Assembly (NCBI GenBank): GCA_965213705.1
Contig: OZ243913.1
Coordinates: 4,000,001-4,064,000 of the forward strand
DNA from: Trueperaceae bacterium
GTDB taxonomy: Bacteria > Deinococcota > Deinococci > Deinococcales > Trueperaceae
DNA length: 64,000 nt
Reading direction: 5' to 3'
A program made the position numbers and the translations under genes. Shown here one piece after another: positions 1 through 64,000 of this stretch (position 1 is its first letter; every line of letters starts with the position of its first letter). Below the pieces are notes generated by a model. That model ran no database searches and was not told where the DNA came from. It saw only the letters and a list, made by a program, of their open reading frames with translations.

Positions 1-2
1 AG

Positions 3-155
3 TGCGTGGGCTACCTGTGGGTTGAGGGCGACAAGTGGCGGGCGCGCGACGACGTGGGCGCACCCTTGGACGGGGTCGCGAACGACAGCGTTCACGGCGT
101 CCTGGCGGCCCTCTTCGCCGCGCGGCGCGAGCAGGTCTTTTTGACGGCTTTGTAG
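3..155 (+). CDS. 3' end of a hypothetical protein (truncated by window edge)
   Basis: Open frame with GC3-rich codons, CVGYLWVEGDKWRARDD...EQVFLTAL, ending at TAG 153-155. Confidence 0.5.
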   Translation, partial: CVGYLWVEGDKWRARDDVGAPLDGVANDSVHGVLAALFAARREQVFLTAL

Positions 156-215
156 CGGACGAACAAGTACTTTTCTGGCAAGGACTTTGCCGGCGCTCCG
201 TGGTAAAACAGGGCC

Positions 216-1022
216 ATGACGAACATCCGAGACCTTACCCACGACCTGCTGACAACTAAGGGCGTAGGGCAACCGCTCCCTTCCGCCGCCCCCGACTTCG
301 ACCTCGGGGCAAGTTACCAAGTCGCCCACGGCCTCTACCAAGCCCAAGTGAACCAGGGGAAAAAGCTCGTCGGCCGCAAAATCGGTATCAGCAACCGCGC
401 GGCCTGGGCCAAGCTGGGTTTGAGCGACGTGGTGTGGGGTTACGTCTTCGACGACACGGTCTTTTACGCCGAGGACAACCGCTACACCCTGTCCCTGGAG
501 AGCCTGCACGCGCCCAAGCTCGAGCCCGAAATCGTCTTCGGCTTGAAAAACGCACTGCCGACGGGCACCCGCGACCCAGTTGAACTTTTACAAGCGGTCG
601 AGTGGCTGGCGCTCGGCTTCGAGGTCGTACAGAACCCTTACCCGGACTGGCAGTTCAAACCCGCCGACTTGGTCGCCACCTTCGGGTTTCACGGGGCGCT
701 CGTGGTGGGGCATAAGGTGGGGCTCGAGGGCATGAGCCTGTCCCGTTTGGCCGGCACCCTCGCCGAAACTGTGGCGACGCTGTACAAAGATGACGAGGTC
801 GCGGCCGAGGGCGGCGGTAAAAACGTGATGGACAGCCCGGCGGTGGCGCTGGGACACATCGCCGACTTGATAGCTGCCGACCCCGACGCGGCACCGTTGC
901 AAGCGGGCGAGTTCGTCACCACCGGCACGCTCACCAACGCACCTGCGGTCGCTGCGGATGAAACGTACCGGGTCGAGGTTACGGGCTTGGACTTGTCACC
1001 GCTGACGCTGACTTTTTCTTAG
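216..1022 (+). CDS. 2-keto-4-pentenoate hydratase / fumarylacetoacetate hydrolase family protein
   Basis: GRKIG, PKLEPEI, LALGFEVV and GEFVTTGT motifs typical of MhpD/HpaH-like FAH family. Confidence 0.85.
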   Translation: MTNIRDLTHDLLTTKGVGQPLPSAAPDFDLGASYQVAHGLYQAQVNQGKKLVGRKIGISNRAAWAKLGLSDVVWGYVFDDTVFYAEDNRYTLSLESLHAPKLEPEIVFGLKNALPTGTRDPVELLQAVEWLALGFEVVQNPYPDWQFKPADLVATFGFHGALVVGHKVGLEGMSLSRLAGTLAETVATLYKDDEVAAEGGGKNVMDSPAVALGHIADLIAADPDAAPLQAGEFVTTGTLTNAPAVAADETYRVEVTGLDLSPLTLTFS

Positions 1023-1231
1023 AGCGTGTTATGAACTAGCCGGAAGCGCCAAAAAGGAGTAAGCCGCTTGAGCATGAGGAACGCCAAGAAATGCAGGCCA
1101 GCAAGCGTTTCAGGTTGTCTTTCATAGTCACGCGCCAAACGTCTAAGCCGAGCCGTCCTGGCAAACGAACGCTCCACCGCCCATTTTCTGGGCAGCAAGA
1201 CAAAGCCTTCTTGGCTTTCATAACACGCTCT
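1021..1231 (-). mobile_element. MITE-like internally deleted IS5-family element
   Basis: Perfect 15-bp inverted repeat AGAGCGTGTTATGAA (1021-1035) / TTCATAACACGCTCT (1217-1231); the minus strand encodes GFVLLPRKWAVERSFARTARLRRLARDYERQPETLAGLHFLAFLML, the IS5 transposase C-terminus. Confidence 0.85.
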
Positions 1232-1279
1232 CGCAAGATGAGGGTGAATAGTAGGTGTCGGTTCATATTTGATGTCTGG

Positions 1280-2110
1280 TTAAAGCTCTTCGAGAAGTTC
1301 TAAAAGCTTGTACTTGTGCTCCTCTTGTGCCAAATTGAGCACACGTTCGAGGGCAGGGTCAGAAAAGTCTAACCACCAGCTATCAAAAGCACTTTGCATT
1401 TCCATTTCGTACCAACTCTGGTCTTCATTGCCTAAGCCCGCCGTATCAGATAGCCAGACAACAGGGCCATCAAGCTTACGCAGGTAGTACAAACTGTCTG
1501 TGAGAGATGTCAATCTTTTTACAAGGTTGAACCTCTCACAGAGTTCTGAACCGAAAATCATGGTGTTGGCATAATTGCGCCAAGGTTCCGCAATATTTCC
1601 AAAGTGGGCTCTATCCCAGTCAATTTGGTTTGCCGATGAACTCCAGGCAAACGTGGGCTGAAGTATTTCCACGACTTTCTCAAGCAGAAATCTAGTCGGA
1701 AGGTGGTTGTTTGTGGTTGAGTTGTTAAAAGGAAAATTGAGGGTAAGCAGAGCATCTTTTTTAACCTCACCATATACTCCTTGGTTATTCCTTAAACCTA
1801 TGTAGAGGTGTTGGTACCCTCTGCTAGGCAGGTAGACTTCTGGCACCTCACCCAGCTGAATTTCGACTCCAGTAGCAACTACACCGTCTGTATCTTTTTT
1901 GGGCGGGGAATCAATAAATCCATTCTTTTCAATTTCACTGTAGATCTGATTCACATAATTTTGGTCTCCGACAAGAACTTTGTACTTCCAACTGGGAATG
2001 TGACAGTCAGGGTAGCGTTTCTTTTCTAGCTTTGGAGATATGAGCTGTTGCATGCGTGCCGCGAAGTCATTTCGCGGCACGAGCATAATGAGTGTATGTG
2101 TTATCGACAT
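1280..2110 (-). CDS. Low-GC hypothetical protein (276 aa), probably horizontally acquired
   Basis: Long ORF in a visibly AT-rich segment; no motif recognised. Confidence 0.7.
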   Translation of the reverse strand: MSITHTLIMLVPRNDFAARMQQLISPKLEKKRYPDCHIPSWKYKVLVGDQNYVNQIYSEIEKNGFIDSPPKKDTDGVVATGVEIQLGEVPEVYLPSRGYQHLYIGLRNNQGVYGEVKKDALLTLNFPFNNSTTNNHLPTRFLLEKVVEILQPTFAWSSSANQIDWDRAHFGNIAEPWRNYANTMIFGSELCERFNLVKRLTSLTDSLYYLRKLDGPVVWLSDTAGLGNEDQSWYEMEMQSAFDSWWLDFSDPALERVLNLAQEEHKYKLLELLEEL

Positions 2111-2179
2111 TACACCAACCTATAATGGATTCCCACCGAAATCCAAAACCTCTATACAAACATCGCCCTCACATTTTTT

Positions 2180-2499
2180 TGAGAAAGTTAAGTCTTGAAC
2201 ACTGCTGCAAACCATCGTCACGTTTTCTTCTAAGCCGTGACGCGCGACAGCTTCACGAGCTTTAGCCAGCATATCTTGCGAGGAGTCGGCCAAAAGAACT
2301 CTGTGTCTAAGCTGAGCAAGCCGGATTGACAGGTGTTCTATGCCGCCCATACCAAGAATGTCCAGCGACTCGGTTTCGAGTTCAAGATGATTTGACAGAG
2401 GTCTTCCCATAAAACGTTCAACCGTATGTAACCTTTCGACGTTCCGTAAACTTCGCCTTCAAAGTCTTCAGCTATACCGTCGAAATGAATATCTGTCAC
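2180..2499 (-). pseudogene. CmoM/SmtA-like SAM methyltransferase pseudogene
   Basis: GTG at 2499 gives MTDIHFDGIAEDFEGEVYGTSKGYIRLNVLWEDL (resembles the CmoM N-terminus); frameshift near 2395 into LDILGMGG...VLLADSSQDMLAKAREAV...; truncated near 2180. Confidence 0.75.
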
Positions 2500-2549
2500 G
2501 AGCGCCCTTTCACTCTCTACAAGGCTGAAAAAGTGACTAAACTCGTTGT

Positions 2550-3830
2550 TTACGGCTGTAATCTGCTCCCGTCCCGCGGAAAGGCTCGAGCAAACCTCAC
2601 GTTGGAAATCCCCAACAGCAGCGCCGTAAGCCGCTCCGCGCCGATGGCGAAGCCGCCGTGGGGCGGCATCCCGTGTTTGAACACCTGCAAGTAGCCCGCA
2701 AACGCCTCGGGGTTCATGTTGCGCTTTTTCAACTCCTCGACGAGCATAGCGTACTCGTTCACCCGCTGCCCGCCCGAGGTGATTTCGACGCCCCGAAAAA
2801 TCAGGTCGAGGCCGCGGGTGAGGCCGTTCTCGAGCGGATACGTGTAAAAGGGCCGCGCCGCCTGCGGGTAATGCGTGACGAACACGAAGTCGCTGCCGTA
2901 CTCCTCCAAAGCCCAGCGGCTGATTAAGCGCTCGGCCTCGGGGTCCAAGTCTTTGCCGCCCGAGGCGTGACCGTAGCGTTCCTTGACGATTTCGCGCGCC
3001 TCGATCAGCGGTACCCGCGGGAAGGCCACGTCAAGGTTGGGGATTTTTGCGTTCAGCAGCTCGAGCTGCGCCGCGCAGGTCTCCCCCACCTCTGCCATGA
3101 TGTTTTTAATCAGCGCTTCTTCCAAGTCCATCACGTCGCCGTCATCCTCGATAAAGCCCAGCTCCACGTCGAGCGACAGGTATTCGGCGAGGTGGCGGCT
3201 CGTGTTGGACAGCTCGGCGCGGTAGACCGGGGCTACTTCAAACACGCGCTCGAACACGCCGACCATGATTTGCTTGTAGAGTTGCGGCGACTGCGCCAGG
3301 TACGCGCGCCTGCCGTAATAGTCGACCTCGAACAAATTAGCGCCGCCCTCCGCGCCCGCCGCGACGAGCTTGGGCGTGAAGATTTCGGTGAAGTCCTGCG
3401 CGTTCAAGTAAGCGCGGAACGCCCGTACTAGTTCGGCCTGCACCTTCAGCGTCGCCTTGGCCTTGAGGCCGCGCACCGAGACGTGGCGGTACTCGAGCAA
3501 GGTTTCCGGGTTGGCCTGCCAGTCCTCTTTGGGCAATTCAATGGGGGTGGGCTCGGTGGCTTCGCTAAGGGTCTCGAGCGTGTGCGCCTGCACCTCCAGA
3601 CCGCCCGGCGCTTTTTTGTTTTCGACCACTTTGCCGGTCACACGCACGCTGCTTTCGGCGAGCGGGATGCTCGTGTTTTCGAAAACGCACTGCACCGTGC
3701 CGCTGCGGTCGCGCAGGATTAAAAAGCTGACGCCGCCCAGGTCGCGGCGGTTGTGAACCCAACCCTGCAGGGTGACTTCTTTGCCTACGTGAGCGGGCAG
3801 AGTCGAGACGAGCGTTCGCGTTTCTGTCAT
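2550..3830 (-). CDS. aspS: Non-discriminating (archaeal-type) aspartyl-tRNA(Asp/Asn) synthetase
   Basis: OB-fold GWVHNRRDLGG, AEGGANLF, LAQSPQLYKQ, motif 2 YRAE, motif 3 PPHGGFAIGAER; about 426 aa with no GAD insert. Confidence 0.93.
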   Translation of the reverse strand: MTETRTLVSTLPAHVGKEVTLQGWVHNRRDLGGVSFLILRDRSGTVQCVFENTSIPLAESSVRVTGKVVENKKAPGGLEVQAHTLETLSEATEPTPIELPKEDWQANPETLLEYRHVSVRGLKAKATLKVQAELVRAFRAYLNAQDFTEIFTPKLVAAGAEGGANLFEVDYYGRRAYLAQSPQLYKQIMVGVFERVFEVAPVYRAELSNTSRHLAEYLSLDVELGFIEDDGDVMDLEEALIKNIMAEVGETCAAQLELLNAKIPNLDVAFPRVPLIEAREIVKERYGHASGGKDLDPEAERLISRWALEEYGSDFVFVTHYPQAARPFYTYPLENGLTRGLDLIFRGVEITSGGQRVNEYAMLVEELKKRNMNPEAFAGYLQVFKHGMPPHGGFAIGAERLTALLLGISNVRFARAFPRDGSRLQP

Positions 3831-3855
3831 AAGTTTCCCTTCGAGCCGCGCCCCA

Positions 3856-3886
3856 AACAAAAACCCCGAGGCTCTAGCCTCGGGGT
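3856..3886 (-). terminator. Intrinsic terminator in the aspS leader (attenuator)
   Basis: Minus strand ACCCCGAGGC-TAGA-GCCTCGGGGT followed by TTTTGTTT. Confidence 0.85.
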
Positions 3887-3907
3887 GAACGGCGGTGACC
3901 GACGCTT

Positions 3908-3964
3908 TTACGCCCCGAGACCTCCGCCGAAATTATCGTCGCTGTAGTTGAAGCGCGTCGTCAT
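3908..3964 (-). CDS. Putative leader peptide MTTRFNYSDDNFGGGLGA (Asn/Asp-sensing)
   Basis: ATG at 3964 to TAA at 3908; AAC-TAC-AGC-GAC-GAT-AAT cluster; lies between a promoter and a terminator. Confidence 0.7.
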   Translation of the reverse strand: MTTRFNYSDDNFGGGLGA

Positions 3965-3972
3965 CGCCGGGT

Positions 3973-4001
3973 ATCGTAGCAGGGGGGCTGTAGCGTGTCA
4001 A
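3973..4001 (-). promoter_or_regulatory. Sigma70 promoter of the aspS leader
   Basis: TTGACA (4001-3996), 17-nt spacer, TG-n-TACGAT (3978-3973); 8 nt upstream of the leader ATG. Confidence 0.8.
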
Positions 4002-4022
4002 CAGCGGCGGGCTCGAGCCGCC

Positions 4023-4370
4023 TCAACCCCTGAGCTGTTCCAGGGTGATGCCCAAGGCGTTGGCGACCTTCTCGAGCGTAGCTTTGCGGGGCCGCTTGGC
4101 GGCTTCGGTTTGTGAAAGGGACGCCTGTGAAACGCCCATGCGGGCGGCGACTTCTTCTTGAGAGAGGTTCAGGTACTCGCGCCAGGCTTTTACCATCGAC
4201 ACCTCTTCACCGATGGAACGCTTGACCACTTCCCAAGGTATGTAGGGGTCTTCGGGTATTCGGGAGTTGCCAAGTAACTGTGGCGCGTGTTCGCGCAGAA
4301 CGTCGGTAGGAACGAGTGCGTAGTTACGGCCTTCTATAGTGAGCGTTTGAACTTCAGTAGGTGTGGTCAT
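4023..4370 (-). CDS. XRE/HigA-type HTH antitoxin
   Basis: VKAWREYLNLSQEEVAARMGVSQASLSQTE Cro/C1 HTH; overlaps the upstream toxin gene. Confidence 0.85.
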   Translation of the reverse strand: MTTPTEVQTLTIEGRNYALVPTDVLREHAPQLLGNSRIPEDPYIPWEVVKRSIGEEVSMVKAWREYLNLSQEEVAARMGVSQASLSQTEAAKRPRKATLEKVANALGITLEQLRG

Positions 4371-4617
4371 CTCGCCTTTCAACCTCCTCAATAAAAATAA
4401 CTCTAACGTCTTTGCCCACGTCGAAAAAGACGCGAAACCTGCCGACGCGTAAGCGGTAACCGTAGGTATGACGGGTGAGCGCTTTGACCCCCGTGACCTC
4501 GGGCCAGTTGGCAAGCGCACCGATAGCATCTTCCAATGCCTGATAGTCGCGACGATATTTCTTAGCAAGCTTGCGAAGTTGTCTCGCAGCTTTTGCCTGT
4601 ACCCTCACCGAATACAC
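4354..4617 (-). CDS. RelE/ParE (HigB-type) toxin
   Basis: 87 aa; GVKAL...YRLRVGRFRVFF...IEEVERRDDHTY; toxin-first order. Confidence 0.88.
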   Translation of the reverse strand: MYSVRVQAKAARQLRKLAKKYRRDYQALEDAIGALANWPEVTGVKALTRHTYGYRLRVGRFRVFFDVGKDVRVIFIEEVERRDDHTY

Positions 4618-4624
4618 AACTGTA

Positions 4625-4645
4625 CTATAAGCTTTCTATAAGCTT
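4625..4645. promoter_or_regulatory. Tandem CTATAAGCTT x2, candidate TA autoregulatory operator
   Basis: Identical 10-mers at 4625-4634 and 4636-4645, just upstream of the toxin start. Confidence 0.45.
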
Positions 4646-4790
4646 GTATCACTATCAAAAACACTTTTGATGAGCGAGAACTAGCCGCCTTACACCGCCC
4701 GCTCGTTCCGCTCGGGCTCGAGCCTACACACTAACAGGTTGAGTAGCGCCTAAACCTTAAAAGCCCTATGATAAAAGTACGCGTGACGAA

Positions 4791-4975
4791 ATGCTCGACA
4801 GAATTACCCTCGACCTTGCCGTCTGCCACGGTTAAGCCCTGCGCGGTTTGCGTTATCCCGTCGAGACCCTGCTCGAGCTGCTAGGGAGCGGTATTTTTTT
4901 GACGAAATCTTGGCAGATTATAAAGACTCAGAACGCGAAGACGTAAAGGCGGCTTTGACTTATGCTGCTCGCTAA
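4791..4975 (+). pseudogene. DUF433 family antitoxin pseudogene
   Basis: MLDRITLDLAVCHG*..LRGLRYPVETLLELLGSG / [24 protein letters not shown], with an in-frame stop and a frameshift. Confidence 0.75.
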
Positions 4976-5379
4976 CGTAGGTAGCCCTCGAGCCTCCGAA
5001 CATGCTCCACGTCCTTGGGCCTGTTGAGCTTCCGTTTGAACGCCAACACGTCGTGCAAACTAGCAAAAGGCAAACCGTTTATCAGCACGGCCCGGTCGAT
5101 AATCGCGTCTGTGTCCATGTCCAGCCAGCCGTCGAAAACGTCCACGCCGTCCGCTAAGCGAATTATCCTATCGCCGTCGGGAGCCGTTTCTAAACTGCCG
5201 AGCGTAGTTGCCTTGAGCCAGGCCGCGCCTCGAGCCAGCAGGTCAACGTCGCCGACGTGCTCGACGAGTCCGTGCGCCAACAACGGGCCGCTGCCGAAGA
5301 CGGCGTAGTCCTGCGGAGGCAGACACAGCGCTGAGACTCGAGCTTTAAGTTCGGTAAGTGTTAGGCTAATTTGTGACAA
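4972..5379 (-). CDS. Hypothetical protein, nucleotidyltransferase-like fold
   Basis: [14 protein letters not shown]...GDVDLL...KRKLNRPKD pattern; start uncertain. Confidence 0.7.
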
Positions 5380-5689
5380 CCGCCGTCCCGTTCGCGGTGA
5401 CCAGGAGCATACTGCCCGAGTCGCCGAAGGTGATGTTCTCATAGTCGAGGTCTACACCGACGATGGCGTTGGCCCCGAGCTTTTCAGCCGCCTCTTGCAT
5501 TTCGCGGAGCGCTATTTCTTTGGCCTCGCGCAGCGCCTGTTCGTAAGCGCCGCTGCGCCCGCCGACGATGTTGCGGATGTTGGCGAAAAAGTCGCGGAAG
5601 ACGTTCGCGCCCAAAATCGCCTCGCCCGAGACGATGCCTTTAGACTCCCGAATCTCCTTGCCCTGCACGACCGAGGTGGTAACCAACAT
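5366..5689 (-). CDS. UPF0145 / YbjQ family protein
   Basis: [33 protein letters not shown]...[13 protein letters not shown]...GTAV. Confidence 0.92.
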
Positions 5690-5720
5690 AAAACCTCCGG
5701 CTGCAAGCATAGCAAAGGCT

Positions 5721-5978
5721 TCAAGCAGCTTCGGCAAGGCCGAAAAACTCGGCGTAACTTGTATCCGAACCGAGCTGCGCAAACGGTAAGGTTTTACCCT
5801 CCTCGCTTTTCACCCGCCGGAAGTGGGTGCCGTGTTTGGGTTTGCGGTGGTATTCCAAAATTCTCACGCGCTCGCCGCCGACGGGTTTTAAAACAGAACG
5901 CACCGTCGTTCCCAAGCTCGTCGTCTTTTCGAAGACGACGCCGGTCTCTTGAAGGTCAAAGTTACTTGATTTGGTCAC
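5721..5978 (-). CDS. Small hypothetical protein
   Basis: GTG start, [18 protein letters not shown]...; co-oriented with ybjQ. Confidence 0.5.
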
Positions 5979-6155
5979 GAGATAGTGTACCTTATTATTT
6001 AAGGTAGCAACAGGAGCCGTGACGAACGAGGCTTCGGAGGTGAACGGACTAGGTAGGGAAGCACTCGAGAGTGAGCCGGCAAGGCGATTTTCGGGCGCGG
6101 GTGCCTCTGGTACGAAGGCTATACTGGGGTTAGCAAGTGACCCAAGGAGACACGT

Positions 6156-7106
6156 ATGTCTGACCACCTAAACGATTCACCTCTTACCCCTTTCGGCGAC
6201 CCGGACGCGGCGACCCGCTCGGGTTTTATCGCGCTGCTCGGCAAGCCCAACGTCGGCAAGTCGACGCTGCTCAACACCCTGTTGGGCGTCAAGGTCGCGC
6301 CGATTACGCCCAAGCCGCAGACCACGCGCCGCGGCGTGCGCGGCATCTACACCCAAGACGACCGCCAACTCGTCTTTGTCGACACGCCGGGGCTGCACCG
6401 GGCGCAGGACGCGCTCGGCAACTACATGAACCGCGAGGTGAGGTCGGCTGTAATCGACGTGGACGGAATTTTGTGGGTCGTCGACCTGCGCCGCCCGCCC
6501 GGCGACGAGGACAAGGACGTGGCGCGGCTTCTCAAAGGCATCGACCCGGACACGCCCGTCTACCTCGTCGGCAACAAGGTCGACAGTGCCAAGTATCCCG
6601 ACGAGGCCCTCGAGCTGTACCAAGACCTCTACCCGGACTTAAAACGCGTCTACAGCTTGAGCGCGCTGAACGACCCCAAGGCCGTGTACGCGCTGCGCGA
6701 CGACCTGTTCGAACTCATTCCCGAAAACCCGTTTTTCTTTCCCGCCGACATCCGCTCAGACCAGTCGCGCGAGGACTGGGTAGCTGAAATCGTGCGCGAG
6801 AGCGCCATGATTCACCTGCGCCAGGAGCTGCCCTACACGGTCGCGGTGCAGGTCGCGGAGTGGCGCGCGCCCGAAAAAGAGGGTGAAGCGATTTACATCC
6901 TCGCCGAGATTTGGGTCGAGCGGGGCAACCACCGGATGATAGTCCTCGGCAAGGGCGGCAAGATGATCAAGGAAATCGGCCGCACGGCTCGCAAGCAGCT
7001 CGAGGTTTTTTTGGACCACAAAATCTACCTCGACTTAGAAGTCACCGTCCACAAAAACTGGCGCGAAGACTTGGACGCGCTGCGCGAACTCGGTTATGAG
7101 AACTGA
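6156..7106 (+). CDS. era: GTPase Era
   Basis: GKPNVGKST, PQTTR, DTPG, NKVD and KH domain GKGGKMIKEIG; AGGAG RBS. Confidence 0.97.
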   Translation: MSDHLNDSPLTPFGDPDAATRSGFIALLGKPNVGKSTLLNTLLGVKVAPITPKPQTTRRGVRGIYTQDDRQLVFVDTPGLHRAQDALGNYMNREVRSAVIDVDGILWVVDLRRPPGDEDKDVARLLKGIDPDTPVYLVGNKVDSAKYPDEALELYQDLYPDLKRVYSLSALNDPKAVYALRDDLFELIPENPFFFPADIRSDQSREDWVAEIVRESAMIHLRQELPYTVAVQVAEWRAPEKEGEAIYILAEIWVERGNHRMIVLGKGGKMIKEIGRTARKQLEVFLDHKIYLDLEVTVHKNWREDLDALRELGYEN

Positions 7107-7132
7107 AGACGACTTAGGGCGTTCTGGGCCAG

Positions 7133-7183
7133 TAGCTTGTAGCTTGTGGCTTGTAGAAAAACCACTGGTTACGAGCCACAAGC
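7133..7183. repeat. Heptamer repeat (TAGCTTG)n forming a hairpin
   Basis: TAGCTTG TAGCTTG TGGCTTG; arm 7142-7155 pairs with 7170-7183 (one mismatch). Confidence 0.7.
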
Positions 7184-7246
7184 CGCTGACGTCGGCAAGC
7201 CTCCGGTACAAGGAACCCAAAAGCCCGTCTTCTTGCTACTGGACCC

Positions 7247-7600
7247 GTGCCGCTTTTCGCCCGCTGGCGTAGCCTCTCGGCGCTCCCGGCGCGGCGCGGA
7301 CGGGACGCGGCGCCGGGCGTGTACGAACTCGCCGACGAAGGCAAGACGCTCCTCTATATCGGCCAGTCCGCCAAGGACGTGCCCAACCGCATCCGGCAAC
7401 ACCTGCAAAAAGAGGGCTGTATTCAGACGCGCGCTCGCTACTGGCGTTACAGCTACAGCCGCGTTCCACAAGCCGAAGAAGCCGAGCACTTGGCCCGCTA
7501 CGCGGCTCAAAACGACCTCAGCCTGCCGCCTTGCAACCGCGCCAACCAACGCGTGCGCGACGCGGCGCAGCGGTATAACGAGCGCAGCCGTTCCCAGTGA
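7247..7600 (+). CDS. GIY-YIG nuclease-like small protein
   Basis: PGVYEL...LYIGQS...NRIRQH...E...PPCN. Confidence 0.75.
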   Translation: MPLFARWRSLSALPARRGRDAAPGVYELADEGKTLLYIGQSAKDVPNRIRQHLQKEGCIQTRARYWRYSYSRVPQAEEAEHLARYAAQNDLSLPPCNRANQRVRDAAQRYNERSRSQ

Positions 7601-7745
7601 ACTGTGTAAGCGCTCCAAATACGCGCCCAAAAGCCTCTTTATACTTTGGGTACGGCCGGGTTGCACTTGTGAGCATTTACACAGTGTGATATAACCGTGA
7701 CGAACAGAGGGGGGATTTTCCCCTCACAACTCATTGGAGGAGAAC

Positions 7746-8240
7746 ATGCGCAAACTGGTTATTTTGTTGAGTTTTCTCGCCCTCAGCTTCGGCACCGTCT
7801 TTGCCCAGACGGACGACGCCAGCGTGTCGGTCAACCTAAACATCAACAACGCCGTCACCGAAAACTACTGGGCGGGCATTTCGTTCGGCTACCCCGGTAT
7901 TTACGGGCACTTCGGCCTGAAAGACATCATCGGCACCGGCGGCGACGTGCGCGCTAACCTGGGCTACAACTACGTCGGGGGCCGCTTCGCCATCGGCGCG
8001 GACGCCCTTTTCGACATCAACCTCAACGTGGACGCGCCCCTGGGTCTTTACCTGGGCGGCGGCCCTTACATCAACGTCGGCAACAGGTTTGTCTTCGGGG
8101 TCGAGGGTTTGGCGGGTTTGGAGTACCGACTGAGCGATTTCGGTTTCAATCCGGGCGCTGTTTTCTTTGAACTCGGCCCGGCTATCGGCACGAACGGTTT
8201 CGACTTTCGCAGCCGGGTAGGATTCAACTACTACTTCTAA
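7746..8240 (+). CDS. Secreted outer-membrane beta-barrel-like protein
   Basis: GGAGG RBS; signal peptide MRKLVILL...VFA; alternating beta strands; C-terminal GFNYYF. Confidence 0.8.
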   Translation: MRKLVILLSFLALSFGTVFAQTDDASVSVNLNINNAVTENYWAGISFGYPGIYGHFGLKDIIGTGGDVRANLGYNYVGGRFAIGADALFDINLNVDAPLGLYLGGGPYINVGNRFVFGVEGLAGLEYRLSDFGFNPGAVFFELGPAIGTNGFDFRSRVGFNYYF

Positions 8241-8254
8241 ATCGGACGAACTGT

Positions 8255-8292
8255 AAAAAAGAGGCTCGAGTCGTGCTCGAGCCTCTTTTTTT
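8255..8292. terminator. Bidirectional intrinsic terminator
   Basis: A6-GAGGCTCGAG-TCGTG-CTCGAGCCTC-T7 between convergent genes. Confidence 0.9.
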
Positions 8293-8378
8293 GTACATCC
8301 CTTTCAGGCTTGAACGCCTCGAGCTGCACTGGCCTTGTCTCCTCTTTCAGCGTCCTGAACGTCCTTTTTCACCACACC

Positions 8379-8407
8379 GTAGGGGCGGGTTTGAAACCCG
8401 CCCCTAC
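8379..8407. repeat. GTAG-family REP palindrome
   Basis: GTAGGGGCGGGTTTGAAACCCGCCCCTAC; partial second copy at 63456-63477. Confidence 0.8.
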
Positions 8408-8437
8408 ACAACAGATGCACAACGGGTGGGAGCAACC

Positions 8438-11400
8438 TCACCCGCACAGATACAGCACCCGCGTAATCGCCTCCAGCAGCTCGCCCTCTTTCAAGCCCCG
8501 CTTTTTGATGCTGAACCCCGGCGGGTAGCGCGTCGGTTCGACGTTGTAGGGCAGTTCGCGCAACGTGCGCGCGTCGTAGTCGACGCTTTCACTCTCGAAA
8601 CTGAGTTGCACGTCGGTCATGTGTTCTTTGATGGTGGCGACGTCTTTTTCAAGAGCTAAGAGCCGAATCTTGACGAGGTCGACGAAGGTTTTCACCTCGG
8701 CGGGCAGCGGGCCATAAGCCTCGCGCATCTCTTTGGCGATGCGCCCGACCTCGGCCAAGCTACTCGTCTCAGACAAACGCCCGTAGTAGCCGATGCGCGC
8801 GGTGTCGTCGGCGATGTAGCTCGGACTGAGGCGCGCGTCGACGCCCAAGTCGATGCCGACGCTTTTACGCTCCTCGGCCCGTTTTTCGCCCTTGAGCTTG
8901 GCGATTTCCTCGGCGAGCATTTCGGTGTAGACTTCCAGCGACACCGCGCTGATTTGCCCGTGCTGCTCCGGCCCGAGCAGGTTGCCGACGCCGCGAATCT
9001 CCATGTCTTTTTCGGCCAACAGGTGGCCGCTGCCGAGGTCGTTGAGTTCGGCGATCGCGTACAGCCGCCGCTGCGCCTGGTCGGTGAGGCGGCCCGGATA
9101 GAGCAGGTAGGCCCACGCCTCGGTCTGGCGGCGACCGACCCGGCCGCGAAGTTGGTACAACTGCGCCAGCCCCAGCCGGTCGGCCCGCTCGATAATAAGG
9201 GTGTTCGCGCCCGAAATGTCCAGCCCCGACTCGACGATGGTGGTGCTGAGCAACACGTCGTAAGCGCCCTCTTGAAAACCGAGCATGATTTCTTCCAGCT
9301 CGTCCGCGCCCATCTGCCCGTGCGCGACGCCGATGCGCGCTTCGGGCACGAGCTGTTGGAGGGTTTTGGCGCGCATCCCCATCGAACCGATACGGTCGTG
9401 GATGTAGAAGATTTTGCCGCCGCGCTCCAACTCAAACATCATCGCCTCGCGCGCGGTCAAGGGGTCGTAGGGTTGCAGCACGGTTTGGATGGGCTTGCGA
9501 CCCGCGGGCGGCGTCATGATTTGCGACACGTCGCGCAGACCGACCAGGCTCATGTACAACGTGCGCGGAATCGGCGTGGCCGACAACGAGAGCACGTCCA
9601 GGTTGGCCTGCAGCGCCTTCATCTTCTCTTTTTGCCCGACGCCGAAGCGGTGCTCCTCGTCGATGATGAGCAACCCTAAGTCTTTAAAGCTGATGCTTTC
9701 GTTCAGCAAGCGGTGGGTGCCGACGGCGATGTCGACGGTGCCGTTTTTGAGGCCTTTGACGACCGCTCGAGCTTCCTTGTCGCTCGAGAACCGCGACAGC
9801 ATCTCGACCCGCACCGGCAGCCCCTTGAACCGCTCCTCGAACGTTTCGAAGTGCTGTTTGGCAAGTACCGTCGTCGGCACGAGCATCACGGTTTGTTTGC
9901 CGTTCCCGACCGCCCGGTGCGCCGCGCGAATCGCCACCTCGGTCTTGCCGAAACCCACGTCGCCGCTGATGAGGCGGTCCATCGGCACTTCTTTCGCCAT
10001 GTCGTTTAGGGTGGCGTCGACAGCTCGAGCCTGGTCGGGCGTGAGGGTGAACGGGCAATTCTTCTCGATAAGCTCGTCCCAGTCGGGCACCGGCCCGAGC
10101 GCCACACCCTTGGTGACCTGGCGCTTGGCGTAGGTTTTGATGAGCCGCATCGCCAGCTCTTGCGCGCTGACCCGCGCCTTTTCCTTCGCCCGCGCCCACT
10201 CGTTGGTGCCGAGGGTGGACAAGCGCGGTGGGTCGTCGGTGGTGCCGGGGTGGCGGCGCAGCAGCGGCAACTGCTCGACCGGCAGGTAAAGCTTGCCCTC
10301 GCCCGCGTAGCGCAGCATGAGGTAGTCGCGGGTGACGCCCAACACCTGCCGCGGCTCGAGCCCCGTAAATAGCCCGATGCCGTGGTCGGGGTGGATGAGG
10401 TAATCGCCGACCGTGAGCTGCACCGCGTCGTGGACGCTTTTGCCGGGCAAACGCTTGAGCTTGCGCGCGCCCTGGTTGCCGTACAAGAGGTCTTCGGTAA
10501 TTAAGACCTCTTTGGCTTCCGGGTCGCGGTAGCCGCCGCGCGTGTTCGGCGCGATGACGAGGCTGAGCGAGCCTGGATGAGACCGCACCGTGTTGTGCCA
10601 GTGGGTTTCAACGTCGTCGATAATTTTCTCGCGCAGGTAGCGCCCGGTGCGTTCAAACTTTAGCAGCAGCGTGACGCTGTAGCCGTCCTTGAGCCAGGTG
10701 CCGACGTCGTTGCGAAATTCGGACAGTTTGCCGCGGTAGTAGCCGAGCGATTCTTGCGAGGTCTCGCCCTCTTCAAGCCCAAGCGCGTCCCGCCCGAAGG
10801 ACACGACCTCACGGCCGGCCAGGTACGACCACAGCCACTCGATTCGCTCGTCGCCCAAATCGCCCGCGAACAGTTCCGAGCCGTCTAAAAAGAGCGTACC
10901 CGGTAGATGCTCTAAAAGCTTCGAGTCCCAGGCTTCCTCGCTTAGTTCGGCCTCAGGACGGGGCGCGAGCAAAAAGTTTTTCACCTCGTCCTCGCCGCGC
11001 ACCAGCCGGTCCAACTCGTCGCCGAAAAACTCGAGCCGCAGCGTGTCCTCCGGGTCGGCCTCGTCCAAGTAAAGCGTCAGCGTGTCGCCGCGCACGACGA
11101 ACCCCGGCTGCGCGTCGCGCTCGAAACCGTAATTAACAAGCGTCTCGAGCAAACTTTCCCGCGCGTACTCGCGTCCCAACTCCAAAGAGAGGGCGTAGGC
11201 GTCCGGGTTCTTGGGGAAGGGTTTGAGGGCGTCCTCGAGGGACACGACAACTTTTTCGAAGCGTTCGGGCCAGCTTGTCAAACTGGGGTTGACGCTGGCA
11301 GGTGTGTTGAAGGCGCTCGAGTCGCTGTAAAGTTCTAAACGTTCACCCGTCGTGAGGAGCACGGCGGGGCCGTCATGCCGGGCGAACAGCGCCAAGCGAG

Positions 11401-11458
11401 CGACGGCGGGCAGACCTAACAGGCGTTTTGAGCGGGTTTTTTCTTGGGTTTGGGGCAT
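8438..11458 (-). CDS. mfd: Transcription-repair coupling factor Mfd
   Basis: CarD/RID region HPDHGIG, GDVGFGKTEVA, DEEHRFGV, QLRGRVGR, TRG motif DMEIRGVGNLLG. Confidence 0.96.
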   Translation of the reverse strand: MPQTQEKTRSKRLLGLPAVARLALFARHDGPAVLLTTGERLELYSDSSAFNTPASVNPSLTSWPERFEKVVVSLEDALKPFPKNPDAYALSLELGREYARESLLETLVNYGFERDAQPGFVVRGDTLTLYLDEADPEDTLRLEFFGDELDRLVRGEDEVKNFLLAPRPEAELSEEAWDSKLLEHLPGTLFLDGSELFAGDLGDERIEWLWSYLAGREVVSFGRDALGLEEGETSQESLGYYRGKLSEFRNDVGTWLKDGYSVTLLLKFERTGRYLREKIIDDVETHWHNTVRSHPGSLSLVIAPNTRGGYRDPEAKEVLITEDLLYGNQGARKLKRLPGKSVHDAVQLTVGDYLIHPDHGIGLFTGLEPRQVLGVTRDYLMLRYAGEGKLYLPVEQLPLLRRHPGTTDDPPRLSTLGTNEWARAKEKARVSAQELAMRLIKTYAKRQVTKGVALGPVPDWDELIEKNCPFTLTPDQARAVDATLNDMAKEVPMDRLISGDVGFGKTEVAIRAAHRAVGNGKQTVMLVPTTVLAKQHFETFEERFKGLPVRVEMLSRFSSDKEARAVVKGLKNGTVDIAVGTHRLLNESISFKDLGLLIIDEEHRFGVGQKEKMKALQANLDVLSLSATPIPRTLYMSLVGLRDVSQIMTPPAGRKPIQTVLQPYDPLTAREAMMFELERGGKIFYIHDRIGSMGMRAKTLQQLVPEARIGVAHGQMGADELEEIMLGFQEGAYDVLLSTTIVESGLDISGANTLIIERADRLGLAQLYQLRGRVGRRQTEAWAYLLYPGRLTDQAQRRLYAIAELNDLGSGHLLAEKDMEIRGVGNLLGPEQHGQISAVSLEVYTEMLAEEIAKLKGEKRAEERKSVGIDLGVDARLSPSYIADDTARIGYYGRLSETSSLAEVGRIAKEMREAYGPLPAEVKTFVDLVKIRLLALEKDVATIKEHMTDVQLSFESESVDYDARTLRELPYNVEPTRYPPGFSIKKRGLKEGELLEAITRVLYLCG

Positions 11459-11609
11459 TCATAACCGTTTCTGTGAGGGCTTGAAAAGACCGTTTATGAT
11501 ACCGCCTGCGCCACCTTTTTCCTTGCCCGTGTCTTACAGTTCGGGTGAGTGGTCGGGGTTTAGAAAGCGACGTGGCGAAGCCGAATAGAAAACAATTCAA
11601 GCTGGTAGA

Positions 11610-12422
11610 GTGGTTCTCGTGAACGAGCCGCAACGACAGCCCGATGATGGCCCCTGGCTACAGCTTCGGGGTGGAAACGTGAACACGGTCGCTCGCAAAG
11701 GTGACGTCGTGCGCCGCCGCACCGGTCCCGCCAGCCCGGCCGTTCACCAACTCCTCGCCTGGTTGCACGCCCAAAACTTTCACCGGGTTCCCGAACTTAC
11801 CCACCTGACCGAAACCCACGAGTTTTTGACCTACCTGCCGGGTCAAGCCGTTTTCAGGCCGTGGCCGGAAGAGGTCAAAACGGATACTTGGATGGCGCAG
11901 CTCGGCGACTGGTTGAAGCGGTATCACCACGCGGTCAAAGACTTTCGGGTTCGCGGCGGGGCCGGCTTCTTGTGGGGACCCACCGACCCCGAGGCGGGGA
12001 TGGTCGTTTGTCACGGTGATTTAGGACCGTGGAACTGCATTCGGCAGGACACCGAACTCGTCGGGGTCATCGACTGGGACCTCGCGCGGTACGGCGTCCC
12101 GTTGGACGACCTCGCCGAACTCGCGCTCGAGGCCGTTCCTTTGCGGCCGAACGTCGAGAGCACGGTGGGACCGGACACAGCCAAAACCGACCTGTTGCGG
12201 CGGCTGAAAACTTTGTGTGAAGCCTACGGTGCGGCGACGCCGGACGAGGTGCTGAACCACGTTCCGGACTACCTGACGAAAATTATCCGGGACATAGAAA
12301 CACAAGCAGAGCGCGGCGTCGAACCGTTTGTGTCTTTCAGGGCGGGAGGTATCTTGGCAGAACTCGAGAAGGACAAAACTTTCGTGCTGACGGAGTGGGG
12401 AGTTGACGGCTCCTGGACCTGA
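11610..12422 (+). CDS. Aminoglycoside phosphotransferase-like kinase
   Basis: LRGGNVN, VCHGDLGPWN, VIDWD. Confidence 0.85.
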   Translation: MVLVNEPQRQPDDGPWLQLRGGNVNTVARKGDVVRRRTGPASPAVHQLLAWLHAQNFHRVPELTHLTETHEFLTYLPGQAVFRPWPEEVKTDTWMAQLGDWLKRYHHAVKDFRVRGGAGFLWGPTDPEAGMVVCHGDLGPWNCIRQDTELVGVIDWDLARYGVPLDDLAELALEAVPLRPNVESTVGPDTAKTDLLRRLKTLCEAYGAATPDEVLNHVPDYLTKIIRDIETQAERGVEPFVSFRAGGILAELEKDKTFVLTEWGVDGSWT

Positions 12423-12664
12423 GCCGCGCGGCAGGCGCGTCTGAAACCTCATCCAAGTGGCGTACAAGGGTTGCTCGAGGACACACGTCGCCAAATCCCC
12501 AAGCTGAGTTCTCTGAGCGGCGTTTCGCGCGCAGCCACCGCCGTCAACGTTGGGCGCGGCTCGAGTACCACACAGAAGATGCTTTCGACTTGTACGAAGA
12601 CCCGGCAGCCCTCATGTGAAATGGCTAACGAGTAAACCTTGTACCTCTCCTTTAAGGTAGACAC

Positions 12665-14059
12665 ATGACGAGCGCACCCGAAGTGGCGCACCCTTCCACC
12701 CTCGGCAGCGACACCCCAACTTTCGGACCCGAGCAAGCTTACGACGACATCGTTCTTTTGGCGGCGCAGCTTTGCCGCACGCCCATCGCCGCCGTCAGTT
12801 TTTTGGACGGCGAGCGCCAGTGGTTCAAGGCCGAAACAGGCCTGGGGCTGACAGACATCCCGCACGACGGCTCCTTTTGCTTTTACACGCTTGCCGAGCG
12901 GGCTTGTCTGGTCGTCCCCGACGCGCAGCGCGACGCGCGCTTTAAGGAACATCCGCTCGTCGTCGGCGAGCCGCAACTGCGGTTTTACGCGGGCGTGCCC
13001 TTGCTGACCCCCGCGGGCGCGGCCCTGGGGACGCTGTGCGTGCTCGACCGGACGCCCCGCGAGTTGGGCGCGGGGCAACAAGAAGCCTTGCAGGCCCTGG
13101 CGCGGCAAGTAATGCGGCAGCTCGAGCTGCGCCGTACGGCCGCGCGGCTAGAAGAGAGCGAGCAGCGTTTTACGGCGCTCATGGACAACAGCCCCGTCGT
13201 CACCTTTATCAAAGACGAGGCGGGGCGCATGGTTTACGCGAACAAACCGTTCGAGCGCCGTTTTCAACTTGGGCGGCGGCAGTGGCAGCACAAAAACGAC
13301 TTCGAGCTGTGGCCGGGCGAGGTAGCCCGCGCCCTGCGCGAGCACGACCTGAGCGTGCTCCAGGGTGAGGAAACGGTCGAACTGCTCGAGAGCGTGCCCA
13401 CGCCGGACGGTTCCTTGCAGCACTGGCGGGTTTACAAGTTCCCGCTGCACTTGGGCGGCCGCAAGTTCGTCGCGGGCACGGCCCTGGACGTGACCGAGAT
13501 GAAGCGCTACGAGGAGCAACTAGAAGCGTACGGTGAAAAGCTCGAGGCGGACAACTTGCACCTAAACCGCTTAGGCAGGACCGACAGCCTCACCGGTCTC
13601 AAAAACCGCCGCGCCTTCGACGAGGCCCTGGCAAAGGCGTTCGAACATGCAAAACGTCACGGCGAGCCCTTGTCTTTGCTGCTTCTCGACGTGGACCATT
13701 TCAAAGAGTACAACGACACCTTCGGCCATCCCGCCGGGGACGACGCGCTCCGCCAAGTCGGCCGTCTGTTGAGCGAAACGACGCGAGCCGGGGAACTCAT
13801 CGCGCGCTACGGCGGTGAGGAGTTCGCCGTCGTCCTGCCCAAAACCGACCTGCACAACGCGCTGGCGCTGGCCGAACGGTTTCGGCGCGCGGTCGAGGCG
13901 TCAAGTTGGCCGCGGCGCGACGTGACCGTCAGCGTCGGGGCGGCTACCCTGACGCTCACCATGCCGGACCCGGCGGCCCTCGTCACGGCGGCCGACAAGG
14001 CGCTTTACCGTGCCAAGGCGCGGGGGCGCAACCGCGTTTTGGCGTTCGCCCAAGCTTGA
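12665..14059 (+). CDS. GAF-PAS-GGDEF diguanylate cyclase
   Basis: GAF (RFYAGVPL..GTLCV), PAS, DSLTGLKNRR, DVDHFKEYND, RYGGEEF. Confidence 0.93.
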   Translation: MTSAPEVAHPSTLGSDTPTFGPEQAYDDIVLLAAQLCRTPIAAVSFLDGERQWFKAETGLGLTDIPHDGSFCFYTLAERACLVVPDAQRDARFKEHPLVVGEPQLRFYAGVPLLTPAGAALGTLCVLDRTPRELGAGQQEALQALARQVMRQLELRRTAARLEESEQRFTALMDNSPVVTFIKDEAGRMVYANKPFERRFQLGRRQWQHKNDFELWPGEVARALREHDLSVLQGEETVELLESVPTPDGSLQHWRVYKFPLHLGGRKFVAGTALDVTEMKRYEEQLEAYGEKLEADNLHLNRLGRTDSLTGLKNRRAFDEALAKAFEHAKRHGEPLSLLLLDVDHFKEYNDTFGHPAGDDALRQVGRLLSETTRAGELIARYGGEEFAVVLPKTDLHNALALAERFRRAVEASSWPRRDVTVSVGAATLTLTMPDPAALVTAADKALYRAKARGRNRVLAFAQA

Positions 14060-14112
14060 GGCCGGCTCCGGCACCGCGCCACGCGACCTCGTTTTGAACT
14101 GGCCCGGTCTTG

Positions 14113-14922
14113 TTACGAACCCGCGGCGCGCAGGGCAAGTTCGTAAGCGACGTTTCGCGGCGCGCCGACCGCTACCAACGCTCGGCGCAGCTCGAGCCCG
14201 GTCAACCCTTCGGCGGCAAACTTCCTAGCCTGCGCCGCGAAGTCGCTTTCTTCAACTTGCTCGGCGGGCGCGACGACGATGACGATTTCGCCCTTGACCT
14301 CACCTTGCGAAAGCTCTTCTACAAGTTCGGCGAGCGTGCCGCGGTAAACAGTCTCGAAGCGTTTGCTCAGCTCGCGGCTGACGCTGGCGTTTCTCGTCTC
14401 GCCGCAAACCTCGCTCAGGTCCTTCAGCGTGGCGACGAGGCGCTGCGGAGACTCGTAAAGGAGGCTGGTGGCGTCGCTCTGAGCGACGGTCGCAAGCCTG
14501 GCTTTACGCGCCGCACCTTTGCGGGGCAAGAAACCCTCAAAAGTAAACCGGGCCGTGTTCAGGCCCGAAAGCACGAGTGCCGGAACGAAGGCCGTCGGGC
14601 CGGGCAACACCTCGACGCTGTCGCCGCGTTTCAGGGCCAGTTGCACGAGTTCCGCGCCGGGGTCGCTGATGCCCGGCGTGCCCGCGTCGGTGACGAAAGC
14701 GACGTGGTCGTGGGCAGCCAAAACGCCTGCGCCGCGCTCGAGAATAGTGTGGGCGTCTAAACGCACCAAAGGCTTGTCGATGTCGTAGTGGGTCAACAAC
14801 TTGCGGCTGTGGCGGGTGTCTTCGGCGGCGACGACGTCGGCGGCGCGCAAAACGGTGAGCGCGCGCAGGGTGACGTCGGCCAAGTTGCCGATAGGCGTCG
14901 GTACCAACGTAAGCTTTGCCAC
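14113..14922 (-). CDS. rsmI: 16S rRNA C1402 2'-O-methyltransferase
   Basis: VPTPIGNLAD, AAEDTR, TDAGTPGISDPG, FEGFLP, YESP, RELSKRFE. Confidence 0.96.
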   Translation of the reverse strand: MAKLTLVPTPIGNLADVTLRALTVLRAADVVAAEDTRHSRKLLTHYDIDKPLVRLDAHTILERGAGVLAAHDHVAFVTDAGTPGISDPGAELVQLALKRGDSVEVLPGPTAFVPALVLSGLNTARFTFEGFLPRKGAARKARLATVAQSDATSLLYESPQRLVATLKDLSEVCGETRNASVSRELSKRFETVYRGTLAELVEELSQGEVKGEIVIVVAPAEQVEESDFAAQARKFAAEGLTGLELRRALVAVGAPRNVAYELALRAAGS

Positions 14923-14928
14923 GCCGGT

Positions 14929-15120
14929 TTAAACGGGTGCGCCCAGCGCGACCCGCGGGCGGCTGCGGCGGCGACGGTTGCGGCGCAAGGCCGAGCGCAA
15001 CGTCGCGCGCACGTACTCGGCCTCACCGATGGTGACGGTCACCGTTGCCCCTTCGGGCAGCTGGACACCCTCGGCCAGCACGACTTTGCCGTCTTTGACA
15101 AGCCCTTTATAAGCTCGCAC
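14929..15120 (-). CDS. Small DUF104/AF2212-like protein
   Basis: MRAYKGLVKDGKVVLAEGVQLPEGATVTV; in operon with rsmI. Confidence 0.7.
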   Translation of the reverse strand: MRAYKGLVKDGKVVLAEGVQLPEGATVTVTIGEAEYVRATLRSALRRNRRRRSRPRVALGAPV

Positions 15121-15532
15121 GACTTTCCTCCCCGTTACCGTTAGCCAGTTTCAAGATCATCTCGTCTACTTCCTGGGTCGTTTGGCCTTGGCGCACCAGC
15201 ACGGCGCGGTAGGCTTCGTACATCTTCAGGGCGGCGTCCTGGTGACCTTCGCGGACGAGGCGCTCACCCTGAAAAACGCCGTCGTGGAAAAAAAAGTCCG
15301 GCACGAAAGTTTCCTGGGGCAAAACACCCGGCCGCGCGTCCTCGAGCCCAGTTTCGTCTTGGTCGCGCAAACGCCAGCGCAACCACGCGAACGCGACCAG
15401 AAAAATACCGAGTGCCACGCTCAACGCAACCGCGTAGCTGCGCGGAATGCCGACGTTTTCACCCAGGCGAGCTAAAAAGGGCAGCGCAAAGGCGAGCGCG
15501 GCTAGAAGCGTCAAAAGACTCGCGTAGCTCAC
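15107..15532 (-). CDS. Hypothetical membrane protein
   Basis: Two N-terminal hydrophobic segments; overlaps the next gene. Confidence 0.7.
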   Translation of the reverse strand: MSYASLLTLLAALAFALPFLARLGENVGIPRSYAVALSVALGIFLVAFAWLRWRLRDQDETGLEDARPGVLPQETFVPDFFFHDGVFQGERLVREGHQDAALKMYEAYRAVLVRQGQTTQEVDEMILKLANGNGEESRASL

Positions 15533-15831
15533 TTTGTCACCCGCTTCATCCCGTTCAACACCTCTGCGTTCAGCACCTTTTTTCAGCTTACGACTTTGCT
15601 CTGTTCTTTTGGTCTGTTCTTGCGGACCCGCTCTTTTCGACCTAAATTTTTTCCGTTTTTGCCCGCTGTAGTAAATTACCGTTTGCGAACCCTCGAGCCT
15701 CCCGGCTTCACCCCGCTAGCGTAGCAGCAAACACGGGTTGGTGGGTAGATGCACGACGGTCGGGCGAATCCTGCTCGCTCCGACAGTCCAAGCCGCCCCG
15801 CCGCCGTAGAGTAAGTGTAAGGAGGCGTACT

Positions 15832-16680
15832 ATGAAAACGGTACAAAACCAGAGTGACACGTCCGGGTTGGGCAACTCAACAGTTCACCGCCTCGGTTAC
15901 GGCGCGATGCGGCTGACCGGCGAGGGCGTTTGGGGGCCGCCCAAAGACCGTGCCGGAGCCAAAAAAGTCCTTCACCGCGCCTTAGACCTGGGCGTCGACT
16001 TTATCGACACCGCCGACGCCTACGGCCCCGACGTAAACGAGGAGCTTATCGCCGAGGCGCTGTACCCTTACCCCGAAGGGCTCGTCATCGCGACCAAGGG
16101 CGGCCTGACGCGCTCCGGCCCCAACGAGTGGCACCCGAACGGGCGGCCCGACCACCTGCGCAAAGCCTTGGAAGGCAGTTTGAAATGCCTTAAAGTCGAC
16201 ACCGTCGACCTCTACCAGTTCCACCGCCCCGACCCCGACGTGCCGTTCGAAGACTCGGTCGGCACGCTTCATGAGATGCAAAAAGAGGGCAAGGTCAGAC
16301 ACGTCGGGCTGTCGAACGTGTCGGTCGAGCAGTTGGACAAGGCGAGGAACCTGTTGGAAGTCGTCTCGGTGCAAAACCGCTACAACCTCACCGACCGCGC
16401 TTCGGAAGCTGTTTTACAAGCCTGCGAGAAGTACGGTATCGGTTTTATCCCCTGGTACCCCATCGCCACGGGCGACCTGCCTGCGGACGACCTCGAGAAA
16501 ATAACGAGCGCCCACGACGCCACGCCCGCGCAAGTCGCCTTGGCCTGGCTGCTGCACAAGTCCCCGGTGATGCTGCCGATTCCCGGCACCTCGAGCCTGG
16601 CACACCTAGAAGAAAACGTCGCCGCCTCGGCCCTGCAACTGAGCGACGAAGAAATGCAAAGGCTCGGCGACATGAACTAA
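15832..16680 (+). CDS. Aldo/keto reductase
   Basis: LGYGAMRL, IDTADAYG, DLYQFHRPD, GLSNV, SVQNRYN, PIPGT. Confidence 0.95.
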   Translation: MKTVQNQSDTSGLGNSTVHRLGYGAMRLTGEGVWGPPKDRAGAKKVLHRALDLGVDFIDTADAYGPDVNEELIAEALYPYPEGLVIATKGGLTRSGPNEWHPNGRPDHLRKALEGSLKCLKVDTVDLYQFHRPDPDVPFEDSVGTLHEMQKEGKVRHVGLSNVSVEQLDKARNLLEVVSVQNRYNLTDRASEAVLQACEKYGIGFIPWYPIATGDLPADDLEKITSAHDATPAQVALAWLLHKSPVMLPIPGTSSLAHLEENVAASALQLSDEEMQRLGDMN

Positions 16681-16737
16681 GGCGGCATGAACTAAAAAGG
16701 GCAACCCGCCAAGGCTGCCCCGAATTCAACTTTTTCG

Positions 16738-17238
16738 CTACCGCGTCTTGACATCGACCTCTTCTTTTTGGTCTGGGCGGTCACCCTCAACGAAGTTTTT
16801 TATGGACTCCAGGGACTTGACCAAGCCCTCACGAATGTCGTCCTTGCTCGGGCCGCGGTCGGGCGCGTCCTCGTTTTGTTCGGGCTGCTTGTCCGCGGGC
16901 GGGCGGCCCTTGAAAGTCAGGTGGACGGTTACTTCGGAGGTGTCGCCCTGCCCCTCTACTTCCAACCAACCCGAATAGTAGTGTTCGTCCGCGCCCCACT
17001 CGAGCCGGTGGGCCGATTCGTCTTTACGAAAATAACCATCCGAGTCGTACTCGTGCCCCTCGACCTCGCCCTGGACCCGCACGCGCTCGCCCTGTTGCGG
17101 CTCGGCGCTCTCGGTGGTGGGCAGGTACTTGGGTAGGTTCCGTACGTCCGAAACGAAGTCGTAAACCCGCTCCGCCGCAGCCTCGACCGTCGTGCTCTCC
17201 TCAAATTCCTGTGTGCCGCCTTGCGTTACGTCACTCAC
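16738..17238 (-). CDS. SRPBCC (polyketide cyclase-like) family protein
   Basis: VYDFVSDVRNLPKYLP...RLEWGA...SLESIK. Confidence 0.85.
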   Translation of the reverse strand: MSDVTQGGTQEFEESTTVEAAAERVYDFVSDVRNLPKYLPTTESAEPQQGERVRVQGEVEGHEYDSDGYFRKDESAHRLEWGADEHYYSGWLEVEGQGDTSEVTVHLTFKGRPPADKQPEQNEDAPDRGPSKDDIREGLVKSLESIKNFVEGDRPDQKEEVDVKTR

Positions 17239-17374
17239 GCTGCTCCCCTTTCAAGTTTGTTTGACCTGCAGCATAAGGCCGGGGGGCGGGAAGGTTGGGG
17301 CGGGTTGCCACAATTGTTTGATTTAGAGATGTATTCATACAAAAGGGGCGAGCAGGTAACCAGTTCCCGCTCGC

Positions 17375-17705
17375 CCGCTCGAGCGATAAGCCGCCGTTCG
17401 CCCCACACCTCGCCGTGCAGCACGGCCCGAACAGCCCACACGACGTTCTTGTCGCCGGGCCGCAAGTAGCCTTTGTAACCGGTGCGCAAAAACTGCACCA
17501 GGTCCCGGTCACGCCCCGACACAAAAGCCACCGTCGGGTAGGGCGGGGGCGGCGGGTAGGGTGCAAATTAGGCGTGCAGGTCTCTCAGCACAATTTCGGG
17601 TGAAGGCGCGAGCGTAAAACTCGGCGTGAAGCCCTTACGGCACAACAGCGTCTCTAAGTAGTCCTACATCATAACGTTGGACGTGTCGATAAAAACGGTT
17701 GCCAT
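17375..17705 (-). pseudogene. Degenerate NarL/LuxR-type response regulator pseudogene
   Basis: MATVFIDTSNVMM*DYLETLL...IVLRDLHA*... then a frameshift into ...GYKGYLRPGDKNVVWAVRAVLHGEVWGERRLIARA; HTH part missing. Confidence 0.6.
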
Positions 17706-18074
17706 GAAAGACTTCCCTCGAGAAAACGGTTTGGGCGCAAAAAAACGGGGCAGTTCGATGTTTTGTACACGTCATCTAAACTTTTGGATGTCTGCAAAAT
17801 TCACAAAGCGTACAAAGCCAGGTTTTCTCAAGACACCCGCGAGACTCGTTAGGGCGCGTTTGAGAAGACGACCCCTGCTTTTACCGACAAAAATGTACCG
17901 TCGAAGTAGGTACAGCACGTGAACCTGGTTCGTTCGGCTCAAATCGAACGAACCTCACGCTCGCTGTTTCGTTGGTTATTACGTTTCAAAAATCCTGAAG
18001 TGCGAGGCCGACGTGTTAGATTTCTTACGCCGACAGCGTGAAAGTAGCCTGTCTTACCGTGTTAGCATCGGGCC

Positions 18075-19391
18075 ATGACGTTCGGCCTGCCGCCCGCCAC
18101 CGATGAGCGCAGTTTGAACGCTCGCTACTTGACGCTCGCAGGCTTGCAAGAATTTGCCGCTCTTTTTCCGCTGGCCGTGCTCGTCGTTCACATGACCGAG
18201 CGCGGTTTGGGTTTGGGCGTGGTGGGCCTCGCTTTCGCCGTGCGTTCAGTTATCGTGGTCATCCTGGAAGTTCCGACCGGCGGTCTGGCCGACGCCGTCG
18301 GCCGCAGACCCGTCGCTTTGGTATCTCAAGCTTTTACGCTGGCCTCGATGGTCGCGCTGCTGCTGGTGACGAACACCTTTACGGCGTTAGTCTTTGCGGT
18401 GCTGCAGGGCGTCGGGGCGGCGCTGAACAGCGGCTCGCTCGAGGCCTGGTACGTCGACACCCTGAAACGGCTTGCGCCCGGCGCAGACCTGCAAAAAAAC
18501 TTGGCCCGTGTCGAGGCGGTCGGCGCGGTCGCGCTGTTGGGCTCGGGCATCGGCGGAGTTTTGCCCACCTTGGTCGCGGGCTGGAACCTGCCTTGGCCGC
18601 TCTCGGCTTTCGGAATCAGCTTGTTCGTAAGTATTTTGTTGAGGTTTGTCGTGTTCGCCCTCACCGCCCTGCTCGTCGAAGAGCCCGACTACAAAGAGCG
18701 CGCGAACATAGCGGGTTTTAGGGCCGTGCCGGGTATCTTGAAAGACGCCGCGCACCTGGCGCGCAGTCTGCCCGTCGTGCCTTACCTCCTCGTGGCGATG
18801 GTCGTCAACGGCGTGGCGATGATCAGCTTGGAGACTTTTTGGCAACCCATCGTCGCCACGGCAACCGGCGCGTCGGCCGAAAACAGCGGTATTTTCGGGC
18901 TGTTGGGTGTGGTGACCGGCGTCGCGTTTTTGGGCGGCAGCTTTGTGGTGATGCAGGGGGCGGGCTCGAGGTTTGTCGGCGGCAAGGCCGGCTTGGCCGG
19001 TTTGAGCCAACTTCTCAAGGGCTTGGCTATCGTTTTGCTCGCGGTCGGCTTGTCCGGGCCGGCTTTGGGCACCGGCCTCGGTATAGCTTACTTCGCCATC
19101 GCCTCCAACAACATTCCTCACGCCACGCTGTTCAACGAAGCGGTGCCCAGCGACCGGCGCTCGGTGATGCTCAGCCTCAATTCGCTGGCCCTGTTTCTGG
19201 GTTTGGCGCTGGGGTCGGGTTTGCTCGGTGGGCTCGCCGCGCTGACCGGGCCCCGCTTGGCCCTGTTGGCGGGGGGGCTGTTTACGGGCTTGGCAAGTTT
19301 AGTCTATCTGGGCGTCGCCAGGGCGCAACGCCGCCAACCCGGCGCGCTGACGCCCGACCCGGTTGTCGAAGCGACCAGTTCCCAGGTCTAA
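18075..19391 (+). CDS. MFS transporter
   Basis: EVPTGGLADAVGRR motif A; about 12 hydrophobic helices. Confidence 0.92.
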   Translation: MTFGLPPATDERSLNARYLTLAGLQEFAALFPLAVLVVHMTERGLGLGVVGLAFAVRSVIVVILEVPTGGLADAVGRRPVALVSQAFTLASMVALLLVTNTFTALVFAVLQGVGAALNSGSLEAWYVDTLKRLAPGADLQKNLARVEAVGAVALLGSGIGGVLPTLVAGWNLPWPLSAFGISLFVSILLRFVVFALTALLVEEPDYKERANIAGFRAVPGILKDAAHLARSLPVVPYLLVAMVVNGVAMISLETFWQPIVATATGASAENSGIFGLLGVVTGVAFLGGSFVVMQGAGSRFVGGKAGLAGLSQLLKGLAIVLLAVGLSGPALGTGLGIAYFAIASNNIPHATLFNEAVPSDRRSVMLSLNSLALFLGLALGSGLLGGLAALTGPRLALLAGGLFTGLASLVYLGVARAQRRQPGALTPDPVVEATSSQV

Positions 19392-20042
19392 TACCCTTTC
19401 CGTTTCATTCCCTCAGAATTAAGTGCGGGCAGAGCGAGAAGAAATACGGACTAGCGACAAGGGAGCGAACAACTCTTCCAAGGAGAGCTGTAGTATAAGA
19501 ATCCGTACAACACGGTACCGCCCCGACTGTCGGGGGCACGACTCGGCAACAAAGCAGTGCTCACAACGAGGCGTCCAGCATCTCGCCACACAAGTTTTCG
19601 GTGTAAAGCTCGTAGCACGGAGTCTGAACAAATTCGCCGTAAATAAAACCCAAGCACTCGCGAGACGGTGTTGAAAAGACGCCGAGTCGTCGTCGAGATG
19701 TTGCTGAGACGGTGCAAAAAAGCGCTCGGTGCTTGGGACGTCGAAGTGATGGACTCGTGGACGAAGTAGTGCGTGATGTTTAAGCCCAAAAACAGTATAC
19801 ATGAAAACTCTGACTTTTTTCTTAATCCTCGTTCAACGTCCGAAAACGCGACAAAAAAAGCCAAAAATTACCCTTCAAAGCTCGAGACGGCCTCCAAACA
19901 AGGCGGCTCCCACAGTTGCCCTGCACACATTCGACTTTGAGGCTTTTACTGCGCTACGCTCGCCCACCGAGAACCGGGTAAGAAACCAAAAAACTGAGCT
20001 TGTAGCCCCGCCCCAGTCCCACTCAGGCGGCTTCCTCGCCGG

Positions 20043-20708
20043 TCACGAGGTCCCGACGAGGTCCCGTAGCGCCTTGCGTTGGCGGCGGTGCCCGACGTGG
20101 CCGACGACCACACCCTGCACCGTCACCTCTGTAAGCGGCAGCCGCAAGGGTGCGTAGGCCGCGTTCTCAGCGACGAGGAGCGCGTCACCGCCCTGTTGGT
20201 AATAGCGTTTCAGGGTCGCCGTTTCCTCGTCCGGCAAAAACGCGACGACGACCTCGCCGTCGAGCACTTCTCGGGTTGGGTGGACGACGACGTAGTCGCC
20301 GGGTAGGTAGCCCGCGCCCAACATCGAGTCGCCGTCTACTTTAAGCAAAAAGTCCCCCTCGTGCAGTGGCAACAGGTCGCTCAAGCGGTCGGTGTAGCTC
20401 TCTACTTGCTCGGCGGCGTGGAGCGGTTGCCCCGCCGCGATACAGCCGAGAACGGCAAAACCGGGTTTTTCCAGCAGCGCGCTCGCCTTGGGCGTCAGCA
20501 CGGGCGTCAGGGCTTGGCGGTCCTGCGCTTTGAAGTTCACGTAACCCAGGTCGCGCAACCGCCACACGTGCTCGCGCGTGTTTTGGCGGCTTATGGCGAT
20601 GCGTTTGGACAGCTCGGTCACCGTGGGCGGCCGGCGAAGCGCTTCGCACAGGGCGGCGACCGCCTGCAGCACTTCTTTCTGACGTTCGGTCAGCTCCGAC
20701 TTGGTCAT
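20043..20708 (-). CDS. lexA: LexA-family repressor
   Basis: LTERQKEVL...PPTVTEL wHTH; Ala-Gly cleavage site IAAGQP; catalytic GDSM (Ser) and TLKR (Lys). Confidence 0.92.
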   Translation of the reverse strand: MTKSELTERQKEVLQAVAALCEALRRPPTVTELSKRIAISRQNTREHVWRLRDLGYVNFKAQDRQALTPVLTPKASALLEKPGFAVLGCIAAGQPLHAAEQVESYTDRLSDLLPLHEGDFLLKVDGDSMLGAGYLPGDYVVVHPTREVLDGEVVVAFLPDEETATLKRYYQQGGDALLVAENAAYAPLRLPLTEVTVQGVVVGHVGHRRQRKALRDLVGTS

Positions 20709-20718
20709 CGCCCTCATC

Positions 20719-20730
20719 ATGTCACGTGCC
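20719..20730. promoter_or_regulatory. Candidate operator ATGTCACGTGCC over the lexA -10 region
   Basis: 11/12 identical to the motif at 26838-26849; overlaps TG-a-CATGAT on the minus strand. Confidence 0.55.
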
Positions 20731-20819
20731 GCTCGTTGTGTTCGTACTGAAACCCTCAAAACCTATCCCGGGAGAGCGGTAACCCGTATGAACACGTCTC
20801 GTCCGCCTTATGGGGGTGC

Positions 20820-21296
20820 TCAGCCCTGCCCAAGCAGTTCCTCGAGCTGAAACGCGTGCCGAACCGGGTGCATAGCGGCGTGCTCGAGCATGACGTCGAT
20901 GCAGAGGTGATGCGTTCCCGCGTTGGCAACGTACTCGGGGTGGTAAAACTTTTCTTCTTCAACGTCGGCAAGGGGCAAGCGCCAGCGCTCGAGCAGGTGC
21001 TCCAAATAAGCATCTGCCTCCTTGCCGACGACGGCGGAATCCGGGGCAGGCTTAATCTCAGGGTCAGGTAGATTGAGTTGCTTGCACGTCCAAGTCATGT
21101 AGCCTCGTGCAGCGCCCAGAACATGGCTCAGCAAGGTTTCCAGAGACGCATAGTTGCCATCCTCTGTTTGCGGCAGTTTGACTTGGGCGGCTTTCGCCTG
21201 TTTCCAGACACTTAGACACTCGCGCATATGTTTTTCGTGCAAGAGCACCAACGCTCTTGCACCCCGATGTTGGTAGTCGCTCAGTTCTTTAGCCAC
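20820..21296 (-). CDS. DinB family protein
   Basis: LLSHV...MLEHAAMHPVRH His pattern. Confidence 0.75.
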   Translation of the reverse strand: MAKELSDYQHRGARALVLLHEKHMRECLSVWKQAKAAQVKLPQTEDGNYASLETLLSHVLGAARGYMTWTCKQLNLPDPEIKPAPDSAVVGKEADAYLEHLLERWRLPLADVEEEKFYHPEYVANAGTHHLCIDVMLEHAAMHPVRHAFQLEELLGQG

Positions 21297-21299
21297 AAC

Positions 21300-21764
21300 T
21301 TACCTCTCGTAAAATTTGGGCAGCTCGAGGCCTAAGAGTCTCAGGTAAACGAACCCTTGGCTCCGGTGGTGAATCTCGTTGTCGATGACGTAGAAAATCC
21401 GCTCGAGGTTGCTCGCAGTCATGCCCCAAGCGTCGGTTTCCACAAGCTGGAACTTGGCCGTATCCAAGCTTGCGTAAATTTCTTTCGTCCGCTCCTGCAC
21501 CTCGCCGAAGGCGTGCAGCAACTCGGCTTTGGTCTCTAGGCCGTCGTAGGTGGGTTCCCAAGTCCATTCACCCGTAGCGAGACCCTGAAACACCGCCGTT
21601 TCCACATTGAGGAGTTCCCATAGCAGTTCGGCAAAGGTGCGCATTCCCTCGACTTTATAGCTGGCGAGTTGGTCTTGGGGATACGCTTCGAGGGTGCGCA
21701 GGGTCAGGCGGCGGTGGCCTTGCCAGTGCTCAAGTAGTTTTTCTTTGCTTAGCAATTCGCTCAT
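21300..21764 (-). CDS. DinB family protein
   Basis: HWQGHRRLT...IDNEIHHRSQGFVYLR. Confidence 0.92.
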   Translation of the reverse strand: MSELLSKEKLLEHWQGHRRLTLRTLEAYPQDQLASYKVEGMRTFAELLWELLNVETAVFQGLATGEWTWEPTYDGLETKAELLHAFGEVQERTKEIYASLDTAKFQLVETDAWGMTASNLERIFYVIDNEIHHRSQGFVYLRLLGLELPKFYER

Positions 21765-21797
21765 ATTTTTCTCTCGTCCTTGCTTCTTCTATTTTCT

Positions 21798-22265
21798 TTA
21801 ACGCTCGTAGAATGCAGGTGGCTCAATGCCAAGTAGCCTCAAATAAACATAGCCTTGTGCGCGGTGATGGATTTCGTTATCAATCATGTAAAGTAGACGT
21901 TCACGATTAGGTTTCTCTGCCCCACCAGCATCTATTTCCACTGCCTCGATCCTTTCAGGTGTCAACTGTGTCCACACTGCTCGAGTTGTCTGCGCCGTCT
22001 CTTTAAAGACTGTGAGAAGAGCTTCTTTATTAAAAACGCTTTTGTATTTAGGCTGCCATACCCAATCTCCAGATAGAACACTGTGGAGAAAGTTCACTTC
22101 TATTTCGAGAATCTCAACCATCATTTTGCCGAATGACCGCATCGGCACGACAGTGTAGTCAAAGAGTTTGGCTTCAGGAAATGCCTCAACGGTACGAAGC
22201 GTTAAACGGCGGTGGCCTTGCCAGTGCTCGAGTAGCGCTTCAGGGGTCAACAACGATTGGCTCAT
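21798..22265 (-). CDS. DinB family protein (paralog of 21300-21764)
   Basis: HWQGHRRLT...IDNEIHHRAQGYVYLRLLGIEPP. Confidence 0.92.
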   Translation of the reverse strand: MSQSLLTPEALLEHWQGHRRLTLRTVEAFPEAKLFDYTVVPMRSFGKMMVEILEIEVNFLHSVLSGDWVWQPKYKSVFNKEALLTVFKETAQTTRAVWTQLTPERIEAVEIDAGGAEKPNRERLLYMIDNEIHHRAQGYVYLRLLGIEPPAFYER

Positions 22266-22325
22266 AACCTAGTCTCCTTTTACGAATGTATAAACCTCAT
22301 CATTTTTCTCTGGACGGCGTCATGG

Positions 22326-22802
22326 TTATTCGTTTTTCCACGGCCCCCACATAACGTCGTCACCGGGCAGCGGGAAGCCGGAAGTTTTCAGCGCCAGCAA
22401 CACCTGCCCCCGGTGGTGCGCGTCGTGGACCATCATGTGGATGAGGTAGGCGTCTAAGCTCGTATGGGGTAAGTCCCCTGTATCATCAGCGGTTTCGGCG
22501 GCGTCCAAGACAGCGTCGGCGGTTTGCTGGGCGACTTCGCGGATGCGCCCTAAGTCGGTTTCGGCAACAAAGCCCTCAGCCTCCTCGTCATAAAGGTTAG
22601 GCAGCGGCTCGAGTCTCGCTTTGGCAAACTTTGTGCCAAAATGCTTGGGCGTACCCACGAACTCCGCGATGTGCTGCGCCACGGTCCAACCACCCCCAGG
22701 GGTCTGCGCCGTCACCATGTCGGGGGTGAGGTGCTCTAAGAGCGTCCTATTGATGCGGGTATTGGCTTGCCAGGCTTTTTTGACGGATGGACTCAAAGAC
22801 AT
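22326..22802 (-). CDS. DinB family protein
   Basis: WTVAQHI...HMMVHDAHHRGQ. Confidence 0.9.
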   Translation of the reverse strand: MSLSPSVKKAWQANTRINRTLLEHLTPDMVTAQTPGGGWTVAQHIAEFVGTPKHFGTKFAKARLEPLPNLYDEEAEGFVAETDLGRIREVAQQTADAVLDAAETADDTGDLPHTSLDAYLIHMMVHDAHHRGQVLLALKTSGFPLPGDDVMWGPWKNE

Positions 22803-22951
22803 GATGTTCCTTTCTTAATGGTGGCGAAAATGGATTCGGACGCCTTGATTGGCGTGAGTCTCCTTGACTGAACCGCGCTGATTTGTGAGGGATGTGCCGA
22901 CCAGTGGCGGCCTCAGTCTAACAGATGAACGGGCATCACCTCCAGAATGTC

Positions 22952-23512
22952 TCAATAAACTGTGCATAGGCGAAATTCCCTTTGCGCCGCCTGAAACGCC
23001 TCTCGAGTCATCGCGTAGTAAGCGCCGCCGTTCGCGTCGAAATGCTCATTTTCGGTACGCTTCAGACCGGCTTTTTCAATGACGCGCAAGGACGCACTAT
23101 TGGAAAGTAGCGCGCCCGCGCCGATGCGCTCGAGCTTCAAGTGGGTAAAGCCGTACCACAAACACGCCTGCATGATTTCCGTTGCCAAGCCAAGCCCCCA
23201 GTACGCTTTGGCGAGGATATAGGCGACCTCCGCTGGAGCCACAAACCCGCCCATGCCGATGAGCACGGCGTCCGCCTTATGCACGACCGCCCACAAACCC
23301 CACGGTTGTTGCGCCCACTGAGTCCGGTACTCGCCCAGCGTTTGGACCACCTGTTCCCTTGTCTGAACGCCGTCACTGATGAACGCCATCACGTCGGGGT
23401 CGCCATAAATTCCAGCGAGGTCGTCCGCGTCTTCCGGTCTGAACTGGCGCAGGTACAAGCGGGGTGTTTCAAGGTCTCGAGCTTCTGGGTGAAGCGAGCG
23501 TTTTTCTCTCAT
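22952..23512 (-). CDS. GNAT N-acetyltransferase (RimJ/RimL type)
   Basis: ETPRLYLR, YWGLGLATE, NSASLRVIEKAG. Confidence 0.9.
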   Translation of the reverse strand: MREKRSLHPEARDLETPRLYLRQFRPEDADDLAGIYGDPDVMAFISDGVQTREQVVQTLGEYRTQWAQQPWGLWAVVHKADAVLIGMGGFVAPAEVAYILAKAYWGLGLATEIMQACLWYGFTHLKLERIGAGALLSNSASLRVIEKAGLKRTENEHFDANGGAYYAMTREAFQAAQREFRLCTVY

Positions 23513-23514
23513 AG

Positions 23515-23997
23515 CTAAGATGTTCCAACCGCCCCGACCATCTGCCGAATCGCCCCCAAATGGTAAGCCGCGTGCGGCGTAAAAGCCAGCATCACCGTCA
23601 GCATCTGCTCGTCGGCAATCTCCTCTTGAGCTTGAATCGCACGGTGAAGCGTTTCGTACTCGCTTTTGAGGTCGGCGCGGAGCTCTTCCCAGGCGGCAGC
23701 GTCCACGGTTTGCACCGTCCAGCTTTCCGCCCAGTTCAGCTCCGGGGTTTCGCCCCGCGTGAAAGCGTTGGCGAGCGCCAGACTCCAGTGCACATGTTCG
23801 GTGTGCGCGGCGATGCTCGAGCCACTCGGCTGGCGGCTCGAGGCCTCCTCAGCACTCACGTTCTCGAGCGTTCCTAAAAGCCCGGAGCCCGGTTCGTTGT
23901 TGATAAACCAGGTGTAGGCGTGGTTGGGGCCGGTGTAGGCTTCGCTGAACAGTTCAGCAAGGATGGTAGTCAAGGTTTCATTGGGGATACTGGTCAT
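23515..23997 (-). CDS. DinB family protein
   Basis: SIAAHTEHV...PHAAYHLGAIRQ. Confidence 0.88.
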   Translation of the reverse strand: MTSIPNETLTTILAELFSEAYTGPNHAYTWFINNEPGSGLLGTLENVSAEEASSRQPSGSSIAAHTEHVHWSLALANAFTRGETPELNWAESWTVQTVDAAAWEELRADLKSEYETLHRAIQAQEEIADEQMLTVMLAFTPHAAYHLGAIRQMVGAVGTS

Positions 23998-24085
23998 GAT
24001 TGATCCTCAGCAAAGGTTATGAGAGGGTCGTTCTCGAGTAAGCTTTTCTCAAAAACAGCTTGCATAGCTCATTCCTTTCAGCGGG

Positions 24086-24457
24086 TCAACCAACCTGAGT
24101 GGCGAGCCACCAGGTATTGCCTGCCGGGTCCTTGACCCCGCCCCGGCGGTCGGGTTCGTCTTTCTGAACAGGCTCCTGCACGGAGACACCCCCCGCTTTC
24201 AGTGCGCGCTGATAGGCAGCGTCTACGTCGGGCACGTAAACGTGCAGCCAGACCGGAAAAGGTTGGTCGGTATCGGCAATCATGACGACGGTGTCGTCTA
24301 TCTGAACTTCGGCGTGCATGACGGAACCGTCCGAATTGTGGAAGCGCCGTAGCACCTCAGCACCCAACGCCTCAGTCAGAAAGTCAATAACGTGTTGCGC
24401 CCCGTTCGCCATGATGTAAACCGAGACGCTGGCGTAGCCTTGCGGTTTATAGGTCAT
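24086..24457 (-). CDS. VOC family protein (PhnB-like)
   Basis: VMHAEVQIDD...YVPDVDAAYQRAL...RRGGVKDPAGNTW. Confidence 0.92.
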   Translation of the reverse strand: MTYKPQGYASVSVYIMANGAQHVIDFLTEALGAEVLRRFHNSDGSVMHAEVQIDDTVVMIADTDQPFPVWLHVYVPDVDAAYQRALKAGGVSVQEPVQKDEPDRRGGVKDPAGNTWWLATQVG

Positions 24458-24465
24458 AAATTCTC

Positions 24466-24831
24466 CTATCCTGCTTTGAAATGTGGGTTTTGAATGATAC
24501 CGAGCGCGTTGCCGAACAGGTCTTCGACCAGCGCCGTTTTGATACCGTCACCGACATCCTCAACTTGATTGATGGCGGTTGCGCCCAGCTCGAGCAACCG
24601 TTTGAAAACCGCTTCGATGTCGTCTACTCGCCAGTACGGAACGCTCCCGCCCAAACCTTGCAAACTCTCGTTACGGTCGGGTTGCAGGCCGAGTTCGTAA
24701 CCCCCAACATCGAAGCCGACGTAAAAGGCTTCGTCAAAGTAAGGTTGGACGCCCAACACCTCGCTGTACCAGGCTTTAGCTTTTTCAATGTCGGGGGCGT
24801 GATAAATGGCGGTGACTAACTGCTTGAACAT
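24466..24831 (-). CDS. VOC / glyoxalase-bleomycin resistance family protein
   Basis: DIEKAKAWYSEVLG...YWRVDDI...DLFGNALGI. Confidence 0.92.
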   Translation of the reverse strand: MFKQLVTAIYHAPDIEKAKAWYSEVLGVQPYFDEAFYVGFDVGGYELGLQPDRNESLQGLGGSVPYWRVDDIEAVFKRLLELGATAINQVEDVGDGIKTALVEDLFGNALGIIQNPHFKAG

Positions 24832-24840
24832 ACGCTTTCC

Positions 24841-25461
24841 TTAGTGGGCCTTCTCAACGGGTTGCCTGAGCACGGTTCGCAGGTTCTCGGGCGCGGCTCT
24901 GCGAGGGTCGCCCAAATAGATTTCGTGGTGCTTGCCGCGCAGGGTGTACCCCTGTTGCTCGACAAAGTCGTGCAGCTTGGCAATCGTCGGCCCTTCGTCG
25001 TCGTAAGAACCTAGGTGCATAATTTGCGCGGCCAAACCTTCGTGATAGCTTTCAAACCTGAGCTTAGCCAACGCGACGGGATTTTTCTTTTTTTCGACTT
25101 CGGCTTTTGTTTCGTCAAACAGTTTTTCTGTGACCTCTTCGGGCTGCATTATCAGCATCGTCCAGTGCCAAGCGTCTTTGTCTCGAGCGCTCGTAAAGGT
25201 ACGCATATCGTCCGCCCACCACAGGCCCTCGAGCGGCATCACGACATAATCGACCCCCGCAGTCTTTTTGACCTTGAACTTGAGCGCGTAAGCCACCGCG
25301 TAAAGCGCCTCGACCGCCTCCGCGTAACGCAGTGAGGTGTTGGGGTTGCCTTGACCGTCAATCATCAAAAAGTTCATAGCGAGAACCCCGACTGTGACGA
25401 CTTCTTTGGCTGAAGGCTTGTAAAGATGCTTCAGTTCTTTTTTGTAATCAACTTTCGTCAC
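24841..25461 (-). CDS. GyrI-like small-molecule-binding protein
   Basis: DYKKELKHLY...PLEGLWW...HLGSYDDE...HHEIYLGDPRR. Confidence 0.9.
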   Translation of the reverse strand: MTKVDYKKELKHLYKPSAKEVVTVGVLAMNFLMIDGQGNPNTSLRYAEAVEALYAVAYALKFKVKKTAGVDYVVMPLEGLWWADDMRTFTSARDKDAWHWTMLIMQPEEVTEKLFDETKAEVEKKKNPVALAKLRFESYHEGLAAQIMHLGSYDDEGPTIAKLHDFVEQQGYTLRGKHHEIYLGDPRRAAPENLRTVLRQPVEKAH

Positions 25462-25865
25462 GCGTTTTTCTCTTCGCCGAGGCTGTACTCAAAGGTGTAG
25501 CCGTGCTCTCCCCCACTCACTTCTATCGTCATCTGCCCCTTCAGCCCCACTAGTTCCCCCGTACCCGAATCCGGCACGACGGTGATGTTCTGCTCGCCCT
25601 CGCCGCGGGTCATGGTGCTCGAGTGTTGCAAGACGAACGTTCCCTGCCGTCCGTGCAGCGTGCCCGTGAATTTTTCAATAGCGACGTAACCGGCAGAATT
25701 TTCAACGCTCGTTCTGGCGCTCAGCATCTCGCCTTTACTCGTGCCCTCCAAGTCGCCGTGAAACTGCTTGGCGATGGACAGCCTGCCAAGGCTCGCGTCC
25801 GCTTCGGGGTCGGACAGAACTTGTGGTTTCAGGTCGACTTCGAAAGTGCCGCTGGCTTTCGTCAT
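25458..25865 (-). CDS. DUF3224 family protein
   Basis: KQFHGDLEGTS...GYVAIE.FTGTLHGRQGTFVLQH...VVPDSGTGEL. Confidence 0.9.
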   Translation of the reverse strand: MTKASGTFEVDLKPQVLSDPEADASLGRLSIAKQFHGDLEGTSKGEMLSARTSVENSAGYVAIEKFTGTLHGRQGTFVLQHSSTMTRGEGEQNITVVPDSGTGELVGLKGQMTIEVSGGEHGYTFEYSLGEEKNA

Positions 25866-25902
25866 ATGTTCCTCTTTCTGAAAGGGGCTCGAGCCCAAGC
25901 GT

Positions 25903-26319
25903 TTACGCTTTTTTTGAACGCATCGCCTCGAGGTGGGCTATCGTTTGGTCGCTCGCAAGTTTTTTGTAGTTCGTGTCTTCGACGGCGACCAGGGCGAGCC
26001 TTCCCTCCTCGTCGCTGTGAATCCCCCAGCCGTAGCGTTTGGGCAGCGGCGACGCCCGCATACACGGCTGACCTTTTGAGAAGAATCTTTCTCGCCCGGT
26101 TGCACGGTCCTTTTCGGGAATACCCTGTCTTTCTGCGTACACGGCGAACAGCACGTCGTCGGAGGTGTAGCGGTAGGGATGCTCGAGAATCATGCTGTAC
26201 TGAAGGCTCGCAACTGTTTTCTTATCACCTTTTTGTGGAGGAACTTCCGCCACCGTTACCGGACAATCTTCCGCAACCTCGATAAACGTGTTGGCGTAAT
26301 TGGTGGTGTGATGTTTCAT
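25903..26319 (-). CDS. DUF6157 family protein
   Basis: HTTNYANTFIEVAEDCP...FFSKGQPCMRASPLPKRYGWGIH. Confidence 0.82.
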   Translation of the reverse strand: MKHHTTNYANTFIEVAEDCPVTVAEVPPQKGDKKTVASLQYSMILEHPYRYTSDDVLFAVYAERQGIPEKDRATGRERFFSKGQPCMRASPLPKRYGWGIHSDEEGRLALVAVEDTNYKKLASDQTIAHLEAMRSKKA

Positions 26320-26353
26320 TTCCCCTCACTTTCAAGTGTTGCCAAGCTCGAGC

Positions 26354-26764
26354 CTACGCTCGCCGCACATCGAAAAATTGCCCGTAAGCAAAAAAGTGGG
26401 GCGGTGGGAGAGCCGCCCCGGGAAGGGATTGGGACACCGAACGTAAACCGACTTCGCCGCCTTTGGTATCTTCGAAGACGGCGATAAAGCCGTTTTCGCC
26501 GATGCTCGTTTTTGCCTGCAGCACTGCGCCGCCTGCCGCCTCGACGCGGTCCTGGACGATTTGTAAGTCGTCACCACCGTTCAGGTGAGGAAGCGTACCG
26601 TTGTGTCTCAGCGTGTAGTCTGCGCCCTGCACGAGTGCGCCGCCGACGCCGTCGGGAGTAGGGAAAACTGCCATTTTGTGCCCGTCGAGCATGGGATAGT
26701 CCTCGAGCTTGGCGCTCTCCATGCCTTTCACGGGAACGTCGAACCCGTTGAGGACACTTTTCAT
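26354..26764 (-). pseudogene. VOC family gene, probably degenerate
   Basis: GVGGALVQG...RVEAAGG.VL..KTSIGENGFIAVFEDT; lacks the usual FY..VLG segment and runs past the expected C-terminus. Confidence 0.6.
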
Positions 26765-26837
26765 ACACGTCTCCCTGGTTGACGTCTCCTCAGTTGACCT
26801 CTCCTCGGTGTGGCTCCCCAGCGGCGTGCGGGTGGTT

Positions 26838-26885
26838 ATGTCACGTGACACCCTTAGTATATACAGGTAGCTCGAAATTTGACAA
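26838..26885 (-). promoter_or_regulatory. Promoter and palindromic operator of the DinB/VOC cluster
   Basis: TTGTCA (26885-26880), 18 nt, TATACT (26861-26856), then the perfect palindrome TGTCACGTGACA (26839-26850). Confidence 0.6.
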
Positions 26886-26962
26886 GTCCTCTCGAGGTAC
26901 TCTAAGGGCGCTGCTACTGACGCAATCGTTTTAAGAGAGTTACATGAATACCGGAGGCACTT

Positions 26963-27748
26963 ATGGCAAGTCGAGTTCTAACGCAGACCAACAACGACGT
27001 TCTCAGGCAAATCGTCAACATCTTCGCGCTCGGGGCAGTGCTGACCGTGAACGTGCTGTCAAACGCCCTACCCATCAACGGGCGCACCGCGGGCGAGATT
27101 TCCGACGCTTACCCCAGCCTCGTCACCCCGGCGGGTTACGTGTTCAGCATTTGGGGGCTCATCTACACGCTGCTCATCGTGTTCGTCGTCTACCAGGCAC
27201 TACCCGCACAGAAAGACAACCCCAGGTTAGAGCGTCTGGGCTACATGTTCGCGTTGAGCTGCGCCTGCAACTTTTTCTGGATTTTTGCCTGGCACTACGG
27301 CGTGGTTTGGCTCAGCGAACTGTTGATGTTGGGGCTGCTCGCTTCGCTGATTGTGTGCTACAACCGGCTCGGCATCGGCAAGACGGAGGTGTCCGCCGCT
27401 GAAAAATGGGCGGTGCGGTTGGCCTTTAGCGTTTATTTGGGCTGGATTACCGTGGCGACGATTGCCAACACGACGGTGCTACTGCTCGAGTGGGGTGTCG
27501 AGGGCGGCTGGCTCGCGCCGGTTTGGGCGGTCATCGTCATAGGGGTTGCGGCCGCCATCGGCCTGCTCGTGTTGCGGCGGCGCGGCGACGTGCCTTACAG
27601 CCTCGTTTTAGTGTGGGCGTTTTTCGGCATCGCGGTCAGCCAGTGGGGTGCCGAAGCTTTCGTGGTCATCACGGCGCTCGTGGCGGCGGGTGTGCTGGCG
27701 GTGTTGGCTTACCGACGCATCAGAGAACCGAAAAGCGTGGCGGTTTAG
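26963..27748 (+). CDS. TspO/MBR-related tryptophan-rich sensory membrane protein
   Basis: TPAGYVFSIWGLIY...FWIFAWHY...FSVYLGWITVATIAN. Confidence 0.85.
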   Translation: MASRVLTQTNNDVLRQIVNIFALGAVLTVNVLSNALPINGRTAGEISDAYPSLVTPAGYVFSIWGLIYTLLIVFVVYQALPAQKDNPRLERLGYMFALSCACNFFWIFAWHYGVVWLSELLMLGLLASLIVCYNRLGIGKTEVSAAEKWAVRLAFSVYLGWITVATIANTTVLLLEWGVEGGWLAPVWAVIVIGVAAAIGLLVLRRRGDVPYSLVLVWAFFGIAVSQWGAEAFVVITALVAAGVLAVLAYRRIREPKSVAV

Positions 27749-27771
27749 AATCCGAGACTGCAGCCACGCCT

Positions 27772-28240
27772 TAGCTACGTCACGGCTGCGTCACGTTCAC
27801 CAGGTTCGAAGTGTTTTATCTGCAACGAGGTAAAACGCTCGAGCACCTTGATCAAGCTCACGTACCGACCCTTGTCACCGACGACGGCCGCTTTTTCAAC
27901 GTCTTTTATACGGACTCCGATACCACAGCTAATTAAACTCAAAGGGGTTTTTCGGCTCCTTGTCTTCAGGTTGCGACAGTTTCTTCTCGCTCCGCTCAGG
28001 TTGACAGAGGTCATGAACTGGAAAGGGTATGAGGTGTTTGGCGTCGTACTTCAGGTCTTCCCACAGCGCACCCGCTCGCGCCCCTTGGTGATGCGCTCCA
28101 CCGCCTCGATGATGGGTTGGTAGTCGTCCTTGTCGATCCTGCCGTCGGGTTCGTGCTCCACAGTGACCACGGGAACCTCCTTCAGGCGCAAATTTGTTCC
28201 AACCGTAAGACGAGGCTTGCAACCGAGAACGTGGGTTTGG
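27772..28240 (-). pseudogene. Frameshifted remnant of an unidentified multi-copy gene
   Basis: Composite reading ...VVTVEHEPDGRIDKDDYQPIIEAVERIT / EKKLSQPEDKEPKNPFEF / GIGVRIKDVEK...; DNA homology with 56150-56306. Confidence 0.5.
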
Positions 28241-28663
28241 CGGGTTCTGTAGAAAATTTTGAGAAAACCAAGTTCAAAAATAGGCAAAAAAAGAAGCGCC
28301 TCGTAAGCGCTGATAAAAAGTAGTATAGCCCGATATACGCTATTCGTCAAGAGGTTGCACTGTTGACCGGACAAAAGTCTGTAATAGTCCTTTTCCCAGA
28401 ACCTGAGAAGCCCAGTCCCTACGCGTACAAACCTGACGCCTCAAAAATTTTTCCAGAATACCCGTCCATAACGGTACAAATTGAGTTTCGTTTTCTTTTC
28501 TAACCCACGCAAGTCGTCTTAAATCGACGGAACCGTCAACGATTTGCAGGCGTTCAGCAGTCGTAGTCACGGCCCAGGGTTTAGGGTCGGTCAGCGGGAA
28601 GAAGCGAGCGCCCAGTTTACCCGGCAACACCACTTCTTGCCGCAGTCACGCTATAGTCTAGCC

Positions 28664-28999
28664 ATGAGCGACGCTTCCAACCTACCCGAAGTAAGTTCCA
28701 CCGAAGCCCAAAAAAGTCTCGAGAACGGCGCTGTTTTGGTCGATGTACGCGAACAAAACGAGTACACTGAAATCCGTATTCCCGGCAGCCTGCTCATCCC
28801 CTTGTCGGTTTTTGCCGAGCGGTTCGGGGAATTGCCCAAGGACAAACCCCTCGTCATGCAGTGCCGCAGCGGCGCGCGCAGCGCCAAGGCCGCCGAATAC
28901 CTGCTGGCGAACGGCTATACCGACGTGACCAACCTGACCGGCGGTATTTTGGCCTGGGACGAAGCGGGTTTGCCGGTTTTGCGGGGCGAAGAAAGATAA
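28664..28999 (+). CDS. Rhodanese-like domain protein
   Basis: LVDVRE..EY...IPG...CRSGARS...NLTGGILAW. Confidence 0.93.
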   Translation: MSDASNLPEVSSTEAQKSLENGAVLVDVREQNEYTEIRIPGSLLIPLSVFAERFGELPKDKPLVMQCRSGARSAKAAEYLLANGYTDVTNLTGGILAWDEAGLPVLRGEER

Positions 29000-29000
29000 A

Positions 29001-29026
29001 ACAGGGAAGGGTCACGCCTTCCCTGT
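29001..29026. terminator. Hairpin between convergent rhodanese gene and nuoN
   Basis: ACAGGGAAGG-GTCACG-CCTTCCCTGT. Confidence 0.7.
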
Positions 29027-29035
29027 AGGTTGCGC

Positions 29036-30496
29036 TTAGAACCCGGCGACGACCCGCTGACCGGCGTCCAAAAGACCGTACCAGAACCCCGGAAACACGC
29101 CCAAAAACACCGTGGCGACGGCGGCGACGCCGATAGCCCAGCGCGTCATGGTGCTGTTTGTACGCGGAGGCTCATACTCGGGCTCGCGGAAATACATGTA
29201 GACGACCGGCCGAATATAATACACGACCGCGACGACGCTCGTAAGAATTGCCAGCACCGCCAGCGCCACGTAGCCCGACTGAATCGCCGCTTGGAACACG
29301 AGAACCTTACTTACAAAACCGGCAAACAAGGGAATTCCCGCCAGGCTGAGCAAAAAGATGGTCAGCGCCGCGGCCAAACCGGGCCGGGTGCGGCCCATAC
29401 CCGACAAGCGCTCCACGGAGTCTCCGTGGTCGTTGTTGTCGGTAACAAGGGTCAGTACCGCAAACGCTCCGGCCGTCATCAAGGTATAGGCGGTCAGGTA
29501 CCAGATCGCCGCACGTATACCGACGGGACTCGAGGCCAGCACCGCCAGCCCCAGGTAGCCTGCGTGCGCGACCGCCGAATAAGCGAGCATCCGTTTTACG
29601 CCTTGCTGCATCAGGGCGGAAAAGTTGCCGATAATCAGCGTCAGCACGACAAGCGCGACGAGGGCTTGTGCCACCACCGGCGGCAACCCCGTAAAGAAAG
29701 TCCCGAACACGCGCAGCAGCGCGCCGAACGCGGCCGTCTTGACGACCACGCCCATAAACGCCGTAACCGGCGTGGGCGCACCGGTATAGACGTCCGGTGC
29801 CCACTGGTGAAAGGGCGCGAGGGCGACCTTGAACCCCAAACCACCCAGGATCAACATGCCGCCCAACAACGCGTAAAAACCGTTGCCGAAGCCGACCCCG
29901 AGGTAAGCCAGCGCGATGTCGCCATACACAAAGCTGCCCGACGCGCCGTAGGTGAGGGCGATACCGTAAATCAGAAAGGCCGAGGCGAACGCGCCCAACA
30001 AAAAGTACTTCATGCCCGCCTCTTCGCTCTCGCGGGCGCCCTGCCGCCAAGCGGAGAGGACGTAGACCGGCAAAGACATGATTTCTAGTCCCAGCAGCAG
30101 CGTAATCAGGTCGCCCGCCGCTACCATCACCATTGCGCCACAGGCGCTCAGCAGCAGCAGCGGGTAGTATTCGGGCTGGTCGAGGCCGGTGCGCTCTAAA
30201 TAGTCGTAGCTCATCAGCATCGCCAACGTAAGCCCGATGAGAATAACGAAATTAAAGGCCAGCGCGGGCGTGTCGGCCAAAAAGCGCAGACCGAAGCTGG
30301 TGACGTACACCCCCGTCACCCGCCCCGCCGCGAACAAGTCCAGGTTGAAAATCGCGGCGAGCGCGATGCCGACGAAGCTGAAGCCCGCCACCACGCGGCC
30401 GTCGTCTTGAAACAGCGCGATGAGGAGCGTCGTGGCGGCGACGAGAAACAAGCTCAGCACGGGGGCAAAGGCGAGCCAGTTGAGGTCCAGGGGCAT
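29036..30496 (-). CDS. nuoN: NADH-quinone oxidoreductase subunit N
   Basis: EAGMKYFLLG, FKVALAPFHQWAPDVY, KRMLAYS. Confidence 0.96.
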   Translation of the reverse strand: MPLDLNWLAFAPVLSLFLVAATTLLIALFQDDGRVVAGFSFVGIALAAIFNLDLFAAGRVTGVYVTSFGLRFLADTPALAFNFVILIGLTLAMLMSYDYLERTGLDQPEYYPLLLLSACGAMVMVAAGDLITLLLGLEIMSLPVYVLSAWRQGARESEEAGMKYFLLGAFASAFLIYGIALTYGASGSFVYGDIALAYLGVGFGNGFYALLGGMLILGGLGFKVALAPFHQWAPDVYTGAPTPVTAFMGVVVKTAAFGALLRVFGTFFTGLPPVVAQALVALVVLTLIIGNFSALMQQGVKRMLAYSAVAHAGYLGLAVLASSPVGIRAAIWYLTAYTLMTAGAFAVLTLVTDNNDHGDSVERLSGMGRTRPGLAAALTIFLLSLAGIPLFAGFVSKVLVFQAAIQSGYVALAVLAILTSVVAVVYYIRPVVYMYFREPEYEPPRTNSTMTRWAIGVAAVATVFLGVFPGFWYGLLDAGQRVVAGF

Positions 30497-31965
30497 CAGC
30501 GGTCACCTCTCGCAAACACGTTGGGGACGTTCGAGGCGTCAAGACCTACGACCGCCACGCGCGACTGCACTTCGATACGCTGCAACTGCGGGGCCGGGTT
30601 GAGGCCGAACCAGAGAATGCCCGCGATAATAGGAACCAGGACGACAACTTCCAAACTGCGCAAGTCCGGCACCGCCTCACCCGCCTGACCTTGGTAAAGA
30701 CGCTGGTAAAGGTTGACCCCGTAAACGCCGGCCGCGATGACCGACGTGGTCGCCAGCACCGTCCAAAACAAGGTCCAGGCGCCGCCCGCTTGAAACGTGC
30801 CCATCAGGCTCATAAATTCGCCCGGAAAGTTTGCCAGGCCCGGTACGCCGATGCTTGTAAACAGCACGAACAAGCTCAGTGCGGCTAAGGCGGGGGCGGT
30901 TTTGGCTATTCCGCCGTAGGCGTCCAGGTCGAAAGTTTGCCGCCGCTCGTACAACATCCCGCTGATGAGGAACATCCCGCCCGTCGAGAGCATCTGCGCG
31001 GCCAACAAAAACACCGCGCCGGAAAGCCCCGCCAGTTGCAAGCCGAAAATCCCTACCCCGACGATGCCCATGTGGGACAGCGAGGCGTAGGCGAGCAAGC
31101 GTTTCAGGTTCGTCTGCGTCGTAGCGATGGTCGCGGCGTAAAGGGCGGTAAACGCCGCCAGCGCCAGGAGAATCGGCGCGACGACGAGGGCCGCGTCCGG
31201 CAACAGCGGCATGGCCCAGGCGAAAAAGCCGAAGCCGCCCACCTTGTAGAGCGTGCCCGCCACGTCGGCCACGCCCGAAGGGTGGTTCTGCTCGTGAAAG
31301 TCCGGCAGCCACGAGTGCAAGGGCCACAGCGGCAACTTCACGGCAAAAGCCAGGGTGAAACCGACGAACAGCCACACCTGCGTGCCCAAGGGCAAAGTCG
31401 GCGTGACCAGCAGCAAGTCTTCCAGGCGGTAACTTACCGCGCCCGACAGCGGTTTGATAGCCAGCATGGCGACGAGCATCAAAAACGAACCCGTAACCGC
31501 GTAAAGAAGATACTTCACCGCCGCCCGCCGCCGTTCCGGTCCGCCCCAAACCCCCAGCATGAGCACGCTGGGGATAAGCGTCGCTTCCCAAAACAGGTAG
31601 AAAACGACCAAGTCCTTCGCCAGAAAAAGGCCGTTCAACCCGGCCTGCATCCCAAGGAGCAAGCCCAGAAACGGCCCGACCCGCTCGGTGAGTTTGGCGC
31701 TTGCGTACAGAACAGCCGGAATCATCACAAGGGCGGCGACGGGAACGAGCACGCTCGCCGCACCCGCCGGGTTCAGTTCGAAATAGGTGTTGAAGCCGGG
31801 TATCCAGAGCACGCTCACGCCGCCGTCGCCTGTCAAAAAGAGGGCCAACCCAAAGGTGAGAACCGTACTTAACAGCGCCACACCGTCGGCGATTTGGCGA
31901 CTTCTTGCAAAAGCGGCCAGCAGTGCGCCCGCCAAAGGAACGGCCAAGACGAGCAGCGAAATCAC
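30496..31965 (-). CDS. nuoM: NADH-quinone oxidoreductase subunit M
   Basis: FYLFWEATLIP, VKLPLWPLHSWLPD, LLAYASLSHMG. Confidence 0.96.
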   Translation of the reverse strand: MISLLVLAVPLAGALLAAFARSRQIADGVALLSTVLTFGLALFLTGDGGVSVLWIPGFNTYFELNPAGAASVLVPVAALVMIPAVLYASAKLTERVGPFLGLLLGMQAGLNGLFLAKDLVVFYLFWEATLIPSVLMLGVWGGPERRRAAVKYLLYAVTGSFLMLVAMLAIKPLSGAVSYRLEDLLLVTPTLPLGTQVWLFVGFTLAFAVKLPLWPLHSWLPDFHEQNHPSGVADVAGTLYKVGGFGFFAWAMPLLPDAALVVAPILLALAAFTALYAATIATTQTNLKRLLAYASLSHMGIVGVGIFGLQLAGLSGAVFLLAAQMLSTGGMFLISGMLYERRQTFDLDAYGGIAKTAPALAALSLFVLFTSIGVPGLANFPGEFMSLMGTFQAGGAWTLFWTVLATTSVIAAGVYGVNLYQRLYQGQAGEAVPDLRSLEVVVLVPIIAGILWFGLNPAPQLQRIEVQSRVAVVGLDASNVPNVFARGDR

Positions 31966-33917
31966 GACAGCACCCCGCTTAGGGCGACGACGAGAACGAG
32001 CGCGGCGACGCCTAAAAACATCGCCAGCGCGTAGGAGCGCACGTAACCGCTTTGCAACAGCGTCATGGCCCGACCCAACACGTGGGCCGCGGGGCCGCTG
32101 CTGCTTATACCCCTGTCTACAACGCTTCTATCGGCGACTGCTAAGCCCCCGGCCGCACCTTCGGCGGGGCGGACCAACAGCGTTCGGTAGAGCGCGTCGA
32201 AGCCCGCGCCACTCCGTGAAAGTCTTGCCAAGGCACTTTCTTTGAGGCGCGCCACAGGCTCGCCGTTGCGCAGGTGATAAACCCAGTAACCCAGCCCCAA
32301 ACCGACTGCCGCCGCCAGCACCGACAGAGCGATGAGCAGCCACTCGAGCGCCAGCGAGCGGTGGATGAATTCCAAGGTCGGCGTCGAGCGCTCGAGCCAG
32401 TGTGGCAGCGCGTGCAGCGCGCCCACGTCCGGCGCGACGAACTCCGGCACGCCGACGTAACCCGCGAAGATGCTGAAAAAAGCCAGAACCACCAGCGGCA
32501 CCGTCATGAGCGCGGGCGACTCGTGGAGATGAGACTTCGCTTCCGGCGTCAGCCGCTCGGCCCCCGCAAACACCCGGTAGTACCAGCGGAACATGTAAAA
32601 CGCCGTCATGCCGGCGGTGAAAAGTAGGATCAGGTAGAGAAGCGGCCCGCCGTAACCCTCGACGAGTTCGCTGTTAAAGGTGTAGGCGAGAATCGCGTCC
32701 TTGCTGAAAAACCCTGCTAAAAAAGGCACCCCGGAAATCGCCAGGACTGCAATCAGCGAGGTCGTCCCGGTAATCTTCATGCGCCTGCCGAGTCCGCCCA
32801 TCCGGCGGATGTCCTGCTCGCCCAAGAGCGCGTGAATCACCGAGCCCGACCCCAAAAACAGCAGCGCCTTGAAAAACGCGTGGGTGAACAGGTGAAACAC
32901 CCCCACCCAGTACGCCCCGACGCCGACCGCCACGAACATAAAGCCGAGCTGCGACACGGTCGAGTAGGCGAGAATTTTTTTGATGTCGGTTTGCGCCAGC
33001 GCCGCAAAGGCGGCGACGAGCGCGGTCAGCGCGCCCACCCAGGCGACCGTCGCTGAGGCCGCTGGGCTCTGCGCGAACAGGGGCGCGGCTCGAGCCACCA
33101 AATATACCCCCGCCGTGACCATCGTCGCCGCGTGGATAAGTGCGGACACCGGCGTCGGCCCGGCCATCGCGTCGGGCAGCCAGACTTGCAGCGGCAACTG
33201 CGCCGACTTGCCGGCCGCGCCGAGCAGGTAGAGCAGTGCAATCGCCGTGACTGTGCCCGGCACGAAAAACAGCAGCGCAGCCGCCTCGTTCACCGCGGCG
33301 ATGTTGAGGGTGCCGAACTGTTTGACGGTTAAAAACATCGCCAGCAAAAAGCCCACGTCGCCGATTCGGTTGACGATGAACGCTTTGCGCGCCGCGTCGG
33401 CGTTCAGACGGTCGCCGTACCAGAAGCCGATGAGCAAAAACGAGCACACGCCCACGCCTTCCCAACCGACGAACATCAAAAAGAACGAGTCCGCCATGAC
33501 GAGCACCAGCATCGCCGCGACGAACAAGTTGAGGTTCGCAAAATAGCGGCTGAAGCCGTCGTCGCCGTGCATGTAGGCAATCGAATAAAGGTGGATAAGC
33601 AGGCCCACCCCCGTGATGATGAGCATGAGCGTGACGCTGAGCGAGTCGATGGTAAAGCCGAGGCTGAGGTCGAAGGTGCCGGCTGTCAAATAAGGCCACA
33701 GCGTGAGGTGAACGCCCTCTTCCCTGCCTAAAAGCGAGAAGAAAGAAACCAGCGAGACCGCAAAGCCCAGGCCGACCGCCCCACTCGCAAGCCAGCCCGG
33801 CCACGGCTCTTTGAGGTTGCGCCCGAAAAACCCGTTGACAATCGCGCCGAGCAGTGCGAACAGCGGGGCCAAAGCGGCGAGGGCAGCCGTATCGAACGCA
33901 ACACCGACACCGCTCAC
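31962..33917 (-). CDS. nuoL: NADH-quinone oxidoreductase subunit L
   Basis: [36 protein letters not shown] overlap with the nuoK stop. Confidence 0.96.
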
Positions 33918-34234
33918 AAACGCACCTCGGAAAGGCTGTCGACGTCGGTGCTGGTGCGGTAGCGAAAAATCGCCACCAGGATGCCCAATCCCACCGCGAC
34001 TTCGGCCGCGGCGATGGCGAGAATGATAAACACCGCCGCTTGCCCTGAGAGCGCCACCGCCGAGCCGAACGCCGACCACTGCCGCGCAAAGGCGACCAGC
34101 GCCAGGTTCGCCGCGTTGAGCATGAGTTCGACCGACAAAAATACCAGTATCGCGCTCTGGCGCGTCAGCACGCCGACCGCCCCGATGACAAAGATAATGG
34201 CGCTCAGGGCCACGTAATACTCAGTTGCAACCAT
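33914..34234 (-). CDS. nuoK: NADH-quinone oxidoreductase subunit K
   Basis: [11 protein letters not shown]...AAAEVAVGL. Confidence 0.96.
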
Positions 34235-34271
34235 ACTTCTCCCTCATGCCTGTGCCGTCATTTCTTCGGCG

Positions 34272-35141
34272 TTATTTCTCGTCCGCCAACCGCCGCGCTT
34301 GTTGCTGCCACTGTTCGCGGGCGATGCGGCCCTTGAAGCCGAGTTGGTCGTCCAGCGCTTGAATTTCGGCGTCGTCCAGGCGGGCCAAGTGTTCGAAGGT
34401 CGTCACGCCGTTTTTGTGCAACAGGCGCTCGAGCTTGGGCCCCACCCCGCTGATGCATTTGAGGTCGTCGTGGTGCGAGGCGTCGATTTTTGCAGCTTTG
34501 GAGGCTGAAAGTTTTTTTGAGGAGGGCCGCGCGGCGTTCTCGGACCCAGCTCGCCCTTTGCCTCGCTCCAGCGTCGCCACCGCGCCCCGGCTCGGCGCGC
34601 CCGCCGCCACGGTCGCGCGGGCCGGGACGATTTGCGCCGCTTCCTCCGCTTTGCGCTGCACCAGGCTCACCGCGCCGACGATGCCGGTCAACAACAACAC
34701 GCCGACGAGCTGGAACGCCAGCACGAACTGGCTGAACAGCACCTCACCGACCGCCCCCGCCCCGCCCCCGCCGAGCGCCGCCGCCATGAGTGTTACGTCG
34801 GGAAGTTGGCTCGGGTTGAGAAAAGCGGTGACCACGATGCTCGCCGCCGCGACGAGCCCGACCACGTAGGCGGCGGGGCGCAGCCAGCCCAAACTCGCCT
34901 CTCGAGGTCTTCCTTGGATGTTCAAAAGCATAATCACGAACAAAAACAGCACCATGATGGCGCCCGCATAGACGATGACTTGCACCGCCGCCAAAAACTG
35001 CGCTTGCAGCGTCACGTAAGTCACCGCCAGCGTCAGCAGCGTGCCGACGAGCGACAATGCCGCGTGAACCGGCTGCCGCAGGGTGATAACCCCAATCGCG
35101 CCGACAATCATGACGACGGACAATGGAATAAAAGTCAGCAT
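34272..35141 (-). CDS. nuoJ: NADH-quinone oxidoreductase subunit J with a C-terminal helix-hairpin-helix domain
   Basis: QVIVYAGAIMVLFLFVIML; extra C-terminus DDLKCISGVGPKLERLL...GRIAREQWQQQAR. Confidence 0.93.
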   Translation of the reverse strand: MLTFIPLSVVMIVGAIGVITLRQPVHAALSLVGTLLTLAVTYVTLQAQFLAAVQVIVYAGAIMVLFLFVIMLLNIQGRPREASLGWLRPAAYVVGLVAAASIVVTAFLNPSQLPDVTLMAAALGGGGAGAVGEVLFSQFVLAFQLVGVLLLTGIVGAVSLVQRKAEEAAQIVPARATVAAGAPSRGAVATLERGKGRAGSENAARPSSKKLSASKAAKIDASHHDDLKCISGVGPKLERLLHKNGVTTFEHLARLDDAEIQALDDQLGFKGRIAREQWQQQARRLADEK

Positions 35142-35143
35142 GA

Positions 35144-35180
35144 GAGTACCGAGTACCGAGTACCGAGCCCCGAAGCCCTT
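35144..35180. repeat. Heptamer repeat (GAGTACC)3
   Basis: Seen directly between nuoI and nuoJ; related array at 53709. Confidence 0.75.
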
Positions 35181-35205
35181 CGCCTTTGCAACCTGCTCAG
35201 CATGG

Positions 35206-35733
35206 TTAGTAGTCTACCCCCTCGAGTTCGGGTCGTGGGCCGGACTGCAGGCCGAGCCGGACGGGTTTGTCTTCTTCCAGCGCTTCGCGGCGCTGCCACT
35301 TGCTGCCGACGACGCCGACCATCATGTCGTCCTTGCCGTACACGAAGTCTTGATATTTGAAGTCGGCCAACTCGAACTCGTGGCCGAGCACGACCGCGCC
35401 GGTCGGACAAGCCTCCTCACAAAAGCCGCAGAAGATGCAGCGCAACATGTTAATTTCGTAGATGCTCGCGTAACGCTCACCCGCCGAAGTCGGGTGCTCG
35501 GGGTCGTTTTCAGCCGCCTCGACGTAAATCGCGTAGGCCGGACAAGCCGCCGCGCACAACGAACAGCCGATGCACTTTTCCAACCCCGTGTCCGGGTGAC
35601 GCAATAGGTGGTGCCGGCCCCGAAACCTGGGTGCAATCGCCACCGGCTCCTCCGGATATTGGACCGTCACGGGCTTTTTGAACAGGTGCCCGAGGGTAAC
35701 GCCCATGCCCTTGGCGATGTCTAAAACACTCAT
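35206..35733 (-). CDS. nuoI: NADH-quinone oxidoreductase subunit I
   Basis: [12 protein letters not shown] and [12 protein letters not shown]. Confidence 0.97.
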
Positions 35734-35742
35734 CTTGACTCC

Positions 35743-36768
35743 TTAAATGACGAACGCGATGATTGCCGCCGCCAACAACACGCTGCCCAAAGCTATTTCG
35801 AACAGGTAAATCCAGCCGAAGCGCATGAGTTGGTCGTAGCGCAAGCGCGGCAGCGTGGCGCGCAGCCAGATGAACATGAACATGAAAATCGCCATCTTGA
35901 GGATGAGCCACACGAACGGCCACTCGGCGATGCCGGGGACGAGAGGGTCTAAAAACGCCGGGCCGCGGTAGCCGCCCAGAAAGAGAGTGCTGATAACCGC
36001 CGCCGCCGTCATCATGTTGACGTACTCGGCCATCTGAAAGAGCGCCCACTTGATGGACGAGTACTCGGTGAGGTAGCCCGCGACGATTTCCTGCTCGGCT
36101 TCGGGCAGGTCGAAGGGCGTGCGGTTGACCTCGGCGGTTTGCGAAATCGTGTAGGTCACGAACGAAATCGCGAGCGGTATCCACAGCAGCGGGTTGATGG
36201 ACCACACCCCGACGTTGACGATTTCACGAAAGTTGAGCGTGCCCGCGATGAGGACGACGGTAAGGGCTGAGAGGCCAAGTCCGAGTTCGTAGGAGATGAG
36301 CTGCGCCGAGGAGCGCAAGCTACCCAGAAGTGAAAACTTGCTGTTCGAGGCCCAGCCGCCCAAGAAAATCCCGTACACCCCGATGCTCGTCGCGGCGAAC
36401 ACGAACAGCAGGCCGATGTCTAAGTCCATCACCCAAGGGTTCATGCCGAAAAAACTCCCCGCCGGACCCGCCGGAATCGAGCCGAAGGCGGTCAGCGCGA
36501 ACATGATGCTGATAAAGGGCGCCAAAAAGTAAACGAACCGGTCGGCCGCCGTCACCGTGATGTCCTCTTTAAAAATCGACTTAAGCGCGTCGGCGATGGG
36601 TTGCAGCAAGCCGAACGGCCCCACCCGGTTCGGGCCGTAACGGTGCTGCATCCGGCCCAGAAGTTTGCGCTCGATAACGGTCATGTACGCGAACGCGCCC
36701 AGGAGCACGACGCAGAGCAGCAGCGCTTTACCGGCGGTAACGAACCAGGGGTCGTTCAAGGTTTCCAT
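35743..36768 (-). CDS. nuoH: NADH-quinone oxidoreductase subunit H
   Basis: [36 protein letters not shown]. Confidence 0.97.
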
Positions 36769-39192
36769 TCAGGCGACCTCGAGCACTCTGCGCTCTTTGA
36801 CCGCGCTCGCCAGGTCGGCTCGCGCCACCCCGACGGGCTGTTCGGGCAGCGCAGGCACCAAAAAGGTGCCGCCCGGCATCGCTTCGCTGTACTCGACCCA
36901 CAAGCGGCGGCGCACGCCGCCCACCTTCATACTGACAACGTCGCCTTCCCTGAGGTCGTACAACACGGCGTCGGCTGGGCGAATCTTCAACGCCGCCTCG
37001 CCGTGCGCCGCCGCCAAGTGCGGGTTGCGGCTCAGGTACTCGGTGCGCAGCATACTCGGCACGAGGAGGGTGTTGCCACCTCCGGCCTCTTCGCCACTCG
37101 CCTTGTCAAGCTTGCGCGGTTTGGCGGCCATGATGGTGCCCTCGTCGGGCAGTTCGGCTAGGTCCGTGTCCAGATTTTTCTTCAACAAACGCCGTGCGCT
37201 ACGGACACTCCGGCCTTCCAACCGCGTTCCCAGAGCCTCGCCCAGACGTTTGACGACGCCGGTAAAGTCTTCGGACTGCCCGCTGTCGACCGGCGACGAG
37301 TTGACCTTGAGGTAACGGCCCTCCAGGTTGACGACCGTGCCGTCTTTTTCGTAACCGCTTTTGGCGGGCAGGACCACGTGGGCCAGTTCGGTCGTCGCGC
37401 TCGGAAACAGGTCGTGGACAACGAGAAGCTCGAGACCGCGCAACCGCTCGGCCACGCTTCCGTCCTGCGCTGGGTCGAGGTTGGAAACCAGCAGCGCCTT
37501 GGCGTTCTGGAGCATGTTCGGGTACGTAGCCTCGCCCTGGTCTGGGAGAACGTCCGTGGCCTCGAGCCCGTAACTGTTCGCCATCGGCCCCATAATCATC
37601 GTCTTCGCGCCGACGGCTTTGGCAAAAGCTTCGGCTGCTCGCGCCGCTTCGGGCGAAGCCAGGACGAAAGCGCCGTAGACGACCACGGCCTTCTCGGCGT
37701 CCTTGAACTGCTTGACCAAGGTTTTAGCGTCGTCTTTGGTGAGGCCGGAGGCTCGAGCGTCCTCGTCCGAGAACGCTCCGCTGGCGGCCTTGTTAAGCGC
37801 GTTGAACAGCTTTGCCTCACCGCCGACCTCGTACTGTACGGCGCGGCCCGCGTGCTTCATGAGACTGACGCGGTAGGGCGCGGCGACGGTGAGCAGTTCG
37901 CGTTTTTGGAGCGCGTGCTCTTTTAAACGCAGGTCGGCAATCGGCACGCCGTGCGCCATCAGTTCGGGCGGCGCGACGCCCTTGAGCGCGTCTTTGATGC
38001 GCAGGTCGACGGTCGGCACTTCCTCGGTCGGGTCGCCGACGACGAAAACGGCGTCGGCGGTGGCGAGGTCGGTAAACGTCGCGGGGTTTTGCGCAACCAC
38101 CGAGGCGGCACTCCGCGGGTAGTGGTCGACGCCGCCCCCGAGGTGCTCGGCCAACGCCTTGGCGGCGACACCCTCTTCCAGGGTCGCGTCGGCGCGGAGG
38201 ACGACGCCGACGGCATCGCCCAAGTCCTTCATTTTTCCGACGATGAACGCGCTGGCCTCTTCCCAGGTGACGGGCTCGAGCCGGCCATTTTTCCTCAACA
38301 GCGGCGTTTTAAGCCGGTCAGGCGCGTCCACGTACTCGTGCCCGAAGCGCGTGCCGTCGTCTATCCAGGTTTTGTTCACCTGCGTGTTGAGTCCTGCTTT
38401 GATGCGCTCAATCCGCCCGGTGCGCGCGTCCACGACGATGGCGCTGCCCGAAGCGTCGTCGAGCGAGGTGCTGCGCGTGTGGTCGTACTCCCAGTTGCGG
38501 CCCCGAAAGCGGCTCGTGCTGTCGAGCAGCGCCCCAACCGGACAGATGTCGGTGATGTTGCCCGAAAAGTTGCTCGGCAACCCGTCGGCGACCGTGCCGA
38601 TGTAGGTATGGCCGCCGCGCTCGATAAAGTCCAGCACTTCGTCACCCGGCACCTCTTCGAAGTAGCGCACGCAGCGTTTGCAATGGATGCAGCGCTCGCG
38701 GTCTAAAGTAATGAGTTCGCTGAGCGCGTGGTGTTTTTCCTGGTGCCGCTTGTCGAACACGAAGCGCGTCCGACCCGAGCCGTATTCGTAAGCGCGGTCC
38801 TGGAGTTCGCACGCTCCGCCCTTGTCACAGGTCGGGCAGTCGAGCGGGTGGTTGATGAGGGTCATCTCCATCATCCCCTGCTGCGCTTTGACCGCCGACT
38901 CGTGGAGCGTATCGACGACCATACCTTCCATCACGGCTGTCGTGCAGGTCGCCATCGGGTTCGGGAACCAGAAGATTTTCGGCTCGTCGCTGCCCTCTTC
39001 GGTAATCCAACTGCCGTCTTTGTCCTTGCGCGGTGCGCCCACCCTCGCCAAGCACATCCGGCACGCGCCGATAGGCGACATGTACTCCTGCGAGCAAAAG
39101 TAAGGCACGTCGTACCCGGCCGCGAACACCGCGTCGATGGCGGAGGTGCCGGGTTTGAGGTCTAGTTCGACATCGTTGACTTTAACCTTCAT
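36769..39192 (-). CDS. nuoG: NADH-quinone oxidoreductase subunit G
   Basis: GACRMCL, NHPLDCPTCDKGGACELQD, RCIHCKRCVR, DICPVGAL. Confidence 0.97.
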   Translation of the reverse strand: MKVKVNDVELDLKPGTSAIDAVFAAGYDVPYFCSQEYMSPIGACRMCLARVGAPRKDKDGSWITEEGSDEPKIFWFPNPMATCTTAVMEGMVVDTLHESAVKAQQGMMEMTLINHPLDCPTCDKGGACELQDRAYEYGSGRTRFVFDKRHQEKHHALSELITLDRERCIHCKRCVRYFEEVPGDEVLDFIERGGHTYIGTVADGLPSNFSGNITDICPVGALLDSTSRFRGRNWEYDHTRSTSLDDASGSAIVVDARTGRIERIKAGLNTQVNKTWIDDGTRFGHEYVDAPDRLKTPLLRKNGRLEPVTWEEASAFIVGKMKDLGDAVGVVLRADATLEEGVAAKALAEHLGGGVDHYPRSAASVVAQNPATFTDLATADAVFVVGDPTEEVPTVDLRIKDALKGVAPPELMAHGVPIADLRLKEHALQKRELLTVAAPYRVSLMKHAGRAVQYEVGGEAKLFNALNKAASGAFSDEDARASGLTKDDAKTLVKQFKDAEKAVVVYGAFVLASPEAARAAEAFAKAVGAKTMIMGPMANSYGLEATDVLPDQGEATYPNMLQNAKALLVSNLDPAQDGSVAERLRGLELLVVHDLFPSATTELAHVVLPAKSGYEKDGTVVNLEGRYLKVNSSPVDSGQSEDFTGVVKRLGEALGTRLEGRSVRSARRLLKKNLDTDLAELPDEGTIMAAKPRKLDKASGEEAGGGNTLLVPSMLRTEYLSRNPHLAAAHGEAALKIRPADAVLYDLREGDVVSMKVGGVRRRLWVEYSEAMPGGTFLVPALPEQPVGVARADLASAVKERRVLEVA

Positions 39193-39228
39193 GCTGCCCA
39201 GCCATTAAGCGCGGAGAACCTTGCCCCG

Positions 39229-39343
39229 CTCCCCCTTTTAGGGGGACTGCCGAAGGCAGGGGGGTCGAACGCAGTGAACTGCGCCGTGCTGTAGCCTTGC
39301 GAAGACCCCTCTGCCCGAAGGGCATCTCCCCTGAAAGGGGAGA
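39229..39343. repeat. Inverted REP-like doublet (C-run/G-run hairpin type)
   Basis: TCCCCCTTTTAGGGGGA-CTGCCGAAGGCAG-GGGGGTC ... GACCCCT-CTGCCCGAAGGGCA-TCTCCCCTGAAAGGGGAGA. Confidence 0.75.
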
Positions 39344-39370
39344 CTTTAAGTGCGGTGCTATTTGTCTTCC

Positions 39371-40714
<1,344 letters not shown>

Positions 40715-40742
40715 GCAAGTCCTCCCGTAATCAGGTTAAGGT

Positions 40743-41327
40743 TCATTTTTTGGCCCCCTCTACGAACAGCGCGGCTTGGCCTTCGCCCGCGTTGTCGCCG
40801 CCTCGAGCGCGCCACGGCTCGGGCAGCTCGTCTTTGCGCATGGCTTCCAGCAGCATCCTACAGCGCGTCGGCGTCACGTTTTCATAGTAGGCGTCGTTGA
40901 TTTGCAGCACGGGCGCGGTCGTGCAGGAGCCCAGGCACTCGACCTTTTGCAGGCTGAAGCGCCCGTCACGGCTCGTCTCGCCGTTGACGAGATTGGTCTC
41001 GGCGGAAACAAAGTCGTACATCTCGTCCGCACCTGCTAGCGAACACGACAGCGTCGCGCAGACCTGCAAGTGGTACTTGCCGATGGGCTGCTCGTGGTAG
41101 GTCGAGTAAAAGCTCATCACGCCTTTGACTTCGGTCGGGTGCATGTCGAGGATGTGGGCGATTTCTTCCATCCGCGCTTCGCTGATGTGTCGCTCGGCCC
41201 GCTGCACTTCCCAGAGGAGGGGCATGACCGCGCTGCGCTGGCCGTACTCGGGGTAGCGGCCTAAAATTTCTTGCACCAGGTCTTCTTTGCCTTTGAAAAA
41301 AGGAGTTAGAGTCTCGAGTTCAACCAT
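40743..41327 (-). CDS. nuoE: NADH-quinone oxidoreductase subunit E
   Basis: VCATLSCSL...VECLGSC. Confidence 0.96.
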   Translation of the reverse strand: MVELETLTPFFKGKEDLVQEILGRYPEYGQRSAVMPLLWEVQRAERHISEARMEEIAHILDMHPTEVKGVMSFYSTYHEQPIGKYHLQVCATLSCSLAGADEMYDFVSAETNLVNGETSRDGRFSLQKVECLGSCTTAPVLQINDAYYENVTPTRCRMLLEAMRKDELPEPWRARGGDNAGEGQAALFVEGAKK

Positions 41328-41335
41328 ACATACAC

Positions 41336-41602
41336 CTAAACCTTGCGATAAACGTCTTTTCGATGCCGAACGTATAGTATTGTAATGACATTCGCTTCTC
41401 GATCAACTTTGTAAAGGATGCTGTACTCACCCACCCGAATACGGTAATCGTGTTCCGTTCCTTTAAGCTTAATAACACTCGTTGGAAAAGGGTCAGTTGA
41501 GAGTAAATCAAACCTTTTGAGAACACGTGTGACGACGTGTTGAGGGAGTTTTTGCAAATCCTTTTTGACACCGCTGTCAGTCCTCAACTCGTACATTATC
41601 AT
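41336..41602 (-). CDS. RelE/StbE-family toxin
   Basis: KDLQKLP...DPFP...KLKG...YRIRVGEY.I.Y...VRHRKDVY; lower GC than nuo genes. Confidence 0.9.
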   Translation of the reverse strand: MIMYELRTDSGVKKDLQKLPQHVVTRVLKRFDLLSTDPFPTSVIKLKGTEHDYRIRVGEYSILYKVDREANVITILYVRHRKDVYRKV

Positions 41603-41774
41603 CGGCCGACTGTGCTTTGAGTTCGTCCAAGCTCATCGTCTCACCGTCGCGCCGTTCAGCGATAACAGCCAGGTCGTGTAAGTCCTCGAGCATTTTCTCA
41701 TAAGCGTCGAAAGGCAAAACGACCTTCGTTTTTTTGCCCTTTTCATCCACGATGTATTCGACAGGCTCCGGCAT
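41577..41774 (-). CDS. Antitoxin (RelB/StbD-like, 65 aa)
   Basis: [48 protein letters not shown] overlaps the nuoD stop (TAATG). Confidence 0.85.
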   Translation of the reverse strand: MPEPVEYIVDEKGKKTKVVLPFDAYEKMLEDLHDLAVIAERRDGETMSLDELKAQSADDNVRVED

Positions 41775-43003
41775 TACTTGTCCACGTCCCCCATCACCGG
41801 GTCGAAGCTGGCAATACTCATGACCATGTCGGCGAACATCCCCCCCGTGCAAGACGGCTCCAAGCTTTGCAGATTGATGAGGCTCGGCACGCGCACCTTG
41901 ACGCGGTAGGGCATCGAGCCGCCGTCACTGACAAGGTAATAGCCGAGTTCGCCCCGCGCCGACTCGGTCGGGACATACACCTCGCCGCGCGGCGGGTGAA
42001 AACCTTCGGTGACGAGTTTGAAGTGGAAGATGACCGCTTCCATCGAGGTCTCCAACTCGCTTCTGGGCGGCAACGAAATCCGCCGGTCGGGGTCTTTAAT
42101 CGCACCGGGCTCAAGCTTGTCCAACGCCTGCTCGATAATCTTGAGCGATTCGAACATCTCTTCAAAACGGAGCATAAAGCGCGTGTACACGTCGCCCACA
42201 TCGCTCGTCGGCACGTCGAAGTCGTAGTCTTCGTAACCGCTGTAAGGTTGCGCCTTGCGAAAGTCCAGCCCTACGCCGCTGGCCCGCAAACCCGGCCCGG
42301 TGAGGCCGTACTCGAGGGCGGTCTCCCGGCTCAACACGCCGATGCCCTTGGTTCGCCCGAGAAAAATGTCGTTTTTCGCGAACAGGTCGGCGTACTGGTC
42401 GGCCATTTTGGGAAACATCTTGACAAAGTCCCGAACCGCCGTCTCGAAGCCTTCGGGCACATCTCTCGAGAGCCCGCCGACCCGGAAGTAGCCGTAGTTC
42501 ATCCGCACACCGCAGACCATCTCGAACAGGTCGATAATCCGCTCGCGCTCGCGCATGGTGTAGAAAAACAGCGTCAGCGCACCCATGTCCAGGATGCCGG
42601 TGCCGAAAAAAACGAGGTGTGAGGCGATGCGGTTGAGTTCGTTCAGAATCACCCGAATCCGCTGAGCCCGCACCGGCACCCGCGCGTCCACGAGCTTTTC
42701 GGCGCTGAGGACATAAGCGAGGTCGTGCCCGAAGCCGTGCAGGTAGTCCATCCGGTTCGAGTAGGTTACGCACTGCTGGTAAGTGCGGTTCTCCATCGTC
42801 TTTTCGAAACCCGTGTGCAGGTAGCCGATTTGCGGGATGATGCGGGCGATGCGCTCGCCGTCCAAATCGACGACGAGTCGCAGCACGCCGTGGGTCGAGG
42901 GGTGTTGCGGCCCGACGTTGACGCGCATGTACTGGGTTTCGAAGTCGCCGCCGGTCACCTGCTCGTTGACGCCGGGCATCGCGCCGACATTTTTCATCGT
43001 CAT
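41774..43003 (-). CDS. nuoD: NADH-quinone oxidoreductase subunit D
   Basis: [33 protein letters not shown]. Confidence 0.97.
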
Positions 43004-43616
43004 GAGTCGCCTCCTTGGCCGGTCGTGTCACGCGCGACGATGTCCAAACCTTGCTCGCTCCGCACGCCCTTACGCGCTCCGCCGGTAAAGCCGGTCAAGC
43101 CGCCGCTCTGCCCGATAATCCCAGCGCGAAAGGTGGCGGGGTCCAAAAAGCGGTCATCGCCGAACAGCGTCGGCGTTTCGCCAATGGGAAAGTCTTTGCG
43201 TAAGGGGTGGCCGTCCAAGTCCTCGGGCGTGATGAGCTTACGCAGGTCGGGGTGGTTGTCGAACACGACGCCGTACATGTCGTAAACTTCGCGCTCCATA
43301 AACGATGAGCCCTTCCACAGTTCGTAAATCGTCGGCAGCGTCTCGTTTTCGTCCAAATTTACACGGATGAAGATGCGCTCGTTCTGCTCGACGCTGTACA
43401 AGTTATAAGCGACCGTGAAGCGCTTGCCCTGATGACCCGGATATTCCGAATAATCAATCCCAAACACATCCGAAATCATGTCGAACCCGGCCTCTTTGGC
43501 GCTGCGCACGGCCTCGAGCACGTTTTCCTTGCCGACCGTCACGCTGACCATGCCTTTGAACTCGCCGGGTTTGCCCTCGAGGGTTTTGAGGGTATCGGTA
43601 ACTTGTTCGACTAAGC

Positions 43617-43620
<4 letters not shown>
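43000..43620 (-). CDS. nuoC: NADH-quinone oxidoreductase subunit C
   Basis: [16 protein letters not shown]...GHPLRKDFP. Confidence 0.95.
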
Positions 43621-44153
<533 letters not shown>

Positions 44154-44163
44154 GAGAAGGTTG

Positions 44164-44224
44164 TTCGCCCTTCGTCTTTCGTCGTTCGCAAAAGCGAAAA
44201 ACCAAAAACCAAAAACGAAAAACG
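44164..44224. repeat. Heptamer repeats (TTCGTCN)n and (ACNAAAA)n
   Basis: Seen directly between nuoA and nuoB. Confidence 0.7.
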
Positions 44225-44226
44225 TC

Positions 44227-44583
44227 TCACCTCCAATTCAACACGCCTTTTTTCAGGATGTACAGGTAGCCGATAGCGAGGACAGTGGCGAAGATAATCG
44301 CCTGGACGAACAAAAACTCCGGCGCGGCCTTGAACTTTACAGCCAGTGGGTAAAAGAAAGCCGTCTCGATGTCGAAGATGATAAAAAGCATGGCGACGAG
44401 GTAAAAATGCACCGGGAAACGTTCGCGCGCCGTGCCCGAGGCGGGGACGCCCGACTCGTAAGCGGCCAACTTCGTTTCGCTCGCCTTTTTGGGACCGAGC
44501 AGGCCGCCGACCGCCAGCGCCGCCGCGCCGATAAAGCCGGCGGCTAAAAACATAATTAGGACGTTGGTGTAGTCACCTTCCAA
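44227..44583 (-). CDS. nuoA: NADH-quinone oxidoreductase subunit A
   Basis: YESG...[19 protein letters not shown]. Confidence 0.96.
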
Positions 44584-44644
44584 GAGCGCTTCTCCTCTCG
44601 ACCGTACTGTGAACTTTCAACTTACGTCATGACCCCACAACGAC

Positions 44645-44705
44645 TTGTGCGGCTTTTCACAGCTCTGACTCCAGTAGAATAGCACTTTGAGAAACGGCTG
44701 AACAA
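44645..44705 (-). promoter_or_regulatory. nuo promoter with a putative Rex operator
   Basis: TTGTTC-18-TATTCT on the minus strand; TTGTGCGGCTTTTCACAG at 44645-44662 resembles TTGTGAA-N4-TTCACAA. Confidence 0.5.
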
Positions 44706-44799
44706 GGGGTTGAGAACACCGTTGGGGAGCCCGCCCAGGGCGTTTGGGGGCAGCGCCTCTTCGGTAGCTAAATTTCCGCCCGCACGGTAGGCTTGAGGC

Positions 44800-45552
44800 A
44801 TGAAACGCGACGAGCTTGTGACTTGGCTGGACAATTATTTGGCGATTCACGACTACGACGACCCCTCCCTGAACGGGTTGCAAATAGAGGGCCGGGACGA
44901 GGTGAGCAAAGTCGCCGTCGCCGTCGACAGCAGCGTCACGACCTTCGAGCAGGCTTCGCTGACGGGCGCGGACATGCTGATTGTCCACCACGGCCTGTTT
45001 TGGGGCAAGCCGCTCGCGGTGACGGGGATGCACAAACGGCGTGTGGCGTACTTGCTCGAGCATGAAATAAGCCTGTACGCCGCCCACATCCCGCTCGACG
45101 CCCACCGCGAGGTCGGCAACAACTGGGGCCTGGCGCGGATTTTGGGCATGAGCGACCTGGAAGACTTCGGCACCTGGAAGGGCAAACCCATCGGCGTGAA
45201 GGGGACGTTTCCGAACAAGCTGAGCTTGCGCGACCTGGCCGACCTTTTAGAAAAAGAACTCGGCGAGGCGGTGCTCGTTCATGCGGGCGGCGAGCTTGAA
45301 ATCGGCAGCCTCGGAATTATCAGCGGCGGCGCGGCCTGGGACGTGGTGACGGCGGCGAACGAGAGCTTGGACGCCTTTCTGACCGGCGAACCCAAACACG
45401 AGGTTTTTTACGAGGCGTTCGAGCGCGGCGTCAACGCCCTGTACGCCGGGCACTACATGACCGAAACGGTCGGGGTGAACCTGCTCGCCGACAAGCTCCG
45501 CGACGAGTTCGGGCTGGCGACGGAGTTTATTTTGTTGCCGACGGGGTTGTGA
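44800..45552 (+). CDS. Nif3/YbgI-like dinuclear metal protein
   Basis: NGLQIEG, VHHGLFW, HIPLDAH, GHYMTE. Confidence 0.93.
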   Translation: MKRDELVTWLDNYLAIHDYDDPSLNGLQIEGRDEVSKVAVAVDSSVTTFEQASLTGADMLIVHHGLFWGKPLAVTGMHKRRVAYLLEHEISLYAAHIPLDAHREVGNNWGLARILGMSDLEDFGTWKGKPIGVKGTFPNKLSLRDLADLLEKELGEAVLVHAGGELEIGSLGIISGGAAWDVVTAANESLDAFLTGEPKHEVFYEAFERGVNALYAGHYMTETVGVNLLADKLRDEFGLATEFILLPTGL

Positions 45553-45675
45553 CCCCCCTGAATGGCGCTTCGCTAATTCGGTCCCCCCTGAAAGGGGGGA
45601 TTGTAGGCTGGCGAACCGCCCCCAGCCCCCCTTCTTCAGGGGGGCCGCTCGAGCGCAGCGCTGAGCGGGGGGGTT
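45551..45675. repeat. REP-like doublet related to 39229-39343
   Basis: GACCCCCC...TCCCCCCTGAAAGGGGGGA...CCCCCCTTCTTCAGGGGGG...GGGGGGGTT. Confidence 0.7.
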
Positions 45676-46302
45676 ATGCCTAACGGCTTCTTCATCGTCT
45701 TCGAGGGCCCCGAGGGCGCAGGCAAGACGACGCAAATCGCGCGACTCGCCGCGCAACTGCGCGCGCACGGTGTCGAGCCCGTCCTGACCCGCGAGCCCGG
45801 CGGCACCAGGGCGGCGGACGCGATTCGGCAGGTCATCCTCGAGCCCACCCTCACTATCAACCCGCTCACAGAGTTTTTGCTCTACTCGGCAAGTCGGGCG
45901 CAGCACGTGGAAGAGGTCATCCGGCCCGCCCTCGAGCGTGGCAAACTCGTCATCAGCGACCGCTTTTTCGGGGCGTCGGTGGCGTACCAGGGCTACGGGC
46001 GCGGGCTCGAGCTGGACTTTGTCTATAGCCTTACGAAGCGCGTGACGGGCGGCTTGCAGTCCGACCTCGTGCTGCTCCTCGACTTGGACCCCGAGGTCGG
46101 CCTAAAACGCGTCGCCGCGCGGGGGTTCAAGGACCGGCTCGAGCTGGCCGACTTGGCGTTTCACCGCCGGGTGCGGGCGGGGTTTTTGAGGCAGGCTGAA
46201 GAAAATCCGCGTTGGACGGTTTTCGACGCCGCGCAGGGTGAGGACGCGTTGGCTCGAGACGTCTGGGCGACCGTGGAAGCCCACCTGAAACCGGTAGAGT
46301 AG
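45676..46302 (+). CDS. tmk: Thymidylate kinase
   Basis: FEGPEGAGKTTQ, TREPGGT, SDRF..ASVAYQG. Confidence 0.96.
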   Translation: MPNGFFIVFEGPEGAGKTTQIARLAAQLRAHGVEPVLTREPGGTRAADAIRQVILEPTLTINPLTEFLLYSASRAQHVEEVIRPALERGKLVISDRFFGASVAYQGYGRGLELDFVYSLTKRVTGGLQSDLVLLLDLDPEVGLKRVAARGFKDRLELADLAFHRRVRAGFLRQAEENPRWTVFDAAQGEDALARDVWATVEAHLKPVE

Positions 46303-46307
46303 GCGCT

Positions 46308-47072
46308 ATGTTCAAGGGTTTTGTCGCCGTTTTCTTCGTTATGCTGCTCGGCCTGGCGAGTTGTCAGGGCACCGCCACCCGCCAAGTTCCCAAAGTCCTC
46401 AACACTTACCCGCACGACGCGGGCGCTTTTACCCAGGGTTTGCTGCTGCATGACGGCGACCTCTACGAGAGCACCGGCTTGTTCGGCGAGTCTTCGCTGC
46501 GCGAGGTGGACTTGGAGACGGGCGAGGTCGTCCGCGAGCTGCCGATAGCGAGCGAGTATTTTGCCGAGGGTTTGGCGCTGGTCGGCGACAAGCTCGTGCA
46601 ACTGACCTGGCAAAACGGCCGCGCCTTTGTTTATGACCTCGAGACCTTCAACCAGGAGGGCCGCTTCTCCTACGAGACCGAGGGCTGGGGCCTGTGCTTT
46701 GATGGCGAAGACCTCTACATGTCGGACGGCAGCGCGACGCTGTTTGAGCGCGACGCGGAGACGTTTGAGATTGTGAGCGAAAAGCAGGTCAAGCTCGGCG
46801 GCGAGCCGGTGACGCAACTGAACGAACTCGAGTGTGTGGGCGATTTTGTGTACGCCAACGTGTGGCAGACCGACCGAATTGTCAAAATAGACAAAGAGAG
46901 CGGCCGCGTGGTGAGCGACATCGACGCGTCCGCCCTATTTCCCGCCGCCGAGCGCCCCGCCGACCCGAACGCGGTTCTCAACGGCATCGCTTACAACCCG
47001 GACACGGACACGTTTTACCTGACGGGCAAACTCTGGCCCAGGCTGTTCGAGGTGCGCTTTGTCGACAACTGA
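46308..47072 (+). CDS. Glutaminyl-peptide cyclotransferase (lipoprotein-like)
   Basis: PHD..AFTQGL, ESTG, FAEGL, EGWG, LNELE, VLNGIA, TGKLW. Confidence 0.93.
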   Translation: MFKGFVAVFFVMLLGLASCQGTATRQVPKVLNTYPHDAGAFTQGLLLHDGDLYESTGLFGESSLREVDLETGEVVRELPIASEYFAEGLALVGDKLVQLTWQNGRAFVYDLETFNQEGRFSYETEGWGLCFDGEDLYMSDGSATLFERDAETFEIVSEKQVKLGGEPVTQLNELECVGDFVYANVWQTDRIVKIDKESGRVVSDIDASALFPAAERPADPNAVLNGIAYNPDTDTFYLTGKLWPRLFEVRFVDN

Positions 47073-47136
47073 GCCGTCGATGACTGAGCCGTCGATGACT
47101 GAACCCGTAACCGACCGCCCCCCGGTGTAACGCCCG

Positions 47137-48096
47137 GTGCCGACCGACCTCGTTTGGTGGTTTTTGCTCGTCGTCGCCGTGTTCGCGGCGCACTGGGGGG
47201 CGGACAACATCGCCAAACCCCTGCAAAAACTCCGCAACCGCTTCGGGCTTTCAGCGGCGGCGGGCGGCGCGTTCATCGCGCTGGCGACCGCCAGCCCCGA
47301 AATCGGCACGAACACCGTGAGCGCCCTGCGCGGGCTCTCAGACATCGGTTTGGGCAACCTGCTCGGCTCGAACATCGTTTCGGTGCCGGTCATCGTGGTG
47401 ACGGCTTACCTGGCGACGCGCTCGCAACGCGACAAGCCGAGGTTGGAAGTCGAGTCTGGGACGAACCGCGTGCAGGCGCTGCCCTACCTCGCCGTCATCG
47501 GACTGGTGGCGCTTTTGACCTTGCCCGCGCCCTGGCGCGGGCTGCAACCTGTGGACGCGTTCATCATGCTGGCCGCGTACGTTCTTTACTTTGTCAACGC
47601 CCTTTTCAGGGGCCGCACCGAGGGCGAGGAAGTCGAATGGAGCACCCGCGAAAGCCTGTTGGCCGCGGCGGGCGCGGCCTCGCTTGTTTTGGGCGCTTAC
47701 CTCACCGTGTTCGCTACCGAGCGGATTGTGGAGAGTCTGGGCATCTCGCAAATCGTCGGGGGGCTGTTTATCACGGCTACTTTGAGCGTCGCGCCCGAAG
47801 TTTTCGCCACCTGGAGCGTCGCCAAGAGCGGTCAGATAACCTCGGCCACGACGAGCGTGATTGCGGACAACACGGCAACGATGACGCTCGCCTTTTTTCC
47901 GCTGGCGCTCGCCGTCACGCCCATCGACGACCTCGGTTTGTACGTGTTCAACCTGGCGTTCGTCGCCCTGTTCGCAGCCCTTTACGCTTTTTTCGTGTGG
48001 CGGGGACGCGGCCACGCCTTTTCGCTGGGCGAAATTGGTGCACTGGTCGCCGTCTACGGGGTTTACCTCGTCGCGGTCATAGGCTTTGTGCTGTGA
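47137..48096 (+). CDS. Sodium:calcium exchanger family protein
   Basis: ATASPE..GNLLGSN and a second alpha repeat SVAPE. Confidence 0.88.
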   Translation: MPTDLVWWFLLVVAVFAAHWGADNIAKPLQKLRNRFGLSAAAGGAFIALATASPEIGTNTVSALRGLSDIGLGNLLGSNIVSVPVIVVTAYLATRSQRDKPRLEVESGTNRVQALPYLAVIGLVALLTLPAPWRGLQPVDAFIMLAAYVLYFVNALFRGRTEGEEVEWSTRESLLAAAGAASLVLGAYLTVFATERIVESLGISQIVGGLFITATLSVAPEVFATWSVAKSGQITSATTSVIADNTATMTLAFFPLALAVTPIDDLGLYVFNLAFVALFAALYAFFVWRGRGHAFSLGEIGALVAVYGVYLVAVIGFVL

Positions 48097-48123
48097 CCGT
48101 GTTTGCAGGAGAGGCAGTGCAAC

Positions 48124-48465
48124 CTAGTCTTTGCTCGAGCCCTTCGCTTCACTTTTCTTCTCAGGCTTGGCCTCGGTTTTGGGCTCGGCTTTAGTTTCCG
48201 ACTTGGTCTCGCTTTTCGCGTCAGATTTCGCCTCGCCCTTGTCGGCCTTGGCGTCGCCGTCATTCTTAGGCTTGCTGGTGCTTTCGGACTTTCTCGAGTC
48301 GGTCACGTAAAAGCCCGACCCCTTGAAAGAGATGCCGACCGGCTGAACGAGGCGCTTGACGGGGTCGCCGGTTTGGGGGTGTTCGGTTAGCGCGGACTCG
48401 CTGATGCGCTGCGCGAGTTCGAAAGTCTCACCCGTGTTCAGGTTTCTGTAGACGTAAACAGGCAT
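48124..48465 (-). CDS. FmdB-family ribbon protein (Cys-less) with a low-complexity tail
   Basis: MPVYVY...GETFE...VKRL...FKGSGFYVTD. Confidence 0.88.
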   Translation of the reverse strand: MPVYVYRNLNTGETFELAQRISESALTEHPQTGDPVKRLVQPVGISFKGSGFYVTDSRKSESTSKPKNDGDAKADKGEAKSDAKSETKSETKAEPKTEAKPEKKSEAKGSSKD

Positions 48466-48586
48466 GGTAAAGGGTTCCTCCAACTTGCGGCGGGGCCGCA
48501 GACCTCAACACAACAGACTTCAGCACAACAGACTTCAACACAACAAACTTCAGTATCCAAGTTTACAGGCTTGTTAGGCTGGGGGT

Positions 48587-49591
48587 GTGACGCAAGCTTC
48601 ACAGGATGTTTCCAGCAGCAAGCTCGCCGTGCTCGGCGCGGGCGCGTGGGGCACGGTGCTGGCGGGTCTGCTCGCCGAAAACGGTCACCGGGTGCGGCTG
48701 TGGGCGCGGCGCGAAGCACTGGCGCTGAGCATCAACGCCACACATGAAAATCACGACTACGTGCCGGGGCTGAAGCTGCCCGCCACGGTTCGGGCGACCT
48801 CCAGTTTGACCGAAGCCGTGCGCGGCGTCGCAGCCGCCGTCGTCGCCGTGCCGAGTAAGGGCTTGCGCGAGGTGTTGGCCGAGCTGCCCACGGTGCCCGC
48901 TTTCATCTCGGCGAGCAAGGGTTTGGAACCCGGCAGCTTAAAGCGTTTCAGCCAAATCATCGCGGAGTATCAGCCGGGGGCCGTGTTGGCGGCGCTCTCG
49001 GGGCCGAACCTGGCGAAGGAAATCGCCGCGGGCAAGCCTGCCGCGGCGACCCTGGCCTCGTCGGACGAACACTTTGCGGCCACGGCGCAACGCTGGTTCA
49101 ACGGGCCAACCTTCCGCGTTTACACGAGTTCCGACCTCGTCGGCGTCGAAACGGCCGGGGCGATGAAAAACGTCGTCGCCCTCGCCGCCGGGCTGTGCGA
49201 CGGCCTGGGCTTGGGCGACAACGCCAAAGCGAGCATCATCACGCGCGGCCTCGCCGAAATCGTCCGGCTCGGCACGCGTTTGGGCGGCGAAGCCGGAACC
49301 TTTTACGGCCTGGCGGGCCTGGGCGACGTGATAGCGACCTGCTCGAGCCCGGACTCCCGCAACCACAGCGCCGGGGTGCGCTTGGCGCGGGGCGAAACTT
49401 TGGGCGACCTCCGGGCGACTTCTCTCAACGCCGAAGGTATCCCGACCGTCAAAGCCGTCTACGAGTACGCCGCCGAACACGCGCTCGAGCTGCCCATCTG
49501 CACCGAGGTCTACCGGGTCGTCTACGAGCAAAAACCCGCTGCAGCCGCGCTGCGCGACCTCATGAGCCGGGACGCGAAGCGGGAAAGTTGA
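48587..49591 (+). CDS. gpsA: NAD(P)H-dependent glycerol-3-phosphate dehydrogenase
   Basis: GAGAWGT, SKGLE, SGPNLA, KNVVA, GLAGLGDV.ATC...SRN. Confidence 0.96.
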   Translation: MTQASQDVSSSKLAVLGAGAWGTVLAGLLAENGHRVRLWARREALALSINATHENHDYVPGLKLPATVRATSSLTEAVRGVAAAVVAVPSKGLREVLAELPTVPAFISASKGLEPGSLKRFSQIIAEYQPGAVLAALSGPNLAKEIAAGKPAAATLASSDEHFAATAQRWFNGPTFRVYTSSDLVGVETAGAMKNVVALAAGLCDGLGLGDNAKASIITRGLAEIVRLGTRLGGEAGTFYGLAGLGDVIATCSSPDSRNHSAGVRLARGETLGDLRATSLNAEGIPTVKAVYEYAAEHALELPICTEVYRVVYEQKPAAAALRDLMSRDAKRES

Positions 49592-49711
49592 TACCCTTCC
49601 TGTTTTGTTCCGAGGAAGTCAAACACGAGCAGAGCAAAAAACGCGGGTTCCAACAAGAAAGCGCAAGACTTCTCCAAGGTTTACGAACTGCAGTAGCGGA
49701 AGCCGTACGAC

Positions 49712-51424
49712 CTACTCCTCACAGGCTTTTTGGTCGTCGTAACTCACGCTGACGCCTCGAGCCTCCAGGGTTTGAATCACGCGTAAAGCGTCGCTGCCGT
49801 TTGAAACGTCCAGACAGTTCTCTTTGGCGCTCACGGCGCGCAAACTGCTCAGCGCCAAAAGCGGGCTGAGGTCGCTGAGGTCGTTGCCGCTCAGCGTCAC
49901 ACTTTGCAGGCTCGGCATGTCGGCCAGCGGCGACACGTCGGTGAGGGCGTTGTCGGACAAACCCAGGGTCTCCAGAACCGGCAGCGCCGTGAGCGGCGCG
50001 ACGTCGGTAACTTCGTTGCGCGTCAGGCTGAGGTCGGTCAAGGCGGTCAAACTCGCCAGCGGGGTCACGTCGCTGACGCCGGCGCGGTCGAGTTGCAACT
50101 CCTGCAAACCGGGAAACCGCGCCAGCTCGCCCAAGTCCTCGAGCTGCGTCGAACTCAGGTTGAGGCGGGTCAAACCCGTCAAGCCGTAGAGCGGGCTCAA
50201 ACTCGTCAGGGCGGCGCCGGACAGGTCGAGCCGGGTGAGCACGCTCAGGTTTTGCAGGGCTGAAAAGTCTTCGACCGGGTTGCCGCCCAAAGACAAACGC
50301 TCGAGGCCTGCAAGCGAAGCCAACGGCGTCACGTCGGCGACCTCGTTGCGCGACACGTCGAGTTGCGTCAGGTTTTGTAGGCTCAAGAGGGACGCAACGT
50401 CAGTGACGGCGTTGCGCGCGAGCGAAAGGTTGACGAGTTTGGTGAGACCCGCCAACGGCGCGACGCTCGCAAGCTCGTTGCGGTCCAGATTCAACGTGTC
50501 GAGTGCGGTCAAACTCGCCAGCGGGGTCACGTCGGCAATCGCGTTGCGCTCCAAAAACAGGTCGGTCAGGGCGCCCAAACCGGCCAGCGGCGTCACGTCG
50601 GAAACTTGGTTGCGTCCCGCGTCCAGCTTGCGCAGCTTGGCGAGGTTGGCGAGCGGGCTCAAACTCACCACCTGGTTGTTCTCGATGTAAAGCTCGCTCA
50701 GGTTGCGCAGGTTGGCGAGCGGCCCCACGCTGACGACCGCGTTGCGGCCCAAGTCCAGGTACTCCAGGCTGGTGAGTCCGGCGAGCGGCAACAGGTCGCT
50801 GACGTTGTTCCGGTCCAGCCGCAACCGCGTCAGACCCGTCAGGTTGAAGAGCGGGCTCAAGTCGCTGATTTGGTTGCTCTCCAGCTCGAGCCCCTCCAGG
50901 GCGTTCAAGCCGGACACAAAACCGACGTCGCTCAGCTCCATGTTGCCCAGCGTCAGGGTTTTGAGGTCGGTCAAAGCGTTCAAGGGGCTGAAGTCCTGGA
51001 CCGGGTTGCCGTCCAGGGCGACGCTCCGCACCTGAGGCATCTGCGCGAGCGGGCCGATGTTTGCAAGGTCGTTGTTCTCCAAGCGCAGGTCGGTCAGCCG
51101 CTCCAGTCCCACCAGCGGCGACAGGTCGCTGACCGCGTGGCCCCTGACGCTGAGTTGGCTGAGGCGTTCGGCCCCGGACAGGTCTTCTAAACTCCGCACG
51201 GTGCCGAGGTCGGTGCTGACGTTCAAGCGCTGCAAAAGCGACAACGCCCGGCAGGTCACGGGGGCGTCGCTGTCCAACTCCGACTTTACAGCCGCCTCGA
51301 CCACAGGGTCGGCAAAAACGACCCGCGCGTTCGGGTTGCTGCACTCGGCGCTGTTCGTCAACCGCGGCGCGCAGGCGCTCAGCGCGAGCAAGCCGACGCA
51401 ACTCAACCTCAGCAGGTTTTTCAT
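49712..51424 (-). CDS. Internalin-like leucine-rich repeat lipoprotein
   Basis: Lipobox LSAC; about 20 22-aa repeats LxxLxLxxNxIxDLxPLxxLxx. Confidence 0.92.
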   Translation of the reverse strand: MKNLLRLSCVGLLALSACAPRLTNSAECSNPNARVVFADPVVEAAVKSELDSDAPVTCRALSLLQRLNVSTDLGTVRSLEDLSGAERLSQLSVRGHAVSDLSPLVGLERLTDLRLENNDLANIGPLAQMPQVRSVALDGNPVQDFSPLNALTDLKTLTLGNMELSDVGFVSGLNALEGLELESNQISDLSPLFNLTGLTRLRLDRNNVSDLLPLAGLTSLEYLDLGRNAVVSVGPLANLRNLSELYIENNQVVSLSPLANLAKLRKLDAGRNQVSDVTPLAGLGALTDLFLERNAIADVTPLASLTALDTLNLDRNELASVAPLAGLTKLVNLSLARNAVTDVASLLSLQNLTQLDVSRNEVADVTPLASLAGLERLSLGGNPVEDFSALQNLSVLTRLDLSGAALTSLSPLYGLTGLTRLNLSSTQLEDLGELARFPGLQELQLDRAGVSDVTPLASLTALTDLSLTRNEVTDVAPLTALPVLETLGLSDNALTDVSPLADMPSLQSVTLSGNDLSDLSPLLALSSLRAVSAKENCLDVSNGSDALRVIQTLEARGVSVSYDDQKACEE

Positions 51425-51846
51425 GTCCAACTTCCTTTCAAACGTTAGGGCTTTTCCGGGGAACCTTCACACGACGTTCCAAAGTGTAACGGGCCGGTCA
51501 CGCTCCCGTGTGTGAGGAGTTTCGAATCTAAAGGTTTGCTGAAGCAGTTTGGAGTCTTTGTAATCTTTGCGAGAATAATCTTCGTGAGAGGTCGCCTCGG
51601 CAGTGGTTTGAGGCGCTGGGGCTTTGAGGCGTTGAAGTTTTGAGGCGCTGGGGTTCTGATTGGGCGGTGTTTGAGTCGGTAGCGTTCTCGAGAGGAGACA
51701 GCCTCGAGCCCGGTCGTTCCAATCAAATTCCCGCCCCACGGGTGACGACCGAAACCGGCGTGCGAGCGGCGCTACCGGCTCACACACCCCGGCTCCCCCT
51801 TTAGGCTGACGCGGGCGAACGCGGCGGCTCCGGTAAGATGAGGAGT

Positions 51847-52758
51847 ATGCCAGCCATCGCCGCCACAAACCTCAGCAAGCGCTACGGCCGCGCCAAGGCC
51901 GTCGACGACCTCAGCTTCACGATTGAACAAGGTGAAATCGTCGGCTTTCTCGGTCCCAACGGGGCGGGCAAAACGACGACCCTGCGGATGCTCGCCGGGT
52001 TGATTCGCCCGACGAGCGGCAGCAGCCAGGTTTTGGGCCGCAAGGTGCCGAGCCAGCAACTCCTGAACGTCGGCACGATGATTGAAGAGCCCGCCTTTTA
52101 CCCGTACATGACGGGCCGCGCCAACCTCCGGCATGCCGGGCTGCTCCACGGCGGCGTGGCTGAAGCGCGCATCGACGAGATTTTGAGTTTCGTCAGCATG
52201 GACCAGGCCGCCGACAAACGCGTTTCGGCCTACTCGCAGGGGATGCGGCAGCGTTTGGGCTTGGCTCGAGCCCTCCTGTGGAACCCCAAGGTGCTGCTCC
52301 TCGACGAGCCCACCAACGGCCTCGACCCGGTCGGCATCGCCGAGATTCGTGAAAATCTACGCTCAATCGCGCAGCAGGGCGTGACGATTCTCATTTCGTC
52401 GCACATCCTCGCGGAAATCGAGAAACTGGTCGAGCGCATCTTGGCCGTCGAGAAGGGAAAACTCTTGTTCGACGGCCCGTTGCGGCAGCTTGTCATGCAC
52501 ATGGAAGAGGCGGCGGTGGTGTACGTGCTCGAGGCCGTCAGTCAAGAAGCGCTTACAAGCGCCCTGCAGTCTTTCGGCTACGCCCCGCAGACCCTCGACG
52601 CGGCGCGCGTCCGCGTCGGCGTGCCCGTTGACGACGTACCCGGCCTGTTGAAGCGGCTCGTCGACGCCGACGTCGAGGTGTTGGAAGCGCGGCGCGACAC
52701 GGACAACTTAGAAGGCGCTTACCTGCGCCTCTTGAAAGAAGACGGGAGGCCGTCGTGA
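51847..52758 (+). CDS. ABC transporter ATP-binding protein
   Basis: GPNGAGKTT, YSQGMRQR, LLDEP, SSH. Confidence 0.95.
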   Translation: MPAIAATNLSKRYGRAKAVDDLSFTIEQGEIVGFLGPNGAGKTTTLRMLAGLIRPTSGSSQVLGRKVPSQQLLNVGTMIEEPAFYPYMTGRANLRHAGLLHGGVAEARIDEILSFVSMDQAADKRVSAYSQGMRQRLGLARALLWNPKVLLLDEPTNGLDPVGIAEIRENLRSIAQQGVTILISSHILAEIEKLVERILAVEKGKLLFDGPLRQLVMHMEEAAVVYVLEAVSQEALTSALQSFGYAPQTLDAARVRVGVPVDDVPGLLKRLVDADVEVLEARRDTDNLEGAYLRLLKEDGRPS

Positions 52759-53705
52759 ACGCGTTTGTAAACGTCGTCCGGGCCGAGCTGTTCAAGGTCG
52801 TACGTAAAAAACGTACCTACATCCTGGCGGGTTTGTGGTGGATTGTGGGGCCGGTGCTCGCCCTGGTCGTGGGGCGGGTCGTGCAAACCAGTTTGTCGGG
52901 CTCGTTTGTCGAAGGCGACGTTCCGGTGCAAGGCGTGCTGCAAGCTTTCGCCTCACCCTACGGCGTGGCGCGCGTCGCGCTCGCGCTACCTGCGCTCATC
53001 AGCCCGACCTACTACATCATCGTGCTTTCGCTGCTTGGCGCGCTGTTTATCGGCGAGGAGCGCAGCCAGAACATGTGGAAAACGGTGCTGGTGGCGCAGC
53101 CCAACCGCCTGGCGGTACTTGCAGGCAAGTTTACAGTCGCCATGCTCACCTTCGGCGTGATTTTGTTCGGCGCGTGCTTGAGCGGTTTTCTGTTCGGCGC
53201 GCTCGGCATGACTTTTTTACCCACGACGTTCGCGGGCGACTGGGGCGGGTTGCTCGGGTTGTACGCCTTGCAGTGGGTGTACAGCGTCGCCGGGATGATG
53301 TTCGCGTTTCTGATGATTTGGCTGTTGCGCAACGTCGCGCTCGGCATCGTGTCGGTGTTTTTCCTGCCGGCGCTGCTCGAGGGCCTCTACACGGTTTACG
53401 CCACCGCCGTCGGCTTTCAGCCCTTAAACCGCCTCAACGCGCTGTTTCAAGCCTTGCGGCTGCGGAACACGCTCGAGGAACTGCCCCGCTACTTTTTCAC
53501 CACCAACCTCTACGCGCCCGCCCGCGAACCCTTGAGCGCGCTCATCAGCGCCTTTGGCGGCGACCTCAACGCGGACACAGCCGGGCCTTTTCAAAACCTG
53601 CTCGGCACCGTGAGTTTGGAGCACGCCGCGCTCGTCGTCGGCGGTTACACGGTCGTGTTCGGCGCGGTTTTGTTGTGGAGTTTTTTGCGGCGGGACGTGG
53701 GGTAA
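52755..53705 (+). CDS. ABC-2 type permease
   Basis: RAELFK...IGEERSQ...LAGK...FLRRDV. Confidence 0.88.
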   Translation: MNAFVNVVRAELFKVVRKKRTYILAGLWWIVGPVLALVVGRVVQTSLSGSFVEGDVPVQGVLQAFASPYGVARVALALPALISPTYYIIVLSLLGALFIGEERSQNMWKTVLVAQPNRLAVLAGKFTVAMLTFGVILFGACLSGFLFGALGMTFLPTTFAGDWGGLLGLYALQWVYSVAGMMFAFLMIWLLRNVALGIVSVFFLPALLEGLYTVYATAVGFQPLNRLNALFQALRLRNTLEELPRYFFTTNLYAPAREPLSALISAFGGDLNADTAGPFQNLLGTVSLEHAALVVGGYTVVFGAVLLWSFLRRDVG

Positions 53706-53708
53706 AAA

Positions 53709-53806
53709 AGTACCGAGTACCGAGTGAAAAGTAGTAAGTGGAAATCCGAAGCCCTTTCTCCCCTACTCCTCCGCTCCCCTACTCCCCACTCTCCTACTCC
53801 CCACTT
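53709..53806. repeat. Heptamer/octamer repeat cluster
   Basis: AGTACCG AGTACCG AGTGAAA AGTAGTA..., then (CCCTACTC)-like units. Confidence 0.7.
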
Positions 53807-53869
53807 CCAGGATGTCCGCCTCGAGGCGACTACACTTCCGCGCCTTCCCGACTCGGTACAGTAAGCCGG

Positions 53870-55036
53870 ATGCGCCGACCGCCCCGCCCTACGCCCTGGC
53901 GCACTGCGTTTTTGGTTTACCTCGCGGCGTTCGCGGCTTTTATCGCCATGTACTTGCCGCAGCCCGTGTTGCCGCTGTTAGCTCAGGACTTCGGGGTGAG
54001 CCCGAGTTCGGCGGGACTGCTGGTTTCGGCCCTCGTTTTGAGCGTCGCGTTTATGTCGCTGGTCGTCGCGCCGCTGTCCGACCGGGTGGGGCGGAAACCT
54101 GTGCTGGTGGGCTGTTCACTGCTGCTGGCCGGGCCGTCGCTCGCCTGTGCGCTCGCGTCGGACTTCAGCCACTTGGTTGCCATGCGATTTTTGCAGGGCG
54201 CGCTCGTGCCGGGCGTGCTAGCCATCAGCGTCGCTTACTTGACGGAAGAGTTCGCGCCTGCGCGGGTGCCCGTGCTGGTCGGCGGCTACATTTCGGCGAC
54301 CGTCGTCGGCGGCATGACGAGCCGACTCCTGAGCGGCGCGGTGAGCGAACTGTTGAGCTGGCGCTGGGCCTTCGGGGTGAGCAGCTTGTTCAGTTTGCTG
54401 GTGGGGCTGGTTCTGCTCGTGTTTTTACCCGCCTCACGCCACTTTCAACCCACCTTGAACCTGCGCGGCGCGTACCGGGGCATGGCCGCACACCTGCGCG
54501 ACAAACGCCTTGTCGGCGGCTACCTGGTGGGGTCGCTGCTGTTTTTCGCGTTTCTAGGCTTGTTTACCTACCTGCCTTTTCACCTCGCCGGGCCGCCCTA
54601 CAATTTTTCACCTCTGCGGATAGGTTTCGTGTTTCTGGTTTACGGCGCGGGAGCCGTCTCGTCACCGCTGGCCGGGCGTTTGGCGCGGCGTTTTCGGTTC
54701 TGGCAAATTCTTGTCGGGGCGCTTTCCGTGACGCTTCTCGCCAACCTGCTTACCGCAGCGCCGAGCGCCGCCGTCCTCGTGTGCGCGCTCCTGCTGCTCT
54801 GTTTTGCAAACTTCGTCGTGCAGAGTACGGCGACCGCCTTCGTCGCGGCGACGGCCGAGCACGACCGCGCCGGGGCAAACGCGCTTTACCTCTTTTTTTA
54901 TTACGTCGGCGGGAGTTTGGGCGGGTACTTACCGGGTCTGCTGTGGCCGCTTTACGGTTGGGCCGGGGTGCTGGCGCTGACCGTCACGTCGTTGCTTTTG
55001 GCTGTCACGGTGGCGCTGACGCTGTGCCGGCGGTAA
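53870..55036 (+). CDS. MFS transporter (YnfM-like)
   Basis: MYLPQPVLP, PLSDRVGRK, ALYLFFYYVGGS. Confidence 0.92.
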   Translation: MRRPPRPTPWRTAFLVYLAAFAAFIAMYLPQPVLPLLAQDFGVSPSSAGLLVSALVLSVAFMSLVVAPLSDRVGRKPVLVGCSLLLAGPSLACALASDFSHLVAMRFLQGALVPGVLAISVAYLTEEFAPARVPVLVGGYISATVVGGMTSRLLSGAVSELLSWRWAFGVSSLFSLLVGLVLLVFLPASRHFQPTLNLRGAYRGMAAHLRDKRLVGGYLVGSLLFFAFLGLFTYLPFHLAGPPYNFSPLRIGFVFLVYGAGAVSSPLAGRLARRFRFWQILVGALSVTLLANLLTAAPSAAVLVCALLLLCFANFVVQSTATAFVAATAEHDRAGANALYLFFYYVGGSLGGYLPGLLWPLYGWAGVLALTVTSLLLAVTVALTLCRR

Positions 55037-55131
55037 GGCTCCGCGTGGGTGCGAGCTAGGTTGAGGGCTCACGGTTTGTTCACATGTTCGCAAGTCGCAG
55101 TCGAACCAGGCAAGCCGAGAAACGCTCGGCC

Positions 55132-55818
55132 CTACTCGAGCGGCTCGAGCGTTAGGTCCAACAAGACGCTTTGCCCGTTGGCGACCCGAAGTTTGGCTTC
55201 GACCATCGCAAAACCCGGCGCGGTGGCGGCGACCGAGTAAACGCCGTCGTCCAAACCGCCCACCTCGATGCTCTGCTCGCCGACGAACACGCGGCGGTAA
55301 CCGTCGGGGCCGGTGACACCGACCGACGCCTCGGGGACGTTGACGGCGATGACGGCGCGGTTGGTCCGCTCGTACCAGTCACTCAGTTGAACACCAAAAA
55401 GTCCGAACACGTCGAGGGCCGCCGTGTCGGCGTAGTAACCGCCCAAGTTGGACAGCGCAACGTCCACAGCCACGGCTTCGCCCGGACGCACCTCGACCTT
55501 GCCCTCGACCAAACGGTAGGTGTCGTCCGTGGCGGCCAGCGAATAAAACCCCGGCAGAAGCCCCTCGAGCAAAGCGGTCTCACCCACGTCGTAACGTTCG
55601 AAGAAGCCGTTCGGCCCCGTAAGGTAGACTTCGGCACCCACAGAGCGAAAACCGGGCGTCGAGGTCGACAAGGAGATGGTTCCAAAAGGCAGCGGGCGGT
55701 AGGTCTCGACTTCGAAGTCGGGTTGCGTGAGCTGCGCCGACACCCAACCCAAACTCACCAACAGCCAGCACACGCACCACGCGCTTTTTGTCGCAGTTTC
55801 TTTCACGGTGTTTTTCAA
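55132..55818 (-). CDS. Secreted protein with two PEGA/carboxypeptidase-regulatory-like repeats
   Basis: Signal peptide ...LGWVSA; repeated V.(L/V)TGP.G...GL..G.YS(L/V)AAT. Confidence 0.7.
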   Translation of the reverse strand: MKNTVKETATKSAWCVCWLLVSLGWVSAQLTQPDFEVETYRPLPFGTISLSTSTPGFRSVGAEVYLTGPNGFFERYDVGETALLEGLLPGFYSLAATDDTYRLVEGKVEVRPGEAVAVDVALSNLGGYYADTAALDVFGLFGVQLSDWYERTNRAVIAVNVPEASVGVTGPDGYRRVFVGEQSIEVGGLDDGVYSVAATAPGFAMVEAKLRVANGQSVLLDLTLEPLE

Positions 55819-56215
55819 AACCTGACCCCCCCGCCCCCTGCAAGAACGTCCACTATAAGAACAAGGCGGGCACGGTGACCTGGACACAAAACACGTTTGC
55901 CACGAAAACTCGGCTGCCGCCGGCCACGGTTCAGCCCGCGGGGCCGCCCGGTTCGTTGGGCGTTGGTTCGTTGAGCGTTCGTTCGGTGTCTGTGAAGCGC
56001 TGTTCAGGCCGCACGTGTCCAAGCCGCACAGCAGGTCCGGTTGCCAAAGTGGCGGCGGGGGCACACGTGCAAACTGAGGCACTGCGCCCCGGTTTTAGGA
56101 CTTTGGGTAGCTTTTAGAAGGGTCGAAGTTAATACGGATGCCGATACTACACCCATTGAACTTAAAGGGGTTTTTCGGTTCCTTATCTTCAGTCTGCAAA
56201 CGTTTCTTCTCGCTG

Positions 56216-56295
56216 AACAGTCCTGAACCACAAGTAGTGACTATGACGGCTGAGCGTTGAGCCGTCACCTATAGTCCCGCTGGTTCAGGACTGTT
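56216..56295. mobile_element. 80-bp MITE
   Basis: Perfect 15-bp TIR AACAGTCCTGAACCA / TGGTTCAGGACTGTT with nested internal IRs; empty-site homolog near 27990. Confidence 0.8.
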
Positions 56296-56303
56296 TGCTC
56301 AGG

Positions 56304-56354
56304 TTGATTTCCAGGTTTGTTAAATTTCCAGTGTTATTAAATTTCCAGGGTTAT
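56304..56354. repeat. 17-bp tandem repeat x3
   Basis: TTGATTTCCAGGTTTGT, TAAATTTCCAGTGTTAT, TAAATTTCCAGGGTTAT. Confidence 0.75.
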
Positions 56355-56502
56355 CGACCGGACAGGGTATGAGCGTGCCCGACGGTGCGCCGCGCTGCCG
56401 GTCGTGACGACCCGCGCTTTCGGCGTTGCCAAAAGCTTGTCCGGCACCAAACTCGTCGGGGCTGAGACAACTAAGGTCATTTGCGCCGAACCCTCGAGCC
56501 GT

Positions 56503-57288
56503 TCAGCTTGGCTCGGAACCGGCCGACTCGGAACCAACCGACTCGGCATCGGCGGGGCCGGTGTCGTTGGGGCCGGCGTTGTTGGGGCCGGCGGTGTTTG
56601 AACCAGTGTCGGGCAGGGCCGTGGCGGCGGCGGCAACCTCCGCGGAGAGGTCTTGGGACTCCGCCCAGCGCGCCAGCTCAGGCCGCGGCGTGAGCGAGGT
56701 CAAAAACGCGTGGTCGGCCCCGCTCGTGCCCACCGCGACGAGTTCTATACCGGCGGCTCGGACGAGCCGGGCCGCCCGCAGGGTCGCCGCCTTGTCGTTG
56801 GGTTGTCCGTCGGTGATAAGGATGACGGCGCGGGCTCCGGTGCGGAACCGCTGCCGCCGCAAAGACAGGTAAAGAGCGCTCGCCATCGCGGTACGTCCGT
56901 CAGGGCGAAGCCCGGCCAAGCACTGCTCAAAGCGGTAGGCGTCGCGGCCGGCCTCCAACAAACAACTCGCCCCCGAGCCGAACCCGATAATGCCGACTGC
57001 GTAGCCGCGCGTGTACGCCTCGTAAAAAAAGCGCAGCGCTCCACGTTTGACCTGCTCGAGCTTGCCGCCGTAGGCCATGCTGGTCGACTGGTCGAGGAGT
57101 AGGTAAACCGTGCCCCGCGGCGCGTCGGCGCGGCGCAGTGCGTTGCGAGTGCGGCGCAAAAGTCCGACAGGACTTGCGCGGCCCGCAACGTTTACGAGCG
57201 TGGCGAGGTCTTGGTTGTCTGGTCGCTTTGACACCGGTAGCCCAAGTTTACTGCACGCGCGCCCGCAGCTCGAGAGGCGGCGTGACAC
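56503..57288 (-). CDS. vWA domain protein (start uncertain)
   Basis: MIDAS LLLDQSTSM, GRTAM, ILITDGQP. Confidence 0.85.
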   Translation of the reverse strand: MSRRLSSCGRACSKLGLPVSKRPDNQDLATLVNVAGRASPVGLLRRTRNALRRADAPRGTVYLLLDQSTSMAYGGKLEQVKRGALRFFYEAYTRGYAVGIIGFGSGASCLLEAGRDAYRFEQCLAGLRPDGRTAMASALYLSLRRQRFRTGARAVILITDGQPNDKAATLRAARLVRAAGIELVAVGTSGADHAFLTSLTPRPELARWAESQDLSAEVAAAATALPDTGSNTAGPNNAGPNDTGPADAESVGSESAGSEPS

Positions 57289-57413
57289 TTTTGCCGGGTG
57301 GGTTGGGATAGGTGCGGGCTCGAGCTTGCCAAGCTGTAAAACCTGGGGCGAGCGCGCAGCCGTGCGCTCGCCGGGACCACGCGCGTCGCTTGAGTTTAGC
57401 GCACGCCGCGCTT

Positions 57414-58004
57414 TCAGACACCGAGTTCGTCAGGCGACGTAGTCTCGTCGGGGGTTTTGGGTTCGAACGGCACGGCGCAAAAGCCCTGCGCCGCGACGTC
57501 GAGCGGCCCGGTCAGACGGTTGTAAAAGTTTTCGGTGGCGACAGCGACGGTCAGCTCGAGAATCTCACGCTCGCCGAAGTTCGTTTTTAGCGCGTCAAAG
57601 GTTGCCTCGCTCACCCGCGCGCCCACCTGCGTCGCCTCGAAAGCGAAGTGTAGGGCGGCGCGTTCGCCCTCGCTGTAGCCGGGCCGGCTCTCGAAGTCCA
57701 GGACGTAACGCAACTTTTCGCTCGGCAACCCTTCGTCCTGCGCCAGCCGCCGGCCCAAGTCGGTGCAAAAAGCGCAGCCGTTCAGCTCGGCGACGAGTTG
57801 CGTCGCTAAGTGCTTGGTCGCCGCAGGCAGCTTTGTTCTGCCTTGGCTGAAGATGCTCGAGAGCACCGCGTAAGCGAAAGGATAGGTGGGGTGATGACCG
57901 AGCAAAACGACACTCGGGAAGGGCTTGCCGAAACGCCTCGTGATAACCCAGTTGACCAGTCTGCCAAGTAAGGGTTGGCGTGCAGGTGGGCTGATACGAG
58001 CCAT
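57414..58004 (-). CDS. Carboxymuconolactone decarboxylase / AhpD family protein
   Basis: AELNGCAFCTD...ERAAL.F...EILELT...ENFYNR. Confidence 0.9.
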   Translation of the reverse strand: MARISPPARQPLLGRLVNWVITRRFGKPFPSVVLLGHHPTYPFAYAVLSSIFSQGRTKLPAATKHLATQLVAELNGCAFCTDLGRRLAQDEGLPSEKLRYVLDFESRPGYSEGERAALHFAFEATQVGARVSEATFDALKTNFGEREILELTVAVATENFYNRLTGPLDVAAQGFCAVPFEPKTPDETTSPDELGV

Positions 58005-58168
58005 GCTGAGCCTCCTATAACACCTACATTCTAAAGGAACCCACACCGAACCCTTGGCCGGGGCTGGTGCTGTTCTTTCGTTTCACGGCGGTCGTTCGGG
58101 GTAAACGCGCAGGCTTAGGACACGCGTCGGGCCGAAGAGGTTAAGCTGTGGTCAAGGAGGGGACCGAA

Positions 58169-58399
58169 ATGAGCGACGAGCGAGAAAACCCGAAAAGTAC
58201 CGACGGGAAAGAGCAACCCGCCGACGAAAACGGGCACGAACTGACCTTCGAGCACGGTCACGGTGCCCAAGAAAAGGTTGTTCCGGACGAAAAAGATTTA
58301 GCCGACGTGGCCGGGGTGACAGAGGCGGACGTGCGTGAGGACCTTCTAACGACGCAGCAGGACGATGAAGACGCTGAGCCTGACAAGGGCGGCGCGTAG
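58169..58399 (+). CDS. Small acidic hypothetical protein
   Basis: AGGAGG RBS then MSDERENP... Confidence 0.65.
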   Translation: MSDERENPKSTDGKEQPADENGHELTFEHGHGAQEKVVPDEKDLADVAGVTEADVREDLLTTQQDDEDAEPDKGGA

Positions 58400-58494
58400 G
58401 TTAAGACAAGCGGACAATTTCGCCGCCTTTTTGTGTTGCCGAACCGAGACCCGTCAGTCCTGCGAGAACGACGTGACAACGTCGGCGAAGAGGG

Positions 58495-59385
58495 TTAGCT
58501 CGAGCCCTTTTTTCGTTTCTCGCGTGCGAGGTCGTCCGGGGAGAGGGCGTGGGGCTCGAGCGGGCCAACGTGCTGCATGGCCGCTTTGAGCGCCGTTTCG
58601 TCGCCCTGCCAGTCGGTGCTGTAACGGAGCTTGCTCAGCTTTTCGCCAATCGCGGGCTTTCGAAAAACGAACAAGTGTTCGTGCATAATCAAATAAAATT
58701 GGTAACTCTTAGCTTGTGCTTGCCAGCGCTTGGCATACTTTGTGTTGTGCTGCGTTTTGATGATTTGCTCCTTGAGGACAAAGCCGCAGTTCAGACACCG
58801 CCTCAGCAAAAAATGGGAGAGGGGAACGTAGTGTTGCGCTTTCCGAGTATCGCCGATGAGAATGGCGCAGTAGCTGTTTGGTTTGAGCACACGGAACATT
58901 TCTCGGATGCCTTTTTCAAGCTCGTCTAAAAACCTGGGGATGCTGCTGAGGCTCGACAGATCGTTGGGATTGTCGTCGGAGTATTTTATGATGTCGGCAT
59001 AAGGCGGATGCGTTAGGATTAGGTCCACCGAACTGTCTTGCAAAAAGTTTAGATTTCTAACATCACCGAGCCGTACACCTTGTTTGGAACTGTTCTCGAC
59101 GGGAAACTTCAACCGTTCTTTGGCAATGTCGACGGCTTTTTGATTGACGTCCACCCCTAACGCCTGCCGATTAAGTAACCGGGCTTCGATGAGCGTCGTC
59201 CCGCTTCCCGTCATGGGGTCGAGAACATTTTCGCCCTCCTCGGAGTAACGCAGCAAAACATTTCTGGCGATTTGAGGAGCAAAGTTTCCACGGTAGTCAG
59301 ACTTATGAGTAGCCCAAGCGCCACGTTCTGGAAAGTCCCAAAGCGTGGTTTTCTCGAGTTCAAAGTCGAGAGGGGAATCGGTCAC
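58495..59385 (-). CDS. Amino (N4-C/N6-A) DNA methyltransferase, HPPY type
   Basis: Motif I VLDPMTGSGTT precedes motif IV LILTHPPY; YRGNFAPQI and HEHLFVFRK. Confidence 0.88.
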   Translation of the reverse strand: MTDSPLDFELEKTTLWDFPERGAWATHKSDYRGNFAPQIARNVLLRYSEEGENVLDPMTGSGTTLIEARLLNRQALGVDVNQKAVDIAKERLKFPVENSSKQGVRLGDVRNLNFLQDSSVDLILTHPPYADIIKYSDDNPNDLSSLSSIPRFLDELEKGIREMFRVLKPNSYCAILIGDTRKAQHYVPLSHFLLRRCLNCGFVLKEQIIKTQHNTKYAKRWQAQAKSYQFYLIMHEHLFVFRKPAIGEKLSKLRYSTDWQGDETALKAAMQHVGPLEPHALSPDDLAREKRKKGSS

Positions 59386-59765
59386 GTTGCTGGCTTCAGG
59401 CTTTTCTCTGGAATCACGACTACATCAATATACTCGAGGCACATCATCTTCGCAGCGCACAGCCTGTGCTGACCGTCTCTCAATATGAAATTTTCATCAA
59501 CGCTGATAGGCCACCAACCTTCGGTGTGAAAATTCGTCAAAATGGCGAGAACTGTTGCGCGCTGTATAGGATTGGGGTATTCGTCAGGTTTGACTATTTT
59601 GTCTATAGGAACTTTGGGGAAGCCCTGATGATAGAAGGCGGGGTCACCGATTGCCTTGTTTATAGTTGAGTTGTCCAACATCCAAGACAAACAAGGAATG
59701 TAGGTTTTTTGTTTGGACATACCAAAGTGTAGCTTGACCAGTATTTGCGTGTCAATGGTTGACAC
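59382..59765 (-). CDS. ParB/Srx-like N-terminal domain protein (DGQHR)
   Basis: VPIDKI...PISVDENFILRDGQHRLCAAK...IDV; GTGA coupling to the MTase. Confidence 0.78.
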   Translation of the reverse strand: MSTIDTQILVKLHFGMSKQKTYIPCLSWMLDNSTINKAIGDPAFYHQGFPKVPIDKIVKPDEYPNPIQRATVLAILTNFHTEGWWPISVDENFILRDGQHRLCAAKMMCLEYIDVVVIPEKSLKPAT

Positions 59766-59815
59766 ACAACACTATCGAATGTAAACTGTTTTTATGGCGC
59801 TGTTAGAATTGACGT

Positions 59816-60058
59816 GTGCGAGATCAAACCGTTTATCGAGAGGAGCTTTTCAAAGGCTTAACCTCGACTCAGCGCTTGGTTTGGTTCTACATCACGCATT
59901 GTGGAGAAGGAGAATATAGTGCCCGTTCCCTCGCCAAGGCGCTCGAAATCACGCCCCATACGGCTAACACCGCCGTTGGTGAGCTTCTCGAGCGGAACCT
60001 TCTCGAGAAACTATCTCCAGCCAAGGGTAGGCGACCGGCAATCTTGCGCTCGCGCTAA
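59816..60058 (+). CDS. Small winged-helix DNA-binding protein
   Basis: LTSTQRLVW...SARSLAKALEITPHTANTAVGELLERNLL. Confidence 0.75.
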   Translation: MRDQTVYREELFKGLTSTQRLVWFYITHCGEGEYSARSLAKALEITPHTANTAVGELLERNLLEKLSPAKGRRPAILRSR

Positions 60059-60062
60059 ACAT

Positions 60063-60731
60063 CTAGTCGAATTTTCCAGCTACTACATCCAACATGAAAC
60101 GCTTTTGAAAGTAAAAAGCGTGATTTTTGTTAGCAATGGCCCGGCGGTAGGTTTTCGAAAAGATAGGTGTGTATGTTCCCTCCGAATTTTTAGAGGCTTT
60201 GGTTCGAGTTTGCAAGTAGTAACCGTTAGCTGTATGAATCAGTCCGTCCCTCCCATTCTCTATGTGTTGTACAAGTTGGTCGCATATAACATGGTAATCG
60301 GATTCAAGTTGGTCACGCAGTTGTGGATTCTTTTCGAGATTGATGTGCGCGACGTTGAGGAAGTACCAATCTTTGGTCATGGGTGCGTCCTTTACCACCG
60401 GGACAACCAAAAGATTTTTTACCTTTTCGTAAACGTTAGATACCTCGAAGGGAGTTCTGGGTTCGCCAACCAGAGTGTCGATGGTTCGACTGATTTGAGT
60501 AATGAAAATCGTTTCCCGTGGTCTGCCGTCAGGCCGAGTTTTGTTTGTTTTAAGCTCGCCATCTTCAAAGTCTGTCAGGTTGCTGTCAAGCTTGAGACCT
60601 ATAAGCTTGAGAAGCATTTGCCCAACGTTACCCTTGTTTGTATACAAATCCTCGGGGTGGTCTTCGAACAGTTTTTTGAAAGGAACTCCGCAGGCTTCTT
60701 TAAGCAGGGGAACAGCTTCTGCCAATTTCAT
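60063..60731 (-). CDS. MutH/Sau3AI-family endonuclease (single domain)
   Basis: NKGNVGQ...DFEDGELKT...ETIFIT...DY..I...YLQTRTK...AFYF; AAGGAG RBS. Confidence 0.85.
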   Translation of the reverse strand: MKLAEAVPLLKEACGVPFKKLFEDHPEDLYTNKGNVGQMLLKLIGLKLDSNLTDFEDGELKTNKTRPDGRPRETIFITQISRTIDTLVGEPRTPFEVSNVYEKVKNLLVVPVVKDAPMTKDWYFLNVAHINLEKNPQLRDQLESDYHVICDQLVQHIENGRDGLIHTANGYYLQTRTKASKNSEGTYTPIFSKTYRRAIANKNHAFYFQKRFMLDVVAGKFD

Positions 60732-60771
60732 AACATCAACTCCTTTGCAACAACATGGTAAAAGTACGACA

Positions 60772-61818
60772 ATGATACAGGCTCCATTGTTTAAAGCACC
60801 TTCTACAAAAATAGCAAAGCCCTTTCTCAAGTGGGCAGGTGGAAAAACCCAACTGTTGGCTCAGATAAGGAAGCAGTTGCCTGAGCCTTTGCAAGAAGGT
60901 AAAACAAGATGGCCCTACCACTATTTCGAGCCATTCATGGGAAGTGCCGCATTATTTTTTCACCTGGCTCCAAATCTGTTTCCCGACAAGGCCGTGATTT
61001 CTGATACAAACAAAGAGTTGGTACTAACTTTTACTGCTGTACGTGACCATCTTGACCGACTTATAGAAAAATTGAGAGTTTACGATGAGTTACATAATCA
61101 CCATTTTTCTGGCAATGAAACAGCGCAACGTTCTCACTATGAAGCCATACGTGCCTTAGACCGTCAGGAAGATTGGGGAAACGAAGCGTTTACAAACCCA
61201 GCGGTGATGGTAGAACACGCTGCTAGGTTTGTCTATCTCAATAAAACATGTTTTAACGGCCTTTGGCGAGTAAACAGCAAGGATTACTACAACGTTCCAA
61301 TGGGTCGTTACAAGAATCCTAGTATTTGCAATGAGGAACTTTTGCGTACGGCACACGCTTCACTACAAAACGTCAGCGTCAAGCACCAGTCTTTTGAAGA
61401 CGCTGTAGTTTCGGCACAGGAAAATGATTTTGTTTATTTCGACCCGCCTTATATGCCAGTGTCACAAACCTCTTCTTTCAACGCCTACGCGAAAGACGCC
61501 TTTTTGGAGGAGCAGCACCGCGAGTTGGCAGTTGTCTTTTTGATACTGGCCGCGAGGAGGGTTCATGTCGTTTTGTCGAACGCGGATACGTCCTTTACCA
61601 GGGAGCCATTAGGCAGTCAGGAAAACTTTGCAAACTTCGCTGCCGTTGTATCTCCAGCCATGTCTCGACTGAAAGGTTTCGGCACTGCCTGTACTGAAGA
61701 ACTATTTGAGAGCTATCGTAAGTTTTGGAACGTGGAGACTGTTACAGCTAAAAGAACCATCAATTCCAAAGCTGAAAAGCGCGGAGCGATTACGGAAATT
61801 TTAGTTTCATCACGTTAG
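60772..61818 (+). CDS. Dam-family (D12) DNA adenine methyltransferase
   Basis: PFLKWAGGKTQL, YFEPFMGS, FNGLWRVN...NVPMG, FVYFDPPY. Confidence 0.95.
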   Translation: MIQAPLFKAPSTKIAKPFLKWAGGKTQLLAQIRKQLPEPLQEGKTRWPYHYFEPFMGSAALFFHLAPNLFPDKAVISDTNKELVLTFTAVRDHLDRLIEKLRVYDELHNHHFSGNETAQRSHYEAIRALDRQEDWGNEAFTNPAVMVEHAARFVYLNKTCFNGLWRVNSKDYYNVPMGRYKNPSICNEELLRTAHASLQNVSVKHQSFEDAVVSAQENDFVYFDPPYMPVSQTSSFNAYAKDAFLEEQHRELAVVFLILAARRVHVVLSNADTSFTREPLGSQENFANFAAVVSPAMSRLKGFGTACTEELFESYRKFWNVETVTAKRTINSKAEKRGAITEILVSSR

Positions 61819-61827
61819 ACCCATTTT

Positions 61828-62322
61828 ATGTCAAAGCTTATTATCACCACCTACTTACAACTCCTCTCCCCGAGCGAACACCTTATCAAAACAAGCGACG
61901 ACCCGCGTTTCAGCGTTGTCAAGGTCGAAACCCCCGCGCCGAGCTTCAACAAGTATTTTTACACCGAGGTCGGGCGGACCTGGCAGTGGACGGACCGCTT
62001 GGCGTGGTCGGACGCGGACTGGCGTGGGTACGCCCACTCTCCAGACGTCCATACTTTTGCGGCTTTTTACGGTGGCGCGCCTGCGGGATACTACGAACTT
62101 AGGCGCGAAGGCGAAGACGTCGAACTCGTCTACTTCGGGCTGATGCCCGACTTCATCGGCAAAAAGCTCGGCGGGGCACTCCTTTCTAAAGCGATTACAG
62201 ACGCTTTTTCTCTGGGTGCGGGGCGGGTGTGGGTACACACCTGCTCGCTCGACCACCCGGCGGCGATAGCCAACTACCGGGCTCGAGGCTTTCGGGTCTA
62301 CAAAACGGTCACAGCGTCTTAA
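61828..62322 (+). CDS. GNAT N-acetyltransferase
   Basis: YFGLMPDFIGKKLG...VWVHTCSLDHPAA..NY.ARGF. Confidence 0.9.
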   Translation: MSKLIITTYLQLLSPSEHLIKTSDDPRFSVVKVETPAPSFNKYFYTEVGRTWQWTDRLAWSDADWRGYAHSPDVHTFAAFYGGAPAGYYELRREGEDVELVYFGLMPDFIGKKLGGALLSKAITDAFSLGAGRVWVHTCSLDHPAAIANYRARGFRVYKTVTAS

Positions 62323-62415
62323 CGCGTCCGTCTGCTGGACACGGATTCGCCGAGACGGTAGTATCGACCTCGAACCAGTTACAGGCGTCGCCGCCAGGCG
62401 ACCGAAAGGGGAACG

Positions 62416-63438
62416 ATGAAGCGTTTTGCTCTACTACTGAGTGCTCTGTTGCTTTTAGGCGCAGGTTTTACCCAAGACATGCACGGGGTCGAGCCGCTCG
62501 AGCCGCCTCAAGAAGTCTCGGTCGCCTACGTGCCCATCATGAAGTTCGCGCCGCTCTACGTCGCGGCGTCGCGCGGCCTGTTCGAGAAGTACGGTTTGAA
62601 CGTCGACATCAACCGGGTCGAGTCGGGTACCGAGGCGATTGCGTTTTTGACCGAGGGGCAAGTCGACGTGGGCGGCATAGCCATCGTCACCTCGCTCTGG
62701 AACGGTTGGAGCCAGGGCCTCGACCTGCGCATCATCGCGCCGGGGGGCTTGGAGCCGTTTGAGAACAGCCCGACGAAACTGTTGGCGCGCACGGGTCTTA
62801 TGGAGGACGGCACGGTTTCGAGCGTCGCCGACCTAGCAGGCAAAAACGTCGGCGTGGCGGGCGGCCCCGGCAGCGGCGGCGAGTACCTGGTCGCCAAGGC
62901 GCTCGAGCCCGCGGGTTTGACCATCCGCGACGTAAACCTTATCAACATCGGCAACGCCGACATGCCCGCGGCGTTTGAAAGCGGGGCGATTGACGCCGGA
63001 CTGTTGGGCTCACCCTACGCCGACCAAGTCGAAGCCGACGGCACCGGCACGCCGCTCGCTACCGACCTGACACCGGGACTCATGACGGTGGCTTTTGTGG
63101 GCTCGGGGCGGTTCGTCAACGAGCGTCCCGAAGTGGCGGAGCGCTTCGCGCTGGCGCTGCTCGAGGCCACCCGCATGATGCAAGGTGACGACTACCTGAG
63201 CGACGACAACGTCGCGGCGTACCTCGGTTACGTCAACACGACCGAAGAAGCCCTGCGCGCGGGCGCGCCCGTCGTCTACGACCCGGACGGCGTGATTCCC
63301 GTCGAGGGCTTGGCCGACGTCGAGCGCGTCCACCGCGAGAACGGCCGCACCGAGTACGACACGCCCATCGACCTGACGCAAGTCGTCGACACGACTTTTG
63401 TGGATTGGGCGCGGGAGCAACTGGGCGCAACTCAGTAA
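62416..63438 (+). CDS. ABC transporter substrate-binding protein (SsuA/TauA/THI5 type)
   Basis: Signal peptide; PLYVA..RGLF, SVADLAGK.VG, G.IDAG. Confidence 0.9.
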   Translation: MKRFALLLSALLLLGAGFTQDMHGVEPLEPPQEVSVAYVPIMKFAPLYVAASRGLFEKYGLNVDINRVESGTEAIAFLTEGQVDVGGIAIVTSLWNGWSQGLDLRIIAPGGLEPFENSPTKLLARTGLMEDGTVSSVADLAGKNVGVAGGPGSGGEYLVAKALEPAGLTIRDVNLINIGNADMPAAFESGAIDAGLLGSPYADQVEADGTGTPLATDLTPGLMTVAFVGSGRFVNERPEVAERFALALLEATRMMQGDDYLSDDNVAAYLGYVNTTEEALRAGAPVVYDPDGVIPVEGLADVERVHRENGRTEYDTPIDLTQVVDTTFVDWAREQLGATQ

Positions 63439-63455
63439 GCCGGAGATTTTTCGCC

Positions 63456-63477
63456 GGGGCGGGTTTGAAACCCGCCC
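63456..63477. repeat. Partial REP palindrome
   Basis: GGGGCGGGTTTGAAACCCGCCC, identical to the core of 8379-8407. Confidence 0.75.
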
Positions 63478-63495
63478 TTCTTCATGAGGTAAACC

Positions 63496-64000
63496 TTGCC
63501 CGCCAAAATCATTGCTCAACACGTCACCAAAACGTTTCCTTCCCTGGACGGCCCCGTCACCGCGCTGGATGACTTCAGTCTGGAGGTCGAGGACGGCGAG
63601 TTCGTGTGCGTGGTGGGGCCGTCGGGCTGCGGCAAGTCGACCTTTTTGCGCATCTTGGCGGGTCTCGAGCCCCTCAGCTCGGGCAGCGTCGACATCGAAC
63701 CGGGCGACGACCCGAGCAAACCCCTCAACAACGTCGTTTTTCAGGAGTACGCCATCTTCCCGTGGAAAACGGTCATCGACAACGTCGCTTTCGGACTTCA
63801 CATGCGCGGCGTGTCCAAAGGGGAGCGTTACGAGGTGGCGAACACTTGGCTGGCCCGAGTCGGCTTAAAGAAGTTCGCCTCTTACTACCCGGCGCAACTC
63901 TCGGGCGGGATGAAGCAGCGGGTGAGTATCGCTCGAGCGCTCGCCAACGACCCCGAAGTTTTGCTGATGGACGAGCCCCTGGGCGCGCTCGACGCGCAGA
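63496..64000 (+). CDS. ABC transporter ATP-binding protein (SsuB/TauB type), truncated by window end
   Basis: GPSGCGKST, VFQE, LSGGMKQR, LLMDEP. Confidence 0.93.
   Translation, partial: MPAKIIAQHVTKTFPSLDGPVTALDDFSLEVEDGEFVCVVGPSGCGKSTFLRILAGLEPLSSGSVDIEPGDDPSKPLNNVVFQEYAIFPWKTVIDNVAFGLHMRGVSKGERYEVANTWLARVGLKKFASYYPAQLSGGMKQRVSIARALANDPEVLLMDEPLGALDAQ

Follow-up and report, generated by a model that had tools for sequence, protein, structure and literature searches.

The last gene in a run of predicted detoxification genes from a Trueperaceae bacterium encodes a LexA protein, which raises the question of whether this LexA controls the genes that precede it, and through which operator. The genes lie in a window of 64,000 nt (assembly GCA_965213705.1, contig OZ243913.1, positions 4,000,001-4,064,000) of a 4.25-Mb genome, here G000; coordinates are numbered from the first letter of the window, and the piece under study is 20043..26885. 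Twelve co-oriented open reading frames run along the minus strand from 26764 to 20820 and lead into lexA at 20043-20708, as an initial annotation had described. The palindrome TGTCACGTGACA at the cluster promoter is the likely operator of this LexA, which would repress the promoter until damage-triggered, RecA-dependent self-cleavage releases the predicted detoxification genes. We put the probability of this reading at about three in four.

The features are listed in Table 1. Pfam searches identified three DinB and two VOC proteins, a GNAT, a GyrI-like, a DUF3224 and a DUF6157 protein, and LexA (DNA-binding and S24 domains), and gave no match for the three remaining reading frames (20820-21296, 23515-23997 and 26354-26764). 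The five DinB and three VOC genes counted earlier are thus supported directly for three and two members, respectively, and the others through orthologs. For the two additional DinB proteins there is also one invariant histidine and a middling fold match: the structure model of the 20820-21296 product is closest to DR0053 (Z 7.9, rmsd 5.2, 122 residues aligned), with Sden_0562 at Z 7.8. The 23515-23997 product has no Pfam or PDB match of its own. Gene 1, a VOC gene by orthology, is probably degenerate: it has a 10-residue in-frame deletion, and its ancestral stop codon is now CAA (26429-26431). Its letters are identical in contigs of runs X1 and X2. The gaps between the reading frames range from -4 to 149 nt. 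An integron cassette array was considered and rejected, as no intergenic repeat family was found and the gaps are mostly below 60 nt. The cluster contains no Y-family polymerase, no dnaE2 lies downstream of lexA, and the next gene is an MFS transporter on the opposite strand.

Table 1. Positions in the window of the cluster genes and of the putative control elements
Feature	Position	Strand	Remarks
-35 hexamer TTGTCA, cluster promoter	26880..26885	-	TTG(T/C)C(A/T/G) equally spaced in 5 promoters of 4 genomes
-10 hexamer TATACT, cluster promoter	26856..26861	-	18 nt past the -35
Candidate operator palindrome TGTCACGTGACA	26839..26850	.	5 nt past the -10, covering the predicted transcription start
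VOC/glyoxalase family, gene 1	26354..26764	-	Orthologs match PF00903
GC-rich hairpin, 7 bp and T-run, possible terminator/attenuator	26388..26419	-	Directly after gene 1
DUF6157 protein	25903..26319	-	PF19654, E 2e-62
DUF3224 protein	25458..25865	-	PF11528, E 2e-42
GyrI-like small-molecule-binding protein	24841..25461	-	PF06445, E 3e-15
VOC/glyoxalase/bleomycin-resistance family	24466..24831	-	PF00903, E 5e-8
VOC/glyoxalase/bleomycin-resistance family	24086..24457	-	PF00903, E 3e-11
DinB superfamily, probable, weakest call	23515..23997	-	35% ortholog with DinB_2, E 4e-4; shared C-terminal His
GNAT acetyltransferase (RimJ/RimL type)	22952..23512	-	PF13302, E 1e-29
DinB family	22326..22802	-	PF05163, E 9e-16; PDB 3di5, E 6.5e-5
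DinB family	21798..22265	-	PF05163, E 6e-22
DinB family	21300..21764	-	PF05163, E 1e-20; 49% identity to upstream neighbour
DinB superfamily, probable	20820..21296	-	66% ortholog with borderline PF05163 match
Degenerate operator, only right half good	20720..20731	-	7.3 bits, genome rank 369, below every training site
lexA, 221 aa	20043..20708	-	PF01726 and PF00717; recognition helix SRQNTREH

The lexA product carries a LexA DNA-binding domain (29.8 bits against a PF01726 cut-off of 23.7) and an S24 peptidase domain (89 bits), and it matches the E. coli and P. aeruginosa LexA proteins with E values of 1e-21 to 4e-23. Aligned to E. coli LexA, the cleavage site A92-G93 and the catalytic residues S128 and K167 are invariant in 20 orthologs, which bears out the intact Ala-Gly site and Ser/Lys dyad reported for this gene. 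The genome has two recA genes.

The perfect palindrome said to lie just past the cluster -10 was found where predicted. It is the sole exact copy in the genome, with 0.15 expected, and a genome scan for variants places it first: with a matrix from lexA-upstream sites it scores 21.4 bits, rank 1 of 4.25 M positions. The only other strong site is an unconserved one, and no match to TGTCA-N2-TGACA with up to 2 mismatches occurs at either recA locus, in agreement with the description of the regulon as dedicated. The Gram-positive LexA box is GAAC-N4-GTTC, from which the cluster box differs in sequence.

Because the window motif served as seed in choosing the training sites of the matrix, unseeded Gibbs sampling provides the clean test. 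On 27 lexA upstream regions from Deinococcales other than Trueperaceae, it returned ATGTCA[C/G][C/G]TGACAT in 8 of 8 runs, with an information content of 14.3-15.8 compared with 9.1-9.3 for shuffled regions, and palindrome counting in the same regions gave GTCA-N2-TGAC in 12 of 27. Among held-out loci, which include some near-duplicates, sites of at least 15 bits precede 9 of 10 lexA genes with the same RQN recognition helix, as against 4 of 33 with other helices; such sites occur in 9 of 1720 random windows and at 0 of 13 family-wide LexA genes. As the genomes are related, these counts overstate independence. Other LexA recognition helices pair with other palindromes. Perfect 12-bp copies precede 6 of 36 lexA loci, three of them shown heading dnaE2 cassettes, and exact sites are also found before SRAP and tniB genes. 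Elsewhere, lexA genes of the RQN-helix clade follow this palindrome in two settings, at the start of imuY-dnaE2 cassettes and within TniB/TniQ transposons.

At the cluster heads of relatives, the same layout (-35, 17-18 nt, -10, 5 nt, palindrome) occurs in G000, G001 and G327 and twice in G330. In all four of these genomes DinB genes adjoin this lexA; in G327 the two ends are split between contigs, with the cluster head on C270 and lexA on C314. In a set of 27 VOC-homolog promoters, scores of 20 bits or more for the 12-bp box are confined to the cluster heads of the genomes that have this LexA, and are reached at all 3 of these heads. No copy of this lexA turned up in G004 or G328 (weak evidence for G328, because that genome is in 830 contigs); their sister genes carry a perfect 19-bp family box instead, TACCTTA-N5-TAAGGTA, and no promoter in the set has both boxes. 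Since sister clusters carry that other LexA box, the cluster looks SOS-controlled either way, and its head seems to have exchanged the operator of one LexA system for that of the other. Counting against the preferred reading, the majority of dinB homologs in the family stand alone and carry neither box; of 20 regions fetched, 18 lacked a box before the cluster-gene homolog.

The 19-bp box marks the family-wide LexA, recA and uvrA, and in this genome one recA and a uvrA-like gene carry it. The other LexA proteins of Trueperaceae therefore appear, from these boxes, to run a classical recA/uvrA SOS regulon, and the premise that Deinococcus LexAs lack one needs amending for this family. The cluster circuit would be separate from that system.

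The initial annotation had placed an 11/12 copy of the motif over the -10 of lexA and proposed a shared operator. The copy does overlap an extended -10, TG-n-CATGAT (20716-20724), located 7 nt before the lexA ATG, with which its good half coincides; it matches the palindrome at 10 of 12 positions, and at 11 of 12 only in a shifted register. Matches with up to 2 mismatches number 2 in the window against a chance mean of 1.94. The copy is lost in a 92%-identical ortholog, and in G001 the extended -10 is kept while the left half is gone. The copy at lexA is a half-site at best, and footprinting upheld the box at cluster heads and RQN-helix lexA genes. The claim of a new LexA box through which the linked LexA controls the cluster stands well on footprinting and co-occurrence, not on the weak lexA-proximal copy. 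For the five close Trueperaceae lexA genes, no strong site lies immediately upstream, which leaves autoregulation dependent on read-through.

Whether a single operator covers all 12 genes is uncertain because of the hairpin after gene 1 (26419-26388), an element that the initial annotation had missed. As the cluster also contains no strong internal 12-bp site, the operator might cover the degenerate gene 1 only, with the hairpin stopping transcription and the DinB genes and lexA served by other promoters. We regard this as unlikely. The terminator-like hairpin recurs in G001 and G004, an extended -10 is conserved before lexA itself, and promoters could fit into the gaps of 88, 149 and 111 nt; yet a search of 7.9 kb gave a single sigma-70-like promoter, the hairpin has a z-score of only -1.0 here (-2.7 in G001) and was not seen after the G327 ortholog of gene 1, and one boxed promoter in G330 leads via a small ORF to a DinB-like gene. 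Moreover, close lexA genes keep the RQN helix without a strong site of their own, which is most easily explained by repression from the cluster head. That the palindrome arose by chance, or as a by-product of promoter or start-codon sequence, is very improbable. Perfect 12-bp palindromes are not rare (19 in the window), the motif overlaps the start codon of some Deinococcus lexA genes, and some exact matches are TetR-linked or intragenic, but the identical 12-mer stands at the identical offset between unrelated flanks in five promoters of four Trueperaceae genomes, always in the untranslated leader, where 3.5e-6 would be expected per 100 nt.

Two other regulators were weighed against the cluster-end LexA. 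A WYL-domain activator of the SiwR/YafY type, or another regulator, with lexA as a passenger, is a distinctly improbable controller, and the WYL alternative named earlier as potentially refuting is disfavoured: the nearest of five WYL matches in this genome is ~100 kb away, the box goes with the LexA helix even in lineages that have no such cluster, and it is gone from the cluster head where this lexA is missing. WYL-DinB/VOC pairs are known (SiwR, PMC10693628), some DinB orthologs in G330 are divergent to a WYL gene, and WYL-linked VOC paralogs carry the same pentamer as TGACA-N6-TGTCA; that site, however, has inverted half-sites upstream of the -10, as in SiwR, whereas the cluster site lies downstream of it. 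It is also highly unlikely that one of the two family-wide LexA paralogs of this genome binds the palindrome. Downstream of one of them lies a DinB gene, and a 12.5-bit look-alike, TGTCTCTTGACA, follows that paralog's -10. Against this, the paralogs differ in their helix (HYVSLKQH) and come with a box of their own, CCT-N9-AGG, which 20 of 23 upstream regions contain. The five cluster promoters fit the 19-bp box poorly, with 5-6 mismatches in the best match. In Trueperaceae that have only those paralogs, the 12-bp pattern is close to the control frequency: 18 of 123 genomes show it, and 12 of 123 show the reversed pattern.

Cleavage that depends on RecA has been reported for two D. radiodurans proteins, LexA1 and LexA2, and for D. 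deserti Deide_1p01870 (PMC6300522). The latter (lexA-imuY-imuB-C-dnaE2) and LexA1 (DR_A0344) belong to the same broad Deinococcota LexA (LexA-ArsR) group, at 38-42% identity (PMC6300522, PMC8072749). They share intact cleavage machinery and local operon control, and RQN-helix relatives head the same type of dnaE2 cassette. They differ in forming a separate subclade (FastTree 0.909) with the helix TKQA(V/I)S, in a CTTG-N8-CAAG type palindrome over the -35 in place of TGTCA-N2-TGACA after the -10, and in their cassettes, where the target here is a detoxification-type super-operon without polymerase. The accessible text of PMC8072749 gives no D. radiodurans LexA box. Like P. putida LexA2 (PMC3901139), the cluster LexA would be a second LexA with its own operator and operon beside a global LexA; LexA2 leads a mutagenesis cassette, whereas the cluster lexA comes last behind DinB/VOC/GyrI/GNAT cargo. 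What sets the Trueperaceae apart from LexA2 and from the duplication and divergence model of LexA motifs (PMC8565304) is that, between sister genomes, one and the same operon head is found with one LexA system or the other. E. coli LexA (CTGT-N8-ACAG, PMC8565304) has the same domain architecture, A-G site, Ser/Lys dyad and palindrome on the core promoter; the present box, ATGTC-N4-GACAT, differs in sequence, and the regulon described here does not include recA.

For the cargo, B. subtilis dinB is an SOS gene with a LexA site, and like dr0053/ddrR (PMC4338110) it is a DinB-superfamily gene that DNA damage induces. Radiation induction of dr0053 needs RecA and is independent of lexA1 and lexA2 (PMC4338110), an independence that counts against our preferred reading. 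Both are single genes, unlike the Trueperaceae arrays of 12-40 genes; the super-operon of one genome includes an AlkZ-like crosslink glycosylase. In SiwR-dinB of M. smegmatis (PMC10693628), a dedicated local regulator likewise drives neighbouring DinB genes, together with glyoxalase-like ones in some species, during genotoxic stress. SiwR, however, is an activator of the WYL type whose site lies between -35 and -10, whereas the candidate site here is that of a cleavable repressor and comes after the -10. A literature search that did not reach two key older papers found no description of the 12-bp box.

In the regulation of the cluster by its own LexA, a dimer on the palindrome would block RNA polymerase, as the operator overlies the predicted start site. 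DNA damage would lead to RecA-dependent self-cleavage and release of the cluster, with feedback through lexA as its last gene; the leaderless promoter of lexA itself would contribute no more than a weak half-site. DinB/YfiT proteins function as thiol S-transferases (PMC6300522). From family knowledge, the DinB products may conjugate, the VOC and GyrI-like products bind or inactivate, and the GNAT product acetylate reactive or DNA-damaging small molecules. RecA-inducibility and genotoxin detoxification by the cluster are what we infer. In four Trueperaceae lineages the RQN-clade LexA is attached to such a variable DinB/VOC/GyrI/GNAT super-operon.

A wider reading, held tentatively at somewhat less than even odds, is that Trueperaceae have two orthogonal SOS circuits, with the family-wide LexA in charge of repair, and that a mobile LexA clade (Tn7-like elements, mutagenesis cassettes) was recruited to govern a super-operon of 12 to 40 chemical-defence genes, which would act against genotoxic antibiotics upon DNA damage. 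The operon head would have switched operator at least 2 times as lexA came or went, and the helix-to-palindrome code would also give Deinococcus LexA operators. The analysis provides a concrete candidate operator for a LexA clade whose wider group is present in 86 of 363 Deinococcales genomes. It also provides candidate palindromes for D. radiodurans LexA1 and the D. deserti cassette LexA; the genes controlled by the D. radiodurans LexA proteins are listed as unknown in 2018 and 2021 reviews (PMC6300522, PMC8072749). The operator swaps between sister pairs illustrate, in nature, how diverged LexA paralogs may pass targets from one to the other, as has been proposed. Orphan DinB, VOC and DUF proteins gain a common functional context, and the cluster points to an SOS switch used for chemical detoxification as opposed to repair or mutagenesis.

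The 12 minus-strand open reading frames that precede lexA are separated by gaps of -4 to 149 nt (coordinates in the table). Their gene content and the motifs of the LexA are read directly from the 4.25-Mb genome, a single contig. The initial annotation of five DinB and three VOC proteins stood for the greater part, as Pfam matches were obtained for three DinB and two VOC proteins as well as for the GNAT, GyrI-like, DUF3224, DUF6157 and LexA proteins. The other two DinB calls draw on orthologs, a common histidine and a fold match of middling quality with DR0053; a PDB sequence search with these two Pfam-less proteins gave nothing significant, a Foldseek search gave no match at E ≤ 0.001, and the structure model of the second has a pLDDT of 40. 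LexA is intact as claimed, with Ala-92–Gly-93, Ser-128 and Lys-167 all kept. Gene 1 of the cluster is a VOC gene that has lost 10 residues and its stop codon, and it is probably decaying. An assembly artefact in this gene was rejected because contigs of runs X1 and X2 show no differences, an agreement that is not independent since both runs probably represent the source sample. An integron origin of the cluster was rejected, and its gene content varies even inside the genus. In the AT-richer gap of 650 nt between an MFS gene and the end of lexA, short GAGACGGTG/GTCGTCG stretches recur and no gene is evident.

Five nucleotides past the -10 element of the cluster promoter lies TGTCACGTGACA, a 12-bp box of the type TGTCA-N2-TGACA and the only exact copy in the genome. 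A second copy beside lexA had been taken as proof of a common operator, and this argument was dropped: the copy matches the palindrome at 10 of 12 positions, which is at chance level in the window, and scores 7.3 bits against the matrix of the box (rank 369 in the genome). Its good half is also an extended -10, seven bases 5' of the ATG. A 92%-identical lexA ortholog retains the -10 and has lost the left half of the copy, and five closely related lexA genes of Trueperaceae all lack a strong site directly upstream. Neither CCT-N10-AGG nor the 19-bp box of the family-wide LexA fits over the cluster -10 (5–6 mismatches), and control by DdrO through an RDRM appears unlikely, the right half of the site departing from the RDRM consensus. 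The second-ranked site in the genome, TGTCAGATGACA (20.1 bits), follows TATAAC; the genes behind it, a possible second target, encode an aminoglycoside 3-N-acetyltransferase-family protein and a DUF4910 protein. This region was not found in the 4 relatives searched for it.

The cluster LexA has homologs (E ≤ 1e-25) in 86 of 363 Deinococcales genomes: 72 of 125 in the Deinococcus-like family f2, 8 of 23 in f3 and 6 of 128 in Trueperaceae, with no homolog in f4 or f5. Alignment-based metagenome and genome scans returned mostly distant LexAs, with L041, L042 and L121–L123 as the only useful loci, and 11 loci without alignment were left out of the LexA tree. A perfect TGTCACGTGACA is present upstream of 6 of 36 such lexA genes, at a protein identity of only 41–43%. 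Unseeded Gibbs sampling of 27 non-Trueperaceae lexA upstream regions, 3 near-duplicates having been removed, converged on ATGTCA[C/G][C/G]TGACAT in all 8 runs. Among 43 loci outside the training set, a site of at least 15 bits precedes 9 of 10 lexA genes with the RQN recognition helix of the cluster LexA, as compared with 4 of 33 that have other helices and 9 of 1720 random windows, counts for which we claim no p-value because the genomes are kin and include near-duplicates. The other helices go with other palindromes, so that helix and motif are seen to covary. The earlier proposal of a new LexA box thus gains from footprinting and from this covariation, and draws nothing from the lexA-proximal copy.

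RQN-helix lexA genes head dnaE2 cassettes in 3 of 18 Deinococcaceae neighbourhoods and lie beside tniB/tniQ in 7 of 18; the scan behind these counts took in 59 of 124 neighbouring ORFs along with others, and 54 of those scanned came from these lexA loci. Exact 12-bp sites also occur 5' of SRAP and tniB genes, and some matches are TetR-linked or intragenic. In five Deinococcus-like genomes (L238, L244, L245, L247 and L248), TGTCAGGTGACA comes right after the -10 and overlaps the GTG start of tniB; in seven (among loci L263–L273), RQN-helix lexA genes follow tniB-tniQ. These Tn7-like elements are apparently under their own LexA, and their transposition is possibly damage-inducible. In one f3 genome (G038), the motif has one copy upstream of a lexA and another upstream of the Y-family polymerase gene convergent to it. 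On the D. radiodurans plasmid record, lexA1 is preceded at a distance of 1.4 kb by an aadA gene (99% identity by prediction) that is probably a laboratory marker.

Features and sites discussed in the text, by location (C1, contig of the genome under study, on which the window spans 4000001-4064000; L numbers, loci)
Feature	Location	Strand	Remark
Cluster, 12 ORFs	window 26764 to 20820	minus	
Cluster lexA	window 20043-20708	minus	
Cluster promoter, TTGTCA-18-TATACT	window 26885-26856	minus	sole sigma-70-like promoter found
AT-richer gap	window 19400-19900		
19-bp box, perfect	window 5988-6006		
19-bp box sites	C1: 104088, 694719, 698529, 1544410, 1550242, 1572412, 1679037, 1954078, 2005535, 2605327, 3702203		
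recA, first gene	C1:103216-104004		19-bp box directly upstream
recA, second gene	C1:3349181-3349969		no 19-bp box directly upstream
Second-ranked 12-bp site	C1:770928-770939		
lexA paralog/SRAP locus	C1:1549055-1550988		
lexA/Y-family polymerase	L035:8024-9993		
aadA	L334:96-1106		
Candidate operator CTTGACCCGTGACAAG	L334, before D. radiodurans lexA1		over -35
Candidate operator CTTGACACGAATCAAA	L335, before D. deserti Deide_1p01870		over -35
CCTG-N8-CACG type	before another cassette group of lexA		
Small first ORF	L287:15250-15480, L288, L289:3489-3710		
CTACTGACA-N6-TGTCACT	L431 (C1:569,600 region), L428, L429, L433, L434, L436, L437, L439, L448, L449		

DinB genes lie directly upstream of a cluster-type lexA in the congener G001, in the Trueperaceae genomes G327 and G330, and on one metagenome contig. 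Five promoters (the one studied here, those of G001 and G327, and two in G330) have the same layout of -35, 17–18 nt, -10, 5 nt and TGTCACGTGACA within unrelated flanks, which shows the position and conservation of the predicted operator. The unpublished genome G330 supplied two of these promoters, an instance of DinB-lexA synteny and a WYL-DinB gene pair; with it set aside, the case for the box stands on the other three genomes alone. The boxed promoter of G327 leads into over 20 co-oriented genes, with many DinB, VOC, GyrI-like and GNAT proteins and an AlkZ-like glycosylase, and the remainder of the cluster and lexA are on a different contig. Behind the boxed promoters of G327 and G330, the first gene is a small ORF (~70 residues, no Pfam match) absent from the other two genomes. 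The exact 12-bp pattern occurs in 18 of the other 123 Trueperaceae genomes versus 12 for a reversed control. One genome, G019, was rejected as support: its lexA matches in the C-terminal part alone, the assembly is 9% contaminated, three of its five exact sites are copies of a single repeat, and no site lies 5' of a DinB gene.

The genome also encodes two LexAs of the family-wide type, with the helix HYVSLKQH. CCT-N9-AGG is present upstream of 20 of 23 such loci. The full 19-bp box, TACCTTA-N5-TAAGGTA, stands in front of one of the two recA genes, a gene identified by eye as uvrA-like, an SRAP gene, both lexA paralogs and some small unknown genes; 10 sites with at most one mismatch occur in this genome, and the box is found in 33 of 41 family genomes versus one for the control. 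At one locus, a lexA paralog of the family-wide type is transcribed divergently from an SRAP gene and has a DinB gene downstream. Besides the 19-bp box it carries a site that resembles the 12-bp box (12.5 bits), and cross-talk between the two LexA systems is possible.

Homologs of gene 1 are present in 20 of 128 genomes. Among their 27 promoters, the 12-bp box occurs in three, all in genomes with the cluster-type LexA (G001, G327 and the present one), the 19-bp box (at most one mismatch) in seven, and both in none. The sister of the G001 gene, in G004 (85% identical, support 0.963), has an identical order of downstream genes, the same hairpin and a perfect 19-bp box at the cluster head; its cluster ends in a truncated dinB, and a cluster-type lexA was not found in this single-contig, 96% complete genome. 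A perfect 19-bp box also precedes the sister of the G327 gene (support 0.976), which is in the fragmented assembly of G328. In either state, then, the cluster head has one of two mutually exclusive LexA-type boxes, an apparent operator swap between the LexA systems. This is evidence for the predicted damage induction and ties the 12-bp box to the LexA encoded at the end of the cluster. We put the probability that the box is the operator of the cluster LexA at nearly nine in ten, judging from sequence comparison.

Control of these genes by a WYL regulator is real for some relatives: DinB orthologs in G330 are divergent to a WYL gene, and WYL-linked VOC paralogs have TGACA-N6-TGTCA upstream of their -10. 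However, that geometry differs from the box of the cluster, which has no WYL gene within ~100 kb. VOC paralogs, mostly downstream of a WYL gene, have in common CTACTGACA-N6-TGTCACT, a candidate WYL activator site, followed by a degenerate 19-bp box; they are perhaps under dual WYL/LexA control. For the cluster, where LexA is the preferred regulator, a terminator-like hairpin directly after gene 1 could confine the reach of the operator to that gene. Inside the cluster, however, neither another promoter nor another strong site came to light, and G327 lacks the hairpin after its gene 1 ortholog; coverage of most of the cluster by the boxed operator is likely. The majority of the family's dinB homologs stand alone and lack a box, which means that control by damage does not hold for these genes generally.

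Sources drawn on were PMC7367128 (YcaQ) and PMC6300522, PMC4338110, PMC8072749, PMC4007540, PMC10693628, PMC8565304, PMC3901139 and PMC2669436. As a predicted LexA operator, the 12-bp box is real and, as far as the literature was searched, undescribed before; none of the matches listed presents TGTCA-N2-TGACA as a site for LexA. CTTGACCCGTGACAAG and CTTGACACGAATCAAA provide candidate operators for two already studied LexAs. For D. radiodurans LexA1, a CTTG-N8-CAAG site may already have appeared in older work; if so, the site of the sister clade was known, and the 12-bp box and the cluster regulon still were not.

The cluster LexA would bind the 12-bp box and repress the cluster promoter, and RecA-dependent release would allow co-transcription of the genes from it, with products that may act in detoxification. 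Genotoxin detoxification as the main role has about an even chance. The cluster is probably a dedicated SOS-type detoxification operon beside the global SOS system.
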